NCBI GenBank assembly: GCA_002269645.1
Contig: NIVC01002358.1
Location: forward strand, 62,001 to 126,000
Direction of reading: 5' to 3'
Length of the DNA stretch: 64,000 bases
Source: Macrostomum lignano
Lineage: Eukaryota
The translations under genes were made by a program, and so were the position numbers. Below, piece by piece: positions 1-64,000 of the stretch. Position 1 is the stretch's first letter. Every line of letters begins with the position of its first letter. The notes beneath the pieces are model-generated. The model ran no database searches. It worked only from the letters and a program-made list of their open reading frames with translations, and was not told where the DNA came from.

Positions 1-776
1 GCGCGCTCGTACAGCTCGCGGTTCTCCGCCCGCAGGCGCTGCAGATCGCGGAAACTGTCGCGCAGGCGCGCCAGCGTCTCGCTACCGCCTCCCCCGCCTT
101 TTTGTTCCGGTGGCTTCTGTGACGGCGGGTGCTGCTGTGGTGTCGGCGGCTTCGGCGACTGCACCGGCTGTTGAGCAGCTGGTTCTCCAGTGCGTCCAGT
201 TCGCTTCAAATGAATCTCCAAGTCCTTCCTGGCCTGCTGGATGACCAGCGGACAGTCGTCCGGGTCTAGCTGGCGCAGCTCGCGGCCCTCGGCGTCCCGC
301 TCCGTCAGGACGAACTCCGCCGACTGACTGGCCGCCTTGGCGCCGTAGGAGGCCAACAGCAGCTGCAGCACCTGGCCAGCGGTTGTCCGCCTGGACACGA
401 ACAGCGACTTGCAGTAGCCGCCAGGCATCAAGCAGGCGGCGTCGTGGATTTTCACCAGGCCGCCGGAGCGCATGTGCATCACCAGGGGGCTCGGCTTGCC
501 GCCATTGCTGCTTTTCTTGTTTCTGGATAGAAGCAGCTGTGGGAGCAGCTTGGCATCATCCGGGAGGCCGCCGCCGCCGCCGCCTCCGGGATCCAGAGTG
601 AAGTAGTACAGGCTGGGGTCCCTGGCGGCCATCCCGTGCCTGGCCAGCACCAGCCTGGCCAGATCCCTGGCAGTCATGCTCGGCTCGATCGCGAATTCCT
701 CCGGCTGGGAGGCGCCGCTGGCAAAGCTGGACTGGACTCGAACCCGCGCCGTCGGCGGCTGCTCCGCTGTTGGCAT
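1..776 (-). CDS. Tandem Ras-association (RA/ubiquitin-like) domain protein, 5' part; runs off the window edge
   Basis: Hand translation from ATG at 776 is open to position 1 (missing from the ORF track because it has no stop): MPTAEQPPTARVRVQSSF...EFAIEPSMTARDLARLVL...LYYFTL, then VKIHDAACLMPGGYCKSLFVSRRTTAGQVLQLLL...EFVLTERDAEGRELRQLDPDDCPLVIQ (RA-domain pattern), a Pro/Gln linker and a coiled-coil start (LARLRDSFRDLQRLRAENRELYER). Confidence 0.72.
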   Translation of the reverse strand, partial: MPTAEQPPTARVRVQSSFASGASQPEEFAIEPSMTARDLARLVLARHGMAARDPSLYYFTLDPGGGGGGGLPDDAKLLPQLLLSRNKKSSNGGKPSPLVMHMRSGGLVKIHDAACLMPGGYCKSLFVSRRTTAGQVLQLLLASYGAKAASQSAEFVLTERDAEGRELRQLDPDDCPLVIQQARKDLEIHLKRTGRTGEPAAQQPVQSPKPPTPQQHPPSQKPPEQKGGGGGSETLARLRDSFRDLQRLRAENRELYER

Positions 777-1862
777 TGTCGAGCGCGTCTGCAGTAGCTG
801 GCCGGCCAAACTGCTTCAGGCAGTGTCTGCTGAGACCCGCAGGTGAGCGCAGGAGAGCATTAATAGCTAATGGAAATTGCACACCCGCTGCCTCCTAAGG
901 TAGCTGCGCTGTGCGCCTTCGCCTCTTTCTGTCTGTCGCTTCCCTCCCCTCTCTCTCTCCCACTCTCTGCATAGGGCGTACAGCGCGAACCCGAACCCTT
1001 CCTGGCGAATGCCGACTCCATACTGACCAAAATGCGCTGCTTTGTGCAGCAGTATATGCTTTTCATTTTTCTTTACTGTCCCCACACTCTGTCCGCCCCT
1101 CTCTCTCTGTGCTGGGCACGCAACCACTGGGTGCCAGAGAGGCAGAGTTAGGTTTGCCTGCACTTGGCGAGCGAAAGAAGAAAGCTGAAAGGAGAGACGA
1201 GAGATAGAGAGACGCGCACTTGGGCCTCTAACTTGAATTGACACGATGAATAAAATGTCTGAAAGCGACGGAATGAGCAAGATTAAACGAATTGAAAGAA
1301 GAATTGGTTTAAAGAGAGACCAGGAAATGACCTGGATGATCGAGGATGGACCATAAGAAAACAAAGGACCAAAGAGTGGTCTACTAATGTAACCAATACG
1401 AGCTACCTAAAAATAGGCACGCTGGCCATTGAAAAATGGCATCACCAAGAGATAAACGGCAAAATGAAGACGAGGCCTCACACATTGCTCTTGCTCAAAT
1501 GAACAAATCAAGTTTAAAACTAAGTCTTGATATGCAGAAAGTTCTCAGTTCAGAATTAGATTGAAGTGGCCGCTGGAATGTGCTCGAGTCAATACGCCAA
1601 AATCTATGTTTGTCTTCAAGAACTGATGGGTTTGCCCGCCCTCAGAGATAGACAGCAGAGATAAGTTAGTTAAACACAATGAGCGATACAGACAGACAGT
1701 TTGACTGAACCATGTAGCTTGCAGACCTATCTATATATTTTATTATAAACCCAATGAGCAACGTTTTAAAAGAATACTAAAGCAAGCAAGCACTTTGGAG
1801 CATCATAAATTATCATAAATCAAGTGGGCAAGAATTCGCAGATGAAGGCTGTATCTACTTCT

Positions 1863-4800
1863 TCAGCTCCGCCGCTGTCGTTTCTCCAGCTCCAAAGCTT
1901 CGTCCACAGCCGCCTCGAACAGCTGCGAGTGCGGAATCGGCCTGGAAGTCTGGAATCCCCATTTGGGATAAACGTGGGCCAGCACAGGGCTGATTGCCCT
2001 GTTGTTAGGAAGCAGCTGACCTGGCGGATTGAGAGGAATTGTCACTAGCATTACCGCTAGTAGAGATAGTAAAATAGTAGCCTCTCCGCCAAGCACAGCC
2101 AATCATCAGCCACCCCACTCCGCCCAGCACAGCCAATCATCAGCCACCCCACTCCGCCCAGCACAGCCAATTATCAGCCACCCACTCCGCCTAGCACAGC
2201 CAATTATCAGCCACCCCACTCCGCCTAGCACAGCCAATTATCAGCCACCCCACTCGGCACTCCGCCTAGCAAGCCAATTATCAGCCACCCCACTCCGCTC
2301 CGCACAGCCAATTATCAGCCACCCCACTCCGCTCCGCACAGCCAATAATCAGCCACCCCACTCCGCTCCGCACACCCAATCATCGCCACCACCCCACTCC
2401 GCTCCGCACAGCCAATCATCGCCACCACCCCACTCCGCCCAGCGCAGCCAGTTATCAGTCACTCCACCTAACCCAACCAATAGGAAACCACTTCAGCACT
2501 CACTAAGTTGTTTGCCAAACAGCGGCTTTCCTAGCTTTTTCTGCGGCATGTTTAGGTGCATCTGTCGCTCCCAGGTCGCCGAGGCGGGGCCCAGCCTGTC
2601 TGCGCACACTGCCAGCCCAAGATTGTCTGGCAGCATCTCGGAGGCAAGTAGGCGCGGCCTATTACGCTCAATATCAAAAGGCACCGCCTCGTGGAAAGCT
2701 CGATTAGTTGATTCAAGGCATTGCCGAAATTTTTTTATTGCAGAGTCTGACGGGCCGCGAAGCAGCAGAAGGGAGTAGCGACACCACCTGCTCAATTTGG
2801 CAGACTGATTTTACTATTAAATATGAATAGACAGGGATTGGAAATATTATTTTGTGCTTCATTTTTACAACCTTACTACATTAGATGGAATGGTGAGCGC
2901 TTTGGGGTGGTGGGCGTTGTGGGGTGGTCGGCTGTGGGGTGGTGGGCACTGTGTGGTGGTGGGCGCTGTGAGGTGGTGGGCACTGTGTGGTGGTGGGCGC
3001 TGTGGGGTGGTGGGCACTGTGTGGTGGTGGGCACTGTGGGGTGGTGGGCACTGTGGGGTGGTGGGCACTGTGGGGTGGTGGGCGCTGTTCAGTGGTGGGC
3101 ACTGTGGGGTGGTGGTCGCTGTTGTGTGGTGGGCACTGTGGGGTGGAGGGCGCTGTTCAGTGGTGGGCACTGTGGGTGGTGGTCGCTGTTGTGTGGTGGG
3201 CACTGTGGGGTGGAGGGCGCTTAAAACAGATTTGAACTAAGGAGAGTAGTTTTGATTAATATGTCTTCGGGCTGTTTCAAGTGTACAGTTTTATTTAGAA
3301 AAATTTCAGCTATTCATAGTATTTATAGACGGGTATTGTCTCCACTCACTTCACCACCCGCTTGACAATGATGCGCCTAGTGAAGATAAGCTCGCAGGCG
3401 CAGCGTAGCGCAATTGCCCGGTACTTGGGCGCATTGTCCAGCAGGTCAGCCAAGGCCGGACTCTTTAGCGGAAGCAGCATCGCCTCGTCTGATACGCTGG
3501 CCACCATGATGCTGAGATGGCCTATGGAGAGTCAGATTCAGAAACTGTTGTTTAATGCTAGATTTACTGATTTGCTGTTCCAGATACCCGATTCCAGATA
3601 CCCGATTCCAGATACCCGATTCCAGATACCCGATTCCAGATACCCGATTCCAGATACCCGATTCCAGATACCCGATTCCAGATACCCGATTCCAGATACC
3701 CGATTCCAGATACCCGATTCCAGATACCCGATTCCAGATACCCGATTCCAGATACCCGATTCCAGATACCCGATACTCAATTCCGCAGCACCGATCCCAG
3801 ATACCATGAACAAGTCTTCCAGTCACGATCCCAAAGACCCGGTCTCCAATTTCCTGAGATCGGAGTTCAGTGCTAACGCTTGCCATTGTACTCACCAAAC
3901 ACGAGGCTCGGAGATTTCTTCACTGCAGCCATCGGCTGGGTCAGAATTCGAGGCGGCGGTACTGGGAACGTGTGCGACTCACCCTCGAGCTGCAATGGTT
4001 GAGTTTATTATTTTTTTGGTTTTCTAAAAGTAGACTAACTTGAATCATGAGCGTATTAAATGAACGAACTAATTTCTAAAATATAGCATGGTTTGTAGTC
4101 GCAAACTCGCCTCAGCTTTCATCTCATTATCGTCATCGGACTCCTCCTCGCGAGATTCTTCGCTTGTCTCGTTTGGCGATCCGGCCTCCAGCTCAACTTC
4201 CTTCGTTTCCGATTCGTTTCCGTCCTGTGTGTCATCGGTTGTGTTCGTCGGCTTGCCCTCCGAGCTCCTGGAGAGTTTTTTTGAGTTAGAAGCTGAGAAA
4301 TTAATCCAATAATCAAACATTTTCTCACGTTGTAGGAGTCGCCTTAGAATGAGGTTGGTGCGGAGCGAGGTGGGTGCGGAGCGAGGTGGGTGTGGAGTGA
4401 GGTGGATGCGGAATGAGATGGGTGCGGAATGAGGTTGGTGCGGAGTGAGGTGGGTGCCGAGTAAGGTGGGTGCGGAGTGAGGTGGGTGCGGAGTGAGGTG
4501 GGTGCGGAGTCATGTCGGCTTTTCATTCACTGCGCTAGTTATTGCATTCATATAGCGACAATAATTATTCAACCTAAACTCACAATTTTTGTCGAAAGTC
4601 AACTTCAAATTTTGGTGCCGAAGTTGTGATGGCGGAACTTTCTGTAGCTCCGCCCTGTTTAAAATCGACCTCAAATTTCGGCATCGACGTTGAGCTGTCC
4701 GGCTGACTTTTCTCCGTTTGTGTGGACTGCTGATTGAAGTCCAACTGCACATTGGGCTGGCTTGACGAGGAAAGCGTCTTGCCCTGGAACTCGTAGTCTG

Positions 4801-5204
4801 TGCCCGGCTGCTCAGCCTGTTGGATTTCCTGAGCGGCGGAGTCCGACTGCGTCGACGGCCTGCCACGGAACTCGTAGTCCGTGCCCAATGGAGGATCCTC
4901 CTGCTGGGGACTCTCGCCTCCAGCTGGCGGTGTGGCGACAAGCTGAGCAGAGGCAGACAGGCTGAGTTTGCCTCGGAATTCGAAGTCTGTATTGAGCCGG
5001 TGCGGCTGCTGCCCAGACGGGGTCGCACCGTCGGATGGCCCGTTGAGGCTGAAAAATTATCACATTCATAAATGTATAGCATTCATACAATATAGGAGTC
5101 AGTGGGACGGTCCAGGCAGAATCGCCGCCGTGTTTTAACGTGCTCTTCGAGAGATTGCAAGTCCAAGCCTCTCGATATTTTAGAGCTGGACAACGGTGCT
5201 CCAT
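1863..5204 (-). CDS. 8-exon orphan gene, ~494 aa, with repeated TD[FY]EF[RQ]G and PKFEVDF motifs and an acidic tract
   Basis: Exons 5204-5089, 5048-4584, 4267-4111, 3989-3896, 3853-3805, 3511-3350, 2787-2504, 2020-1863 join in consistent phase to 1485 nt with no internal stop. ATG context is gcaccATGG. Donors are GT except one GC (GAG|gcgagt at 4110). Includes 40- and 42-nt introns. No family recognised. Confidence 0.68.
2090..2470. repeat. Intronic minisatellite, ~34-bp unit (cagccaattatcagccaccccactccgcctagca)
   Basis: About 11 diverging tandem copies inside the last intron of the orphan gene. Confidence 0.9.
2900..3215. repeat. Intronic G-rich minisatellite (ggtggtgggcactgtg-based)
   Basis: Tandem degenerate units within the intron at 2788-3349. 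Confidence 0.88.
3578..3774. repeat. 14-bp tandem repeat (cagatacccgattc), ~14 copies
   Basis: Near-perfect array inside the intron at 3512-3804. Confidence 0.95.
4345..4510. repeat. 16-bp minisatellite (gtgcggagtgaggtgg)
   Basis: About 10 copies in the intron at 4268-4583. Confidence 0.88.
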
Positions 5205-5419
5205 GGTGCTCAGGTTTTGTCCTCACAAGACAAAGGGCAGTCAAAGCCAGCTTGCGGCGACTCCGCAGTTCCTTGCGAGGTGGGGTAAGTTCCATTGTGC
5301 AAAGCCGGCCGTGAGGCAATGCTAACCACTCCGCCGACTCCATTGAGCGGCCACACACGCAGAGGTACACTTTTACAAGTACATACTGCTCTTTATTGGT
5401 TGGCAGTGTAGAGTTTGAC

Positions 5420-5720
5420 TGTGGGGGTGTGTGTGCGGAGCGAGGTGGGTGTGGAGTGAGGTGGGGTGTGGAGTGAGGTGGGTGTGGAGCGAGGTGGGTG
5501 TGAAGTGAGGTGGGTGTGGAGTGAATTGAGGTGTGTGCGGAGCGAGGTAGTTGTGGAGTGAGGTGGGTGTAGAGCGAGATGGGTGTGGAGTGAGGTGGGT
5601 GTAGAGTGAGGTGGGTTTGGAGTGAGGTGGGTGTGTAGTGAGGTGGGTGTGGAGTGAGGTGGGTGTGGAGTGAGGTGGGTGTTGAGTGAGGTGCGTGCGG
5701 AATGAGGTGGATGTAGCTCG
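5420..5720. repeat. 16-bp minisatellite (gtggagtgaggtgggt), same family as 4345-4510
   Basis: About 18 degenerate copies upstream of the orphan gene. Confidence 0.88.
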
Positions 5721-6031
5721 TAGAATGAGAGGTGTGTGCGAGTTGAATTCAAGCCAAACCTTAATGTGGCCAACAGTAAAACAGAATCGGGGCCGTATTT
5801 GGGGAATACAAAGTACAAAGAACATCGGCATTCACACAAATTCATCCATATTTCAATTCAATAAACTCACGAATTTGAACGACACAGGAGTGAATTCACT
5901 GCTCGAAATTGATCTATTCTCATTGAACCAACTCGGTTGAGCCTGAGCTGACTTCTTTGCATTGCGTCATCGAATGCCGTATTCGTTGTTGACTCCTCCG
6001 TAGCCCTTGATAAATGTTGTTTAGCCTTGAC

Positions 6032-6469
6032 GGGTCGCTTTCACAAGTGCTAATTTTCATAACCGCTAACGACATTGACTTTCACAAGCGCTAAATTTCA
6101 CAAGCGCTAAACTTCACATTAGCTACGAATTTATCACCTACTTTCACAAGCGCTAAACTTCACAAACGCTAAACTTCACAAACGCTAAACTTCACAAACG
6201 CTAAACTTCACAACCGCTAAAACACAAATGTCGCCTATTTTCACAAGCGCTAAACTTCACAAACGCTAACCTTTACAATCCCCCAAACACGAATGTCGGC
6301 TTTTTTACAAGCGCTAAAATGTTAATATACTATAATAATTTCCCTGTCTACTTTGACAATGTGAAGTTTAGCGCCTGTGAAAGTAGGTGGTTTCGCTATT
6401 CTGGAGTTTAGCGCTTGTGAAAGTAGGTGAGTTAGCGCTTATGAAAATTAGCGCTTGTGAAGCCTCTCC
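6032..6469. mobile_element. Non-autonomous foldback-type MITE built from TTCACAAGCGCTAAA subrepeats
   Basis: Direct repeat GCCTTGAC at 6024-6031 and 6470-6477 (putative TSD). The left arm tttcacaagtgctaattttcataaccgctaa is inverted relative to the right arm ttagcgcttatgaaaattagcgcttgtgaag. Both ends begin GG. Superfamily (Merlin/MULE-like) is uncertain. Confidence 0.75.
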
Positions 6470-7706
6470 GCCTTGACGCTTAAATTATTAGAATCATGTG
6501 ATAAGGCAACTTGATGAAGGAAAACTAACCGAATTTCACTTACACACTCGCCGTACTTGTTGTCGCATTGCGCTGACCCTGGATCTAAAATTTAGCCGTG
6601 ATGGAATAACTATGGACCCATCTGCACTCGTACTGATATCGTTTGGTAAACTCGTATTTAAACAGGCAGAGTAAAGTTCTTTCATGTACTTACAAAAAGC
6701 AGGTGCATGTCTGGAGGAGCCCGAATGATCTGCTATTGAAATGCAGCAAAGTGTGACTCGCCATGAGATATCTCACTCATTCGTTTAAGTATTCCCATCG
6801 CATTAAATAAAGGGCTGAGGTCATAGACAAAGTATTTTCAATGCATTAATTACTTCCGTATAAAGTTAAACTTTTTGACTCAGATAGAGAACCCAGCGCA
6901 TAACTGCGGGCCAGAGGAAGGGAGAGAGGGAAGGGAAAAGAGAAGAGAGAAGAGAGATAGGAGAAAGGAGAGGCGAGGGAATAAAGACGAGAGGAGAGGG
7001 GTTGACCCTCTGCGCTCGCTGATTGGCTGGTTTTTTTTCTCTCACCCTCACCCCCATTGCGTATTTTCTCTCTGCCCCAGCCGTTCGGCGTGGCTGAGGA
7101 CAACCCCAGGCCTTTACGCTGATTGGCCGCTGTCCTAACATCTCTTCCCCTACCAGTTTATGCCCTCAAGCTTTAGGACAATGCAATTTGACTGCAAGAC
7201 CACTGCTGACTCTACGAGTAAGTCTTCTAGGTTGTCAGTGCAGCGGTTACATTCAAATGATCATAAAAAGTCCGCATCCGCATTAATATGAATAGCCTCA
7301 TAAGCTTTCACATTCTAGCCAATAAATAGACAGTAGCTTAGTATATTTTAGTAGCTAAAAAACCAATTGCAGAGTTAAGTGCAAAAGACGAAAAAAAGAG
7401 ATAAACGCCTAATAATTACAAAAGCCATTGGGAACAAAAAGTGCAAAATGCAAAGCCACAGGTAGCAACCTCTGAGTACAATATGTTGCGTAGGCAATTC
7501 GCTACTAAGTTCAGATTTACAGCTTTTGATTCTAAATCTCCAATCAAAAGCTTTTAGCTAAACGGCTTCACAGATCGAAGCTACTAAAAGCCTTGTGGCT
7601 GAGCAGATTGAAACTACTAGAATACTGAGAGCATCAATTTTAGCACTATAAATATGCAAATCGTCGCACGCAGTTGTGGCTGAAGAACCCCGGAGCCCAG
7701 CCCAGC

Positions 7707-10520
7707 TCAGTCATGCCGAAGGCTCGTCCCCGCGGTTGTGGCTGAAGCGGCTGTGGCTGCATCAGCGTCAACGGCTGCAGCGGCAGCGGCTGCGCAGTCA
7801 GCCGGCTGGGTCTGCATCGCGCTGTGGCCGAACATCAGCGAGCGTATCGTCTCGTCCAGGTGGTTCACAGACTCGCGCACCGTGACGATCACTAAGCACC
7901 GAGAGCTGCCAGTCAAGTGCGGCTGCAGCAGGCGGGTGAGCTTGCTCTCACGGAAGCAGGGCCGCTGCCTTTTTCGCAGATCTTCGAACACCTTGCCCAG
8001 GCTGAGCAGTGACCGGTTGATGGCGGACGCTTCGCGAAGGCCGGCGCCGCACACGCCCGACTTCTGAACGGACTCGGAGCCCGCCAGGTCGCAGAGGGTC
8101 AGGGTGCTGGTCACCGACTGACTCGTGACTGTACAGGCGTCAGTGAGATGATGGTCTGGTTACTAAGTTAGTTTCGGTGAACTATCACTGACGTCTCACT
8201 GCTCAAAACGCATAATTCTCAAATTTTTTAATGATAAAGAAGAAAAACTCACGCTCAGAGGCAGCACCACTTTCGCCGCTGACCCGCAGCATGACAATCA
8301 CGTGACTTCGGGAGCTGACCCCATTGAGCCTGGTGGCCGAGTAGATTCGGGTCCGTTCGCAGCGCGCGATGCACCGGTCAATGTCGGCTTCGGACGTCAC
8401 CGGGATCTCCGTGAGGCCTTGGATTGCAGCCGCGCCGCTGACGTCAGTCATGAGTTTCAGCCCCTTCGGAGCGGTGCCGCCAGCGTTGGCTGCTCGAGGC
8501 GGTCGAAGGAGATCGCGAATGTCTTCGTTGTAGACCTCAACCGCGCACATTGCGAAGCTGAACTGCCAGCCGGAGCGGCCGCGGCAAGCCCGCAGCACGG
8601 AGGCGATGGCCAGACGGTTGACGCCCGGGTTCAGCTGATCGCCAACCATGGTGTGGGTCTTGCCTGTCTGGGAGCCGGTTGGGGAGGAAGCTGCTTGAAA
8701 GGATCGTAAAAATCTGTACAATAAGCTTTCTTGTTTAAGCCTGGTGACGCGTGTGACTCCCTGATCTACTTGATCTGATTGATGATGCATCCAGAATATG
8801 CTTTTCATTTGCCGGTCACGATTCTTTAGTCTGCAGCTGGGTCACTTCGATTCATCCGCTCCGAGGTTCATTGCTCTACTTTGGGGATCTTTTGCGACGA
8901 CTTGTTTTGCTCCTGCTGTAGATCGTAGCACGATTATTAAAGATCCCTAAGCAAGCCCTACAGTTTTCAATGACAATCACGAAAGCATCAGTTAGCCTCA
9001 CCGCTGCCCGTCTGTCCGTAAGCCATGATGCAGACATTGTGGCCGCTGCAGCAGGAGCCGACGAGCTCCGTCATGGCGCCGAACACGCAGGCGCTCGAGC
9101 TCTCCGGACCGAACACTCGTCGTAGTAAAAAGCGCGGCTGTCAAATGAGTTTAGACTGGCGTTGGCGCCGGGAACGCCGCGCGTCCGCAAGAGAATTTTG
9201 CACCTGCCGGCAACCTTCAACAGGCCGGCGCTATCGTCTGGGCGAATGCGCACAAAGATGCGCAGCTTGCCGCGTCGGTCGTCCGGAATCGCGCGACCGC
9301 CGGCCGCGCCATCCATCCCCCACGAGGCCACTGAACTCGGCGTCGACAACCGGCACCGCTGCTGATGCGGAGACGGCTGGCGGTGGCTGGGGAGCATCGT
9401 CATGGACATCGATCTAGTCGTGCGAGACTCCTCCTCGTCCAGGTCGCTCCTGTCGTCCTCTTTCGCAATTGAAGCTGCTTCAACTGCCGCTGTAGCCGCT
9501 GCCGTAGTTGCCGCGTGCAACTGCTCCGAGAGGTGGCACACCTGCAGCATTGCTTGATCTCTTTCAGTTTTCAGTCGGCGGGCGAGCTCCTTCAGCTGGC
9601 GGCGCTGCTCCTTGGCATCGCGTAGCACTCTCTTCAGCTTGGCTTGCCGAGCGCGCAGGCAGCGGTTTTCGCGCTCCGCCTGTTGTACGCGGTTGACCAG
9701 CTCTCCTACGAAGTCCTGGCTGGCGGCACTGGAGGAGGGATTGAGGGCCGGAGTGGTCCGGAGTGTGCATAGTCGTAAAATTTCCCACTTTATCTGCAAG
9801 GTGTCGAATAGCCGAGCTTGCTGCCTTATCGCCCAGATGTAGCGACATAATTATGAATTTTAGAGACTGCTAAATGGAGTAATTTGGTTTTACAAAAAAT
9901 CAGGAACCCTAGTAGGTAAAAAATGCAAATCATAAATTGGAACTTAGATTATCCGCTCACCGCTCTCTGCAGTCTCCAGTGCCTAGATCGCTGAGCCGCG
10001 GCAGATTCGTTGAGCTTTGGTCGCCGGCGGCACCGCTGCCTGCGACTCCCTGCTGCAACTGCGCCGCCTCTTCTAACGTCGCACGCAGCCGAGACTCGAG
10101 TTGACGCAGCTCGGCCCGCAGCGCAGGCGGACAGAGTCGCAGTCGCCTGTGGAAGTCGCTCAGTTGGTCGGTGCACTCAAAGGCGCGCAGGGCGGCGCAC
10201 TCAGCCGGTGCCAGATAGGCCTGCGGACCACGTTGAAGCCTTTCCGAAGCACCTGGTGGTTCATCGGTCGCTTCGGTGGAGGCTGCAAGCAGGCGACGCC
10301 GGTCGCGAGCCATGTTTGCCAGCGCGGCGGTCAGCGCGGATAGCAGGCGCGCCAGGCGCTCTCGGGCTGTTATCCACGGTCCCGTCGCCGTCTCATCTGT
10401 AGTAGCTGCTGCTGGTGAAGTTGGAGATGCTCCGCTAGCGCCGCCAGCACTGCAGGAAGCCGATCGGCTGTGGGAGCTTTGGCAGGCGGAGCCGAGGGTA
10501 AAGCGATCAGCCGCTGACAT
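7707..10520 (-). CDS. C-terminal-motor kinesin (kinesin-14/KIFC-like), 4 exons, one apparent 1-nt frameshift near 9118
   Basis: Exons ~10520-9961, ~9824-9002, 8663-8253, 8128-7707. Coiled coil, then neck RGKLRIFVRIRP; P-loop AYGQTGSG|KTHTM rebuilt across the intron at 9001-8664; switch I NGVSSRSH; switch II DLAGSE; EASAINRSLLSLG and FRESKLTRLLQ. The exon 2 acceptor is uncertain. Confidence 0.9.
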
Positions 10521-10759
10521 AGCAGTGGGCAGTTACACTAATTAGAGATGATTATAATTATGTTGATGGCTTACTGCTTAACCCAATTTAGTTATTAGCT
10601 ACTTTAGTAGACTTCTTTCGGGAAATGGTCTAATATCTGCATATTTAGATGGCAACGGTTTCAGCCATAGAAAGCACTAAAGAACAGGAGATTGCTGATA
10701 GGACTGAAATGAGTCCCTTATATGCCTTATTTTTGTTCAGCTAACAGCTTGGCTCAGTA

Positions 10760-11506
10760 TAGCATTTTGCAGCCCATTTGGGCTTACGCGCATTTAATTT
10801 AATCCAAGATACGTTTGCCAATGTAACAGAGCTTTTGTCTATGGTAGCAAGGCTGGCGCAGCGGCATTTAATTTGGTCCAAAAAGCATCCATTTGGTCCA
10901 AACACTCGTGAGCCATTGGACAAACTCTTGCCTTCTCTCAACCGTCTGCAGGTTGTTGCGCACCGCTGGAATGTCAGCGTCTCTACCAAAAGTTTTCAGT
11001 TGCTTTTCCAGAGCTCTGCTGTTAGTCGAAATCTGATAACCAACTGGAGCTGTTCCCTCAACTTCTGCTGCATTTTCTGAAACGTCAACAAAGGGTTCGT
11101 CTCCACTGCATCGAGTAGCAGTTGGACCTGAGGCTCTCGAGCAACTTTCCTTGGCGATTGCCACCCTTTCGCAGGCAATCTCTGCCGGAAGAGTTTCAAG
11201 GCGCTGCTGGATGTTGTAAACCACCTTTTCTTTTACATTCAGCAACCTTGCAATGTCCTTTGGGTGTTCACCTCCGTCGAGTGCTTCGATCACAAGCCAA
11301 TGACATCCGTTCAACAGCCTAGCATATGGTCCACAATTCTGGGACTGAGCTGAAAATGAACTAAATGGACCAAATTGATGCATGTTGGACCAAATTAAAT
11401 GCCGCTGCGCCAGCCTTGCTAACATAGACAAAAGCTCCATTACTTTGACATACGTATCTTGGATTAAATTAAATGCGCGTAAGCCCAAATGGGCTGCAAA
11501 AAGCTA
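10760..11506 (-). mobile_element. Internally deleted Tc1/mariner element (~143-bp TIRs, TA target duplication)
   Basis: tagcattttgcagcccatttgggcttacgcgc... from 10760 is the inverted copy of the sequence ending at 11506, with TA on both flanks. The interior encodes only a frameshifted paired-like HTH (VIEALDGGEHPKDIARLLNVKEKVVYNIQQRL...SPRKV...ETNPLLT); no DDE domain. Confidence 0.85.
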
Positions 11507-11561
11507 TATTAACTCAATCTAAAAAGAACGCACACATCGACCGACTGATATGCCTCTGGAT

Positions 11562-11701
11562 CAGGGGTCGGCAAACTCTATTCGGTCTCTCACCTCATTT
11601 CCCTTCTTCTCTCACACATCTCAATCTATTTTCTCTGCAGTCATGCGCTAGTCTCTAGTTTCTATATCTGGCCCTTAAATTGAAAAAATTGCCGACCCCT
11701 G
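11562..11701. mobile_element. hAT/Charlie-like MITE, 140 bp
   Basis: TIR CAGGGGTCGGCAA...TTGCCGACCCCTG. Flanks ctctggat and atctacga resemble the nTCTAGAn target consensus but are not an exact TSD. Confidence 0.6.
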
Positions 11702-11946
11702 ATCTACGAGCGTATGATCTGGAGTTTATCTGCAATGATGTAACTCATTCGCTGTAGCGCACTTTAATAATAACCTTCTCGAATTTTCGTCATCCTATTT
11801 CTAAAAGTCAAACCAGCCGTGTCCCACTCGTGAGGCCATTCTATCCTTGGAAAACACGGCATTGCAGCCCAGTAATGAATGCAGCGGTGGGACAAAATGG
11901 GACACGGCTGGTCAAACATTCATTATCTTTAGTGCTCACCACCCCC

Positions 11947-13077
11947 TCAACAAAGGACACACAAGACACATAGCTGGCGAGCAGACAAGGTGAGAGAGCC
12001 TGGCAACGGAGCCCCCAACACCAAACAAAAGCAGGCGCGAAAGGAAAAGCAAAGCAAAAGGAACGCAGCGCCGAAAGCTGCATCGCCCGGCGACAAATAA
12101 CAGTTCACTGCGTCGCTGCGCCAGTCGCCCACGCTCTGGATCTCCCTGACTGACAGACCGAAACGCGCCGCCCAGGTGGCTGCACCCCTCCGCAAGCTGT
12201 GCACGGAGTAGCCTGCCGCGATGATGCCCGCCTTATTGAGCCAGCACTTGAACTGCACGTCCAACATCCGGGATGTCAGAGAGGCGCTGCCCGCTGAACC
12301 GCCTGAGATGGTGAACAGGCCCTGCTGCGGTAGCTTCAAACGATTGCAGCGAAGATGATCTCGCAGCGCCGTGACGGGACAGAGCGGGTGACCGGGCGTC
12401 AGCTGCGGCAGCAGAACCCTGTGGCTCCTGCCGAACTGGTTGCTTTTCCCCTAGCTGGACAGCAGAAGCAGACCGTCCTTGCACTCCGACAGAGAACTGA
12501 GCCGCAGCACTGGCGGATCAGCGCGCCCAACAGGCGACAGGCTGGACTTCCTAAACATACCCCACCAGGCGCACATGACTGCCGCCCAGCAGGCAGCTTG
12601 GGCTGGGTTCGAACAGTCAGCTTGGCGACGCAGCCTTGGTAAAATCTCGGGAGACACAGGCAGCTTGCGGCTCCGCTCCGCCCCGAGCTCGAGCTTGGCT
12701 CCCCGCAGCACCAGGTGCAGCAACGGATGCTTGGTCAGTTCTGGCGCCCCTGCCAGCTGGAAGTTGGCGGAGAGAGCACTGATGTGCACGCGGACGCTGC
12801 CGAAGGAGCTGAGCCGGCCATCCACGAGTCGGGCAACGTAATTCCCGAAGTCCTCCGCCCGGTAGCAGAGCGGATCGAGCCGCCCCTCGAGACAGAAGCG
12901 TTGCCAGGAGCGGATGGCGGATGATAGAGACTTCTTGGATGATGAGGCGTACGCCTGCTGGAGAAGCTTGGCGGCGGCGGCGTCGAGAGACCCAGGGAGG
13001 CGACCTGCAAAAGGAGAAAGGCGGCGGTGGGAGGGCTGAGCGCATGACTGGCAAACTCTTGCGGGCTGACACAACAT
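11947..13077 (-). pseudogene. Tyrosine recombinase of the DIRS-like element, one frameshift near 12455
   Basis: Catalytic set visible: MFRKSSL (R), GKSNQFG (K), HSLRRGAAT (HxxR), GDWRS (W), NCY (Y). Bridging needs a 1-nt shift at ctgtccagctaggggg. Confidence 0.88.
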
Positions 13078-13631
13078 GTTGCGTAGACTCGCAACACAAA
13101 ATTCACCAATTCTTGACGGCAGTGCAGACGGGAAGCTGCGTCAGCAAACAGCTGAAACCAGCCAGGCAAACAATCTGAATGTACACCTAGCGGTTGAGAA
13201 CCCATCTGAAGGTACACCTAGGGGTTGAGAACCCATCTGAATGTACACCTACATGATGGGCAGTAACCATCACGTTCTGCTTCAGGAAAAGCAGAGCAAC
13301 AGTTTGCAGCAGCCGCAGCAACCGGGGCTCCCTGGAAGACCCCTTGTTGATGATCGCGCAGGCGCCAGCGCAGCAAGCCCAGCAGGACCGCAGCAGCCTC
13401 CTTGTAGTTGATGCAGCACTCGCTGAAGACGCCGCCAGCATCGACATCCCACTTCAGGTAGCACCAGTCAAAACCAGCCGGGTCACGCAAAATAGCTGCC
13501 GCTCCCACCAGGCAGGCGTCTGTCTCTATGGCAACCGGTCTCCTGTCCGTGGGCCAAATTTCACGACCTCGCTGCTGCCGCAAGGCCACCTTCCACCAGC
13601 CGAGGATGCTTCTCAACTGGTCATCCACCAA
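13070..13631 (-). pseudogene. DIRS-type RNase H domain, frameshifted
   Basis: LGWWKVAL...IETDACLVGAAA...CINYKEAAAVLLGLLRW...LPGWFQLFADAASR match DIRS RNase H motifs (TDAS, INxLE, PGxxNxxADxxSR). A 32-bp tandem duplication at ~13175-13255 disrupts the frame. Confidence 0.75.
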
Positions 13632-13680
13632 TAGCCGATCCTTAGAGCTTGACAGGTTGCTGACGCGGTACCCGGCGCTG

Positions 13681-14550
13681 CTACCAATCCGAGGTCGCGG
13701 TCACCGAGCTGTCCCAGGCGCCGGCACCCGCCTGCTGCACCCTGAACTCGTTGTCGTAGCGCAACACGCGACCGCGGGCGAAACCGAGGTCAAGGAGGTC
13801 GCTTATCTTGACTGTGTGCTTCAGGTACTCGAGCAACTCCAACATGTCGATGGCGCCGTCTCTGAGAACAAGAAGCCTGCCGTCCTTCAGCATCTGCATC
13901 AGCGCATTCGCATTCCCGGTAATCCAGTCACCAACAGACAGACTGTCCAGAGTGAATTGCTTCGATCCCCGCCTGGCTCGATTTGTTCAGTGACAGCAGC
14001 CGCTTCCGAGTGCTGATGAAGTCTGGCACCCGACACGTGCTCGGATGCTGCTGTCCTGGCTGCTGCACTTCATTTGGCCCTCCAGTTGTGGGTCCCAAAA
14101 CCAAGTCCTCAAGGTATGAGTACTCACCGGGTACCGCGACATTCGGTGGTCGTTGCGGCGGCTCATCAACCCGGCCGCCCAGCTGCCGGATCTCAGCTTC
14201 ATGCGCGCTTGATCCCGGCGAATCGTCAGTAGGCGCAGCTGCTTCTCCGCCTCCAGCAGCTCCCGGTCCAGGTCGCCAGTCCCGTGGGTCTCTCCTGCCG
14301 CCCTCCTGTCGCCGGCTGTCGCCCTCCTGTTGTCTGAAGACATCTCGCTGAGCTCCTGCCTCCTTGGATGATCGCTGCTGTCACGATCACCGATGAGTCC
14401 AGAGATCGATGCTGATTGGGCTCGTGCTGAGTCTCGTGCCTCCGCCTGTCGGTGTCTCTCTTGCAAAGTGTGTTTGTTTCCAGCAGTGTGCAGGCCTCTT
14501 GCACGCAAGGCGGTGCGCAGCTCCTTTACAGTCATAGGGCTGTGTGACAT
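13681..14550 (-). pseudogene. gag-like ORF with N-terminal SAP domain, frameshifted
   Basis: MTVKELRTALRARGLHTAGNKHTLQERH fits the SAP consensus. The C-terminal LDSLSVGDWITG...EYLKHTVKISDLL...VLRYDNEFR...W resembles DIRS/Ngaro gag. Confidence 0.65.
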
Positions 14551-15684
14551 GACTCAGCAGTCCAAAAAAATTTTCCAAAAAAATTCAAGCGCGCTGCGAG
14601 ACAAACTCAGCTAGCCCGCAGGCATAAAAACCCTCCCGAAGGAGGGGGGTGGGCGCAAGCCGAGGGCGTTGGCGGTGTACACAAAACGCCGTTTAGTGCT
14701 GGCAGCACAAACCAGAAACTTCTGAATCATCATTTCCAGAAACTTCTAAGTAAGGCCAAAAATACTCCTTCATGGGACGCTTTATGGCAGGAAAATAGAC
14801 AGACGAATGGGTTTAGTTTAGAAGCATACAAGCAAGATTTTCATTTTTAGTATATAAAATTTGCAGTTTTCCCATATAAGTTTCAACGCTGACTTGCCAG
14901 TAGTCTAGGAGAAAAGTTGCAACATACTGACAAACAAACAATTCTCATTTCGATCGTCAAAAGTCTATGGCCTAAGCCGCAGCTGCTGCGAAGCTGAGCT
15001 GAGCTGCTGCATGCAGATCTACGGCTGTTTTCATTTTGATTGTCCATTTTCTCATATTGATTGTCAAAACCAATATTAGGATGGATTTAGTATATATTTA
15101 GATCAAATAACCATATCTTGAGGTTTAAAACAAAAGTTCACAATATGTGCTTCTTTAACTTCGTTGGTATATAATTTGCATATGGGATTATTATCGTATT
15201 TGTTGTAGCGTTTCAGAAGCTCTTTTTTAATTTTTTCAATGCCTACAGAGCGCGGGCCTTGAAAGCGCGGTGTCCGGGAGGCCACCACTCTCCAGCGAGC
15301 GTGCCCAGTAGCCCGTAAATGTTTCTCGTAGCGCAGGATAAGATTGCTTTCCATCAAATTAGGGGCCTTTATAGGCCTCTAATATTTAAGTTTCCTTTAA
15401 ATCAATTTTCTTTATAATTTTCGACTGACAAATTTTAAGTATCAAATTAAATTAAATTTATTTACTTGTTGGGCCTACAAAGTTTTTATATGCCTATTGC
15501 CTAGCCCTAATCAATGCAATGCCTAGAATTTTCTATTTAATTGTTAGATTGCAAATAGGCCCCTATTGATAGAAATATATTTAAGTTTATTGTAAGGTTA
15601 TATATTATAAAATTATATTTTTATATTGCAAATTGGTTAGAACCTTTATGCAGATCTTAATTTAATTTTTATATTTATAGTATT

Positions 15685-16120
15685 CTATCTAATATATCTA
15701 AAGTAGCAACCCCCCCTCCACCGGCCCTGTCTGTCTGTGGGTATGTAACAGGTTATCTCCCAAAAGGCTCAACCAATTTTCTCCGTTTCTTCGCCAAAAG
15801 ATGTCAAATGTGCCCGGGACGGTACATGTAATTTTATTAAGCTCTAGCTCAATGCTAAGGGGATTAAATATTCGAAAAACTCTTTTAAATGGCCTTTTTA
15901 GTGTATTTTTTTATCAGCCTGCGCGCAGCGAGAAACTTCACAGCCAATTTTAATGATTGCGCCAGAGCCAACTGATAAGAAAATTCACTTTGCCCCACTG
16001 CCCAGATAATTACTCTATTTAACTTGCGTAACCAATTAAGGGGGGGGGGGTATAATAAAAATTCTGGATGCTTCCATCCAATATACTAAAAATCAAAACT
16101 ATGTACCTACCTACCTATAT
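15685..16120 (+). mobile_element. Possible non-autonomous Helitron/HINE-like fragment
   Basis: tctatctaatatatctaaag start, then ctgtctgtctgt and atctcccaaaaggctcaaccaattt, reminiscent of Helitron-derived short elements. No 3' hairpin/CTAG end was identified. Confidence 0.3.
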
Positions 16121-16994
16121 ATAGGAATCTTCGTTTAACTTGACTTTGTGTAGTCCGAATTTCGTGGGGTTTTCTGCATTCGATGGGTATTGATGGTGCG
16201 CTGGTACACAACATTTTGCTAAGAAATTGCTTCATTTTTTCGGGATTAAATATTCAAAAACTCAATTTTTGCCCCGTTTTTTTTAAGTTCAAACAGTTCT
16301 TTCCAATTGAGAAGCATTCTGACTGCCGATGGAATTGTATTGCATCATAACTCAGTGCCAACTATAGCATTGGTTCTCTACACTGGCGTGGAGAGCTATA
16401 AGAGTTGAAAGGTTGCGCAACACCTTTTAGTTATTGAATTGAGGGGCGGGTATTGCCATTCAATGAGTCCCGGGCATTGGCTTGGTTGTGAATTTCAATG
16501 CATCAACTGCAGGCCTCTCACTGTAGCTGGCGCTGAATGTACACCTTATGAATTTGACTGCTTTAAAGCAGGAATGTCCAACCGTTGTTTGTGCTTCGAG
16601 TTTTTCACTTTCAGAAGAGAGCCTTGTATTGCTGGAAAGAGCTAGAAACGCTGAGTTCGAGAATATAATCTGTTTGCTGAGATTTGAAAAACTAAAAGCA
16701 CAGCATAAAAAAGAAATTTCTATACTTTTTACTCTATATTCTCATTGTACGCTCTCTCATATTGCAAACCCCTGCTTATCGCAACTCCACAATTCAAGCC
16801 AGCACCATTAGATCTAAATTTAGATTGCGTAACCATATTGTTGACTTTAATTGTTGACTTTATTAATTGAAACTGATATTGACTGCCTGAGAAATTGATT
16901 ACGTCGTAACTGCTTCGAGTGATTTCTACTCTATGCTTGGAGTTTTCAAAGTGTTGAAATATATAATTGCTACAATTCATGTTATCAAAACGAT

Positions 16995-17052
16995 GAGAGC
17001 TAGCCTAGAGGTAAACAGACTGAACTGCTAATGCAGCGACGTGGGTTCAAAT
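16995..17052 (+). pseudogene. tRNA-like fragment (pseudo-tRNA or SINE head)
   Basis: A-box-like TAGCCTAGAGG at 17001 and B-box-like GGTTCAAAT at 17044, with a CTGCTAA loop between them. The 3' T-stem and acceptor stem are missing. Confidence 0.3.
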
Positions 17053-17339
17053 TTTTAGAGTGTTGAATTTTTTTATTAAAAAATTTAATTTAAAGAAAGC
17101 TTAAGGAACCTTTAAAATGTCAAGTAAATCATGTAAAAGAGAAGAAGCTACGAGCGTTTATGTAGTATAATCAAAAATTTTATTCAACTTTAAATTTTGA
17201 AAAGTTTTAATAAGGACTATTCCAATAGATAAGAAATTAATTATTGTAATAGCTGACGAAATTGTTTCACAATCTTGCTGAGGGTACTTTCTATCAGGGG
17301 ATGCTTGCTATCGGAAGGACGCTTGCTTTTGGGAATGCT

Positions 17340-20250
17340 TGCTCGGGGGAGATTGCTAACTGGGGGAATCACTGAGATGTCAAGGCTTGGTGGGGAAATT
17401 CCTGAGATGTCAAGTCTGAGAGGGGGGAGGGAATTGCTGAGATGTCAAGGCTTCGGGGGAATCACTGAGATGTCAATGCTTAAGAGGGACTTGCTGAGAT
17501 ACCAAGGCTTGGTGGGGAAATTCCTGAGATGTCAAGTCTTGGAGGGGGGGAATTGCTGAGATGCCAAGGCTAAAGAGAGACTTGCTGAGATGCCAAGGCT
17601 TAAGAGGGACTTGCTGAGATGCCAAGGCTTGGTGGGGAAATTCCTGAGATGTCAAGTCTTAGGGGGGGGGAATTGCTGAGATGTCAAATGCTTAGAGGGA
17701 CTTGCCGAGATGTCAAGACGTAAGACGGAATTGCTGAGATTTGAAGGCTGGGGGGGGAATTACTGAGATGCCAAGGCTTGAGGGCGAATTGCTAAGATGT
17801 GAAGGCTTGGGGGAATTTCCGAGATGTCAATGCTTGGTGGGGAAATTCCTGAGATGTCAAGTCTTAGAAGGGGGGAAATCTGTGAGATATCAAGTCTAAG
17901 GGGGGAATGCTGAGATGTGAAGGCTTGGGGGAATTTCTGAGATGTCAAAATCTTAGGGAAGGGAATTGAAGAGATTTCAAGTCCTGAGGGCGAATTGCTA
18001 AGATGTCATGTCTTTGGGGGGAATTCTATGGATTGGGGATTCTTTGAATGAGGGAGGGTGCTTTTAATATATATATTTGGATAGTGATTCATTGGGGAAT
18101 TCCTTCGTTGGGGGATTATTATTTCGATGAAGGGTTCTTTGAATGGGGGATTCTTTAGATGAAGGCTTCTTTCTATAGAGTGATCCTTTGGATATGAGAT
18201 TATTTGGGGGGATTCTTTATGAGGGGATTCTTTGGATGGGGAGTATTTCGACAGTGGTTCTTTAGATGAGGGGATTCTCTGGCCAGATTCTTTTGATGGG
18301 GATTATTTGAATGGGAGATTCTTAAGAGGGGGATTCTTTGGATAGGGGTGGATGGGGGATTCTTTGGATAGGGATGGATCTGGGGTTTTTTGGATAGGGA
18401 TGGATCTGGGGTTCTTTGGATAGGGATGGATGGGGGGTTCTTGGGATGAGGGATTCTTTGAACGGGGATTCTGTGGAGGTCAAGTCTTAGGGGGGGGGAA
18501 TTGCTGAGATGTCAACGCTTTTGACTGGGAGAAATTGCTAAGATGTCAAGATTTACTGGGGGGAATTACTGAGATATAAAGACTTACTGGGTGAATTACT
18601 GAGATTTCATTGCTTAATGGGAAATTCCTTAGATGTCAAGTCTTACAGAGGGGAATTGCTGAGATGGCAAGACTTACTGGGGAAATTACTGAGATATAAA
18701 GGCTTACTGGGGGAATTTCTGAGATGTCAAGGCGTGGGGGGGAGATGTCAAGGCTTAAGGGTAATTTTTGAGATGTCAAGTCTTGGGGAGGGGAATCACT
18801 GAGATTTCAAGGCTTGGTAAGAATTAAGGCTAGGATTTCAAGGCTAACTGCGGGAATTACGGGCGTACTGAGATATCAAGGCTTGCGCCGGAATCGCTAA
18901 GATGTCAGAGCTTCAGGGGAAAATGCTGAGATGTCAAGGCTTGGGGGATTTCTGAGGTGTCAAGGCTTGGGGGAATTGCTGAGATATTAAGTCTTGGGGG
19001 AAATTCTATGGATTGGAAATTTTTGGTTGAGGGGTGCTTCTAATGAATATTTTTGGATAGGTGATTCATTTGGAACTTCCTTCGATGGGGGATTCTTTCG
19101 ATGAAGGGTTCTTCCGATAAAGGCATCTTTTGGATTGGATTGGATTGGATTTGGATTGTTTGGACGGAGATTATTTGCATGAGGGGATTCTTTAGATGGG
19201 GGATATTTGGATGGGTGTTCTGTAGATGAGGGGATTCTTTGGCCAAGGATTCTATTTGGATGGGAGATTCTTTGGATTCTTTGGATGGGGGTTTCTTTGG
19301 ATTCTTTGGATGGGGTTTCTGTTAATGGGGATTATTTGGATGTGGATTCTTTAGAGGAGGGGGGTTTCTGGAGGGGGATTCTTTGGATTGGGATTATTTG
19401 GACGGGGGTTCTTTAGATGAGGGGATCATTTTGTCAATGATTTTTTAGATAAGGGATAATTTGGATTTGAGAATCTTTGGATTATTTAGATGGGGATTTT
19501 GTGGATGGGGATTATTTGGATGTCGATTATTTAGATGGGGATTCTTTGGATATGGATGGATTGGGGGATTCTTTAGATAGGAATGGATGCCGGGTTTTTC
19601 TAGATAGGGATAGATAGGAGGATTCTTTAGATAGGGATAGATGGGGGATTCTTTAGATAGGGATGGATTTGGGATTCTTTGGATATGGATGGATGGGGGG
19701 AATTCTTTGGATAGGGATGGATTTGGGATTCTTTGGATATGGATGGATGAGGATTTTTTGGATAGGGATGGATGGGGATTCTTTGGATATGGATGGATTT
19801 AGGATTCTTTGGATATGGAAGGATGGGGGGATTCTTTGGATAGGGATGGATTTGAGATTCTTTGGATGGGGATTCTGTGTATGGGGGATTCCTTGGATAG
19901 GAAATTCATTGGATGGGGATTCTTCGAATCGGGATTCTATCAATGGGGGTTCTTTGAATGGAGGATTCTTTGGACATAGGATTCTTTGCATGTGAGATTC
20001 TACGGATGGGCGATTAATTGGATTGGGAATTCTTCAGATAGGAGGATTCCTTGAGTGGGGAATTGTGTGGATTGTGTGAAGTGGGGAATTGAGTGGATTC
20101 TATCGATGGAGGTTCTTTAGATGGCGGATTCTTTGGATAGGGAATTCTTTGCATGTGAGATTCTTTGCATCAGAGATTTTATGGATGGGGGATTTTTTGG
20201 ATGAGGGATTCTTTGGATGTGGGATTCAGTGGGGTGAAATTTTATTGCGT
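17340..20250. repeat. Composite G-rich satellite block: ~28-30 bp gctgagatgtcaagg...gggaatt units alternating with ~15-bp ggggattctttggat units
   Basis: Two unit families arranged A-B-A'-B'; the A/B junction sequence recurs at ~18016 and ~18995. Confidence 0.88.
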
Positions 20251-22199
20251 GGGAAAACTGTGATTGGAGTTTGGACGGAAAGCCCCAACGGGGGTTGGAA
20301 TTGGCTAGTATCCCACTAATGCTTTTCAGCTATAATGCAGAAGGCTTTGGGGTTTAGTTTTCTGCAAAAAAAGCTCTATAGTCAATACTTGGTAGGTATG
20401 TGAACTTGTAATTATTTTTACTTAATTTTAATTTAATGATGATTGATGTAACTGATATAATATGATTATTGTTCCATTGAATTTGATCTTTATTTTGACA
20501 TAATAGTCCAAATTAATTATTGATTGATTGATACATTGATTATGCATTATTTTCCCTAGTAAACACTGGGTTCCTAATGTTAATTGGCCTATAATGTTGA
20601 TTTATAAAGTTCTCTTGAAATTTTTAGGTATTTTAGCTAGAGAAATTAGTAGAAGTGCTTGCTATATAATCAAGTTTCCTAATAGGCAACATTTTTTTAG
20701 AAACAAGTGATATCTAGGATATAGTAGAAAAAATGAACATTGCCTCTATAAGTACCTGGCACTTAGAAACAGATTTTTATAATATAATATAATATCGTTT
20801 AAAAATAAGTTTATTTCATTTAATTCTAATTAGTATTTAAGAATAATTATAGAAGCCAAGATAGTAGCTAGTATCCACTTTATAAGTCTTAGGTAAGTAG
20901 GTTATGACTCATTATTAGTTACTTTTAGATTATTGAAAACCCAGTAGTATATACATATGCAAGTACCATTTAATACTATGGAAATAATCCCAAGTCTCCA
21001 TGTAGGCTCTAAATAATAAGGTAAAATATTGCTTTTTTTCAATGCATATTTATATATTAGTACATTTATATTTTAGTTGCCATACATTATATAGTGATAA
21101 ACATAGCAATAAAACATATGAATGGTATATTAACTTAAATTCCACTTGGCACTTCTTTACCTTTATTCACCTCCCTTTATTCATTTACTAATAAAGCTGA
21201 AAATCACTTGTAGGTAAGATTCCCATTTGATTAAATTCCCCTATAAATATAATTGCTAGAAAATGCTGCTACAATAAAATGTAGCAACATATCTGATTGC
21301 AAATGCTAACATTAGACTTTGTATGTCATTAGTTACTGATATATATGAAGTAAGCTAGGTTTATAGTATACATGCTTTTGAAAAAGCTATTAGAGAGTTT
21401 CAGTATACAAAAGGTGCAGCAACTTAAATAAATATGCAACAAATAACAAACATATAACAGTGCAATAGTAAAAATAGGGGACACAAATGAGGCACTGCTC
21501 TGCTCTGAATTAGCTATTTGATTCTCAAGCAATCTTGAGCAAATTATTGAATTTTTGCTTTTTTAGTAGACAATTGTAGTTTCAATGTCTCTTGTATGCT
21601 ACAGCCTTATTCCTTGTGTCTTGTGCAGTACTAGATTCTAAAGTGCTTGTTCTGATATTTATATTTTATCATTGCACCCTGAAAGTAAGCAGTCAATCAA
21701 TTTAAGGTGGTGCAGTCAAGTTGTATTACTTACTGCTGATAACTGTACAGTATATTGCAAAAATTTGCAGCATAGCTAAATCTGCAAAACTTGAAAAGTT
21801 CACTTGAAAATGCAGCCACCATCTTTACTTGTCATCTGAAATACAAAACTCAAATGTTTCAATATTTTAAGTGGCAAGTTTAAAAGCATGATTTACCTAA
21901 TATACCCAAAGTGATAACCAACTTTCTCTCTATGTGCAACATGGCCTGCATGAGCTTTCATCAAGGAACTCTATAAAAACTATTCTATAATCCCAAAATA
22001 GACATACTAGTTCTACTTTGAATAGATACTATACACACTAATAATAGATTAACCTTTTTTACTTAGTGTCAATTTCATTCTAGATTACATATTGCACTTA
22101 ATTGAACAATTTAATTGATACTTCTTGCTATGATTCTTTTTAAAAGCTCTGCTTTAGCATTCTAACCTTGCCTTAAATCACCAAGATTTTTAAATCTCC

Positions 22200-24500
22200 T
22201 AGTCTCTAATCCCTAGGATACCTTGCTACTGCAGCCATGTATAAGACCTTAATTTTCAGGTATTCTTATAAGCACTGCCTTGAAATTTTGACCTTCAATG
22301 ACATTCTCATCAAGCATTGTCAGCAGCCTACTCCTAAGAAGCTTCTGTATTGTCATCAAGCCTACATATATAACATCTAGATATTTCAGATATGTATAGA
22401 AATTACTTGATTTTCTGTTATTACTACCTTCTGATGCAGCAGAAAGATGATCTGCTAGTTGCTCAAAGATAGAAGCAGCCCTGAAGCACTGCAGGGTACT
22501 CTCAACCAGGGGCTTTTTTGTAGGAAATGCCTTGGAGTAAGTAGCAAGGAAGACAAGGATGCCATATATCCTTGCATGAAGGAGGGTAGATATTAGAATA
22601 TTTCCTCAAAGCTGCTTAGCTCCCTGGCCATGTTGTCTGCTATGCCAATAAAAAAAGACTTGCCTATCCTGCTTTATTTTCAACCATGGCTAACTCCTCC
22701 ATTACGTAGTGCCTTAGGTGGTAGAGTCAAAAAGATGCCATTTTTGGCAGTTCTAAATCAATGAAGCTGCTTAGCTATGCCTCTCTAAAGCCACTCAACT
22801 CTAGGTTGAGATAATCCTCCAGCCTCAGCAAAGAGATGGAGGCAAGTTGATTTGGGTTAATCCTAGCAATTGCCCTTAGGCTCTTCTAGCATAGTTATTT
22901 TTTTGCAGCTTAGAAGCTATTGGCTATTCTTTGGCCTCTTTTGGTGGCAACATGCTCAATGAGGAATTGCCTCTCTGCAGCGTGCTGCGCTAGCATTCAA
23001 ATAGTTTCTTCTTTGGCAGATATGTGGTAAAAGCCAGAGCAAAAGTCCTATTAGAACTGTTCAATCTAGCTAGCCACATCAGCTTCAAAGTCCTTTACTA
23101 TAGCTAAACTATTGACATTGGTATTAACAATAAGGAAATATAGTACTTAGAAATAAAATATATTTAAATATGCTTACTTGGAAGAAAGCTCGATGCTGCA
23201 ATAGTAGCAACTACTTTTTCATACTAGCTGATGGGTCTCATGGCATTGCTTTAGTCAAGCAAGCAGCCAGGGCTCTAAAATGTAAGATATATGACAATGA
23301 AAGCATATACAATTATTGCTGCAGCAACTTCAACTGTGTAGTTGATTTTTGTCAAGGGGCATAAATATCAGTTTTTGTATGCAGAGTGTATGCTGCCAAC
23401 AAAAATTGAAGAACTTACAAAATTGTTGTAATCTAATAAGTGTCAAAAAAACTATCAGAATTTGGGATATCAATGTTTCAGATGTTCTGTGGCCAATTAT
23501 ACATTTGCTTGTGCTACATTCCTACAAATTCAGCACCTCTTTCTAAAAGTTAAACCAAAACTTTAAAATGAGAGAAAAGTTTCTAGACTAGCATTGTCTA
23601 AAGTATACTTTGTTGCAACAGTATTTTCTAATGAAAAAGTCACAGCTGACAGCTTTATGCTAGCATAGGATCTGTCTATGGCAATATTGCTTCAGCAGCA
23701 ATAATAGTAACAATAGTAGAGACTACAGTTATATTAGCTGCAAAAATCTATGTAACTAAGCTATAAAAATCAGGGGCATATAGGCAATATTAAATGCATG
23801 GCAATATATAGTTAAAATTGCTATTGTTATCTTTGCAGCCAATTTTACAAAGCTAAATTAGCTGCTAGATAAGAGCTGAAATCTGCTAGCTCCTAGCTTC
23901 ATGAAATTGTCCAAGGGCTAGTGCCATTGTTGTAATCAACAAAAAATCATACACTATCAGGATTTACATACCTTGCAATGGCAAATTACTATCAATATAG
24001 TCTGGCAACTGGCCACTTAGCAAAATTAAGGCAGAATGAGGCTTGGCAATTGCAATTGATAACAATCACCTAAGAAAAGACAATGCACTGTTTGATGCTC
24101 AAATATTATTTACTAGTGCTTTGAATTTGCTCCATATTGACATTAGATATAAGATGGTTCAGAAAATCAATGCAACTAGACTGTGCCATTTCCTTCATTT
24201 GTGAGCCAAAGTGCCTTGGCAGGCTCTATGGACATTCATTGTCTATCAGTTGTCTATCAGTTGGCCCTCGTTGTCTATCAGTCCAACACTATCTTGGAAA
24301 TGGATGTTGCAGTCCAATTGGCATTTCCACATATGTCTATAGGTGTCGAACTTTGGGACAACAAACTGCAGCTGCTGGTTTGCAAAGGTGGCTTGCAGCT
24401 TGCAAGCAGCATCATAGGAGATGACAAGCTTCTTTGCCATGCAGGAAGCAGCTGCACTGCGCACTACTGTAGCACTATAATGCAAACTGAAATTAATTAG
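22200..24500 (-). mobile_element. Heavily decayed DIRS/Ngaro-like relic
   Basis: 24246-24485 HYSATVVRSAA...VISYDAACK...W resembles the gag YD motif region. ADVAS* near 23075 resembles RNase H ADxxSR. LVESTLQCFRAAS near 22500 resembles a recombinase N-terminus. Many stops. Confidence 0.42.
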
Positions 24501-25949
24501 AAATTATGGCATTATATGCTATTTTAAGGTCAGAAAGTCAATGAAATGTGATATACAATACTGTGGTGTTAATAACTAGTGGTTTTCTTTTCATAATATG
24601 TATTGCATACACACTGCATAGCAATTGCCATACCTCTCTGGAGTGATGACATCCATTAAAGATTGTACTTTCAAGGCTAGTTTTAAGACACTCTGCATTT
24701 GCATCTAACAAATGACAGGAAGTGCACTGCTAGCTTATATCACCAGTTTTACTATAATGCATACACCTTACAATGAGAACGAAAAATGTAATGAAAGGAG
24801 TCTTTAGGTGATCCTTTTTATTGCCAATCTTCTATGTCTAGTATTCTTTCATTGAATTTGCTGAGCAGTGGCACTTCTTGATTGGGAAAACTTGGTATAG
24901 CTTCTTGCAATTGGTGTGGCTGCTTGGTGTAATTGCTTCTGAAAGTGTATTTTAAGTGAAAGAGAACAATGAAACAATCCATACATGAGTGCATATGTGC
25001 ACACTATATATGTATAAACCTATTCAATTCCAATAGTTTAGAATCTAAATTTCTACTAAGCCAGAATAGGTGGAGGCCAATGCTCCATCCCATGAAGCAT
25101 AGTGATCACTCTACTAATAGGTCCACCCAGTAGGTCATCATTGCCAAAAAATCTAGGCACAGTGCATCGCCATATGGGTAATAGCAAGGACTTCTCAAGT
25201 AGAAGGACATTACACTCCAGTTATCATATAAATTTTTTGGTGGCCAATTTTTTAAAGTGCTGTAACTTTTTAAGTATTGCATATAGAGGGCTAATTCTTT
25301 TGCTGATTTGTTCAAAATTTATTCCACTTTAAAATAATGCTACATTTACAGTTGTATCTGTATAAGGGCGGAAGCAAAATACAGTAAAGTATATGTACCT
25401 TATTATTTATTATAAAAGCTAAATTTATAATTTAAGCACACTATCTGATTTTTAGTTACTAGGAGCCTATAAACATATAGTAGCTAGCTACATCCAAGGC
25501 ATGAAGTGATTAAAGAGCAAAGATACATGCATCCAATGGCCATTGGCTTGACACGGGAGGCTCTAGCAAAGACTAACGAATGACATTATAAAAAGGGAAA
25601 ATTCTTGATGCTGCAGCAGCTAAATGTCAAAACCTTAAAGCAAAAAAAAAACAAAATAAAAGATTTAGAGTGTAGATTGACAATCAGTCACAACTAAACT
25701 TGAAACTAAACAAGGATGAAAGGGTATATAACCATAAACCATTAGAAGGCTAACAAGACATGGTAACAAGAACTGGACTAATTTAGCCCTCACCCTAGTA
25801 ATTGTGCAGTAAATGAAGAAAATCTGCACAAAGGTGCAATAAAACAATTTGTGTTATAAAAAGGTACCACCTGCGATGTCATGACTTGATTTAGTTTTTA
25901 GCTGATGACTACTACAAGGAGCCAACTTAGCCCGAAGGCACAAGCTTTT

Positions 25950-28730
25950 GCAGATGCCTACAACTGGTTTTGGACTGGCGTCCAGTAGGCTGAGACTTCC
26001 ATTGCACAACACCTCCAAAGTATGTATTCGCCAGTCACCTGGCCACACAATTCTTTTGGTCTGCCTGTAGATTGATGTCTAGAAACACTTCAAAAATGGC
26101 CAAAAAAGCAGACATGCAATAGTTGATGCAGTGAGACTTTGCAGCACCAAAGAATGAGTAGCAAAAGCGAGCAAATGCCACCATCCACTCTGGAGGGTGG
26201 CAAAGCTTCCCTTGTGAGATAAACAAAGTAAATTCGCTGCCAGCAGATAGTTGGCAATTTTCAGGATTCAGCCTAACCAGATGCTCTTAAATGGTAACAT
26301 ATCTGCTAATGAAATATAGCGCTGCTGACTCCGCATCACTCAAGCTGTCAGAAAGCTGTGGGAGATTGTCAAGGATCTTCTGGTCTCTCTTGGAAACCAC
26401 AGCAGAGCAGCAGGCTGACGGCTGATGGTCGTCAGTGAGAGTAATGTGATGCAAATGCCTGTAAAACTACATTCGGTGTAGGCATGCAGTGGCCAAAATC
26501 TGATCAACCAAAATATACTAGCAGTTGCCATGATCTTGTTGGTACACAGAGAACTCTCCCTCAAGTTGGTCAGTCTGCAGTTTGCCTAGAAAGAATGAAT
26601 AAATTTTGCAGATAAGGATTATAAATGCATGTCTCACTTTTATAATCTTATACGCACCAAGCAACACATATGAAAATCCTTGCTTGTCAATAGGTGCCTG
26701 CACAAATTGGCTAATCCATTCGCCATTGGACAGCCTTGCGCATCTTGGTGGTCAGTGATTTAGTGCGACTGGCTCCTCTTCCACCTGGCATGTGGTCCAC
26801 AATAGCAGCAAAACTGAGCAGCTCCTGGATTCCATGCGAGTTGATGCTATTGATTGGAGCTCATCGATAGTCATTCAGTCTGACATGCACTTCAAGTGAC
26901 TTGACATTAAGGATAGTCCAGAAGTTGATGAACTTCTCTACAAACTCTGCTGTTTCATTGTAACCATTCAGCTAAAGAGCCACAACTGTTTTGTCATGGG
27001 AGATGTCTAGCACAAGGGACACTTTCTGTCTCTTGAGAGGTGAAGAGTGATATGCAACTGGATTAAGTGGCATCAACCTCGATTTTTACAAGGTCGCTCC
27101 ACTTAGCTCGCTTGACTGCACCTCTGACCACTGGCTCAAATTCAATCTCGCCTGCGTACTGTATTAGCCAGTTGTTCCTAATGTTCTTCAATAGGTGTAC
27201 AAGATTGTACAGCAGGTACAATGGTTGATCTAGCTGGATTTTTAGCAATCCATGGAGCAGTAGAATCTTCTGCTGCAGTTGCTTAAAGCAGTTGTGGTTC
27301 ATGAAATAGTTATCGCATATAATGCTAACAACTGAGCCCCTATTCTCATGTAGTAGGTGAATAAGACGCACTACCTGGTCATGCAGGAAGGTTGACTGTA
27401 GGCTATATATTGGAATTAGTCTGGCAACATATGCCTGACCACCCATAAATGGCTTGACCATCAGGGCCAAAACAGTTCGTGCAAGTTGCTATGGTTCATC
27501 CTCTGTATACCCAATAGTATGACACCTGCTGAATTGGAGCAATGGCTTGACATATACCTTGTCAAAAAGAATTGAACAGTAGCGCTAGGATGGGCTGCAT
27601 AGTTTAAGGTGTGACCGCACAATGCTTTGGCAGTCGGCATCTGTTCCAACACTGCTGAGACTGCCAATGTGTCGCTTGAGAGTAGCTGGATAAGGCAAAC
27701 AGGCGTATTGCCACATGGTTCCATATGCTACCCTGCCAGAAAAAATGAGATTGGCTGCAGCTAAGACGTTGCCAAAAGTGGATCAGACTCCATTTGTATT
27801 TGGTAAGCTTAGCTTTAATTGTCTCAATAGAAATGCTTGTCAAGGATTGTTGACTAGATCACAAGCGGCCTGCAAAGTCTAAATGCTTGTCTAATTCAAC
27901 AGACTGCACGACTTGTATATGCTTCACTCTGTTTAGCATAGCTTCCAACTGGCTGAACTGCTCAAGTTGGTTTTGAAAACCCAATAGATCCATGATGTGC
28001 ACTGATGTATTGCATCAGTGAGCGACTGCTGTTAGGTTGCTTCTTATGGAAACATAGGCATCTGCAGTTCGATCAGTAACTTTCAGCAGGTTCACATGGT
28101 CCGACTCTTGCTGCACGAGCCATCTATCAGTAGAAATGCAGTTCATTTTACTAACATGCTCAGTGAACATCTGCCATAAACTAATGCGGTCATGTGCATT
28201 AAACTCTTCTAGTTCATCTAGGATTGCAGCTCGCTCATTTAAAAGCATGCAACATTGGGACACATCCCTTGATTTCCCTGAAAAGTTCATTGATATCAAA
28301 ATATTACTTTTTTAATCCAAGTATTACTTTGGCTAATGCCAAAAAGACTCGGAAATCTCACTTGGTACAGTTTGATGCAATGTGCTAGGTGCAACAGATG
28401 GGAATATATTTGGTGAATCAACAGGCCATAGAAAGTGCTTCACCTTCACTATCCTTGCATTTTTAGGCCAATACTTGACACAAATCCTTGTCAAGTTTGT
28501 TATACTCTGTGGAAAATAAGTATAATATTGACATTATAATGTAAAGAACAAGCATGGAAAGGTTTTAATGCACAAAAAATATCTACCTTAACTGTGGTAG
28601 GCAAGGCTTTTTTCCATGCTTCATAGTCAGCTGTAGACTTTGGGAAACTATAAACAGTAACTTTAGGCCCAGTAAGGTAGTTTCCTTTGCAGCCAAGAAT
28701 GCAGCACTTCAATGGCATGAACACTAACTA
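25950..28730 (-). mobile_element. Decayed P-element (THAP + transposase) relic
   Basis: THAP start MPLKCCILGC...YSFPK...W (28724) and RICVKYW; core GSVVSIICDN...YNLVHLLKNIRNNW (27063-27470); LQTDQLEGEFSVYQQDHG; C-terminal ALYFISRYV and ISQGKLCHP. Multiple stops and frameshifts. Confidence 0.85.
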
Positions 28731-29349
28731 GAATTAGGCTTATGACAAATTTAAACAAATATTTCTTTTAATAGATAACAGTTTTAGGGCAATAACCTAA
28801 GTAATAATAGAACAAAAATAATAATTTATATAATAATAATAAATACTCTCATAAAATGTAGTTTCCTTTGCAGTCAGGAATGCAGCACTTTAATAGCATG
28901 AACACTAGCTAGAATTAGGTTTATGAAAAATGTAAAAAATAAGTAGGTAAGTATACTTAACCTACCTAGTCAATATAGTCATAGCTATTCATATTCCTAG
29001 CCAAGATAAGACCAATACTTAAAGCTAATATTCGCAATAAGAGTAAAAACAAATATTATGCCTCTGCCTCTGCCATGCCTCTTTGTATTCATTTTAAGTA
29101 TACTAGTGAAAGAAAAAACTTTTGGTGGCACCTTTCTCTTTGTCTATCATTACAAAAAGAGTAAACTTTTCTAATTAATTTTTACTGAAGAAAAAGTCAT
29201 AAAAAGAGCTTAAATACAAATGGCATGGACCCAGTCAAATTAAAAAGTAATACAATATGATGTTTGTGTTCACATATTGATGGGACTTTTTAAGGCAAGG
29301 CTGCAATCAAGCACAGCAGTTAATTTAGGATGAAAAATGTGAAAATTTC

Positions 29350-31250
29350 CTATCTTGCCAATGCATTTTATGGTGAAAATTGGCCATGTAAAAATTTCCA
29401 TGAAAGCTGAGTGTAACGTCCTTCTACTTAAGATGTTCTTGGGTAATAGTAGAAGATGTGGTTTACCAAGTTGGGGGTGCCACAGTCTGTGCAAGAGTTG
29501 TGATCCTGCATGCCAAGGAAGTGGCGAATGGTTCTATACAAGGTGCTGGCTCTAGCATAGAGTTGATTGATGGTGACATTCTCTTGTTGATTGCAGTTAG
29601 ATTGTAGTTGGCAAAGAGGTAGGTTGAAGAGCACTCAAAGAAGTTGGCAATGTTCTATGGTGACAATACATTAGGTACTAGGTGAGGCCCCATTGACCCA
29701 GCTAATGCTGCTGTAGTCAGCACAGGCACGGATAGTGGCAATGTAGGCCATGTGGAGGACTTTAAAGTGGGCACCTATGTTGCAATAGGCTAGGGTGTTG
29801 ATGGTACTACAGAGTTAGGCCATCTGCTGGTAGACCTCAGTGCCATGTTTGGCAAAATTGAACTCACTATTGAGAGTGATACCAAGCAAATGGGGATGCA
29901 GGTTGAAGGCAATGTCATGGCTGCTGATGGTAAATTGAAGGCACACCTTGCTGTATGAGTGAATGTCATATACTCACATTTTTGTAGCTGATAAGTACCT
30001 TCCAATGGCTGCACCATGATGCCTTGGTTTCTAAGGCTAGCTGGATTATGTGGGCACAGTCAGTAAAACAGTGATAGGTGGCAAGGAGATTGAGGCCGGA
30101 TTCTTAGGTATGGCTGATAGTGGGTGGCCTGGCAGGGCATTGCCACAGACATTGTGGGCCAGGCAAAAAAGTCAGAGTTGATGTCAAGGTTGATGCAGGT
30201 GTCTTCCTTATGCTGCTGCTTTGCCAGGATAATAGTGTTACAGAGGCAGTGGTAGGCCTTGTGGAAAACTTGCTCATTTAATGAATAATACACTTGTAAA
30301 AAGGGAATGCCAAACTAAACATGCTTAGTGCCAACATGTTTCAATGCAAACCATCCTCTTTAGGGCACGCTGCAACAAACAACCTCAACAACCATATATT
30401 TATAATCAGAACTAAACAAAACAGTAGACAGAATGATTTTAGTCCAGTCAATAAAATAGAGTACATTGAGAAGAGAGTCACCCTCTAGTGACCACTCACA
30501 GTACTCTGAGTTGGTGCTCCATGTACCCCACTGCTAGCAAGCTGTACATTTAAACTATGCTTATTAACTTTGATGTACAAGCTATGAAGCTTCAATAATT
30601 CTTATTTTAAAATCTTTTTTACTTCTATCTAACATTGAACATCTGCATAGGATCATTGTCAAAACATGCTGTGCAACCTAACAAGTGATCTTAAATTGCA
30701 AAAACTTAAAGGTAGGTCTGTTGGAAAAAGGAGATGTTCTGCTCCATGGCATTGAGTTCAACTAGACTACAAGCAGTTTGGCAGGCCTCTTGAGCAGCAT
30801 TGCAGTCGTTGTTCCAGAACTTGGCAGCGTTGTGGCAGCAGCCCCTCAGGATGGTGTACAATGTGGTTGTGCAGGATGTCTTTGCAGAGATTGTTGTAGG
30901 CCTGATTGGTGCTATTTGCAGATTGTGCAAAGCATTTGCAAGAGTTAGAGCTCTGAGCAGAAGCTTGCCCAGTCTGCCTTTTTGAAGGCCGACTGAAAGG
31001 GGCTGTGGGAAGCCCTCTGACACTTGCTAACTTGGATGGCAAATGTGATAGGAAGATGATGAGAGCCTAGATCGTTGATGGGGTCTAGCTTTTGTGCACC
31101 ACTTTGCCAGTGGCGCCCCAACACCATGTAGAGTTGGGCCTAGGTGGTTGGAGGTGGCCCACAATTCGAAGGCAAGGCTGGTGTCTTCATCAAGCTTCAT
31201 CAGAGCTATAGTCAGTTTTGGATGCACATATGCAAGTTTTGTTCCATAGA
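29350..31250 (-). mobile_element. Decayed LINE ORF2 relic (endonuclease end, RT thumb, probable RNase H; RT core not found)
   Basis: DLGSHHLPITF...FKKADWASFCSEL (endonuclease C-terminus, ~31050-30945); WCSHWKVLISYK and LLGITLNSEFNFAKH...YIATIRACADYSSISW (RT thumb, ~29990-29700). Confidence 0.78.
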
Positions 31251-31751
31251 CAGCGAGACAAAGGCACTGTTTTGTAACCCAGTGTCAGAATTGAATGACA
31301 ATGGAAACTCCTATTTTGTATTTTTACCTTCCTATTTAGGCAGACAAGAGCAATTACTTCAACAATAAGCCTGATTGCCTGAACAGTAGTTTGTTAGTAA
31401 CCTGTATATTTAATAGCAGTAGTAGGGAGCGAGGTGGAATTAGGTTAGTGCTATGTTCACAGTTTTCAAATGCAAGTACATGTAAGCCTACAGAGGCATA
31501 CTTCTTTAACCGATTGCCGCCTGCAAATGTCCGGCAGGCAAACGTCGGCTGGCAAACGTAGACCCGTTCAAATATTTTGTGATCATAAGATAGACAAAAT
31601 TTACCTATTGATAAAAGTTTACATGTGCATATATTGAACTAATATTTTTTTCATTCAAAAGTTTTCTTTAAACCCCTTTCTCTACTTATAAGTAGACAGT
31701 GTAGCACTCCTACACTATCTTAGTTTCAGAGAAATCAATAAAAAAATTTTA

Positions 31752-33159
31752 ATGAAGCTAAAGGCACAGCCAGACTATGACACCCAGCGGGATGAGAAGG
31801 AGGGCCGCCTGCGGGATGTGTCCGACCAGGCCATCTGGTGGCTGTCCTCCTGCAAGCCCGGTTATGGAGTGCAGAACCTCATGAGCGACTCGCTGGCCAC
31901 CTACTGGCAGTCTGACGGGCCGCAGCCTCACCTGGTGAACATTCAGTTCCGCAGGAAGACGGCCGTCTGCTCTCTGTGCGTTTATGTTGACTTCAAGCAG
32001 GACGAGTCCTACACTCCCAGCAAGCTGGCTGTGAAGGCTGGCAACCACTTCCAGGTGCGCTCCTGTTTCCGCATTTCCTCAGCCAGCCTCCCAGATCCTC
32101 AGTTGCTGGGCCACCGCCAGCCTCCCAGACCCTCAGTTTCTGGGGCACCGCCAGCCTCCCAGATCCTCAGTTGCTGGGCCACCGCCAGCCTCCCAGATCC
32201 TCAGTTGCTGGGCCACCGCCAGCCTCCCAGACCCTCAGTTTCTGGGGGCACCGCCAGCCTCCCAGACCCTCAGTTTCTGGGGGCACCGCCAGCCTCCCAG
32301 ATCCTCAGTTGCTGGGCCACCGCCAGCCTCCCAGACCCTCAGTTTCTGGGGGCACCGCCAGCCTCCCAGATCCTCAGTTGCTGGGCCACCGCCAACCTCC
32401 CAGATCCTCAGTTGCTGGGCCACCGCCAGCCTCCCAGACCCTCAGTTTCTGGGGGCACCGCCAGCCTCCCAGATCCTCAGTTGCTGGGCCACCGCCAGCC
32501 TCCCAGATCCTCAGTTGCTGGGCCACCGCCAGCCTCCCAGATCCTCAGTTGCTGGGGGCACCGCCAGCCTCCAAGATCCTCAGTTGCTGGGCCAGCCTCC
32601 CAGATCCTCAGTTGCTGGACCACCTCCAGCCTCCCAGATCCTCAGTTGCTGGACCACCGCCAGCCTCCCAGACCCTCAGTTTCTGGGGGCACCGCCAGCC
32701 TCCCAGATCCTCAGTTGCTGGGCCACCGCCAGCCTCCCAGACCCTCAGTTTCTGGGGGCACCGCCAGCCTCCCAGATCCTCAGTTGCTGGGGCCACCGCC
32801 AATCTCCCAGATCCTCAGTTGCTGGGCCACCGGTCAAGTTAGCTCCAATCTTCGGCTTCCCTGACAATCCAGAGACCCATCACTCACCTTAACCCACGCC
32901 GCAGGACCTGGAAGAGGTGGAGTCCGTTGAGCTGCTCGAGCCCTCAGGCTGGGTGGTCATCGACCTGCGGAGCGGCGGCCGGCCGCGCCGGGCCTTCATC
33001 CTGCAGCTGGTGGTGCTGGCCAACCACCAGAACGGCCGCGACACCCACCTGCGCCGGATCAAGGTGCTGTCGCTGGCAGCTGGCGGCGGCAGCGGCGTCG
33101 GTGACAGCCAGCAGGGCGGCGGAGCCTCCAGCCTGGCCATCTTTGATAAAATTCGCTGA
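31752..33159 (+). CDS. ANAPC10: Anaphase-promoting complex subunit 10 (APC10/DOC1), 2 exons
   Basis: Exons 31752-32054 and 32905-33159, phase 0. Contains WWLSSCKPGYGV, TYWQSDGPQPHLVNIQFRRK, DESYTPSK, ELLEPSGW, VLANHQNGRDTHLRRIKV and the conserved C-terminal IR tail (FDKIR*). Confidence 0.97.
32085..32830. repeat. ~34-bp intronic minisatellite (cagcctcccagatcctcagttgctgggccaccgc)
   Basis: About 22 copies filling the ANAPC10 intron, with two alternating variants. Confidence 0.93.
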
Positions 33160-33739
33160 GCTCTTCATCTCTCCGTCTATACGCGGTCCTAGCGCTTTGC
33201 GTTTATTTCAATTGGCATTTTTCACCTTTTTATGTCTATAAGTAGTACGATTTGCTACTGACTGCTACACTACTGATCGATATCAGTAGTTGATGCTAAT
33301 TTTCCCGATGTATTTGCATAAATAAACAAGTATTTAGTAGTCCGGTACTGCAGGTCAAAAATGATTTGCTGCATAAAATTAGTCATTTATTTGTACAAAG
33401 CCTTATCAAATTAAATGGGGAAAGTAAGATAGATATTAAATGTTTTTTTTCGTATTATTTGTTATTAAGTACGATTGCTAAATTTTGAGTCATTATAAAC
33501 AAAAAGCAGAAAACTTCGTACTCTACGGCCGTACTTCTGTGCTCAGAAACCCCTACTTACTCACTGACAGGCCAAGGAGATCTCGAAGGGCTATTCTGGA
33601 GTAGCAACTTTTCACGCAACCAGTTTACTTTCAGACACCATTTTTAAGCTACTCAGAGAGCAGGCGGTCTCTGAGACCACCAATAGTTAAGGGGAGAGTT
33701 TGGCTTGCGGTTAGGTTAAAGTCAAGCCTCGGGGGGGGG

Positions 33740-34050
33740 GGCGGGTTGCTGAGCTGCTGCGGGGGTTGCTGAGCTGCCGTAGTGTGAGTTGCTGAGCTGC
33801 TGCGGGGGTTGCTGAGCTGCCGTAGGAGAGGTTGCTGAACTGCTGCGGGGGTTGCTGAGCTGCCGTAGTGTGAGTTGCTGAGCTGCTGCGGGGGTTGCTG
33901 AGCTGCCGTAGTCCGTAGGAGAGGTTGCTGAGCTGCTGCGGGGGTTGCTGAGCTGCCGTAGCCCGTAGGAGAGGTTGCTGAACTGCTGCGGGGGTTGCTG
34001 AGCTGCCGTGGGGTGAGTTGCTGAACTGCCGTAGGGGCGGGGAGCTGCTT
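33740..34050. repeat. Minisatellite based on gttgctgagctgc
   Basis: Degenerate ~20-23 bp tandem units. Confidence 0.85.
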
Positions 34051-34441
34051 CGGCTGAGAAGCTGGAAACTGAGGACACAATGCTTTTTTTCTTTTCAACA
34101 TCTTCATATTCGCAGCGCCCCACGATACACGCGCAACTGGACACAAAAGTGACAGAACAGTTTTATTAGTTAATAATTTTGTGCTAAAGAAATAAACTTC
34201 GAAGTTCGCATGTAAAATCATGCAATTCGAGCTATTGTATTTGAAAATGAGAGTTACTAACTCCAGAGTTGTCGTTTAAGATCTCCTTGGCCTTAGGGAG
34301 TGATTCAGCTCACTGAGCTCATATAGCCCTTACTGAAGATAACAGTTGCCGTCCAGATAAGCCGCTAAAAGCGAATATAAGCGAATGCGGGTAGAACTGC
34401 TTTGTTGACAATCTATAAAGTGAGCCAATTTAGCCACCACA

Positions 34442-34765
34442 ATGGAGCAGTGGGTTGTTCTGGCCATCATTCTGGCTGTGCTGGCAGCTGGCTGCCTGGT
34501 CAGCTGCTATCTCTGCTACAAGCGCCGGTTGCAGCGTCGGCGTGAGGAGAAACTCGGAAAATCGCATGCGGTTCGGAGTGCCATCGCTGGGGCCTACGTG
34601 AACTCGGCCATGATGCAGCAGGGGGAGCTGGGCGGCAGCGCCGATCTCATCGCCGTGGCGCCGTCCGCGGCCAGACCAGTCCGGTTTGATTATTACGGCG
34701 AAACTGGCAGAGGCGACTCGGCGATTTTCTACACGCACGGGTCCGCGGCTGGCACCGCCGTTTAG
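34442..34765 (+). CDS. Small single-pass membrane protein, 107 aa
   Basis: N-terminal hydrophobic helix (WVVLAIILAVLAAGCLVSCYLCY) followed by KRRLQRRR, with a Tyr-containing tail. GC3-rich codons; preceded by tttag|ccaccacaATG. Confidence 0.65.
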   Translation: MEQWVVLAIILAVLAAGCLVSCYLCYKRRLQRRREEKLGKSHAVRSAIAGAYVNSAMMQQGELGGSADLIAVAPSAARPVRFDYYGETGRGDSAIFYTHGSAAGTAV

Positions 34766-35321
34766 ACCGCGGGAGCTCTCCCTGTACTGTAACTACATGT
34801 TTGTGATTTGGGGTGCTGTTTTGCTCATTGGTATAAGTATGCTCAGGAGGGCCTCCACCTTGTGACGCGTTAGGAAATCAGAATTTTGCTTCAGGGCGCC
34901 AAAATGACCCTACTCTCCTTGCATGGATAAATCATGGATGAAGCATCCATGATGCCATGTATGGATCATACCTGAACATGTATGGAGCCATACCTGATCA
35001 TACATGGTTCCACGTAAACTTCATCCATGGTTACTTTCCATCCATGTACATTGATGTATGATTTTAAATATAATTTTCCTTACTACACTACTGTTAGTAG
35101 AACGCAATGTTTGCGTAGGTTCATTTTAAAGCTGAAATTTTCTAAACAAATTCGGCAGCATCTTTAGTGCTGCTGAGAAATATGTTTCCATTCCCTTATA
35201 AATCACTTTCAAAACAAAAAAGTATCAGAACAAATACTTATGCAATTAAATGTAGAAGTAATTGAAAACTCGTATGATGACCATTTCGAGACTTATATTA
35301 TTAATGATAATTAGGCATAAT

Positions 35322-35872
35322 TCATTTCAAAGTACTGTAAGAAAAAATAAGACAGCTCAGTCTCAGAGAGCTTTAAAATACAGAATGGACAGAATTTGAC
35401 GCATTTCAAGGTACTGTAAGAAAAAATAAGACAGCTCAGAGAGCTTTAAAATACAGAATAGACAGAATTTGACGCATTTCAAGGTACTGTAAGAAAAAAT
35501 AAAACAGCTCAGAGAGCTTTAAAATACAGAATAGACAGAATTTGACGCATTTCAAGGTACTGTAAGAAAAAATAAAACAGCTCAGAGAGCTTTAAAATAC
35601 AGAATAGACAGAATTTGACGCATTTCAAGGTACTGTAAGAAAAAATAAAACAGCTCAGAGAGCTTTAAAATACAGAATGGACAGAATTTGACGCATTTCA
35701 AGGTACTGTAAGAAAAAATAAAACAGCTCAGAGAGCTTTAAAATACAGAATAGACAGAATTTGACGCATTTCAAGGTACTGTAAGAAAAAATAAAACAGC
35801 TCAGAGAGCTTTAAGATACAGAATAGACAGAATTTGACGCATTTCAAGGTACTGTAAGAAAAAATAAAACAG
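35322..35872. repeat. 73-bp tandem repeat, ~7.5 near-identical copies, inside the EnSpm 3' region
   Basis: Unit gcatttcaaggtactgtaagaaaaaataaaacagctcagagagctttaaaatacagaatagacagaatttgac; the period (35401 to 35474) is 73. Confidence 0.95.
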
Positions 35873-36201
35873 TAAATTTTACTGAACAGTCAATAAATAG
35901 AATTAGCCGAATTCGGTACGCATTAAGGGCAAGGGCCGACTAATCCTTTACGAAACGAAGTTAATGCTGCATTAGTCAATTATTTGCGCACAGAAACTTG
36001 GAGATTTTGAATATGGAGAGATCGGACAAAGAGAGGTAACGGTGGGAGTCTGAGAGGGAGGAAGTTGGGCATCTGGAAAGTTATTCTGATTCCCTGATGG
36101 TTTTATCTTGGTCATGGAGCATAATTTTATTTTCTGCCAGACTTTGCAGCATTAATAATAAAATAATCGGATCTAAGGTACGGACACATACTCGTACCTT
36201 T

Positions 36202-38502
36202 TTAATCATGTTCAAACTCTTTGAACAATGGCACAGCGCAATAACAGTCTTTGCTGAACGATTCTACTGGAACAGCGATGCAGGGTCGATCGACCTCTGA
36301 AAAATTAACTATACGTTCGCGTCTGGCCGATCTGGGCGCATTAGACAGGGATATCAATACAAAATTGAATGTCGAAGACTTTTTGAACATGGATTCCAGC
36401 AATGCTTTCCAATTAAGTAAATCGATGGGGAAAGTTGCTGCTGGTACTCGTAAAACAAAATCAAACAGCGAACCAATGGGATCCAAAATTTGCACTCGAA
36501 TAGTATTAGGCTCGAGGAACTCTGCAATAGTGCAGATTTCGCCGGACTTCAATTGGCAAAGATGGTTAGAATTTTTCGACGCACAAGCTGAGCTTGTCGA
36601 GAAAAAATGTCCATTAAAATAAGCAAGTGAGTTTCGAAGAATACCATGTGGCCTGGATGGCTCTAAAGATATAGAGTTAACTGCATCCACTACAATAGAG
36701 TCCTTAACACAAGAAAAGTAGTGATGTAGCAACTTTTGAAACAAAAACTTGCGAACAAGCTGTGGGCCAAATGACACAGTTCCGCATAAGAACTTTTTGA
36801 ACATGCCAATGGAGCTCTCAAATGCGAACATAGAATAATTAAATACAGGTCCGTACAATTCGTACTGTTCAGCCATATGCAAAAGCAGGTGGAAATTAAG
36901 GCGGAGTACTTTCGGTCCGAATATTTGCTGAGCATTGGAGATAAAAGCTTTGCATAGCTTTTCGATATCAGTCTTATTTGATTGGGGGCTATACAACATG
37001 TGATAAATAAGAACTAAATTAGTTAACAGCAGTTTCAATGGAAAATGCGAAATTCTCTGCAAAAACGTAGGAAGAAGAAAGTATAGCGCAAAGTTTTTAA
37101 AATGCTTTGCTTTCCAATCTGAAAAGCCTTTAAAATTTGTGTTGATTGTGATGCTAGAAGGAGTTATAGATTGACGAATACAATTAGATATGAAATCCAT
37201 GCAATTAGCTGAGCAAAAATACAACTCGCGCCTGTTTGCAGGTAATGACAGCTCTTCTAGTAGATACTTGGTGTGGCCTTCGAAAAAGCAGTGTAAACTG
37301 TCAATAGGATTGCAGCTGGGAAACGGAACATAGTCTAACAAGCAACTGCGCATCTTTACGCCAAAAACAGGCCGATTTCGAATTTGTGCGAGCCGACAGT
37401 GTTCAAGATGGGAAGATGGGTTTCTCAAAGGAAACAAGTAGCCTTCACCATAGCGGAAGATCCAGTTTTTACCTTTCTCGGATACTTTAAAGCTCTCACC
37501 TGGGTGCAAGCACCTAGGACAGCTAAACGCACCATTGTACTGGTGAATGCAGAAGAGCTTAGCAAGAGCGGGCAAGTCACAAACAAAGAGTGTGTAATGG
37601 ACATGAACGGTGTATTCCGAGAATATAAACTGTTTTGGCAAATTGTTCATAATTTCAGACAGAAAAGACTGGAAATGCGGGACTGCCTTCGATGAAACAA
37701 GAGCAATTAGAATTAAATTTGCAAAGCGTTGACGGATGTAAACAGGAAGGTTTAGAAGTTGAGCCTGAAATGGCCAAAAGCTACTCTGAACAGATTCAAA
37801 AAAATTGGCGCCATCAGCTGAGATTAGAAGATGCAAGTGAAGCGACTTGCCAGAAGATAGGCTTAAGCCTTGTTCTTTAACTATTTTGGAATTCAAAACG
37901 TCTGTGTTTTTATCCTTTTGCAATTCTTGCTCATACTGCAGAATAGTTGAAGTGTGGCTGCTTAAGATAGTCCGCAGCTGTGGAACAATATTGAGCTGTG
38001 TCACAGCAACCTTTGACTTTGGGGAATGAACCTGACACTGGCTTTTGCATTCTGGGCAAAAGCCAAATTCAGACACGTCACTATCATCAAGAGGGCAAGT
38101 ATCTTGAATCAATGATTTGAGCAACTTGACGCTATTTGGAAGAGCTAGAGAATCTCTACTAAAAATAGAAAGTAGCTTCAGGAGTCTATCAAGAGCAGCC
38201 TCTGAAACTCCGGAAGTAATTGCCCACTGAAAAATCAGAGCCGCCTGCACACTGGGATCTGAGATGGAAGCCAAATTCGCTAAGCTATCTGAACTCTCCT
38301 CAAGCACAGGCACAGCATTGTTTTCACCAATAAAAGTTTCCACAGCGTCAGGACAGCTGTGCGAGTGCGTTACACCGGCTTCGCTTGAAATTGAACTCCT
38401 ATTACTTGTAGAAAAACTATTTGAGGGAGAAGAAATCGCCTGACAAGAGTAGGCTGAGTAATTAGTAGAAAGAGAGTGCTCAGATTCTGATTTACTAGAC
38501 AT
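36202..38502 (-). CDS. EnSpm/CACTA-type transposase, 766 aa, uninterrupted
   Basis: Motifs FCPECKSQC, ISADGANFF...WPFQAQLLNLP, CDLPALAK...QYNGAFSCPRC...G, IDSLHCFFEGH, NFHLLLH...YGPV...SMFAFES, typical of animal CMC-EnSpm transposases. Confidence 0.9.
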   Translation of the reverse strand: MSSKSESEHSLSTNYSAYSCQAISSPSNSFSTSNRSSISSEAGVTHSHSCPDAVETFIGENNAVPVLEESSDSLANLASISDPSVQAALIFQWAITSGVSEAALDRLLKLLSIFSRDSLALPNSVKLLKSLIQDTCPLDDSDVSEFGFCPECKSQCQVHSPKSKVAVTQLNIVPQLRTILSSHTSTILQYEQELQKDKNTDVLNSKIVKEQGLSLSSGKSLHLHLLISADGANFFESVQSSFWPFQAQLLNLPVYIRQRFANLILIALVSSKAVPHFQSFLSEIMNNLPKQFIFSEYTVHVHYTLFVCDLPALAKLFCIHQYNGAFSCPRCLHPGESFKVSEKGKNWIFRYGEGYLFPLRNPSSHLEHCRLAQIRNRPVFGVKMRSCLLDYVPFPSCNPIDSLHCFFEGHTKYLLEELSLPANRRELYFCSANCMDFISNCIRQSITPSSITINTNFKGFSDWKAKHFKNFALYFLLPTFLQRISHFPLKLLLTNLVLIYHMLYSPQSNKTDIEKLCKAFISNAQQIFGPKVLRLNFHLLLHMAEQYELYGPVFNYSMFAFESSIGMFKKFLCGTVSFGPQLVRKFLFQKLLHHYFSCVKDSIVVDAVNSISLEPSRPHGILRNSLAYFNGHFFSTSSACASKNSNHLCQLKSGEICTIAEFLEPNTIRVQILDPIGSLFDFVLRVPAATFPIDLLNWKALLESMFKKSSTFNFVLISLSNAPRSARRERIVNFSEVDRPCIAVPVESFSKDCYCAVPLFKEFEHD

Positions 38503-38551
38503 AAAAATAGCAATTCAAATATTCAAAAGTTACTAGAATTTTTTCCGCAAT

Positions 38552-41078
38552 TCACGGTCCCATTCGCCTTGAGCGGGAAATGGAATCCCCTGACTCGGGT
38601 CCAGAAGCAGCAGTTGAAGTTCGCTTTCTCGCCCGTGTCTCCTCCCTGGCCAGCTGATTGAGATGGTCTCGTACAGACTTCCAGATTTCGTGGAAGTCGT
38701 AGCCAGATGTTCGATAGCACAATTGAAGCAAACCTGAAAATTCACGAGTATAGTAAAATATTTTTACAATAGACATTGTGTACTGTGTTTATAGTAGAAA
38801 TAGGCTAAATTTAAAAGGAAGTTGATTTATGATGCTAATCATTAAATAGGTCAATGGGATGTATTGAACTTTAGAACTATTTTTCCTCAATTTCTTTTAT
38901 CTCAGACCTAAATGTGTTTTTTTAGAAAATATCCCAAGTATTGGATTCAGATCATTTAGCATTAATTAGCCTAAATTGCTTTATAATAAAAAAATTGCAC
39001 AAAACTGTGAAAAAATTATATATATATATTTACGTTGAAACTCTGTCACATGCTCAGATGGAGCAGGCCTTCGGGAACTGCGAGCACCACAGGATGAATC
39101 GATTATATGCTCAAGCAAGTAGCCTTCGCCAAATCGCAGCTTGATATACCTTCGGAGGAACACCTTAGGATCGTTGCAAAGAATTGAAGACAGCTCAGCT
39201 AGGGAACCATCAATGCACCTAAATTCCTAAAAAATGTTATTATATAGTAGAACTTTTATACTACAGACGTGATGCTGCTGATGCTAAGAAAAAACTGACA
39301 TACCTCATTTTGGTATTCTTTAATTGTTAGCATTCCACCAAAGTTGTCATCCTTTTTTAAAAGTCGGCATATCCTTGCAGCAAGACGCTTCTCAAGAGAA
39401 AGCAACTCGGATTGAATGAACAGTTTTAGATCTAGAGTAAGATATATGCTCATATATAAAAATATGGTGATTTTGATTTTTAATAATGTGATTGTATCAT
39501 ATTAAAAAAATAAAATTATACCTTTCATTGTTGCATCCGATTCACTGTTTACTATCTGTACCCCTCGGAGGGGTTGCACTTCTTGAATTGCACCTAGTGA
39601 TAAAAAAGGCTTATTGCTACAAAAATATTGACTCATTTGGTATTTGGTTTTCAATTAGGTGTAATAGAATATACAAACTTGATTCCAAGAGGCCTGTGGC
39701 ACGAGCTTGCTCATTTTCAACCAAAGATGCCTCTCTCTCAAATGCAGAAATGGCTTTTTCTAAAAAATAATAATTAATCAAATAATACAACAAAAAAAAC
39801 AAATTGCAAACAATTAATAGTTCATATATATTGCAGTTTTACCCATTGATTGAGTAGCTGGTATCGCCAAATTTGGTTCGCCACTTTCACTATCCACTTC
39901 ATAAAGCTCGTCAAGTAGTCCATGCTGATGACAACTAGAACTTGAAGCAACCTGCTTTGAACTAGATGACCTTATTGTCCTTACATTTGCAATGCCAGCT
40001 TGGGGATCTTTCATTGCAAAAAGCTCAATAGCTTGGCTAATCAATGAATCAGTATTTTCAGCCTCACTAACCAAGTTGGAAAGTTGGTTCATAGTTGAAG
40101 CCATTTGCCTTTCACTACCTTTTGCCACAAGTGTAGCAGAAAATAGTTTGCCATACATGCGTAAAAAGACTTTAGTCCCCTAAAATATAATTTAATAAAG
40201 TAATATTACATTTGTAGTTGGAATAATTTGTTTTAGAAACCATGTACTCAATAACAAAATATTATGCATATAAATCCAACTTAAAATCTTACTTGTGCAA
40301 GTTCCAACTTTTCATCATTAGTTATTGTACTTGGCCAATAGGGAGACCCAAATGCAATGGTCACATATTGCTCATCATGGCCAACATTGTGAAGAATAAA
40401 GCAGAAAAACAATGCTGAATTGTCATTTCCAAATTTAGAAGTACTTTTTGTCTGCTTTCGAAGAGGCCTAGAATTAGATGCACTTAATCCAATATCATCC
40501 ATAACAATTTGTTCTGAAAAAGTTTCACAAGGAGATAAGGTTTGAAGAATCAATCAAGAGGCCAATGACAAACCAATTAGAATTGTATATAAAAAAAATT
40601 TAATATAGGGACCCTAGGCCCCTATGATTTTAAATAAAAATTATAATATAAGGCCTAGGCCCTATATATAGGCCTATAATTATAAAGTTGTGCCATTGTG
40701 GATTTTCTGATACAAAGTAGACAATATTAGGCCTAATTGGGCCTAGTCTAGTCTAGTTTTGATTATAGACTGTATATTAGATACAAAGGACATGAAAGGT
40801 CTCGAAATTAAGTACCAATTACCATAATATACTATTATTTTTTATTATTTTGAAACTGTCAGCCTACCATGTGATTTTTATCATTAGGCTATGGCCTAGG
40901 TCTAGGATGCCACTTTAGACTAGGCCTTTGGCTTTGGTTAGGCCAACCTATCATTATAAAAATGCAGCAAAATATCATTCAAAAATATACATCTAACCCC
41001 TATAGGTTATCTTTGCATCCCAAATATAATATATAATAGGGTTTCTATTTTCTAATATATCTACAAATACAATTTTCA
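38552..41078 (-). CDS. Second EnSpm gene, spliced, with a C-terminal BEN-like domain (5' end unresolved)
   Basis: Exons 41078-40998, 40513-40293, 40179-39843, 39759-39679, 39431-39304, 39226-39034, 38733-38552 are all GT-AG and phase-consistent. The C-terminus FLRRYIKLRFGEGYLLEH...EFQRLLQLCY...IWKSVRDHLNQLAREETR fits the BEN pattern (by eye). Confidence 0.72.
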
Positions 41079-41639
41079 CTGAAGGAGTGAAGATCAAAAT
41101 TAGCATGTCAAAAAACCTTACAAGCCACCGAATTTTAAAACTAGCTACCAAAAGTGGAACTGGAAGTATATAGCTAAGAAAAAACATAAACATAAACATA
41201 GCACATAGTGACACATAATGAAATGATGACAACATGCAAGAGTGACAGAGTCCTCTTAGAAAGGAAAAATAGGCCTAGTAATTTATGTTTATGGGAAGTT
41301 AAGTCCGTAATTAACTAAACCGAAACAAAATGGCCAACAAAATTGCTGGTAATATATTCAAAGCAATTTGTAGGTGAAGATTTTAACAAATTTATTAAAC
41401 TATTTTTTGTATTTACAATTTCGCTTTTATTAAATATATTTAAAACTTTATTAGATATACATAAAATAGCCTGAAATTTTTTATAAGCTTAGTTATTTAT
41501 TTTCCCGTATGAACTCCCTGACATGGATGATTTTACCATGGAAAGTTTTAAAAATCCATGCATGAAAATACCATGAACATGCATGATTTATCAATGGATC
41601 ATGGATCATAGATGATTTATCCATGATAAGAGAGTAGGG

Positions 41640-42330
41640 GAGTGGCCCGCGGCGCCAAAATGAGTGGCCTGCAGTGCCAAAATGAGTGCCTGTGGCGCCA
41701 AAATGAGTGGCCTGTGGCGCCAAAATGAGTGGCCCGCGGCGCCAAAATGAGTGGCCTGCAGTGCCAAAATGAGTGCCTGTGGCGCCAAAATGAGTGGCCT
41801 GTGGCGCCAAAATGAGTGGCCTGTGGCGCCAAAATGAGTGGCCTGTGGCGCCAAAATGAGTGGCCTGTGGCGCCAAAATGAGTGGCCTGTGGCGCCAAAA
41901 TGAGTGGCCTGCAGTGCCAAAATGAGTGCCTGTGGCGCCAAAATGAGTGGCCTGTGGCGCCAAAATGAGCTGTGGCCTGCAGTGCCAAAATGAGTGCCTG
42001 TGGCGCCAAAATGAGTGGCCTGTGGCGCCAAAATGAGTGGCCTGTGGCGCCAAAATGAGTGGCCTGTGGCGCCAAAATGAGTGGCCTGTGGCGCCAAAAT
42101 GAGTGGCCTGTGGCGCCAAAATTAGTGGCCTGTGGCGCCAAAATTAGTGGCCTGTGGCGCCAAAATGAGTGGCATGTGGCGCCAAAATGAGTGGCATGTG
42201 GCGCCAAAATTAGTGGCCTGTGGCGCCAAAATGAGTGGCCTGTGGCGCCAAAATGAGTGTCTGGTCCCAAAATTTTTTTGGGGCACCAAAATGAGTAGCT
42301 TGCGGCGCCAAAATAAGTGCCTGTGGAAAA
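41640..42330. repeat. 22-bp minisatellite (ggcgccaaaatgagtggcctgt)
   Basis: About 30 copies; the first unit is split by the EnSpm insertion (left half at 34895-34907). Confidence 0.95.
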
Positions 42331-43107
42331 TTATAGTTTTATTATAATAATAATTTTATTTCGCACTTGTATTTTTGTTTCCAAACTGTAACTATTTGTA
42401 AATGCGTCACATGTCTTCTCCAAATGCATTAAAATTGTGCTCTAATTTGTAAAAAAATGGATTGATTTTGTAGACGCGAAAGCAATGTTAAATATATTTT
42501 TTCAACATTTTCATTATCTAAAAAATTAAAATACAGACTACTGTTCACCGATAGCTTAGAAGTAGTGCATTGAGAACATGACATACAATATTAAAATTTC
42601 TAGTGTATAAGCACTATTGGCGGTATAATATACTGATGCAAAATCCATGCCCTGGCACCTGCGCACCGCCAATATTACGGTTTCGATCCCCTGGTCTGTT
42701 TCCCCCCCCCAACCCCCACCTCATTCAGTCAGTGCATCCCGTCAGGCCTTGGCTTCTAGGCTCTGCATTGGCGCGCAGCGTGTACCTTTCTTCTGGGTGC
42801 GAGAAAAGTGGTAAACATCGGATTCCTTCTAAAACACCTGGTCGAGGGGCATTCATTTCTTGGGTTGCCGGCCGAAAGGCTGTATACGCTCGTAAACCTT
42901 AATTAGGGGCAGCGCAGAGTTGCTAACGAAGCGCCAGTAGAAGTCGGAAGACGCGACTTAAACAGGTTCGGCGGCTGTCCCACCGGCAGTTACTTTAGTC
43001 TCCTGTTGCAGGTTTGAAACTAGAAAATCTGAAGCCAAAACAGCGGCGCTAGCCAGGATAATTTAGCAAATTATTCAACCAGACAGCATTGCGGACACGC
43101 GCACGCG

Positions 43108-44049
43108 ATGAGCCTGACTGCCATCGCCGAGGAGCCGCCACCGTCGCCTCCGCCGTCGCCTCCGCCGAATCCGCAGCCGCAACCGGCGCCTCCTCCATCA
43201 TCGCCTTCGCCTCCACCGACGCCACCGACGCCTCCATCGCCTGCATCTCCGCAGACGCCAAACGAGTCTTCGCTGATGGACGGCGGCGAGTGCGGCGGCG
43301 GTGCCAAACCGGAGGCGGCCCAGCGGCTCGGCCTCCGGTGTCACCGCCTGCGGGCGGCCGCCTCCGCGGTGTACTATGCGGTCGCCCTGGCCGCCCTGGC
43401 CGCCTCCGCCGTCCTGCTGATCGGAGGCTTCCGCAGCGGCTCCCGCGCCGCCCTGACCGCCGGCACCCTGCTGCTGTGCGCCGCCTTCGGCCTGTGCACC
43501 AACCGCTGCTGCCTCGGCCAGCTGCTCGGCTCTCCGCCCACCGCCGCCGCCGTCGGCACCAAGGCAGCCTCGTCTCTCTCGTCGCCGTCAACGGGGAAAA
43601 AGTCGCCGCGGAAGGAGCGCCCGGAGGCGTCGGCGTCGGTGGCCGCGATGGCCAAGCGGAGCTTCCGGCTGGCCGCGGTGGCCGCCGCAGCAGCGGCGTC
43701 GGCCTCGGACGAAACGGCAGCGGCGTCGTCTTCGCCGCCGACAACACCGCGTCGGGCGCCGCTGAACGTCAACGGCCCCCTGCTGGGCGGCGGCCGGCGC
43801 TGCTCGGCATTCGGCCTCGGCCCGGGCGACCCCGCGGCCCGCCTGGCGTTCATGCGGCAGCGCTCGGCGCCCGGCTCGGCGTCTGGCGCCGCTGCGGTTG
43901 TCGCCGGCGCCGGCGGTGGCAGCGGTGGCCGGCGGATGAGCTCCGCGCTGCAGCTGCAGCAGCTGGCCGCCTCGGCAGACGATGGCGACGATGCCGGCGG
44001 CTGCTGGATGTCATCCGGAGGCCTCGGGGAGTTTGTCGAATTCGCCTGA
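43108..44049 (+). CDS. Single-exon 313-aa protein: Pro-rich N-terminus, two predicted TM helices, Ala/Ser-rich tail
   Basis: GC3-rich ORF with hydrophobic segments AVYYAVALAALAASAVLLIGGF and AALTAGTLLLCAAFGLC. No family recognised. Confidence 0.6.
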   Translation: MSLTAIAEEPPPSPPPSPPPNPQPQPAPPPSSPSPPPTPPTPPSPASPQTPNESSLMDGGECGGGAKPEAAQRLGLRCHRLRAAASAVYYAVALAALAASAVLLIGGFRSGSRAALTAGTLLLCAAFGLCTNRCCLGQLLGSPPTAAAVGTKAASSLSSPSTGKKSPRKERPEASASVAAMAKRSFRLAAVAAAAAASASDETAAASSSPPTTPRRAPLNVNGPLLGGGRRCSAFGLGPGDPAARLAFMRQRSAPGSASGAAAVVAGAGGGSGGRRMSSALQLQQLAASADDGDDAGGCWMSSGGLGEFVEFA

Positions 44050-44234
44050 TTGATTGACAGCTCAAGAATCCTGCTCCGTATTGAGCAGCTGCCGTGAACA
44101 GAAGTTCAGGCAATTCTGACTTTCAGCACCGGTAAAATCTTTGATAAGCGGCTTTAGAGGCAAAGATAAAAGATAATGTAGCTTGACCTGTGCCAGACAA
44201 TTCGATGCTAATATACATAAAAAAATTCTACAAT

Positions 44235-44425
44235 CGGGCGTCAATGTCTAGAATGGGGCGCCAATGTCTAGAATGGGGCGCCAATGTCCGGAATGGGGCG
44301 CCAATGTCTAGAAATGGGGCGCCAATGTCTAGAATGGGGCGCCAATGTCTAGAAATGGGGCGCCAATGTCTAGAAATGGGGCGCCAATGTCTAGAAATGG
44401 GGCGCCAATGTCTAGAATGGAGCGC
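44235..44425. repeat. 20-21 bp minisatellite (ggggcgccaatgtctagaat)
   Basis: About 9 copies. Confidence 0.9.
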
Positions 44426-44954
44426 TAAAGTCAAGTTCGGATGAAAGATCTGTACAGATACCTTAACTCTAAAACATTTGCTTATGTTTCCCTTTTATAT
44501 TACTAAAAGTAGGCTTAAAAGTGTTTAACGGTATTTTTCGAGTTCGATTGAATTTTTGTTGCATGCATTACAGTCTACCTCAAAACCGCTTGCTTCACCC
44601 CAGACGCACATTTTTATTAAACTATGCGAATATTTTTGCATTCATATTTGTTACCATAGCAACTGAAGTGTTTGCTTTCTCAATTGAAATCTAACTTAAA
44701 GATTTTTCGCATTGAATTTTTTAGAAAAAGTATTGAATTAATCTGATTGCCTTGAAGTAACGCAAGTGTTTGCGAAAAAATCTAATTAATTGAATTTTTA
44801 CCGGCTGGGAAAACGGGAAAAACATCTCGAGATATAGCGAGTCAGCCTGGCTTTGTTTACTGTGGATACAGCAAATTACAGTAAGACAGGCTCGCAACTG
44901 TATTTGTTAAGGCGGAGATCTTGTCTGTCAATAAGATTTGACTTGCTGATTGAA

Positions 44955-47900
44955 AATGACTTTGAAATCGACAGCCCTGTATTTGAAATCGACAACCCTG
45001 TATTTGAAATCGACAACCCTGTATTTGAAATCCACAACCCTGTATTTGAAATCCGCAACCCTGTATTTGAAATCCACAACCCTGTATTTGAAATCCACAA
45101 CCCTGTATTTGAAATCGTCAACCCTGTATTTGAAATCGACAACCCTGTATTTGAAATCGACAACCCTGTATTTGAAATCGCCAACCCTGTATTTAAAATC
45201 GCCAACCCTGTATTTGAAATCGACAACTCTGTATATGAAATCGACAACCCTGTATTTGAAATCGACAACCCTGTATTTGAAATCCACAACCCTGTATATG
45301 AAATCGACAAACCTGTATTTGAAATCGACAACCCTGTATTTGAAATCGCCAACCCTGTATTTGAAATCGACAGCCCTGTTATTTGAAATCGACAACACTG
45401 TATTTGAAATCCACAACCCTGTATTTGAAATCCACAGCCCTGTTATTTGAAATCCACAACCCTGTATTTGAAATCCACAACCCTGTATTTGAAATCGACA
45501 ACCCTGTATTTGAAATCCACAACCCTGTATTTGAAATCCACAACCCTGTATTTGAAATCCGCAACCCTGTATTTGAAATCCACAACCCTGTATTTGAAAT
45601 CGACAACACTGTATTTGAAATCGCCAACCCTGTATTTGAAATCGACAGCCCTGTTATTTGAAATCCACAACCCTGTATTTGAAATCCGCAACCCTGTATT
45701 TGAAATCCACAACCCTGTATTTGAAATCCACAACCCTGTATTTGAAATCGACAGCCCTGTATTTGAAATCCACAACACTGTATTTGAAATCGCCAACCCT
45801 GTATTTGAAATCGACAGCCCTGTTATTTGAAATCCACAACCCTGTATTTGAAATCCACAACCCTGTATTTGAAATCCACAACCCTGTATTTGAAATCGCC
45901 AACCCTGTATTTGAAATCGCCAACCCTGTATTTGAAATCGACAGCCCTGTATTTGAAATCCACAACCCTGTATTTGAAATCCACAACCCTGTATTTGAAA
46001 TCGACAGCCCTGTATTTGAAATCGCCAACCCTGTATTTGAAATCGACAGGTCTGTATTTGAAATCGTCAGCCCTGTATTTGAAATCGCCAACCCTGTATT
46101 TGAAATCGCCAACTCTGTATTTGAAATCGACAACCCTGTATTTGAAATCGAAAACCCTGTATTTGAAATCGACAGCCCTTTTATTTGAAATCCACAACCC
46201 TGTATTTAAAATCCACAACCCTGTATTTGAAATCGACAACCCTGTATTTGAAATCCACAACCCTGTATTTGAAATCCACAACCCTGTATTTGAAATCCGC
46301 AACCCTGTATTTGAAATCCACAACCCTGTATTTGAAATCGACAACACTGTATTTGAAATCGCCAACCCTGTATTTGAAATCGACAGCCCTGTTATTTGAA
46401 ATCCACAACCCTGTATTTGAAATCCGCAACCCTGTATTTGAAATCCACAACCCTGTATTTGAAATCCACAACCCTGTATTTGAAATCGACAGCCCTGTAT
46501 TTGAAATCCACAACACTGTATTTGAAATCGCCAACCCTGTATTTGAAATCGACAGCCCTGTTATTTGAAATCCACAACCCTGTATTTGAAATCCACAACC
46601 CTGTATTTGAAATCCACAACCCTGTATTTGAAATCCACAACCCTGTATTTGAAATCCACAACCCTGTATTTGAAATCCGCAACCCTGTATTTGAAATCCA
46701 CAACCCTGTATTTGAAATCGACAGCCCTGTATTTGAAATCCGCAACCCTGTATTTGAAATCCACAACCCTGTATTTAAAATCCACAACCCTGTATTTGAA
46801 ATCCACAACCCTGTATTTGAAATCCACAACCCTGTATTTGAAATCGACAACCCTGTATTTGAAATCCACAACCCTGTATTTGAAATCCACAACCCTGTAT
46901 TTGAAATCCGCAACCCTGTATTTGAAATCCACAACCCTGTATTTGAAATCGACAACACTGTATTTGAAATCGCCAACCCTGTATTTGAAATCGACAGCCC
47001 TGTTATTTGAAATCCACAACCCTGTATTTGAAATCCGCAACCCTGTATTTGAAATCCACAACCCTGTATTTGAAATCCACAACCCTGTATTTGAAATCGA
47101 CAGCCCTGTATTTGAAATCCACAACACTGTATTTGAAATCGCCAACCCTGTATTTGAAATCGACAGCCCTGTTATTTGAAATCCACAACCCTGTATTTGA
47201 AATCCACAACCCTGTATTTGAAATCCACAACCCTGTATTTGAAATCGCCAACCCTGTATTTGAAATCGCCAACCCTGTATTTGAAATCGACAGCCCTGTA
47301 TTTGAAATCCACAACCCTGTATTTGAAATCCACAACCCTGTATTTGAAATCGACAGCCCTGTATTTGAAATCGCCAACCCTGTATTTGAAATCGACAGGT
47401 CTGTATTTGAAATCGTCAGCCCTGTATTTGAAATCGCCAACCCTGTATTTGAAATCGCCAACTCTGTATTTGAAATCGCCAACCCTGTATTTGAAATCGC
47501 CAACTCTGTATTTGAAATCGATAACCCTGTATTTGAAATCGAAAACCCTGTATTTGAAATCGACAGCCCTTTTATTTGAAATCCACAACCCTGTATTTAA
47601 AATCCACAACCCTGTATTTGAAATCGACAACCCTGTATTTGAAATCCACAACCCTGTATTTGAAATCCGCAACCCTGTATTTGAAATCCACAACCCTGTA
47701 TTTGAAATCCACAACCCTGTATTTGAAATCCACAACCCTGTATTTGAAATCCACAACCCTGTATTTGAAATCGACAGCCCTGTATTTGAAATCCACAACA
47801 CTGTATTTGAAATCGCCAACCCTGTATTTGAAATCGACAGCCCTGTTATTTGAAATCCACAACCCTGTATTTGAAATCCACAACCCTGTATTTGAAATCC

Positions 47901-48825
47901 ACAACCCTGTATTTGAAATCCACAACCCTGTATTTGAAATCCACAACCCTGTATTTGAAATCCGCAACCCTGTATTTAAAATCCACAACCCTGTATTTGA
48001 AATCCACAACCCTGTATTTGAAATCGACAGCCCTGTATTTGAAATCCACAACCCTGTATTTGAAATCCACAACCCTGTATTTTAAATCGACAGCCCTGTA
48101 TTTAAAATCCACAACCCTGTATTTGAAATCCACAACCCTGTATTTGAAATCCACAACCCTGTATTTGAAATCCACAACCCTGTATTTGAAATCCACAACC
48201 CTGTATTTGAAATCGACAGCCCTGTATTTGAAATCCGCAACCCTGTATTTGAAATCCACAACCCTGTATTTAAAATCCACAACCCTGTATTTGAAATCCA
48301 CAACCCTGTATTTGAAATCCACAACCCTGTATTTGAAATCCACAACCCTGTATTTGAAATCCACAACCCTGTATTTGAAATCCACAACCCTGTATTTGAA
48401 ATCCACAACCCTGTATTTGAAATCCACAACCCTGTATTTGAAATCGACAGCCCTGTATTTGAAATCCGCAACCCTGTATTTGAAATCCACAACCCTGTAT
48501 TTGAAATCCACAACCCTGTATTTGAAATCCACAACCCTGTATTTGAAATCCACAACCCTGTATTTGAAATCGACAGCCCTGTATTTGAAATCCGCAACCC
48601 TGTATTTGAAATCCACAACCCTGTATTTAAAATCCACAACCCTGTATTTGAAATCCACAACCCTGTATTTGAAATCCACAACCCTGTATTTGAAATCCAC
48701 AACCCTGTATTTGAAATCCACAACCCTGTATTTGAAATCCACAACCCTGTATTTGAAATCCACAACCCTGTATTTGAAATCCACAACCCTGTATTTGAAA
48801 TCGCCAACCCTGTATTTGAAATCCA
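44955..48825. repeat. 3.9-kb 21-bp satellite (ccctgtatttgaaatccacaa) with higher-order structure
   Basis: About 185 copies with a constant frame and a variable ~6-nt core (ccacaa, cgacaa, ccgcaa, cgccaa, cgacag); periodic 22-bp marker units. Confidence 0.97.
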
Positions 48826-49562
48826 GGAGCAGCCATTGTTCCAGACTGCGCCAGTCTCTCAGATTGTCAGTGTTTCCAGAAAAACTAATTAATTAATTTC
48901 CAGCTCCGGCCCGACACTCGAAACGTCGTGAAGTGTTGAGCGAGTGGGTGGCAGTCAAATCTTAGCTAAACGGTTCTCAGTTGCACACCTTTAGTTTATT
49001 GATTATTCAATCAGCACAACGATGCTTTGTCAACCCGCCGCCCCTCACGCATCCCCTGTTGCTAGGCAGGCGCAATGATACTATTATTATTATTATTTTC
49101 GCAGTCATCCTACTCAACAGCTTCTCAGGGGGAGAGCAGGGTTATATTTTAGCTCGGCGAGTTGGCCCGCCCTGACAGCCGAGAGAATTCACGGCCGCTG
49201 TCCCAGCCTCTCAATCTGTTCTGCTATTTTGACCAAGCCCTTGTTCATCATCTCTCCTGCTGTTTGTCTATTCACTTCTGTTCGGTGTAGCTGGCATTGA
49301 GAGCCCCGGAGACCCGCCCTTGCCAGGCCTGACCCACCCCCAAGCCCAGCTGCAGTCGCAGACAGCATAAAAAAAGAAAGAAAAGAAACTTCGCAAACAC
49401 TCATTGAATAAGGACCGCAGCAGCTCTCTTTGACGCGAAAACTTACACGGAGAGTGCCGGGCGTGTTTTGGCCTTGCTCAAGACAGCTTGAGTCCACCCC
49501 CCCCCTTGCAGTAGCTGGGCTTTGGTTCTCACGGTTTGACAACTCTTATCAGCTGAGAGACC

Positions 49563-52500
49563 ATGTCAGCCTCCGCTGTTCTACATCCTTGGCATTCTCC
49601 GATTGCCGCTCTGTTGAAGCTGCTGCCGCCGCTGCTGGCGGTGGTGCTGTTGATGATGGGTCTGCCGCGGACAGGTGAGCTGATTCTCAAAGAAGATTTC
49701 TTCTTTTGGGAAGCTTTTAGGAAAGATGGGATGTCAAAGTAGGAATTATGGACGGATTGATGTAGAAAAAATAGGAAAGATAGAGGGGAACAAGGGGGAG
49801 ATTGATGGGTGAATCCAGGAGATGAGATCCAGAGAGAGAGACGAAGGACAGAGGGAGAGATGAGAGACAGAGGGGGAGATGAGAGATTGAGAAAGAGATG
49901 AGAGATTGAGGGGAGACAATGGACAGAGGGGGGAGGAGAGGGACAGAGGGGGAGGAGAGGGACAGAGGGGGAGATGAGGGACAGAGGGGGAGATGAGGGA
50001 CAGAGGGGAGATGAGGGACAGAGGGAGAGATGAGGGACAGAGGGGGAGATGAGGGACAGAGGGGGAGATGAGAGATTGAGGGAGAGATGAGGGACAGAGG
50101 GGGAAATGAGGGACAGAGGGGGAGGAGAGGGACAGAGGGGGAGATGAGGGACAGAGGGGGAGATGAGGGACAGAGGGAGAGATGAGGGACAGAGGGGGAG
50201 ATGAGGGACAGAGGGGGAGAGATGAGGGACAGAGGGGGAGATGAGGGACAGAGGGGGAGATGAGGGACAGAGGGGGAGGAGAGGGACAGAGGGGGAGGAG
50301 AGGGACAGAGGGGGAGGAGAGGGACAGAGGGGGAGGAGAGGGACAGAGGGGGAGGAGAGGGACAGAGGGGGAGATGAGGGACAGAGGGGGAGATGAGGGA
50401 CAGAGGGGGAGATGAGAGATTGAGGGGAGACAATGGACAGAGGGGGGAGATGAGGGACAGAGGGGGAGATGAGGGACAGAGGGGGAGGAGAGGGACAGAG
50501 GGGGAGATGAGGGACAGAGGGGGAGATGAGGGACAGAGGGGAGATGAGGGACAGAGGGGAGGAGAGGGACAGAGGGGGAGATGAGGGACAGAGGGAGAGA
50601 TGAGGGACAGAGGGGGAGATGAGGGACAGAGGGGGAGATGAGGGACAGAGGGAGAGATGAGGGACAGAGGGGGAGATGAGGGACAGAGGGGGAGATGAGG
50701 GACAGAGGGGGAGATGAGGGACAGAGGGGGAGATGAGTGATTGAGGGGAGACAATGGACAGAGGGGGAGGAGAGGGACAGAGGGGGAGGAGAGGGACAGA
50801 GGGGGAGATGAGTGATTGAGGGGAGACAATGGACAGAGGGGGAGGAGAGGGACAGATGGGGAGTGATGAGGGACAGAGGGGAGTGATGAGGGACAGATGG
50901 GAGTGATGAGGGACAGAGGGGGAGTGATGAGGGACAGAGGGGAGAGCACCAGAGCTGCATCGCCTACCTTTTCCGCAACCCGACAGCTGAGGCCGCCTGC
51001 AACAGCAGTTTGAACATCTCGGAGATCAGTGAGACCACACCAGCCGGTTATGGCATCTACTCAATCGACTCAAGCTACCAGAACACCCTGCTGGGACTGC
51101 CTGAGTACATCTGCTACTTTGAGCTCAGTGGCGGCTTCCTGCGACTCGCTCGCACCTTCGATCTCGAGAATTTCACCTCGTGCAGCGACGGCTCAACCAT
51201 CTCGAAAGCGTCCGTGCCGTCCGCCATCACCGTCACCATTCAGTGCACATCATCTTCGGACACGGCCACCTTCCTCATCCGGCTGGTGGATGTGAACGAG
51301 TTCCCGCCAGCCTTCAGCCCGAACTACTTTGCGGTGAACGTGTCTGAGGTCTGCGCGCTTTGATGGATTGCTAATCTAGCCAAGATGCATGAATCACCAA
51401 GCAATACGTTGACCACCCCTCTCCACCCTCCAGTCAGCCAGTGTCAACACGCTCATCACGCAGCTCAACAGTCACGTGACCGACGCCGACAAGTCCAATC
51501 AGCTGACCTTCAACTTTCAACTGACGGTGCGCAGCTGATGCATTTTTCTACTTTTTTCTTCTCCACACACTCCCTTGTCAACCCTCTGCAGACTGTCAGC
51601 TCCCAGCCTAAGGACTCCCCTACCCAGCCTACAGACTCTCCTACCCAATCTACAGACTCCCCTACCCAATCTACAGACTCCCCTACCCAATCTACAGACT
51701 CCCCTACCCAATCTACAGACTCCCCTACCCAGCCTACAGACTCCCCTACCCAGCCTACAGACTCCCCTACTCAGCCTACAGACTCCCCTACCCAGCCTAC
51801 AGACTCCCCTACCCAGCCTACAGACTCCCCTACCCAATCTACAGACTCTCCTACCCAGCCTACAGACTCTCCTACCCAGCCTACAGACTCTCCTACCCAG
51901 CCTACAGACTCTCCTACCCAGCCTACAGACTCCCCTATCCAGCCTACAGACTCCCCTACCCAGCCTACAGACTCTCCTACCCAGCTTACAGACTCCCCTA
52001 CCCAGCCTACAGACTCCCCTACCCAGCCTACAGACTCCCCTACCCAGCCTACAGACTCCCCTACCCAATCTACAGACTCCCCTACCCAATCTACAGACTC
52101 CCCTACCCAATCTACAGACTCGCCTACCCAATCTACAGACTCCCCTACCTAGCCTACAGACTCCCCTACCCAATCTACAGACTCCCCTACCCAATCTACA
52201 GACTCACTCAAGCGTTTCCCTTCCACCCGCTCTGCCAGAACGGCACACTGGGCAGTTTCTACATCATAGACGGCATTACATCCGGGATCGTGCGGCTGCA
52301 GCGGACGCTGGACTTTGACGCCGGACCGCGCCAGTACATCATGACCGTGGCGGCCTCCGAGCTGCCGACCGAGCCGGCCAGCCAGCCGGCGGCGCTGACG
52401 GGCTTCGCCACCCTGGTGGTGAACGTCTTGGACTACGACGATCAAAATCCTGAGTTCACTCAGAACTCGTACTCGCTGTACTTTATGGAGAATGTGAGTG

Positions 52501-55500
52501 ACGTCACTAGCATGTGTTTATTAAACCGCTTCAGGGCTCCGGTTCAGGGGAACCTGTAAAACTTTAGTGGTTACCAAGCAAAGTAACTCCAGGTTTGTGG
52601 GCACCCGGGTTGCAACGCCTTTGGTGACAATGTCCCACAGCCAGCGCTCGTATCATCTTTCCTCAGGTGATTGATTGGTTAAAACCACGAGACATTTTTC
52701 GGGTCCAAAAAGGTTCACTTAGTCAAAGAATTGTTTGACCTCTCTTTTGTTCTGAGGTGAGATTCTGTATCCAAGAAATGCTCGCAAATATCAATAGACT
52801 CGTACGATTTTCGGCCAACCGAGCGGCTTGGCAGCGTTGAGACACTTTTGAAGAGCATCTACATTATCTAGAATTACGAGTACGTCACCCTGTTAGATGA
52901 GCAGACCTTTTATATCAGAGAGGCTGCTCTCCATCATGCGTTGAAGAATTCAACCGCGATGCAGACCTCTAGAAGTGTTTGCGACGAAGTGTAACTGATG
53001 TCCTTCAGAGGGTACCATAATTTCTACTTTCAACAAAGGGTCCAGCCTCTTACTGCTTAGTGATCTCTTCATCCTCCAGTTGTCATATCTAGCCGTGCAA
53101 ACTAAAGCAAAAGGCAGTGAAAGCGGCTGATTGAACCCCCCCCCCTCCCACGGCTCCATCCAGAACACCGCTTACATGAACTCACCGCTGACCCCCTCCC
53201 ACGGCTCCATCCAGAACACCGCTTACATGAACTCACCGCTGACCCCCTTCCACGGCTCCATCCAGAACACCGCTTACATGAACTCGCCGCTGACCCCCTC
53301 CCACGGCTCCATCCAGAACACTGCTTACATGAACTCGCCGCTGACCCCCTCCCACGGCTCCATCCAGAACACCGCTTGCATGAACTCGCCGCTGACCCCC
53401 TCCCACGGCTCCATCCAGAACACCGCTTACATGAACTCGCCGCTGACCCCCTCCCACGGCTCCATCCAGAACACCGCTTGCATGAACTCGCCGCTGACCC
53501 CCTCCCACGGCTCCATCCAGAACACCGCTTGCATGAACTCGCCGCTGACCCCCTCCCACGGCTCCATCCAGAACACCGCTTGCATGAACTCGCCGCTGAC
53601 CCCCTCCCACGGCTCCATCCAGAACACCGCTTACATGAACTCGCCGCTGACCCCCTCCCACGGCTCCATCCAGAACACCGCTTACATGAACTCGCCGCTG
53701 ACGGCCAGCCCACCGCTGCTGGCCCTCGACCAGGATGTGGGCATCAACGAGACCATAAATTATGCTATCGTTTCCGGTAAGCTAACAGTTGTTTGACGTG
53801 GTGATTCGTCTTAATAATAAATAAATTCTATTGAAGTGAAAAAACTGAGAAATTCTGCCCCAATTTTCCAGCTTATTGGTGGAATTCGGCAGGTAATAAT
53901 ATATATTCATTGAGAACTAATCCAAGTATTCTATTAATGAGTTATCTAATACTAAACAGGGTGTCAAACGGGCGTGCCACTTTATTGCTAGGGTCGTAGT
54001 TTTGGTTACCAGGCCACCAGTTTGGTTACCAGGGCCACTAGTTTGGTTACCAGGGCCACCAGTTTAGTTGACAGAGCCATCCGTTTAGTTGCCAGGGCCA
54101 CCAGTTTAGTTGGCAGGGCCACCAGTTTGGTTGCCAGGGCCACCATTTTGGTTGCCAGGGCCACCAGTTTGGTTGCCAGGGCCACAATTTTGGTTGCCAG
54201 GGCCCCCAGTTTGGTTGCCAGGGCCACCAGTTTGGTTGCCAGGGCCACCAGTTTGGTTGCCAGCGCCCCAGTTTAGTTGCCAGGGCCACCAGTTTGGTTA
54301 CCGGGGCCACCAGTTTGGTTTCCAGGGCCACCAGTTTGGTCACCAGGGCCACCAGTTTGGTTTCCAGGGCCACCAGTTTAGTTGACAGAGCCATCCGTTT
54401 AGTTGCCAGGGCCACCAGTTTAGTTGGCAGGGCCACCAGTTTGGTTGCCAGGGCCACCAGTTTGGTCACCAGGGCCACCAGTTTGGTTTCCAGGGCCACC
54501 AGTTTAGTTGACAGAGCCATCCGTTTAGTTGCCAGGGCCACCAGTTTAGTTGGCAGGGCCACCAGTTTGGTTACCGGGGCCACCAGTTTGGTTTCCAGGG
54601 CCACCAGTTTGGTCACCAGGGCCACCAGTTTGGTTTCCAGGGCCACCAGTTTAGTTGACAGAGCCATCCGTTTAGTTGCCAGGGCCACCAGTTTAGTTGG
54701 CAGGGCCACCAGTTTGGTTACCGGGGCCACCAGTTTGGTTTCCAGGGCCACCAGTTTGGTCACCAGGGCCACCAGTTTGGTTTCCAGGGCCACCAGTTTA
54801 GTTGACAGAGCCATCCGTTTAGTTGCCAGGGCCACCAGTTTAGTTGGCAGGGCCACCAGTTTGGTTGCCAGGGCCACCAGTTTGGTTGCCAGGGCCACCA
54901 TTTTGGTTCCCAGGGCCACCAGTTTGGTTGCCAGGGCCACCATTTTGGTTGCCAGGGCCCCTAGTTTGGTTGCCAGTTGGTTGGCAACCAGTTGGCAACC
55001 AGTTTAGTTGCCTTCCAGATAAAAAAATTAATAATTACGCTTTTGTAGGCGTCTCGTGTTCGAACATTTAGAGCTGCTAATTTTTGGCATTTTGTTTTAC
55101 TGCTTTAATTCGCTTAGTTTGGTGCGTAACAATGTGCTTTAAATATAATTGTAAATCTTTTTTACAACTCACTCAATCTCACAAAATTAAAACTTTCCTG
55201 TTTTTTTCCTTCAAACAATCTCGCCTTCTCAAATGCCATTCCGCACACTCAGGCTCGCAGATTGACAACACCAGCTTCATCGCCATCAACTCCACCACGG
55301 GCCAGTTCAGCATCGTCAGCCTCATCGACAGGGAGAGTCTGCCAGCCAGCCAGCTGTTTGTGCTGGTCAAGGTACGCGATCCCGATCCCGATCCCGAATC
55401 CCGATCCCGAATCCCGATCCCGAATCCCGATCCCGAATCCCGATCCCGAATCCCGATCCCGAATCCCGATCCCGAATCCCGATCCCGAATCCCGATCCCG

Positions 55501-58500
55501 AATCCCGATCTCGAATCCCGATCCCGAATCCCGATCCCGAATCCCGATCTCGAATCCCGATCCCGAATCCCGATCCCGAATCCCGATCCTGAATCCCGAT
55601 CCCGAATCCCGATCCCGAATCCCGATCCCGAATCCCGATCCCGAATCCCGATCCCGAATCCCGATCCCGAATCCCGATCCCGAATCCCGATCCTGAATCC
55701 CGATCCCGAATCCCGATCCCGAATCCCGATCCCGAATCCCGATCCCGAATCCCGATCCCGAATCCCGATCCCGAATCCCGATCCCGAATCCCGATCCCGA
55801 ATCCCGATCCCGAATCCCGATCCCGAATCCCGATCCCGAATCCCGATCCCGAATCCCGATCCCGAATCCCGATCCCGAATCCCGATCCCGAATCCCGATC
55901 CCGAATCCCGATCCCGAATCCCGATCCCGAATCCCGATCCCGAATCCCGATCCCGAATCCCGATCCCGAATCCCGATCCCGAATCCCGATCCCGAATCCC
56001 GATCCCGAATCCCGATCCCGAATCCCGATCCCGAATCCCGATCCCGAATCCTAATCTGGAATCTCAAATCCCAATCTGGAATCTCAATCTGGAATCTCAA
56101 ATCTCAATCTGGAATCTCAAATCTCAATTTGGAATCTCAAATCTCAATTTGGAATCTCAAATCTCAATCTGGAATCTCAAATCTCAATCTGGAATCTCAA
56201 ATCTCAATCTGGAATCTCAAATCTCAATTTGCAATCTCAAATCCCAATCTGGAATCCCGAATCCCGAATCAGAATGAAGTTGGGCAAATGTCCCTAAAAT
56301 ATCCCGCAGGGCTATCAAACCGACAAGCCCGCCACCCGGGTGGCGCTGGCCCTGGTGCTGGTGACGGTCGGAGACAGAAACGACAACGCTCCGGTCATGT
56401 CTGCAACAGACTACTCAGCCACCATAGTAGAGAATTCGCCCGCTGGAACTTTTGTCATTGGCGTGTCCGCCACTGACAGAGACCTGGTGAGCTCAACTCT
56501 CGGCTCGTTGTTGCATCATGTACTTCGAATCCTGGAAATACCGCTAGCCTTACGAGATTTCCAGTCACGGGAATTTCACAGGGATTTCCATTCTTATGGG
56601 ATTTCCAGTCTTGCAGGGTTTTCAATTTTGTGGGATTTCCTGTCTCGAGGGATTTCCTGTTTCGAGGGATTTCCAGTATTGTGGGATTTCCAGTTTTGTG
56701 GGACTTCCAGTTTTGTGGGATTTCCTGTCTCGAGGGATTTCCTGTCTTTGTGGGATTTCCAGTATTGTTGGATTTCCAGTTTTGTGGGATTTCCAGTTTT
56801 GTAGGACTTCAAGTTTTGTAGGACTTCCAGTTTTGTGGGATTTTCAGTTTTGTGGGATTTCCAGTTTTGTGGGATTTCCAGTTTTGTGGGATTTCCAGTT
56901 TTGTGGGATTTCTAGTTTTGTGGGATTTCCTGTCTCGAGGGATTTCCTGTCTTTGTGGGATTTCCAGTATTGTGGGATTTCCAGTTTTGTGGGATTTCCA
57001 GTTTTGTGGGATTTCCAGTATTGTGGGATTTCCAGTTTTGTGGGATTTCCAGTTTTGTGGGATTTCCAGTATTGTGGGATTTCCAGTTTTGTGGGATTTC
57101 CAGTTTTGTGGGATTTCCAGTTTTGTGGGATTTCCAGTCTTTGTGGAATTTTCAGTCTTGTGGGATTTCCAGCTTCGCGCTTCTGAGACTCTCAAGCATC
57201 CCTACAACCGTTGCAGGGCGAGAATTCCACAGTCAGCTATCTGCTGGCCGATCCCAGTGGCGCCTTTCAAATCGATCCCAACAGCGGTCACGTGACTGTG
57301 GCCAACGCCAGCCTGCTGGACCGGGAGGCAACGCCAGAGTTCAATGTTACAGTGAGTTCAGTTTTTCCCACTGACCTACTGAAAGTACCAAGACTGGATG
57401 CGGGGTCGCCTGGTATCTGACTTGGGATCAGGAAGGGATGAATCGTGTAGCTGTAAGGTCCCGGATTCGATTCCGCCCACCGCAACATAATCACTTAGTG
57501 TCTGTCGGGATAATTCGGGATTCGGGATGGATAATTCGGGATTCGGGATGGATAAGCCGGGATTCGGGATGGATAAGCCGGGATTCGGGATGGATAAGTC
57601 GGGATTCGGGATGGATAAGTCGGGATTCGGGATCGATAAGCCGGGATTCAGGATGGATAATTCGGGATTTGGGATGGATAAGTCGGGATTCGGGATGGAT
57701 AAGTCGGGATTCGGGATGGATAAGTCGGGATTCAGGATGGATAATTCGGGATTCGGGATGGATAATTCGGGATTCAGGATGGATAATTCGGGATTCAGGA
57801 TGGATAATTCGGGATTCGGGATGGATAATTCGGGATTCAGGATGGATAATTCGGGATTCAGGATGGATAATTCGGGATTCAGGATGGATAAGTCGGGATT
57901 CGGGATGGATAAGCCGGGATTCAGGATGGATAATTCGGGATTCAGGATGGATAATTCGGGATTCGGGATGGATAATTCGGGATTCGGAGTGGATAAGTTG
58001 CCCCTTCGACTAGTTAATTAACCGAACAGGTCAGTAGCTATACGCAGCAACCAATGGCCTTTCGAAGGTCTGGTCGGAGGAGACGGCCACGCCCGAGCGT
58101 TTTGCCTCGACGCCGTCCCGCCTGACCATCCGCCTGACCGACGTCAACGACAACTCGCCGGTCTTCGCCAACGCCTCGGGCATCAGCATCAGCCTGGACC
58201 GCTCGGTCGCTACGCCTGGAGCCGCCCTGCACACGCTGGTTGCTACGGACGCGGATTCTGGAATTAACGGTCAGCTGACATTCAGTATAGTCTTTGTCAG
58301 CGTGCCCGGGGCTGAGTCTTTGTTCAACTTGGACTCGGGCAGCGGACTGCTGACGGCTGCGGCTGGACTGTCGTCTGCGCCCGGGGATCTGTGAGCCAAC
58401 AGGAGGATGCATTTTGATGGAGCTGGTGCCATTTTTGTCTGTGTTTGACCTGTGCCAGTTTGAGAAGAGTGCCAGTTTGAGAAGAGTGCCAGTTTGAGAA

Positions 58501-61348
58501 GAGTGCCAGTTTGAGAAGAGTGCCAGTTTGAGAAGAGTGCCAGTTTGAGAAGAGTGCCAGTTTGAGAAGAGTGCCAGTTTGAGAAGAGTGCCAGTTTGAG
58601 AAGAGTGCCAGTTTGAGAAGAGTGCCAGTTTGAGAAGAGTGCCAGTTTGAGAAGAGTGCCAGTTTGAGAAGAGTGCCAGTTTGAGAAGAGTGCCAGTTTG
58701 AGAAGAGTGCCAGTTTGAGAAGAGTGCCAGTTTGAGAAGAGTGCCAGTTTGAGAAGAGTGCCAGTTTGAGAAGAGTGCCAGTTTGAGAAGAGTGCCAGTT
58801 TGAGAAGAGTGCCAGTTTGAGAAGAGTGCCAGTTTGAGAAGAGTGACAGTTTGAGAAGAGTGCCAGTTTGAGAAGAGTGCCAGTTTGAGAAGAGTGACAC
58901 CTTACCTGATCAATGCACAAAAACCTTCACCAGCTTCGTCTTAAACGTCGTGGCGGAGGACCGTGCGGAGCCGTCGTCCGCGCGGCGCCGTTCCACCGTC
59001 TCGTTGTCGGTACGCCTGACGAGCTCCACCAGCAGCAGCGCCAGCACCGTGGCGACCACTTCGTCAGACGCTGTCACCAGCAGCAGCAGCCAGGCGCCTA
59101 CTTCAACAACCAGCAGTTCGACGACAAGCACCACGACGACAACGACGACGACCTCCACGACTTCAACAATGGCAACTTCTGCTGCGCCAGCGGAGTCGTG
59201 GAACGCCTCAGTAGCCGCATCGGCAGTCTGGATGATTAACGACAGCCACGCAACGGTTGAGGTGATGTCCATGTCTGTAATAATATATATATATATATAA
59301 TACAGCCTCCTGTATGCAGGGTAGGGAGGGGCTCTGGGCAGCTTGACTCTGGTACAAAAAATAATGCAATGCCCCACTCTGACTACTGACTTCCAGCTTC
59401 GAACCACACAGATCAGCAGCAGTGGCAATCAGACTGTTACCATGGAAACCGTTGTCCTGCCAGTCAACTCCAGTCTTATCGCCCAGGCGCCAACTACCGA
59501 AGCGCCGTCGACCTCGACGAGTGGCTCAACCTCGCTGACAACGCCCGAGTCGGTCACGTCGTTGGAGTCGCTGAACGCCACGACGTACGAAGCTGCAACA
59601 ACAAGCGAGACGACAGCGGCACCGACGGAGCAGCTGGTCCAGCCGGCGCCGCTGGGGCTGATCGTGGCCTGCGCACTGCTGGCGGTGATCGCCTCTGTGC
59701 TGGGCCTGCTGCTCGGCTGGTTCCTGTTCGAGCGGTCCCGCCTGAAGGCGCTGGCCGCGGAGCGTCTGGCAACCATCGAGAGCCTGCAGCAGAAGACCAA
59801 CCCCATCTTCTCCAACGGGCAGCACCCGCCGCCGCCGGAAGTCGGGCCGGAGTCGTGAGTTGCTTCCTCGGGAAATTTTGATTTAGTGTATTTATCAGTG
59901 ATCGAATTTATTCACAAAACAGACTACTTATTTGCGACTTCAAGTAGTATGAAGCCGAGAGGGGACGGGGCGCCATGAACGGCGACATGAAGAGTCAACG
60001 GCGATCTGAGCCAGAATGGGGACAAGGAGAGCCAGAATGGGGACAAGGAGAGCCAGAATGGGGACAAGGAGAGCCAGAATGGGGACAATGAGAGCCAGAA
60101 TGGAGACAAGGAGCGCCAGAACGGGGACAATGAGCGCCAGACCGGGGACAAGGAGCGCCAGAATGGGGACAAGGAGAGCCAGAATGGGGACAAGGAGAGC
60201 CAGAATGGAGACAAGGAGAGCCGGAATGGGGACAAGGAGAGCCGGAATGGGGACAAGGAGAGCCAGAATGGAGACAAGGAGAGCCAGAATGGGGACAAGG
60301 AGAGCCGGAATGGGGACAAGGAGAGCCAGAATGGAGACAAGGAGAGCCAGAATGGAGACAAGGAGAGCCGGAATGGGGACAAGGAGAGCCGGAATGGGGA
60401 CAAGGAGAGCCAGAATGGAGACAAGGAGAGCCAGAATGGAGACAAGGAGAGCCGGAATGGGGACAAGGAGAGCCGGAATGGGGACAAGGAGAGCCAGAAT
60501 GGAGACAAGGAGAGCCAGAATGGAGACAAGGAGAGCCGGAATGGGGACAAGGAGAGCCAGAATGGAGACAAGGAGAACCAGAATGGAGACAAGGAGAGCC
60601 GGAATGGGGACAAGGAGAGCCGGAATGGGGACAAGGAGAGCCAGAATGGAGACAAGGAGAGCCAGAATGGAGACAAGGAGAGCCGGAATGGGGACAAGGA
60701 GAGCCGGAATGGAGACAAGGAGAGCCAGAATGGAGACAAGGAGAGCCAGAATGGAGACAAGGAGAGCCAGAATGGAGACAAGGAGAGCCGGAATGGGGAC
60801 AAGGAGAGCCGGAATGGGGACAAGGAGAGCCAGAATGGAGACAAGGAGAGCCAGAATGGAGACAAGGAGAGCCGGAATGGGGACAAGGAGAGCCAGAATG
60901 GAGACAAGGAGAACCAGAATGGAGACAAGGAGAGCCGGAATGGGGACAAGGAGAGCCGGAATGGGGACAAGGAGAGCCAGAATGGAGACAAGGAGAGCCA
61001 GAATGGAGACAAGGAGAGCCGGAATGGGGACAAGGAGAGCCGGAATGGAGACAAGGAGAGCCAGAATGGAGACAAGGAGAGCCAGAATGGAGACAAGGAG
61101 AGCCAGAATGGGTAAAGGAGCGCCAGAAAAAAGGAAGGAGACAGGTCGCTAGGGGGTTTTCAGGCTCTAGTGGAGAATCATCCTTCATCCCCTGAGTCTA
61201 ACTCAGTCCAGCTCGAATCGCTCGCAGTGCCCTCAGCGGCAGCCACTCGCAGCCAGACGGGTCAGCGGCGATCTACGTGTCCCAGCAGCTGGCGCCAGAC
61301 CCGGCCTACCAGACTCTCTCCGTGTCCATGCCCGTCTCGGACTTTTAG
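49563..61348 (+). CDS. Cadherin-related protein: signal peptide, 5 EC repeats, Ser/Thr mucin-like stalk, TM helix, tail with NPIF and C-terminal SDF; 12 exons
   Basis: Phase-consistent exons 49563-49674, 50987-51348, 51434-51526, 52239-52493, 53674-53776 (or an upstream acceptor copy), 55253-55371, 56310-56486, 57217-57351, 58038-58390, 58934-59261, 59397-59854, 61228-61348. Ca-binding motifs DVNEFPP, DYDDQNP, DQD, DRNDNAP, DRD, DRE, DVNDNSP, DAD. Confidence 0.9.
49850..50945. repeat. GA-rich ~19-bp minisatellite (gagggacagagggggagat), cadherin intron 1
   Basis: About 55 copies, purine-rich. Confidence 0.93.
51600..52205. repeat. 21-bp minisatellite (cagcctacagactcccctacc), cadherin intron 3
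   Basis: About 28 copies. Confidence 0.94.
53141..53701 (+). repeat. 51-bp x 11 tandem repeat spanning the intron 4/exon 5 boundary of the cadherin
   Basis: Unit ccccctcccacggctccatccag|AACACCGCTTACATGAACTCGCCGCTGA; AG ends at 53163 and every +51 to 53673. Confidence 0.96.
54000..54990. repeat. 21-bp minisatellite (agtttggttgccagggccacc) with a recurring higher-order block, cadherin intron 5
   Basis: About 47 copies; the variant gttgacagagccatccg recurs. Confidence 0.93.
55378..56270. repeat. cccgat/cccgaat microarray followed by a 20-bp ggaatctcaaatctcaatct array, cadherin intron 6
   Basis: Starts 6 nt after the donor at 55372. Confidence 0.95.
56620..57170. repeat. 17-bp minisatellite (ccagttttgtgggattt), cadherin intron 7
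   Basis: About 30 copies. Confidence 0.92.
57510..57995. repeat. 21-bp minisatellite (ggattcgggatggataagtcg), cadherin intron 8
   Basis: About 23 copies. Confidence 0.94.
58450..58900. repeat. 17-bp minisatellite (gagtgccagtttgagaa), cadherin intron 9
   Basis: About 26 near-identical copies. Confidence 0.95.
60008..61112. repeat. 21-bp minisatellite (gagccagaatggggacaagga), last cadherin intron
   Basis: About 52 copies with two independently varying positions. Confidence 0.95.
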
Positions 61349-61830
61349 AACTTCTTTTAGATATAGTCATCCTACATAATTGTATTTTTAATAACGCATT
61401 ACTAACAAACATAGCCTGTTTCCTAAATCGAAATTCTAAATCCATTCGAATGTTTTTTGTTTTTTTGAAGTGCAATAAAATGTTTATTTTATTTTTTTTC
61501 GAAGCTTAGTTACTGCATGCAGTTGTTGAGTGCAACTCAAAATTCCCTAAAACAGTTAGTCTAGCTCTAGAGCGGGCACGAGACACCAGAGGTAGATAAG
61601 GGATTTCAAAAGGGGACAAATGACTCCAGAAGGGGGCAATAGGCGCCAAAAAGGGCACAAGGTGCATCAGAAGGACACAAGGGACGCCAGAATGACACGG
61701 GGCGCTAGAAGATCGGGTAATTATTGAGACCATTTTTTCAGCAGCCTTTATATTTGTGTTAGATTCTAACTGGCCTTGCTTAATACAGTAGTCACTAATT
61801 TGCTTTGAACGCTTTCTATTCTAACACAAA

Positions 61831-62930
61831 CTAATTTTTAAAAACTATTTGCTGCAACAACAATACTGCCGCAGCGCTGACGGTGCCGACACCGGCGACG
61901 CCACCGAGATGGGCGTCCGGCGCAGTCAGGCGGACCTTGTCGAATGCGGCCAGTTCGAGGCGGAGGCGACGGCGGGGGGCACCGCTGCGGAGCCGGCCTG
62001 CATGCCCGAGTGAGTTGAAGGCTGTTCGTTTAACTAATCGATAGTGTCTATTTTTAGCATATTGATTTTCCACGAGCCTGGGTAAGGCTAACTGTCTAAT
62101 AGAAGTCACGTGACACGCCTTTATTGGTGTGAGGAATGTACATTGCCCCCCGTACAGGGAGGGACAGGTAACCCGAGAATGGCAATAAAACAAGATAAGC
62201 AGTAACAAAGGCCGCTCGCAGCGGTTCCGTGAAAGGGCGGGAACGATTATAGGTAGATAAATTCCAGCAAGTTGATGCTGCGCGCCAATACTACTAACTG
62301 AAGTTTAATAGTAGCTTTAAAGGGTAAATATTGCAACTATTTACGAGGCGTACTTCTAAATTAAACACTTTTAAATATCTGTTGTCTCGATTTTCACAGT
62401 GTAGAGACAGTTTAATTGATGCTGGGTAAGCAAGCGGTAAAAATAAGCTGCCCAATCAATCCATTGAGTCTACATCTTATGTCTGTTTATTAATTATTCG
62501 TCAGTGTTTTTTTGTTGTATTCTTCCTTTGAAAAAAATATTGCTCTTTCGAATCAGGCTTTGCTTTAAAGTACGAGTGGTATACTGAAGTATTTCCTTTG
62601 GGGACCTTTAAATATCTAACGAGCTATCGCAGCCACCTCACTCCACGATCGATCCATCTGATTGGCTGCCGTATCGCCAACCAATAAGCGCGAGTTGGGG
62701 GTTGGCGCAGCAAATCTCAAACTGTACACTCTAAAGCAGGCATCTACGCATTTGAAAATTTCAGCCCCGCGGCTTGGCCAAGCAGCCCCGATGGAGGCCA
62801 GTCGCACGTGCCGGCAATCTATCAGCTGTTTGATGACAATTTGGCGGTCACAGCTGAGTACGTGCGGCACCAGCAGGGCGCTGACCATCCCAAGTACCAC
62901 CGAGCACTGGCGGCCTTTGTCACTCTGCGA
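61831..62930 (-). CDS. Putative 3' exons of a gene extending upstream; Cys-containing with a hydrophobic C-terminus
   Basis: GC-rich open segments ~62930-62620 (SDKGRQCSVVLG...CDRQ...CRHV...CVDACF...) and ~61997-61831 (...LGGVAGVGTVSAAAVLLLQQIVFKN*) join in phase 1 via GCT C|gttag ... gcag|GC. No homology recognised. Confidence 0.38.
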
Positions 62931-63819
62931 ACCAAACTGTAGTGCAATGTTGGATGGCCGTACATTATAAATGCATGCTTTCCCTGCCTTCTTGCTTATC
63001 CTTTCACTCTAATCTTGGTTATTATTAATATCACCTGATAAAGGAATATTCTCTTTTCTTAACTTCTATTTATCACCAATGCTTGCAATTTCTAGTCAGA
63101 GCTTCTGAACACAAAGAATCTATCTAAGAAATAGACACTTTAGTTGTATTGTATGAAGTCGATTTATTTTTTTCTGAAAAATGTAAATCGTACCCTTGTT
63201 TTTGTTGCTTTACTTTAAGCTATATTGGATGAGAAATCGATAAGAAAGACAATTATCGAATTTAGCCTTTTTCATTAAAAGAACTCTGGCTCTTATTTAC
63301 AAATAATTCGTGAATGACAATCTTTTCGGCATAAAATTGCACACACTTATTAAGTGTTAAAATTACCCAAAAATAGCTTCAGCAATACAAAACCAGATTC
63401 AGAAGGGAAAACGCAAAGAAGCATGAGAATTTATTGAAGTAGAAAATTACAAAATCAAAATAATGGTTACTCAATTTACATATGCTATATAGCAGCAGTT
63501 TATCAAGGACCACTCAAGTAGAAGGGTGGAGAATTTGATTTCTTAGAAAAGTTTAGGAGGCAGATTTTACTGAAAAATACATTACGGAGAGAGCATTGTT
63601 TCTCGTCCATAATGTTATAAAGCAGTCCTATAATATACAAGTAGTCCTGTATATGCAATTATTGCACACAGTTTTTGTTAGGCATTTTTCGGATATGTTT
63701 TATGGCACAGCCGAACTTCAACTTTAAAATGACATAATATCACTTCTGGGTTGAAGGAAATAAAAAAGTACCCAGAATTTCGTATCATAAATAAACTCTT
63801 TTTAAATAAACTTCTTTTG

Positions 63820-64000
63820 GGCCAACTTGTCACTCTAGCAATGGCTCCCTCATCATCAGCCACTCAATAGTCTATGGCCCAACCTGTCACTCTAGCAATG
63901 GCTCTCATCCCATCCATCATCAGCCACTCAATAGTCTATGGCCCAACCTGTCACTCTAGCAATGGCTCCTATCCCATCCATCATCAGCCACTCAATAGTC
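63820..64000. repeat. ~57-65 bp tandem repeat continuing past the window end
   Basis: cactcaatagtctatggcccaacctgtcactctagcaatggctc...catcatcagc repeated about 3 times. Confidence 0.85.

What the first reader, a model, noticed from the sequence alone, without database searches (positions are those of the whole stretch)
53141..53776. Eleven complete, in-frame 3' splice sites in tandem: a repeat-encoded length switch in a cadherin
Seen: the 51-bp unit is the last 23 nt of intron 4 plus the first 28 nt of exon 5. Where one copy joins the next, the exon's CTGA plus the following C makes CTGAC (branch-point consensus), followed by a pyrimidine-rich tract and CCAG, so every copy is a full acceptor. 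51 is a multiple of 3 and the frame is stop-free, giving (TPSHGSIQNTA[Y/C]MNSPL)n, with Cys in 4 of 11 copies. Inference: acceptor choice could give isoforms with 0-10 extra 17-aa units at the start of EC3, just after the Ca-binding linker. Alternatively, the cell skips ten good acceptors to reach the distal one, against the usual first-AG scanning rule. Both outcomes are unusual, and array copy number could vary between alleles.
Basis: partly seen in the sequence, partly recalled or inferred. Interest (0 to 1): 0.85.

Follow-up and report, generated by a model that had tools for sequence, protein, structure and literature searches.

The report
Splice-acceptor minisatellite in flatworm cadherin
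A 51-base stretch spanning an intron-exon border of a Macrostomum lignano cadherin gene has been copied head-to-tail 11 times, giving 11 identical splice acceptors. It looks like a young, copy-number-variable repeat, of which the annotated mRNA uses only the last copy, not a built-in protein length switch.

Summary
Window 53141-53702 holds 11.0 copies of a 51-bp unit at 98% identity. Each unit is 23 nt of intron 4 plus 28 nt of exon 5, and each carries CTGAC, a pyrimidine-rich tract and CAG. The array is in frame and stop-free, with Cys in 4 units.

The window is Macrostomum lignano (Mlig_3_7 contig NIVC01002358.1), cadherin gene Mlig000043g1. Two sister loci in the same assembly, 98-99% identical, carry 2 units and 1 unit.

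It is one of about ten minisatellites in this gene. Tandem arrays make up 75% of the gene's intronic bases, and every array compared differs in size between the three loci.

All three annotated proteins contain one unit, meaning the distal or only acceptor. A 49%-identical paralogue aligns without a gap across the junction. No evidence supports a "length switch". The "first-AG rule" argument does not apply, because each unit has its own branch point.

Use of upstream acceptors could not be tested, because no RNA reads were reachable. The closest precedents are donor-side minisatellites (F7 IVS7, IFI6, CBS, LMNB2, PDGF). This is the acceptor-side mirror image: a neat natural test case, probably inert.

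The parts
52239..52493 (+). Coding exon 4 of cadherin Mlig000043g1. It ends ...YSLYFMEN in phase 0, and the donor GTGAGT starts at 52494.
   Evidence: The exact exon chain reproduces P0001; sequence read.
52494..53673 (+). Intron 4 as annotated. It has 647 nt of unique sequence followed by units 1-10 and the intronic part of unit 11.
53127..53131 (+). CTGAT, the likely ancestral branch-point motif. Its A is at 53130, which is -34 from the first acceptor. It lies outside the repeat unit and is present in the 1-copy and 2-copy loci.
   Evidence: Motif match only; branch use is inferred.
53141..53702 (+). The 51-bp x 11 minisatellite. Each unit is the last 23 nt of intron 4 plus the first 28 nt of exon 5. 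Each carries one CAG acceptor (exon starts at 53164+51n) and a CTGAC at -24.
53674..53776 (+). Coding exon 5 as annotated, using the distal (11th) acceptor. It encodes NTAYMNSPLTASPPLLALDQDVGINETINYAIVS. Locus-discriminating SNPs lie at 53714 (T in L003) and 53730 (T in L002).
53872..53892 (+). A 21-nt micro-exon (AYWWNSA) in the annotated mRNA.
49563..61348 (+). The whole cadherin CDS: 13 coding exons, Pfam Cadherin x4, a Ser/Thr-rich stalk, a transmembrane segment and a short tail.

Best explanation
This is a young, copy-number-variable minisatellite that happened to form across the intron 4/exon 5 border of a Macrostomum lignano cadherin gene.

Origin (inferred from comparing the three loci). 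A 51-bp tandem duplication arose by slippage or unequal exchange, with 1 nt of microhomology. It occurred after this locus and L002 split from L003. It then expanded from 2 to 11 units in this locus only. Variant units spread in blocks: TGC in units 5 and 7-9, TCA in units 1-2.

Shown from sequence. Each unit carries a complete local acceptor signal.

Inferred for RNA. The spliceosome pairs the exon 4 donor with the distal acceptor. That is the only acceptor followed by the unique exon 5 body and its donor 103 nt away, as exon definition would favour. It mirrors donor-side minisatellites, where the site abutting the exon is used. The ten upstream copies would then be removed within the intron as silent or nearly silent pseudo-acceptors, and the protein keeps its ancestral one-unit A-B loop.

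The array has no dedicated function. It is tolerated because the distal copy restores the normal mRNA and because two further gene copies exist.
For: - TRF finds 51 bp x 11.0 copies at 98% identity.
- L001 equals the window with 0 mismatches. L002 has 2 units and L003 has 1 unit. Unique intron 4 sequence is 99.4% identical between L001 and L002, and 98.2-98.5% identical to L003.
- Every other minisatellite compared, inside the gene and just upstream of it, also differs in copy number among the three loci.
- Tandem arrays make up 28.3% of the window and 74.9% of this gene's intronic bases, and they lie 6-150 nt from most splice sites.
- The genome is reported as 15% simple and tandem repeats, with 180 Mb of blocks that are at least 95% identical (PMC5730564).
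- The annotated proteins P0001, P0121 and P0122 each contain one unit. Exact exon chains place the acceptor at the 11th copy in the window and the 2nd copy in L002.
- Paralogue P0005 aligns without a gap: YFMEN|DTSYLNRSLETSPVLLARDGD.
- The distal unit is identical to the single copy in L003.
- In three of the five donor-side minisatellite genes listed in PMC1557585 (F7, LMNB2, PDGF), only the site adjacent to the exon is used.
Against: - No RNA reads were examined.
- The annotation is RNA-seq-guided (StringTie/TACO), but reads from the 1-copy and 2-copy loci can multi-map to the distal junction of this locus.
- The GenBank gene set was filtered against transcripts overlapping repeats, so missing isoforms are weak evidence of absence.
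- All 11 acceptors are sequence-identical from -24 to +28 and are the top-scoring AGs in the intron.
- Predicted RNA structure does not mask the upstream ones (z = +1.69).
- Two donor-side precedents (IFI6, CBS) do use one or two extra sites.
- The old globin duplication experiments gave conflicting answers on which copy wins.
Confidence: 0.68

Rival explanations
1. Multi-acceptor allele. Several of the 11 acceptors, most likely the ones nearest the distal end, are really used. This locus would then produce a 51-nt ladder of in-frame mRNAs, giving cadherins whose EC3 A-B loop is lengthened by 17-aa units. Array copy number would set the isoform repertoire.
For: - All acceptors are identical from -24 to +28 and each has its own CTGAC.
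- The array has no GT, one AG per unit and an open frame, so products would escape re-splicing and NMD.
- No masking RNA structure is predicted.
- The donor-side arrays in IFI6 and CBS use 2 extra sites.
- The insertion point is a loop already 5 residues longer than in CELSR1.
Against: - No annotated isoform with extra units exists at the 11-copy or 2-copy locus.
- The paralogue and the 1-copy locus show that one unit is the functional form.
- The insertion would sit directly after the conserved Glu of the xEN motif, which is Ca-binding by general cadherin knowledge (alignment).
- The only proteins containing several units are poor ab initio models with frameshifts (P0003, P0004, P0123).
Confidence: 0.22
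2. The proximal acceptor wins. Under co-transcriptional 'first come, first served' or 5'->3' scanning, the first acceptor (53164) would be used. This allele would then encode a cadherin with a 170-aa insertion. That would make it effectively a variant or crippled copy, tolerated because two other copies exist.
For: [quoted passage not shown]
- The first acceptor keeps the ancestral CTGAT branch motif at -34.
- Internal exons of 323-458 nt exist in this gene.
Against: - The annotated model for this very locus uses 53674.
- The resulting 613-nt exon would be the longest in the gene.
- The opposite result was also reported for duplicated sites.
Confidence: 0.07
3. Assembly artefact. The true locus would have 1-2 units, and the 11 copies would come from mis-assembly of repetitive long reads.
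For: The genome is highly repetitive and redundant, and the assembly is a draft.
Against: - 561 bp is far shorter than PacBio reads.
- The units carry an ordered pattern of 5 variant types.
- A gene model that I attribute, from memory, to another assembly reproduces the last four units in order.
- The neighbouring arrays also vary between loci in a consistent way.
Confidence: 0.03

Closest known systems
Human F7 intron 7 37-bp VNTR (also the LMNB2 and PDGF intronic minisatellites)
   Same: A polymorphic minisatellite whose terminal monomer spans an exon-intron border, so that the authentic splice site is reiterated as identical, potentially functional pseudo-sites. Only the site abutting the exon is used (PMC1557585).
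   Different: Those arrays reiterate the 5' (donor) site and lie downstream of the exon. Here the 3' (acceptor) site, with its branch point and pyrimidine tract, is reiterated upstream of the exon. Usage here is inferred from annotation, not measured.
Human IFI6 (6-16) and CBS intron 13 minisatellites
   Same: A minisatellite supplies multiple splice sites, and some extra copies are really used, which lengthens the mRNA (as described in PMC1557585). That the IFI6 additions are in frame is from memory of Turri et al. 1995, which is not held in the library. This is the model for the rival 'ladder' reading.
   Different: They are donor-side. Use of extra sites is experimentally shown there and is untested here.
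Tandem alternative acceptors (NAGNAG and other closely spaced tandem splice sites)
   Same: Alternative in-frame acceptors at one intron end could add or remove a few residues.
   Different: NAGNAG sites share one branch point and pyrimidine tract and are 3 nt apart (from general knowledge). Here each site is a complete, independent acceptor 51 nt from the next, and alternative use is not shown.
Coding VNTRs (mucin-type tandem repeats within exons)
   Same: In-frame, stop-free, copy-number-variable units rich in Pro, Ser and Thr.
   Different: The annotated mRNA does not include the array. Only the last 28 nt of it are exonic.

Membership tests
Minisatellite / VNTR | Head-to-tail tandem copies of a 10-100 bp unit | tested here: met
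   51 bp x 11.0 copies, 98% matches, no indels.
Minisatellite / VNTR | Copy number differs between alleles or copies of the locus | tested here: met
   11, 2 and 1 units in three 98-99% identical loci of one assembly. Whether these are alleles or recent duplicates was not resolved.
Splice-site-spanning minisatellite (F7 IVS7 type) | The terminal monomer contains the authentic exon-intron junction, so identical sites are reiterated in the intron | tested here: met
   The unit is 23 nt of intron plus 28 nt of exon, and the distal unit is continuous with exon 5. It is on the acceptor side, not the donor side.
Splice-site-spanning minisatellite (F7 IVS7 type) | Reiterated sites are silent pseudo-sites (or used at low level) in vivo | not testable with these tools
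   Only annotation was available. One unit is present in all three annotated CDS. No RNA reads or transcript contigs were reachable.
Tandem alternative acceptors (NAGNAG/TASS) | Two or more acceptors demonstrably used in transcripts | not testable with these tools
   No isoform with extra units is in the protein cluster of the three loci.
Tandem alternative acceptors (NAGNAG/TASS) | Sites a few nucleotides apart sharing one branch point and pyrimidine tract | tested here: not met
   The spacing is 51 nt, and each unit has its own CTGAC at -24 and its own tract.
Cadherin superfamily | Repeated EC domains with DxNDNxP-type linkers | tested here: met
   Pfam PF00028 at E = 8.5e-39 with 4 stretches. 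Linkers DVNEFPP, DYDDQNP, DRNDNAP and DVNDNSP are present. The best PDB match is CELSR1 8vy2 at 1.8e-74.
Coding (exonic) tandem repeat | The array lies inside an exon and is translated | tested here: not met
   The exon chain that reproduces the annotated protein starts exon 5 at the 11th copy. Only ab initio UniRef models translate units.

The most novel reading that the evidence does not exclude
The array acts as a natural multi-acceptor. More than one of the 11 identical 3' splice sites is used in vivo. The 11-, 2- and 1-unit copies of the gene would then give different ladders of cadherin isoforms, with an EC3 A-B loop lengthened in 17-aa steps. Alternatively, in this SL-trans-splicing animal, orphan acceptors left inside the mRNA might be trans-spliced, giving truncated transcripts that could start at the in-frame ATG of the unit.
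Probability: 0.22. Interest if true: 0.6.

Novelty: new variant of a known kind. Interest (0 to 1): 0.38.

Why it matters
If the distal-only reading holds, biologically this is an ordinary neutral repeat in a genome unusually rich in minisatellites.

Its value is as a natural experiment. One genome carries 1, 2 and 11 identical, complete 3' splice sites (branch point, tract, AG) in otherwise 98-99% identical genes, in an animal with working transgenesis. That is the acceptor-side counterpart of the F7 intron 7 system, which was used to study 5' splice-site choice. It could show how a spliceosome picks among identical acceptors: by exon definition, by order of transcription, or by proximity.

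It is also a caution for annotation. UniProt already holds ab initio models that translate the array units.

Tried and rejected
1. RNA-level evidence. Two junction-focused protein searches, meant to pull out transcript-derived (Logan) ORFs, returned only the 99-aa UniRef model P0125. They did not even return P0001, which contains the query exactly. The index is therefore lossy for short queries, and the absence of hits is uninformative. All three protein searches are now used.

2. My first hand-built gene model was wrong in two places. It missed the 21-nt micro-exon, and it took acceptor 58038 instead of 58068. Exact chaining to P0001 corrected it.

3. A greedy spliced aligner locked onto the first array copy and then stalled. 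This illustrates that the first 10 residues of exon 5 match every unit.

4. The exon chain for L003/P0122 did not complete. The single copy there was read directly instead.

5. The PWM built from the gene's 11 other acceptors is crude. I used it only to show that the array sites are equal to each other and rank top among the intron's AGs.

6. RNA folding found no structure that could mask upstream acceptors.

7. Literature searches for an acceptor-side minisatellite precedent found none in the held library. Turri et al. 1995 is not held.

8. I rejected open frame and period divisibility by 3 as evidence of coding. The prior for a multiple of 3 is 1 in 3, and about half of the other long arrays in the window are also open in at least one + strand frame.

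Full report
OBSERVATION

Tandem Repeats Finder reports 53141-53702, period 51, 11.0 copies, 98% matches, no indels, score 1068.

Reading the units in register gives ccccctcccacggctccatccag|AACACCGCTTACATGAACTCGCCGCTGA. That is 23 nt that are intronic in the last copy, followed by the first 28 nt of the exon. Exon-start positions fall at 53164+51n, and the last is 53674.

The frame continuous with exon 5 is open through the whole array. It reads (TPSHGSIQNTA[Y/C]MNSPL)n, with TGC in units 5, 7, 8 and 9.

Unit 3 has an S->F change, unit 4 a silent ACT, and units 1-2 a silent TCA.

The array has exactly 11 AG dinucleotides, one per unit, and no GT.

WHAT THE LOCUS IS

The spliced translation is a cadherin: Pfam PF00028, E = 8.5e-39, four stretches. 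Its best database match is Macrostomum lignano hypothetical protein BOX15_Mlig000043g1 (P0001, PAA58588.1).

The DNA fetched for that protein is contig NIVC01002358.1 of assembly GCA_002269645.1. It is identical to the window over the 17,438 bases that overlap.

Chaining GT-AG exons so that the translation equals P0001 exactly gives 13 coding exons. The annotated mRNA uses the 11th, distal acceptor.

By motif count (linkers DVNEFPP and DYDDQNP), exon 5 opens the third EC repeat. An alignment to CELSR1 (PDB 8vy2) places NTAYMNSPLT in the A-B loop, directly after the conserved xE[ND] and before strand B. That loop is already 5 residues longer here than in CELSR1.

COMPARATIVE EVIDENCE

The 90% cluster of P0001 contains two more annotated proteins from the same assembly, Mlig010783g1 (P0121) and Mlig028117g1 (P0122). 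Their loci are L002 and L003, and where the fetched flank reaches (L001 and L002) the same CD36-family gene lies downstream.

- L002 has two units and L003 has one.
- The 647-649 nt of unique intron 4 upstream of the array are 99.4% identical between the window and L002. They are 98.2-98.5% identical to L003.
- The simplest history is therefore one unit, then a duplication in the common ancestor of L001 and L002, then expansion to 11 units in this locus only.
- The distal unit plus exon 5 is identical in all three loci except for two SNPs, at 53714 and 53730, which together distinguish the three loci.
- The single copy in L003 shows that the duplicated segment is simply local sequence. CTGAC is already present in the ancestral exon as codons CTG ACG.

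The array is not special in this gene. Most of its introns (9 of 12) hold a different minisatellite, with periods of 13-21 bp. Each array compared, including the large 21-bp array just upstream of the gene, has a different copy number in the three loci. Examples are 52/84/106 copies of the 13-mer and 183/>=108/13.5 copies of the upstream 21-mer.

Tandem arrays cover 28.3% of the window and 74.9% of the gene's intronic bases. Most splice sites lie within 6-150 nt of an array. The genome paper reports 15% simple and tandem repeats, and 180 Mb of duplicated blocks at least 95% identical, linked to extra large chromosomes in the sequenced DV1 line (PMC5730564). In such a genome an array that straddles a splice site is expected now and then.

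A period divisible by 3 and an open frame are weak evidence. About half of the other long arrays in the window are also open in at least one + strand frame.

SPLICE-SIGNAL ANATOMY

Every unit has a CTGAC whose A is 24 nt upstream of the exon start. The tract from -20 to -4 is 76% pyrimidine, at the upper end of the 53-88% range of this gene's other acceptors. Each unit ends in CAG.

With a small PWM built from the gene's 11 other acceptors, the array sites score equally (7.5 bits; unit 3 scores 6.4). They are the top-scoring AGs among the 59 in the intron.

Only two copies differ in context. The first keeps the ancestral CTGAT at -34. The last is followed by the unique exon body and a donor 103 nt away.

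The pre-mRNA across the array is predicted to be less structured than shuffled controls (z = +1.69). Masking of upstream sites by structure is therefore not indicated.

The array has no GT, so a product made at an upstream acceptor could not be re-spliced within the array. It would stay in frame.

WHAT THE mRNA LOOKS LIKE

All three annotated proteins have exactly one unit: YFMEN|NTAYMNSPLTASP[P/L]LLALDQD. In L002 the exon chain uses the second of the two copies.

A 49%-identical M. lignano paralogue (P0005) aligns without a gap across the junction: YFMEN|DTSYLNRSLETSPVLLARDGD. One unit is therefore the ancestral, functional form.

The annotation was built from RNA-seq with StringTie/TACO plus a mapped de novo transcriptome, so it is indirect RNA evidence. 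Two caveats apply. Reads from the 1-copy and 2-copy loci can multi-map to the distal junction here. Also, the GenBank set was filtered against transcripts overlapping repeats.

The only proteins that contain several units are UniRef models P0003, P0004 and P0123. These are fragmentary and contain frameshifted stretches. They are ab initio read-throughs, not splicing evidence. P0003 does reproduce the window's last four units in order (C,C,Y,Y). I take these models to come from the older ML2 assembly (from memory), which argues against an assembler artefact.

MECHANISM

Best explanation (0.68). This is a neutral, young copy-number-variable minisatellite. Its distal copy serves as the acceptor, and the ten upstream copies leave with the intron as pseudo-acceptors.

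The preference for the distal site is inferred, not shown. It rests on the annotation, on exon definition (only the distal site has the real exon body and donor behind it), and on symmetry with donor-side arrays.

Scanning runs from the selected branch point, and each unit has its own branch point with no AG before its CAG.

Rivals:
- Several acceptors are used, giving a 51-nt ladder (0.22).
- The proximal acceptor is used, giving a 170-aa insertion (0.07).
- The array is an assembly artefact (0.03).

KNOWN COMPARATORS

PMC1557585 describes minisatellites whose first monomer spans an exon-intron border and so reiterates the donor site.

- F7 IVS7: 37 bp x 5-9, only the first site used.
- LMNB2 and PDGF: only the authentic site used.
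- IFI6/6-16 and CBS: two extra sites used.

The present array is the acceptor-side mirror image. I found no acceptor-side precedent in the held library, which is not proof that none exists. It is not a NAGNAG-type site, because the spacing is 51 nt and each site has its own branch point. By the annotation it is not a coding VNTR.

VERDICT

The 'length switch' is unsupported but not excluded.

I classify it as a new variant of a known kind. Interest is moderate: it is a clean natural substrate for studying 3' splice-site choice, and most likely biologically inert.

The decisive test is haplotype-resolved junction counting in existing RNA-seq, or RT-PCR from exon 4 to exon 7.

Noticed in passing
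window 49818-61128 (also L002, L003): Nine of the 12 introns of the cadherin gene carry their own minisatellite, with periods of 13-21 bp. Arrays make up 74.9% of intronic bases, and each array compared has a different copy number in the three near-identical loci.
   Followed up: partly
window 55372-56051: The 13-bp array (CGATCCCGAATCC x 52) starts 6 nt after the last base of exon 7, so the intron side of that donor runs straight into a hypervariable array. The same array has 84 copies in L002 and 106 in L003.
   Followed up: partly
window 53872-53892: A 21-nt micro-exon (AYWWNSA) with good flanking signals (ttttccag|...|gtaata) is annotated in all three loci. It is absent from the paralogue alignment, so it may be lineage-specific or alternative.
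   Followed up: partly
window 58028-58068: There is a cluster of AGs before exon 10. An in-frame TAG acceptor at 58037/58038 would add 10 residues (LYAATNGLSK) relative to the annotated acceptor at 58067/58068, which has a weak tract. The paralogue supports 58068. This is a possible genuine alternative tandem acceptor.
   Followed up: partly
window 44961-48825: A very large 21-bp array (183.5 copies, 3.9 kb) lies just upstream of the gene. It has only 13.5 copies at L003.
   Followed up: partly
UniRef models P0003, P0004, P0123, P0125: Public protein databases hold fragmentary M. lignano models that translate the array units or start at the ATG inside a unit. These are annotation artefacts caused by the open frame of the repeat.
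   Followed up: partly
window 7710-8159 (- strand) and 43033-44046 (+ strand): There is a kinesin-motor-like open frame on the minus strand. There is also a long Pro/Ala-rich open frame with hydrophobic stretches. Neither was examined.
   Followed up: no
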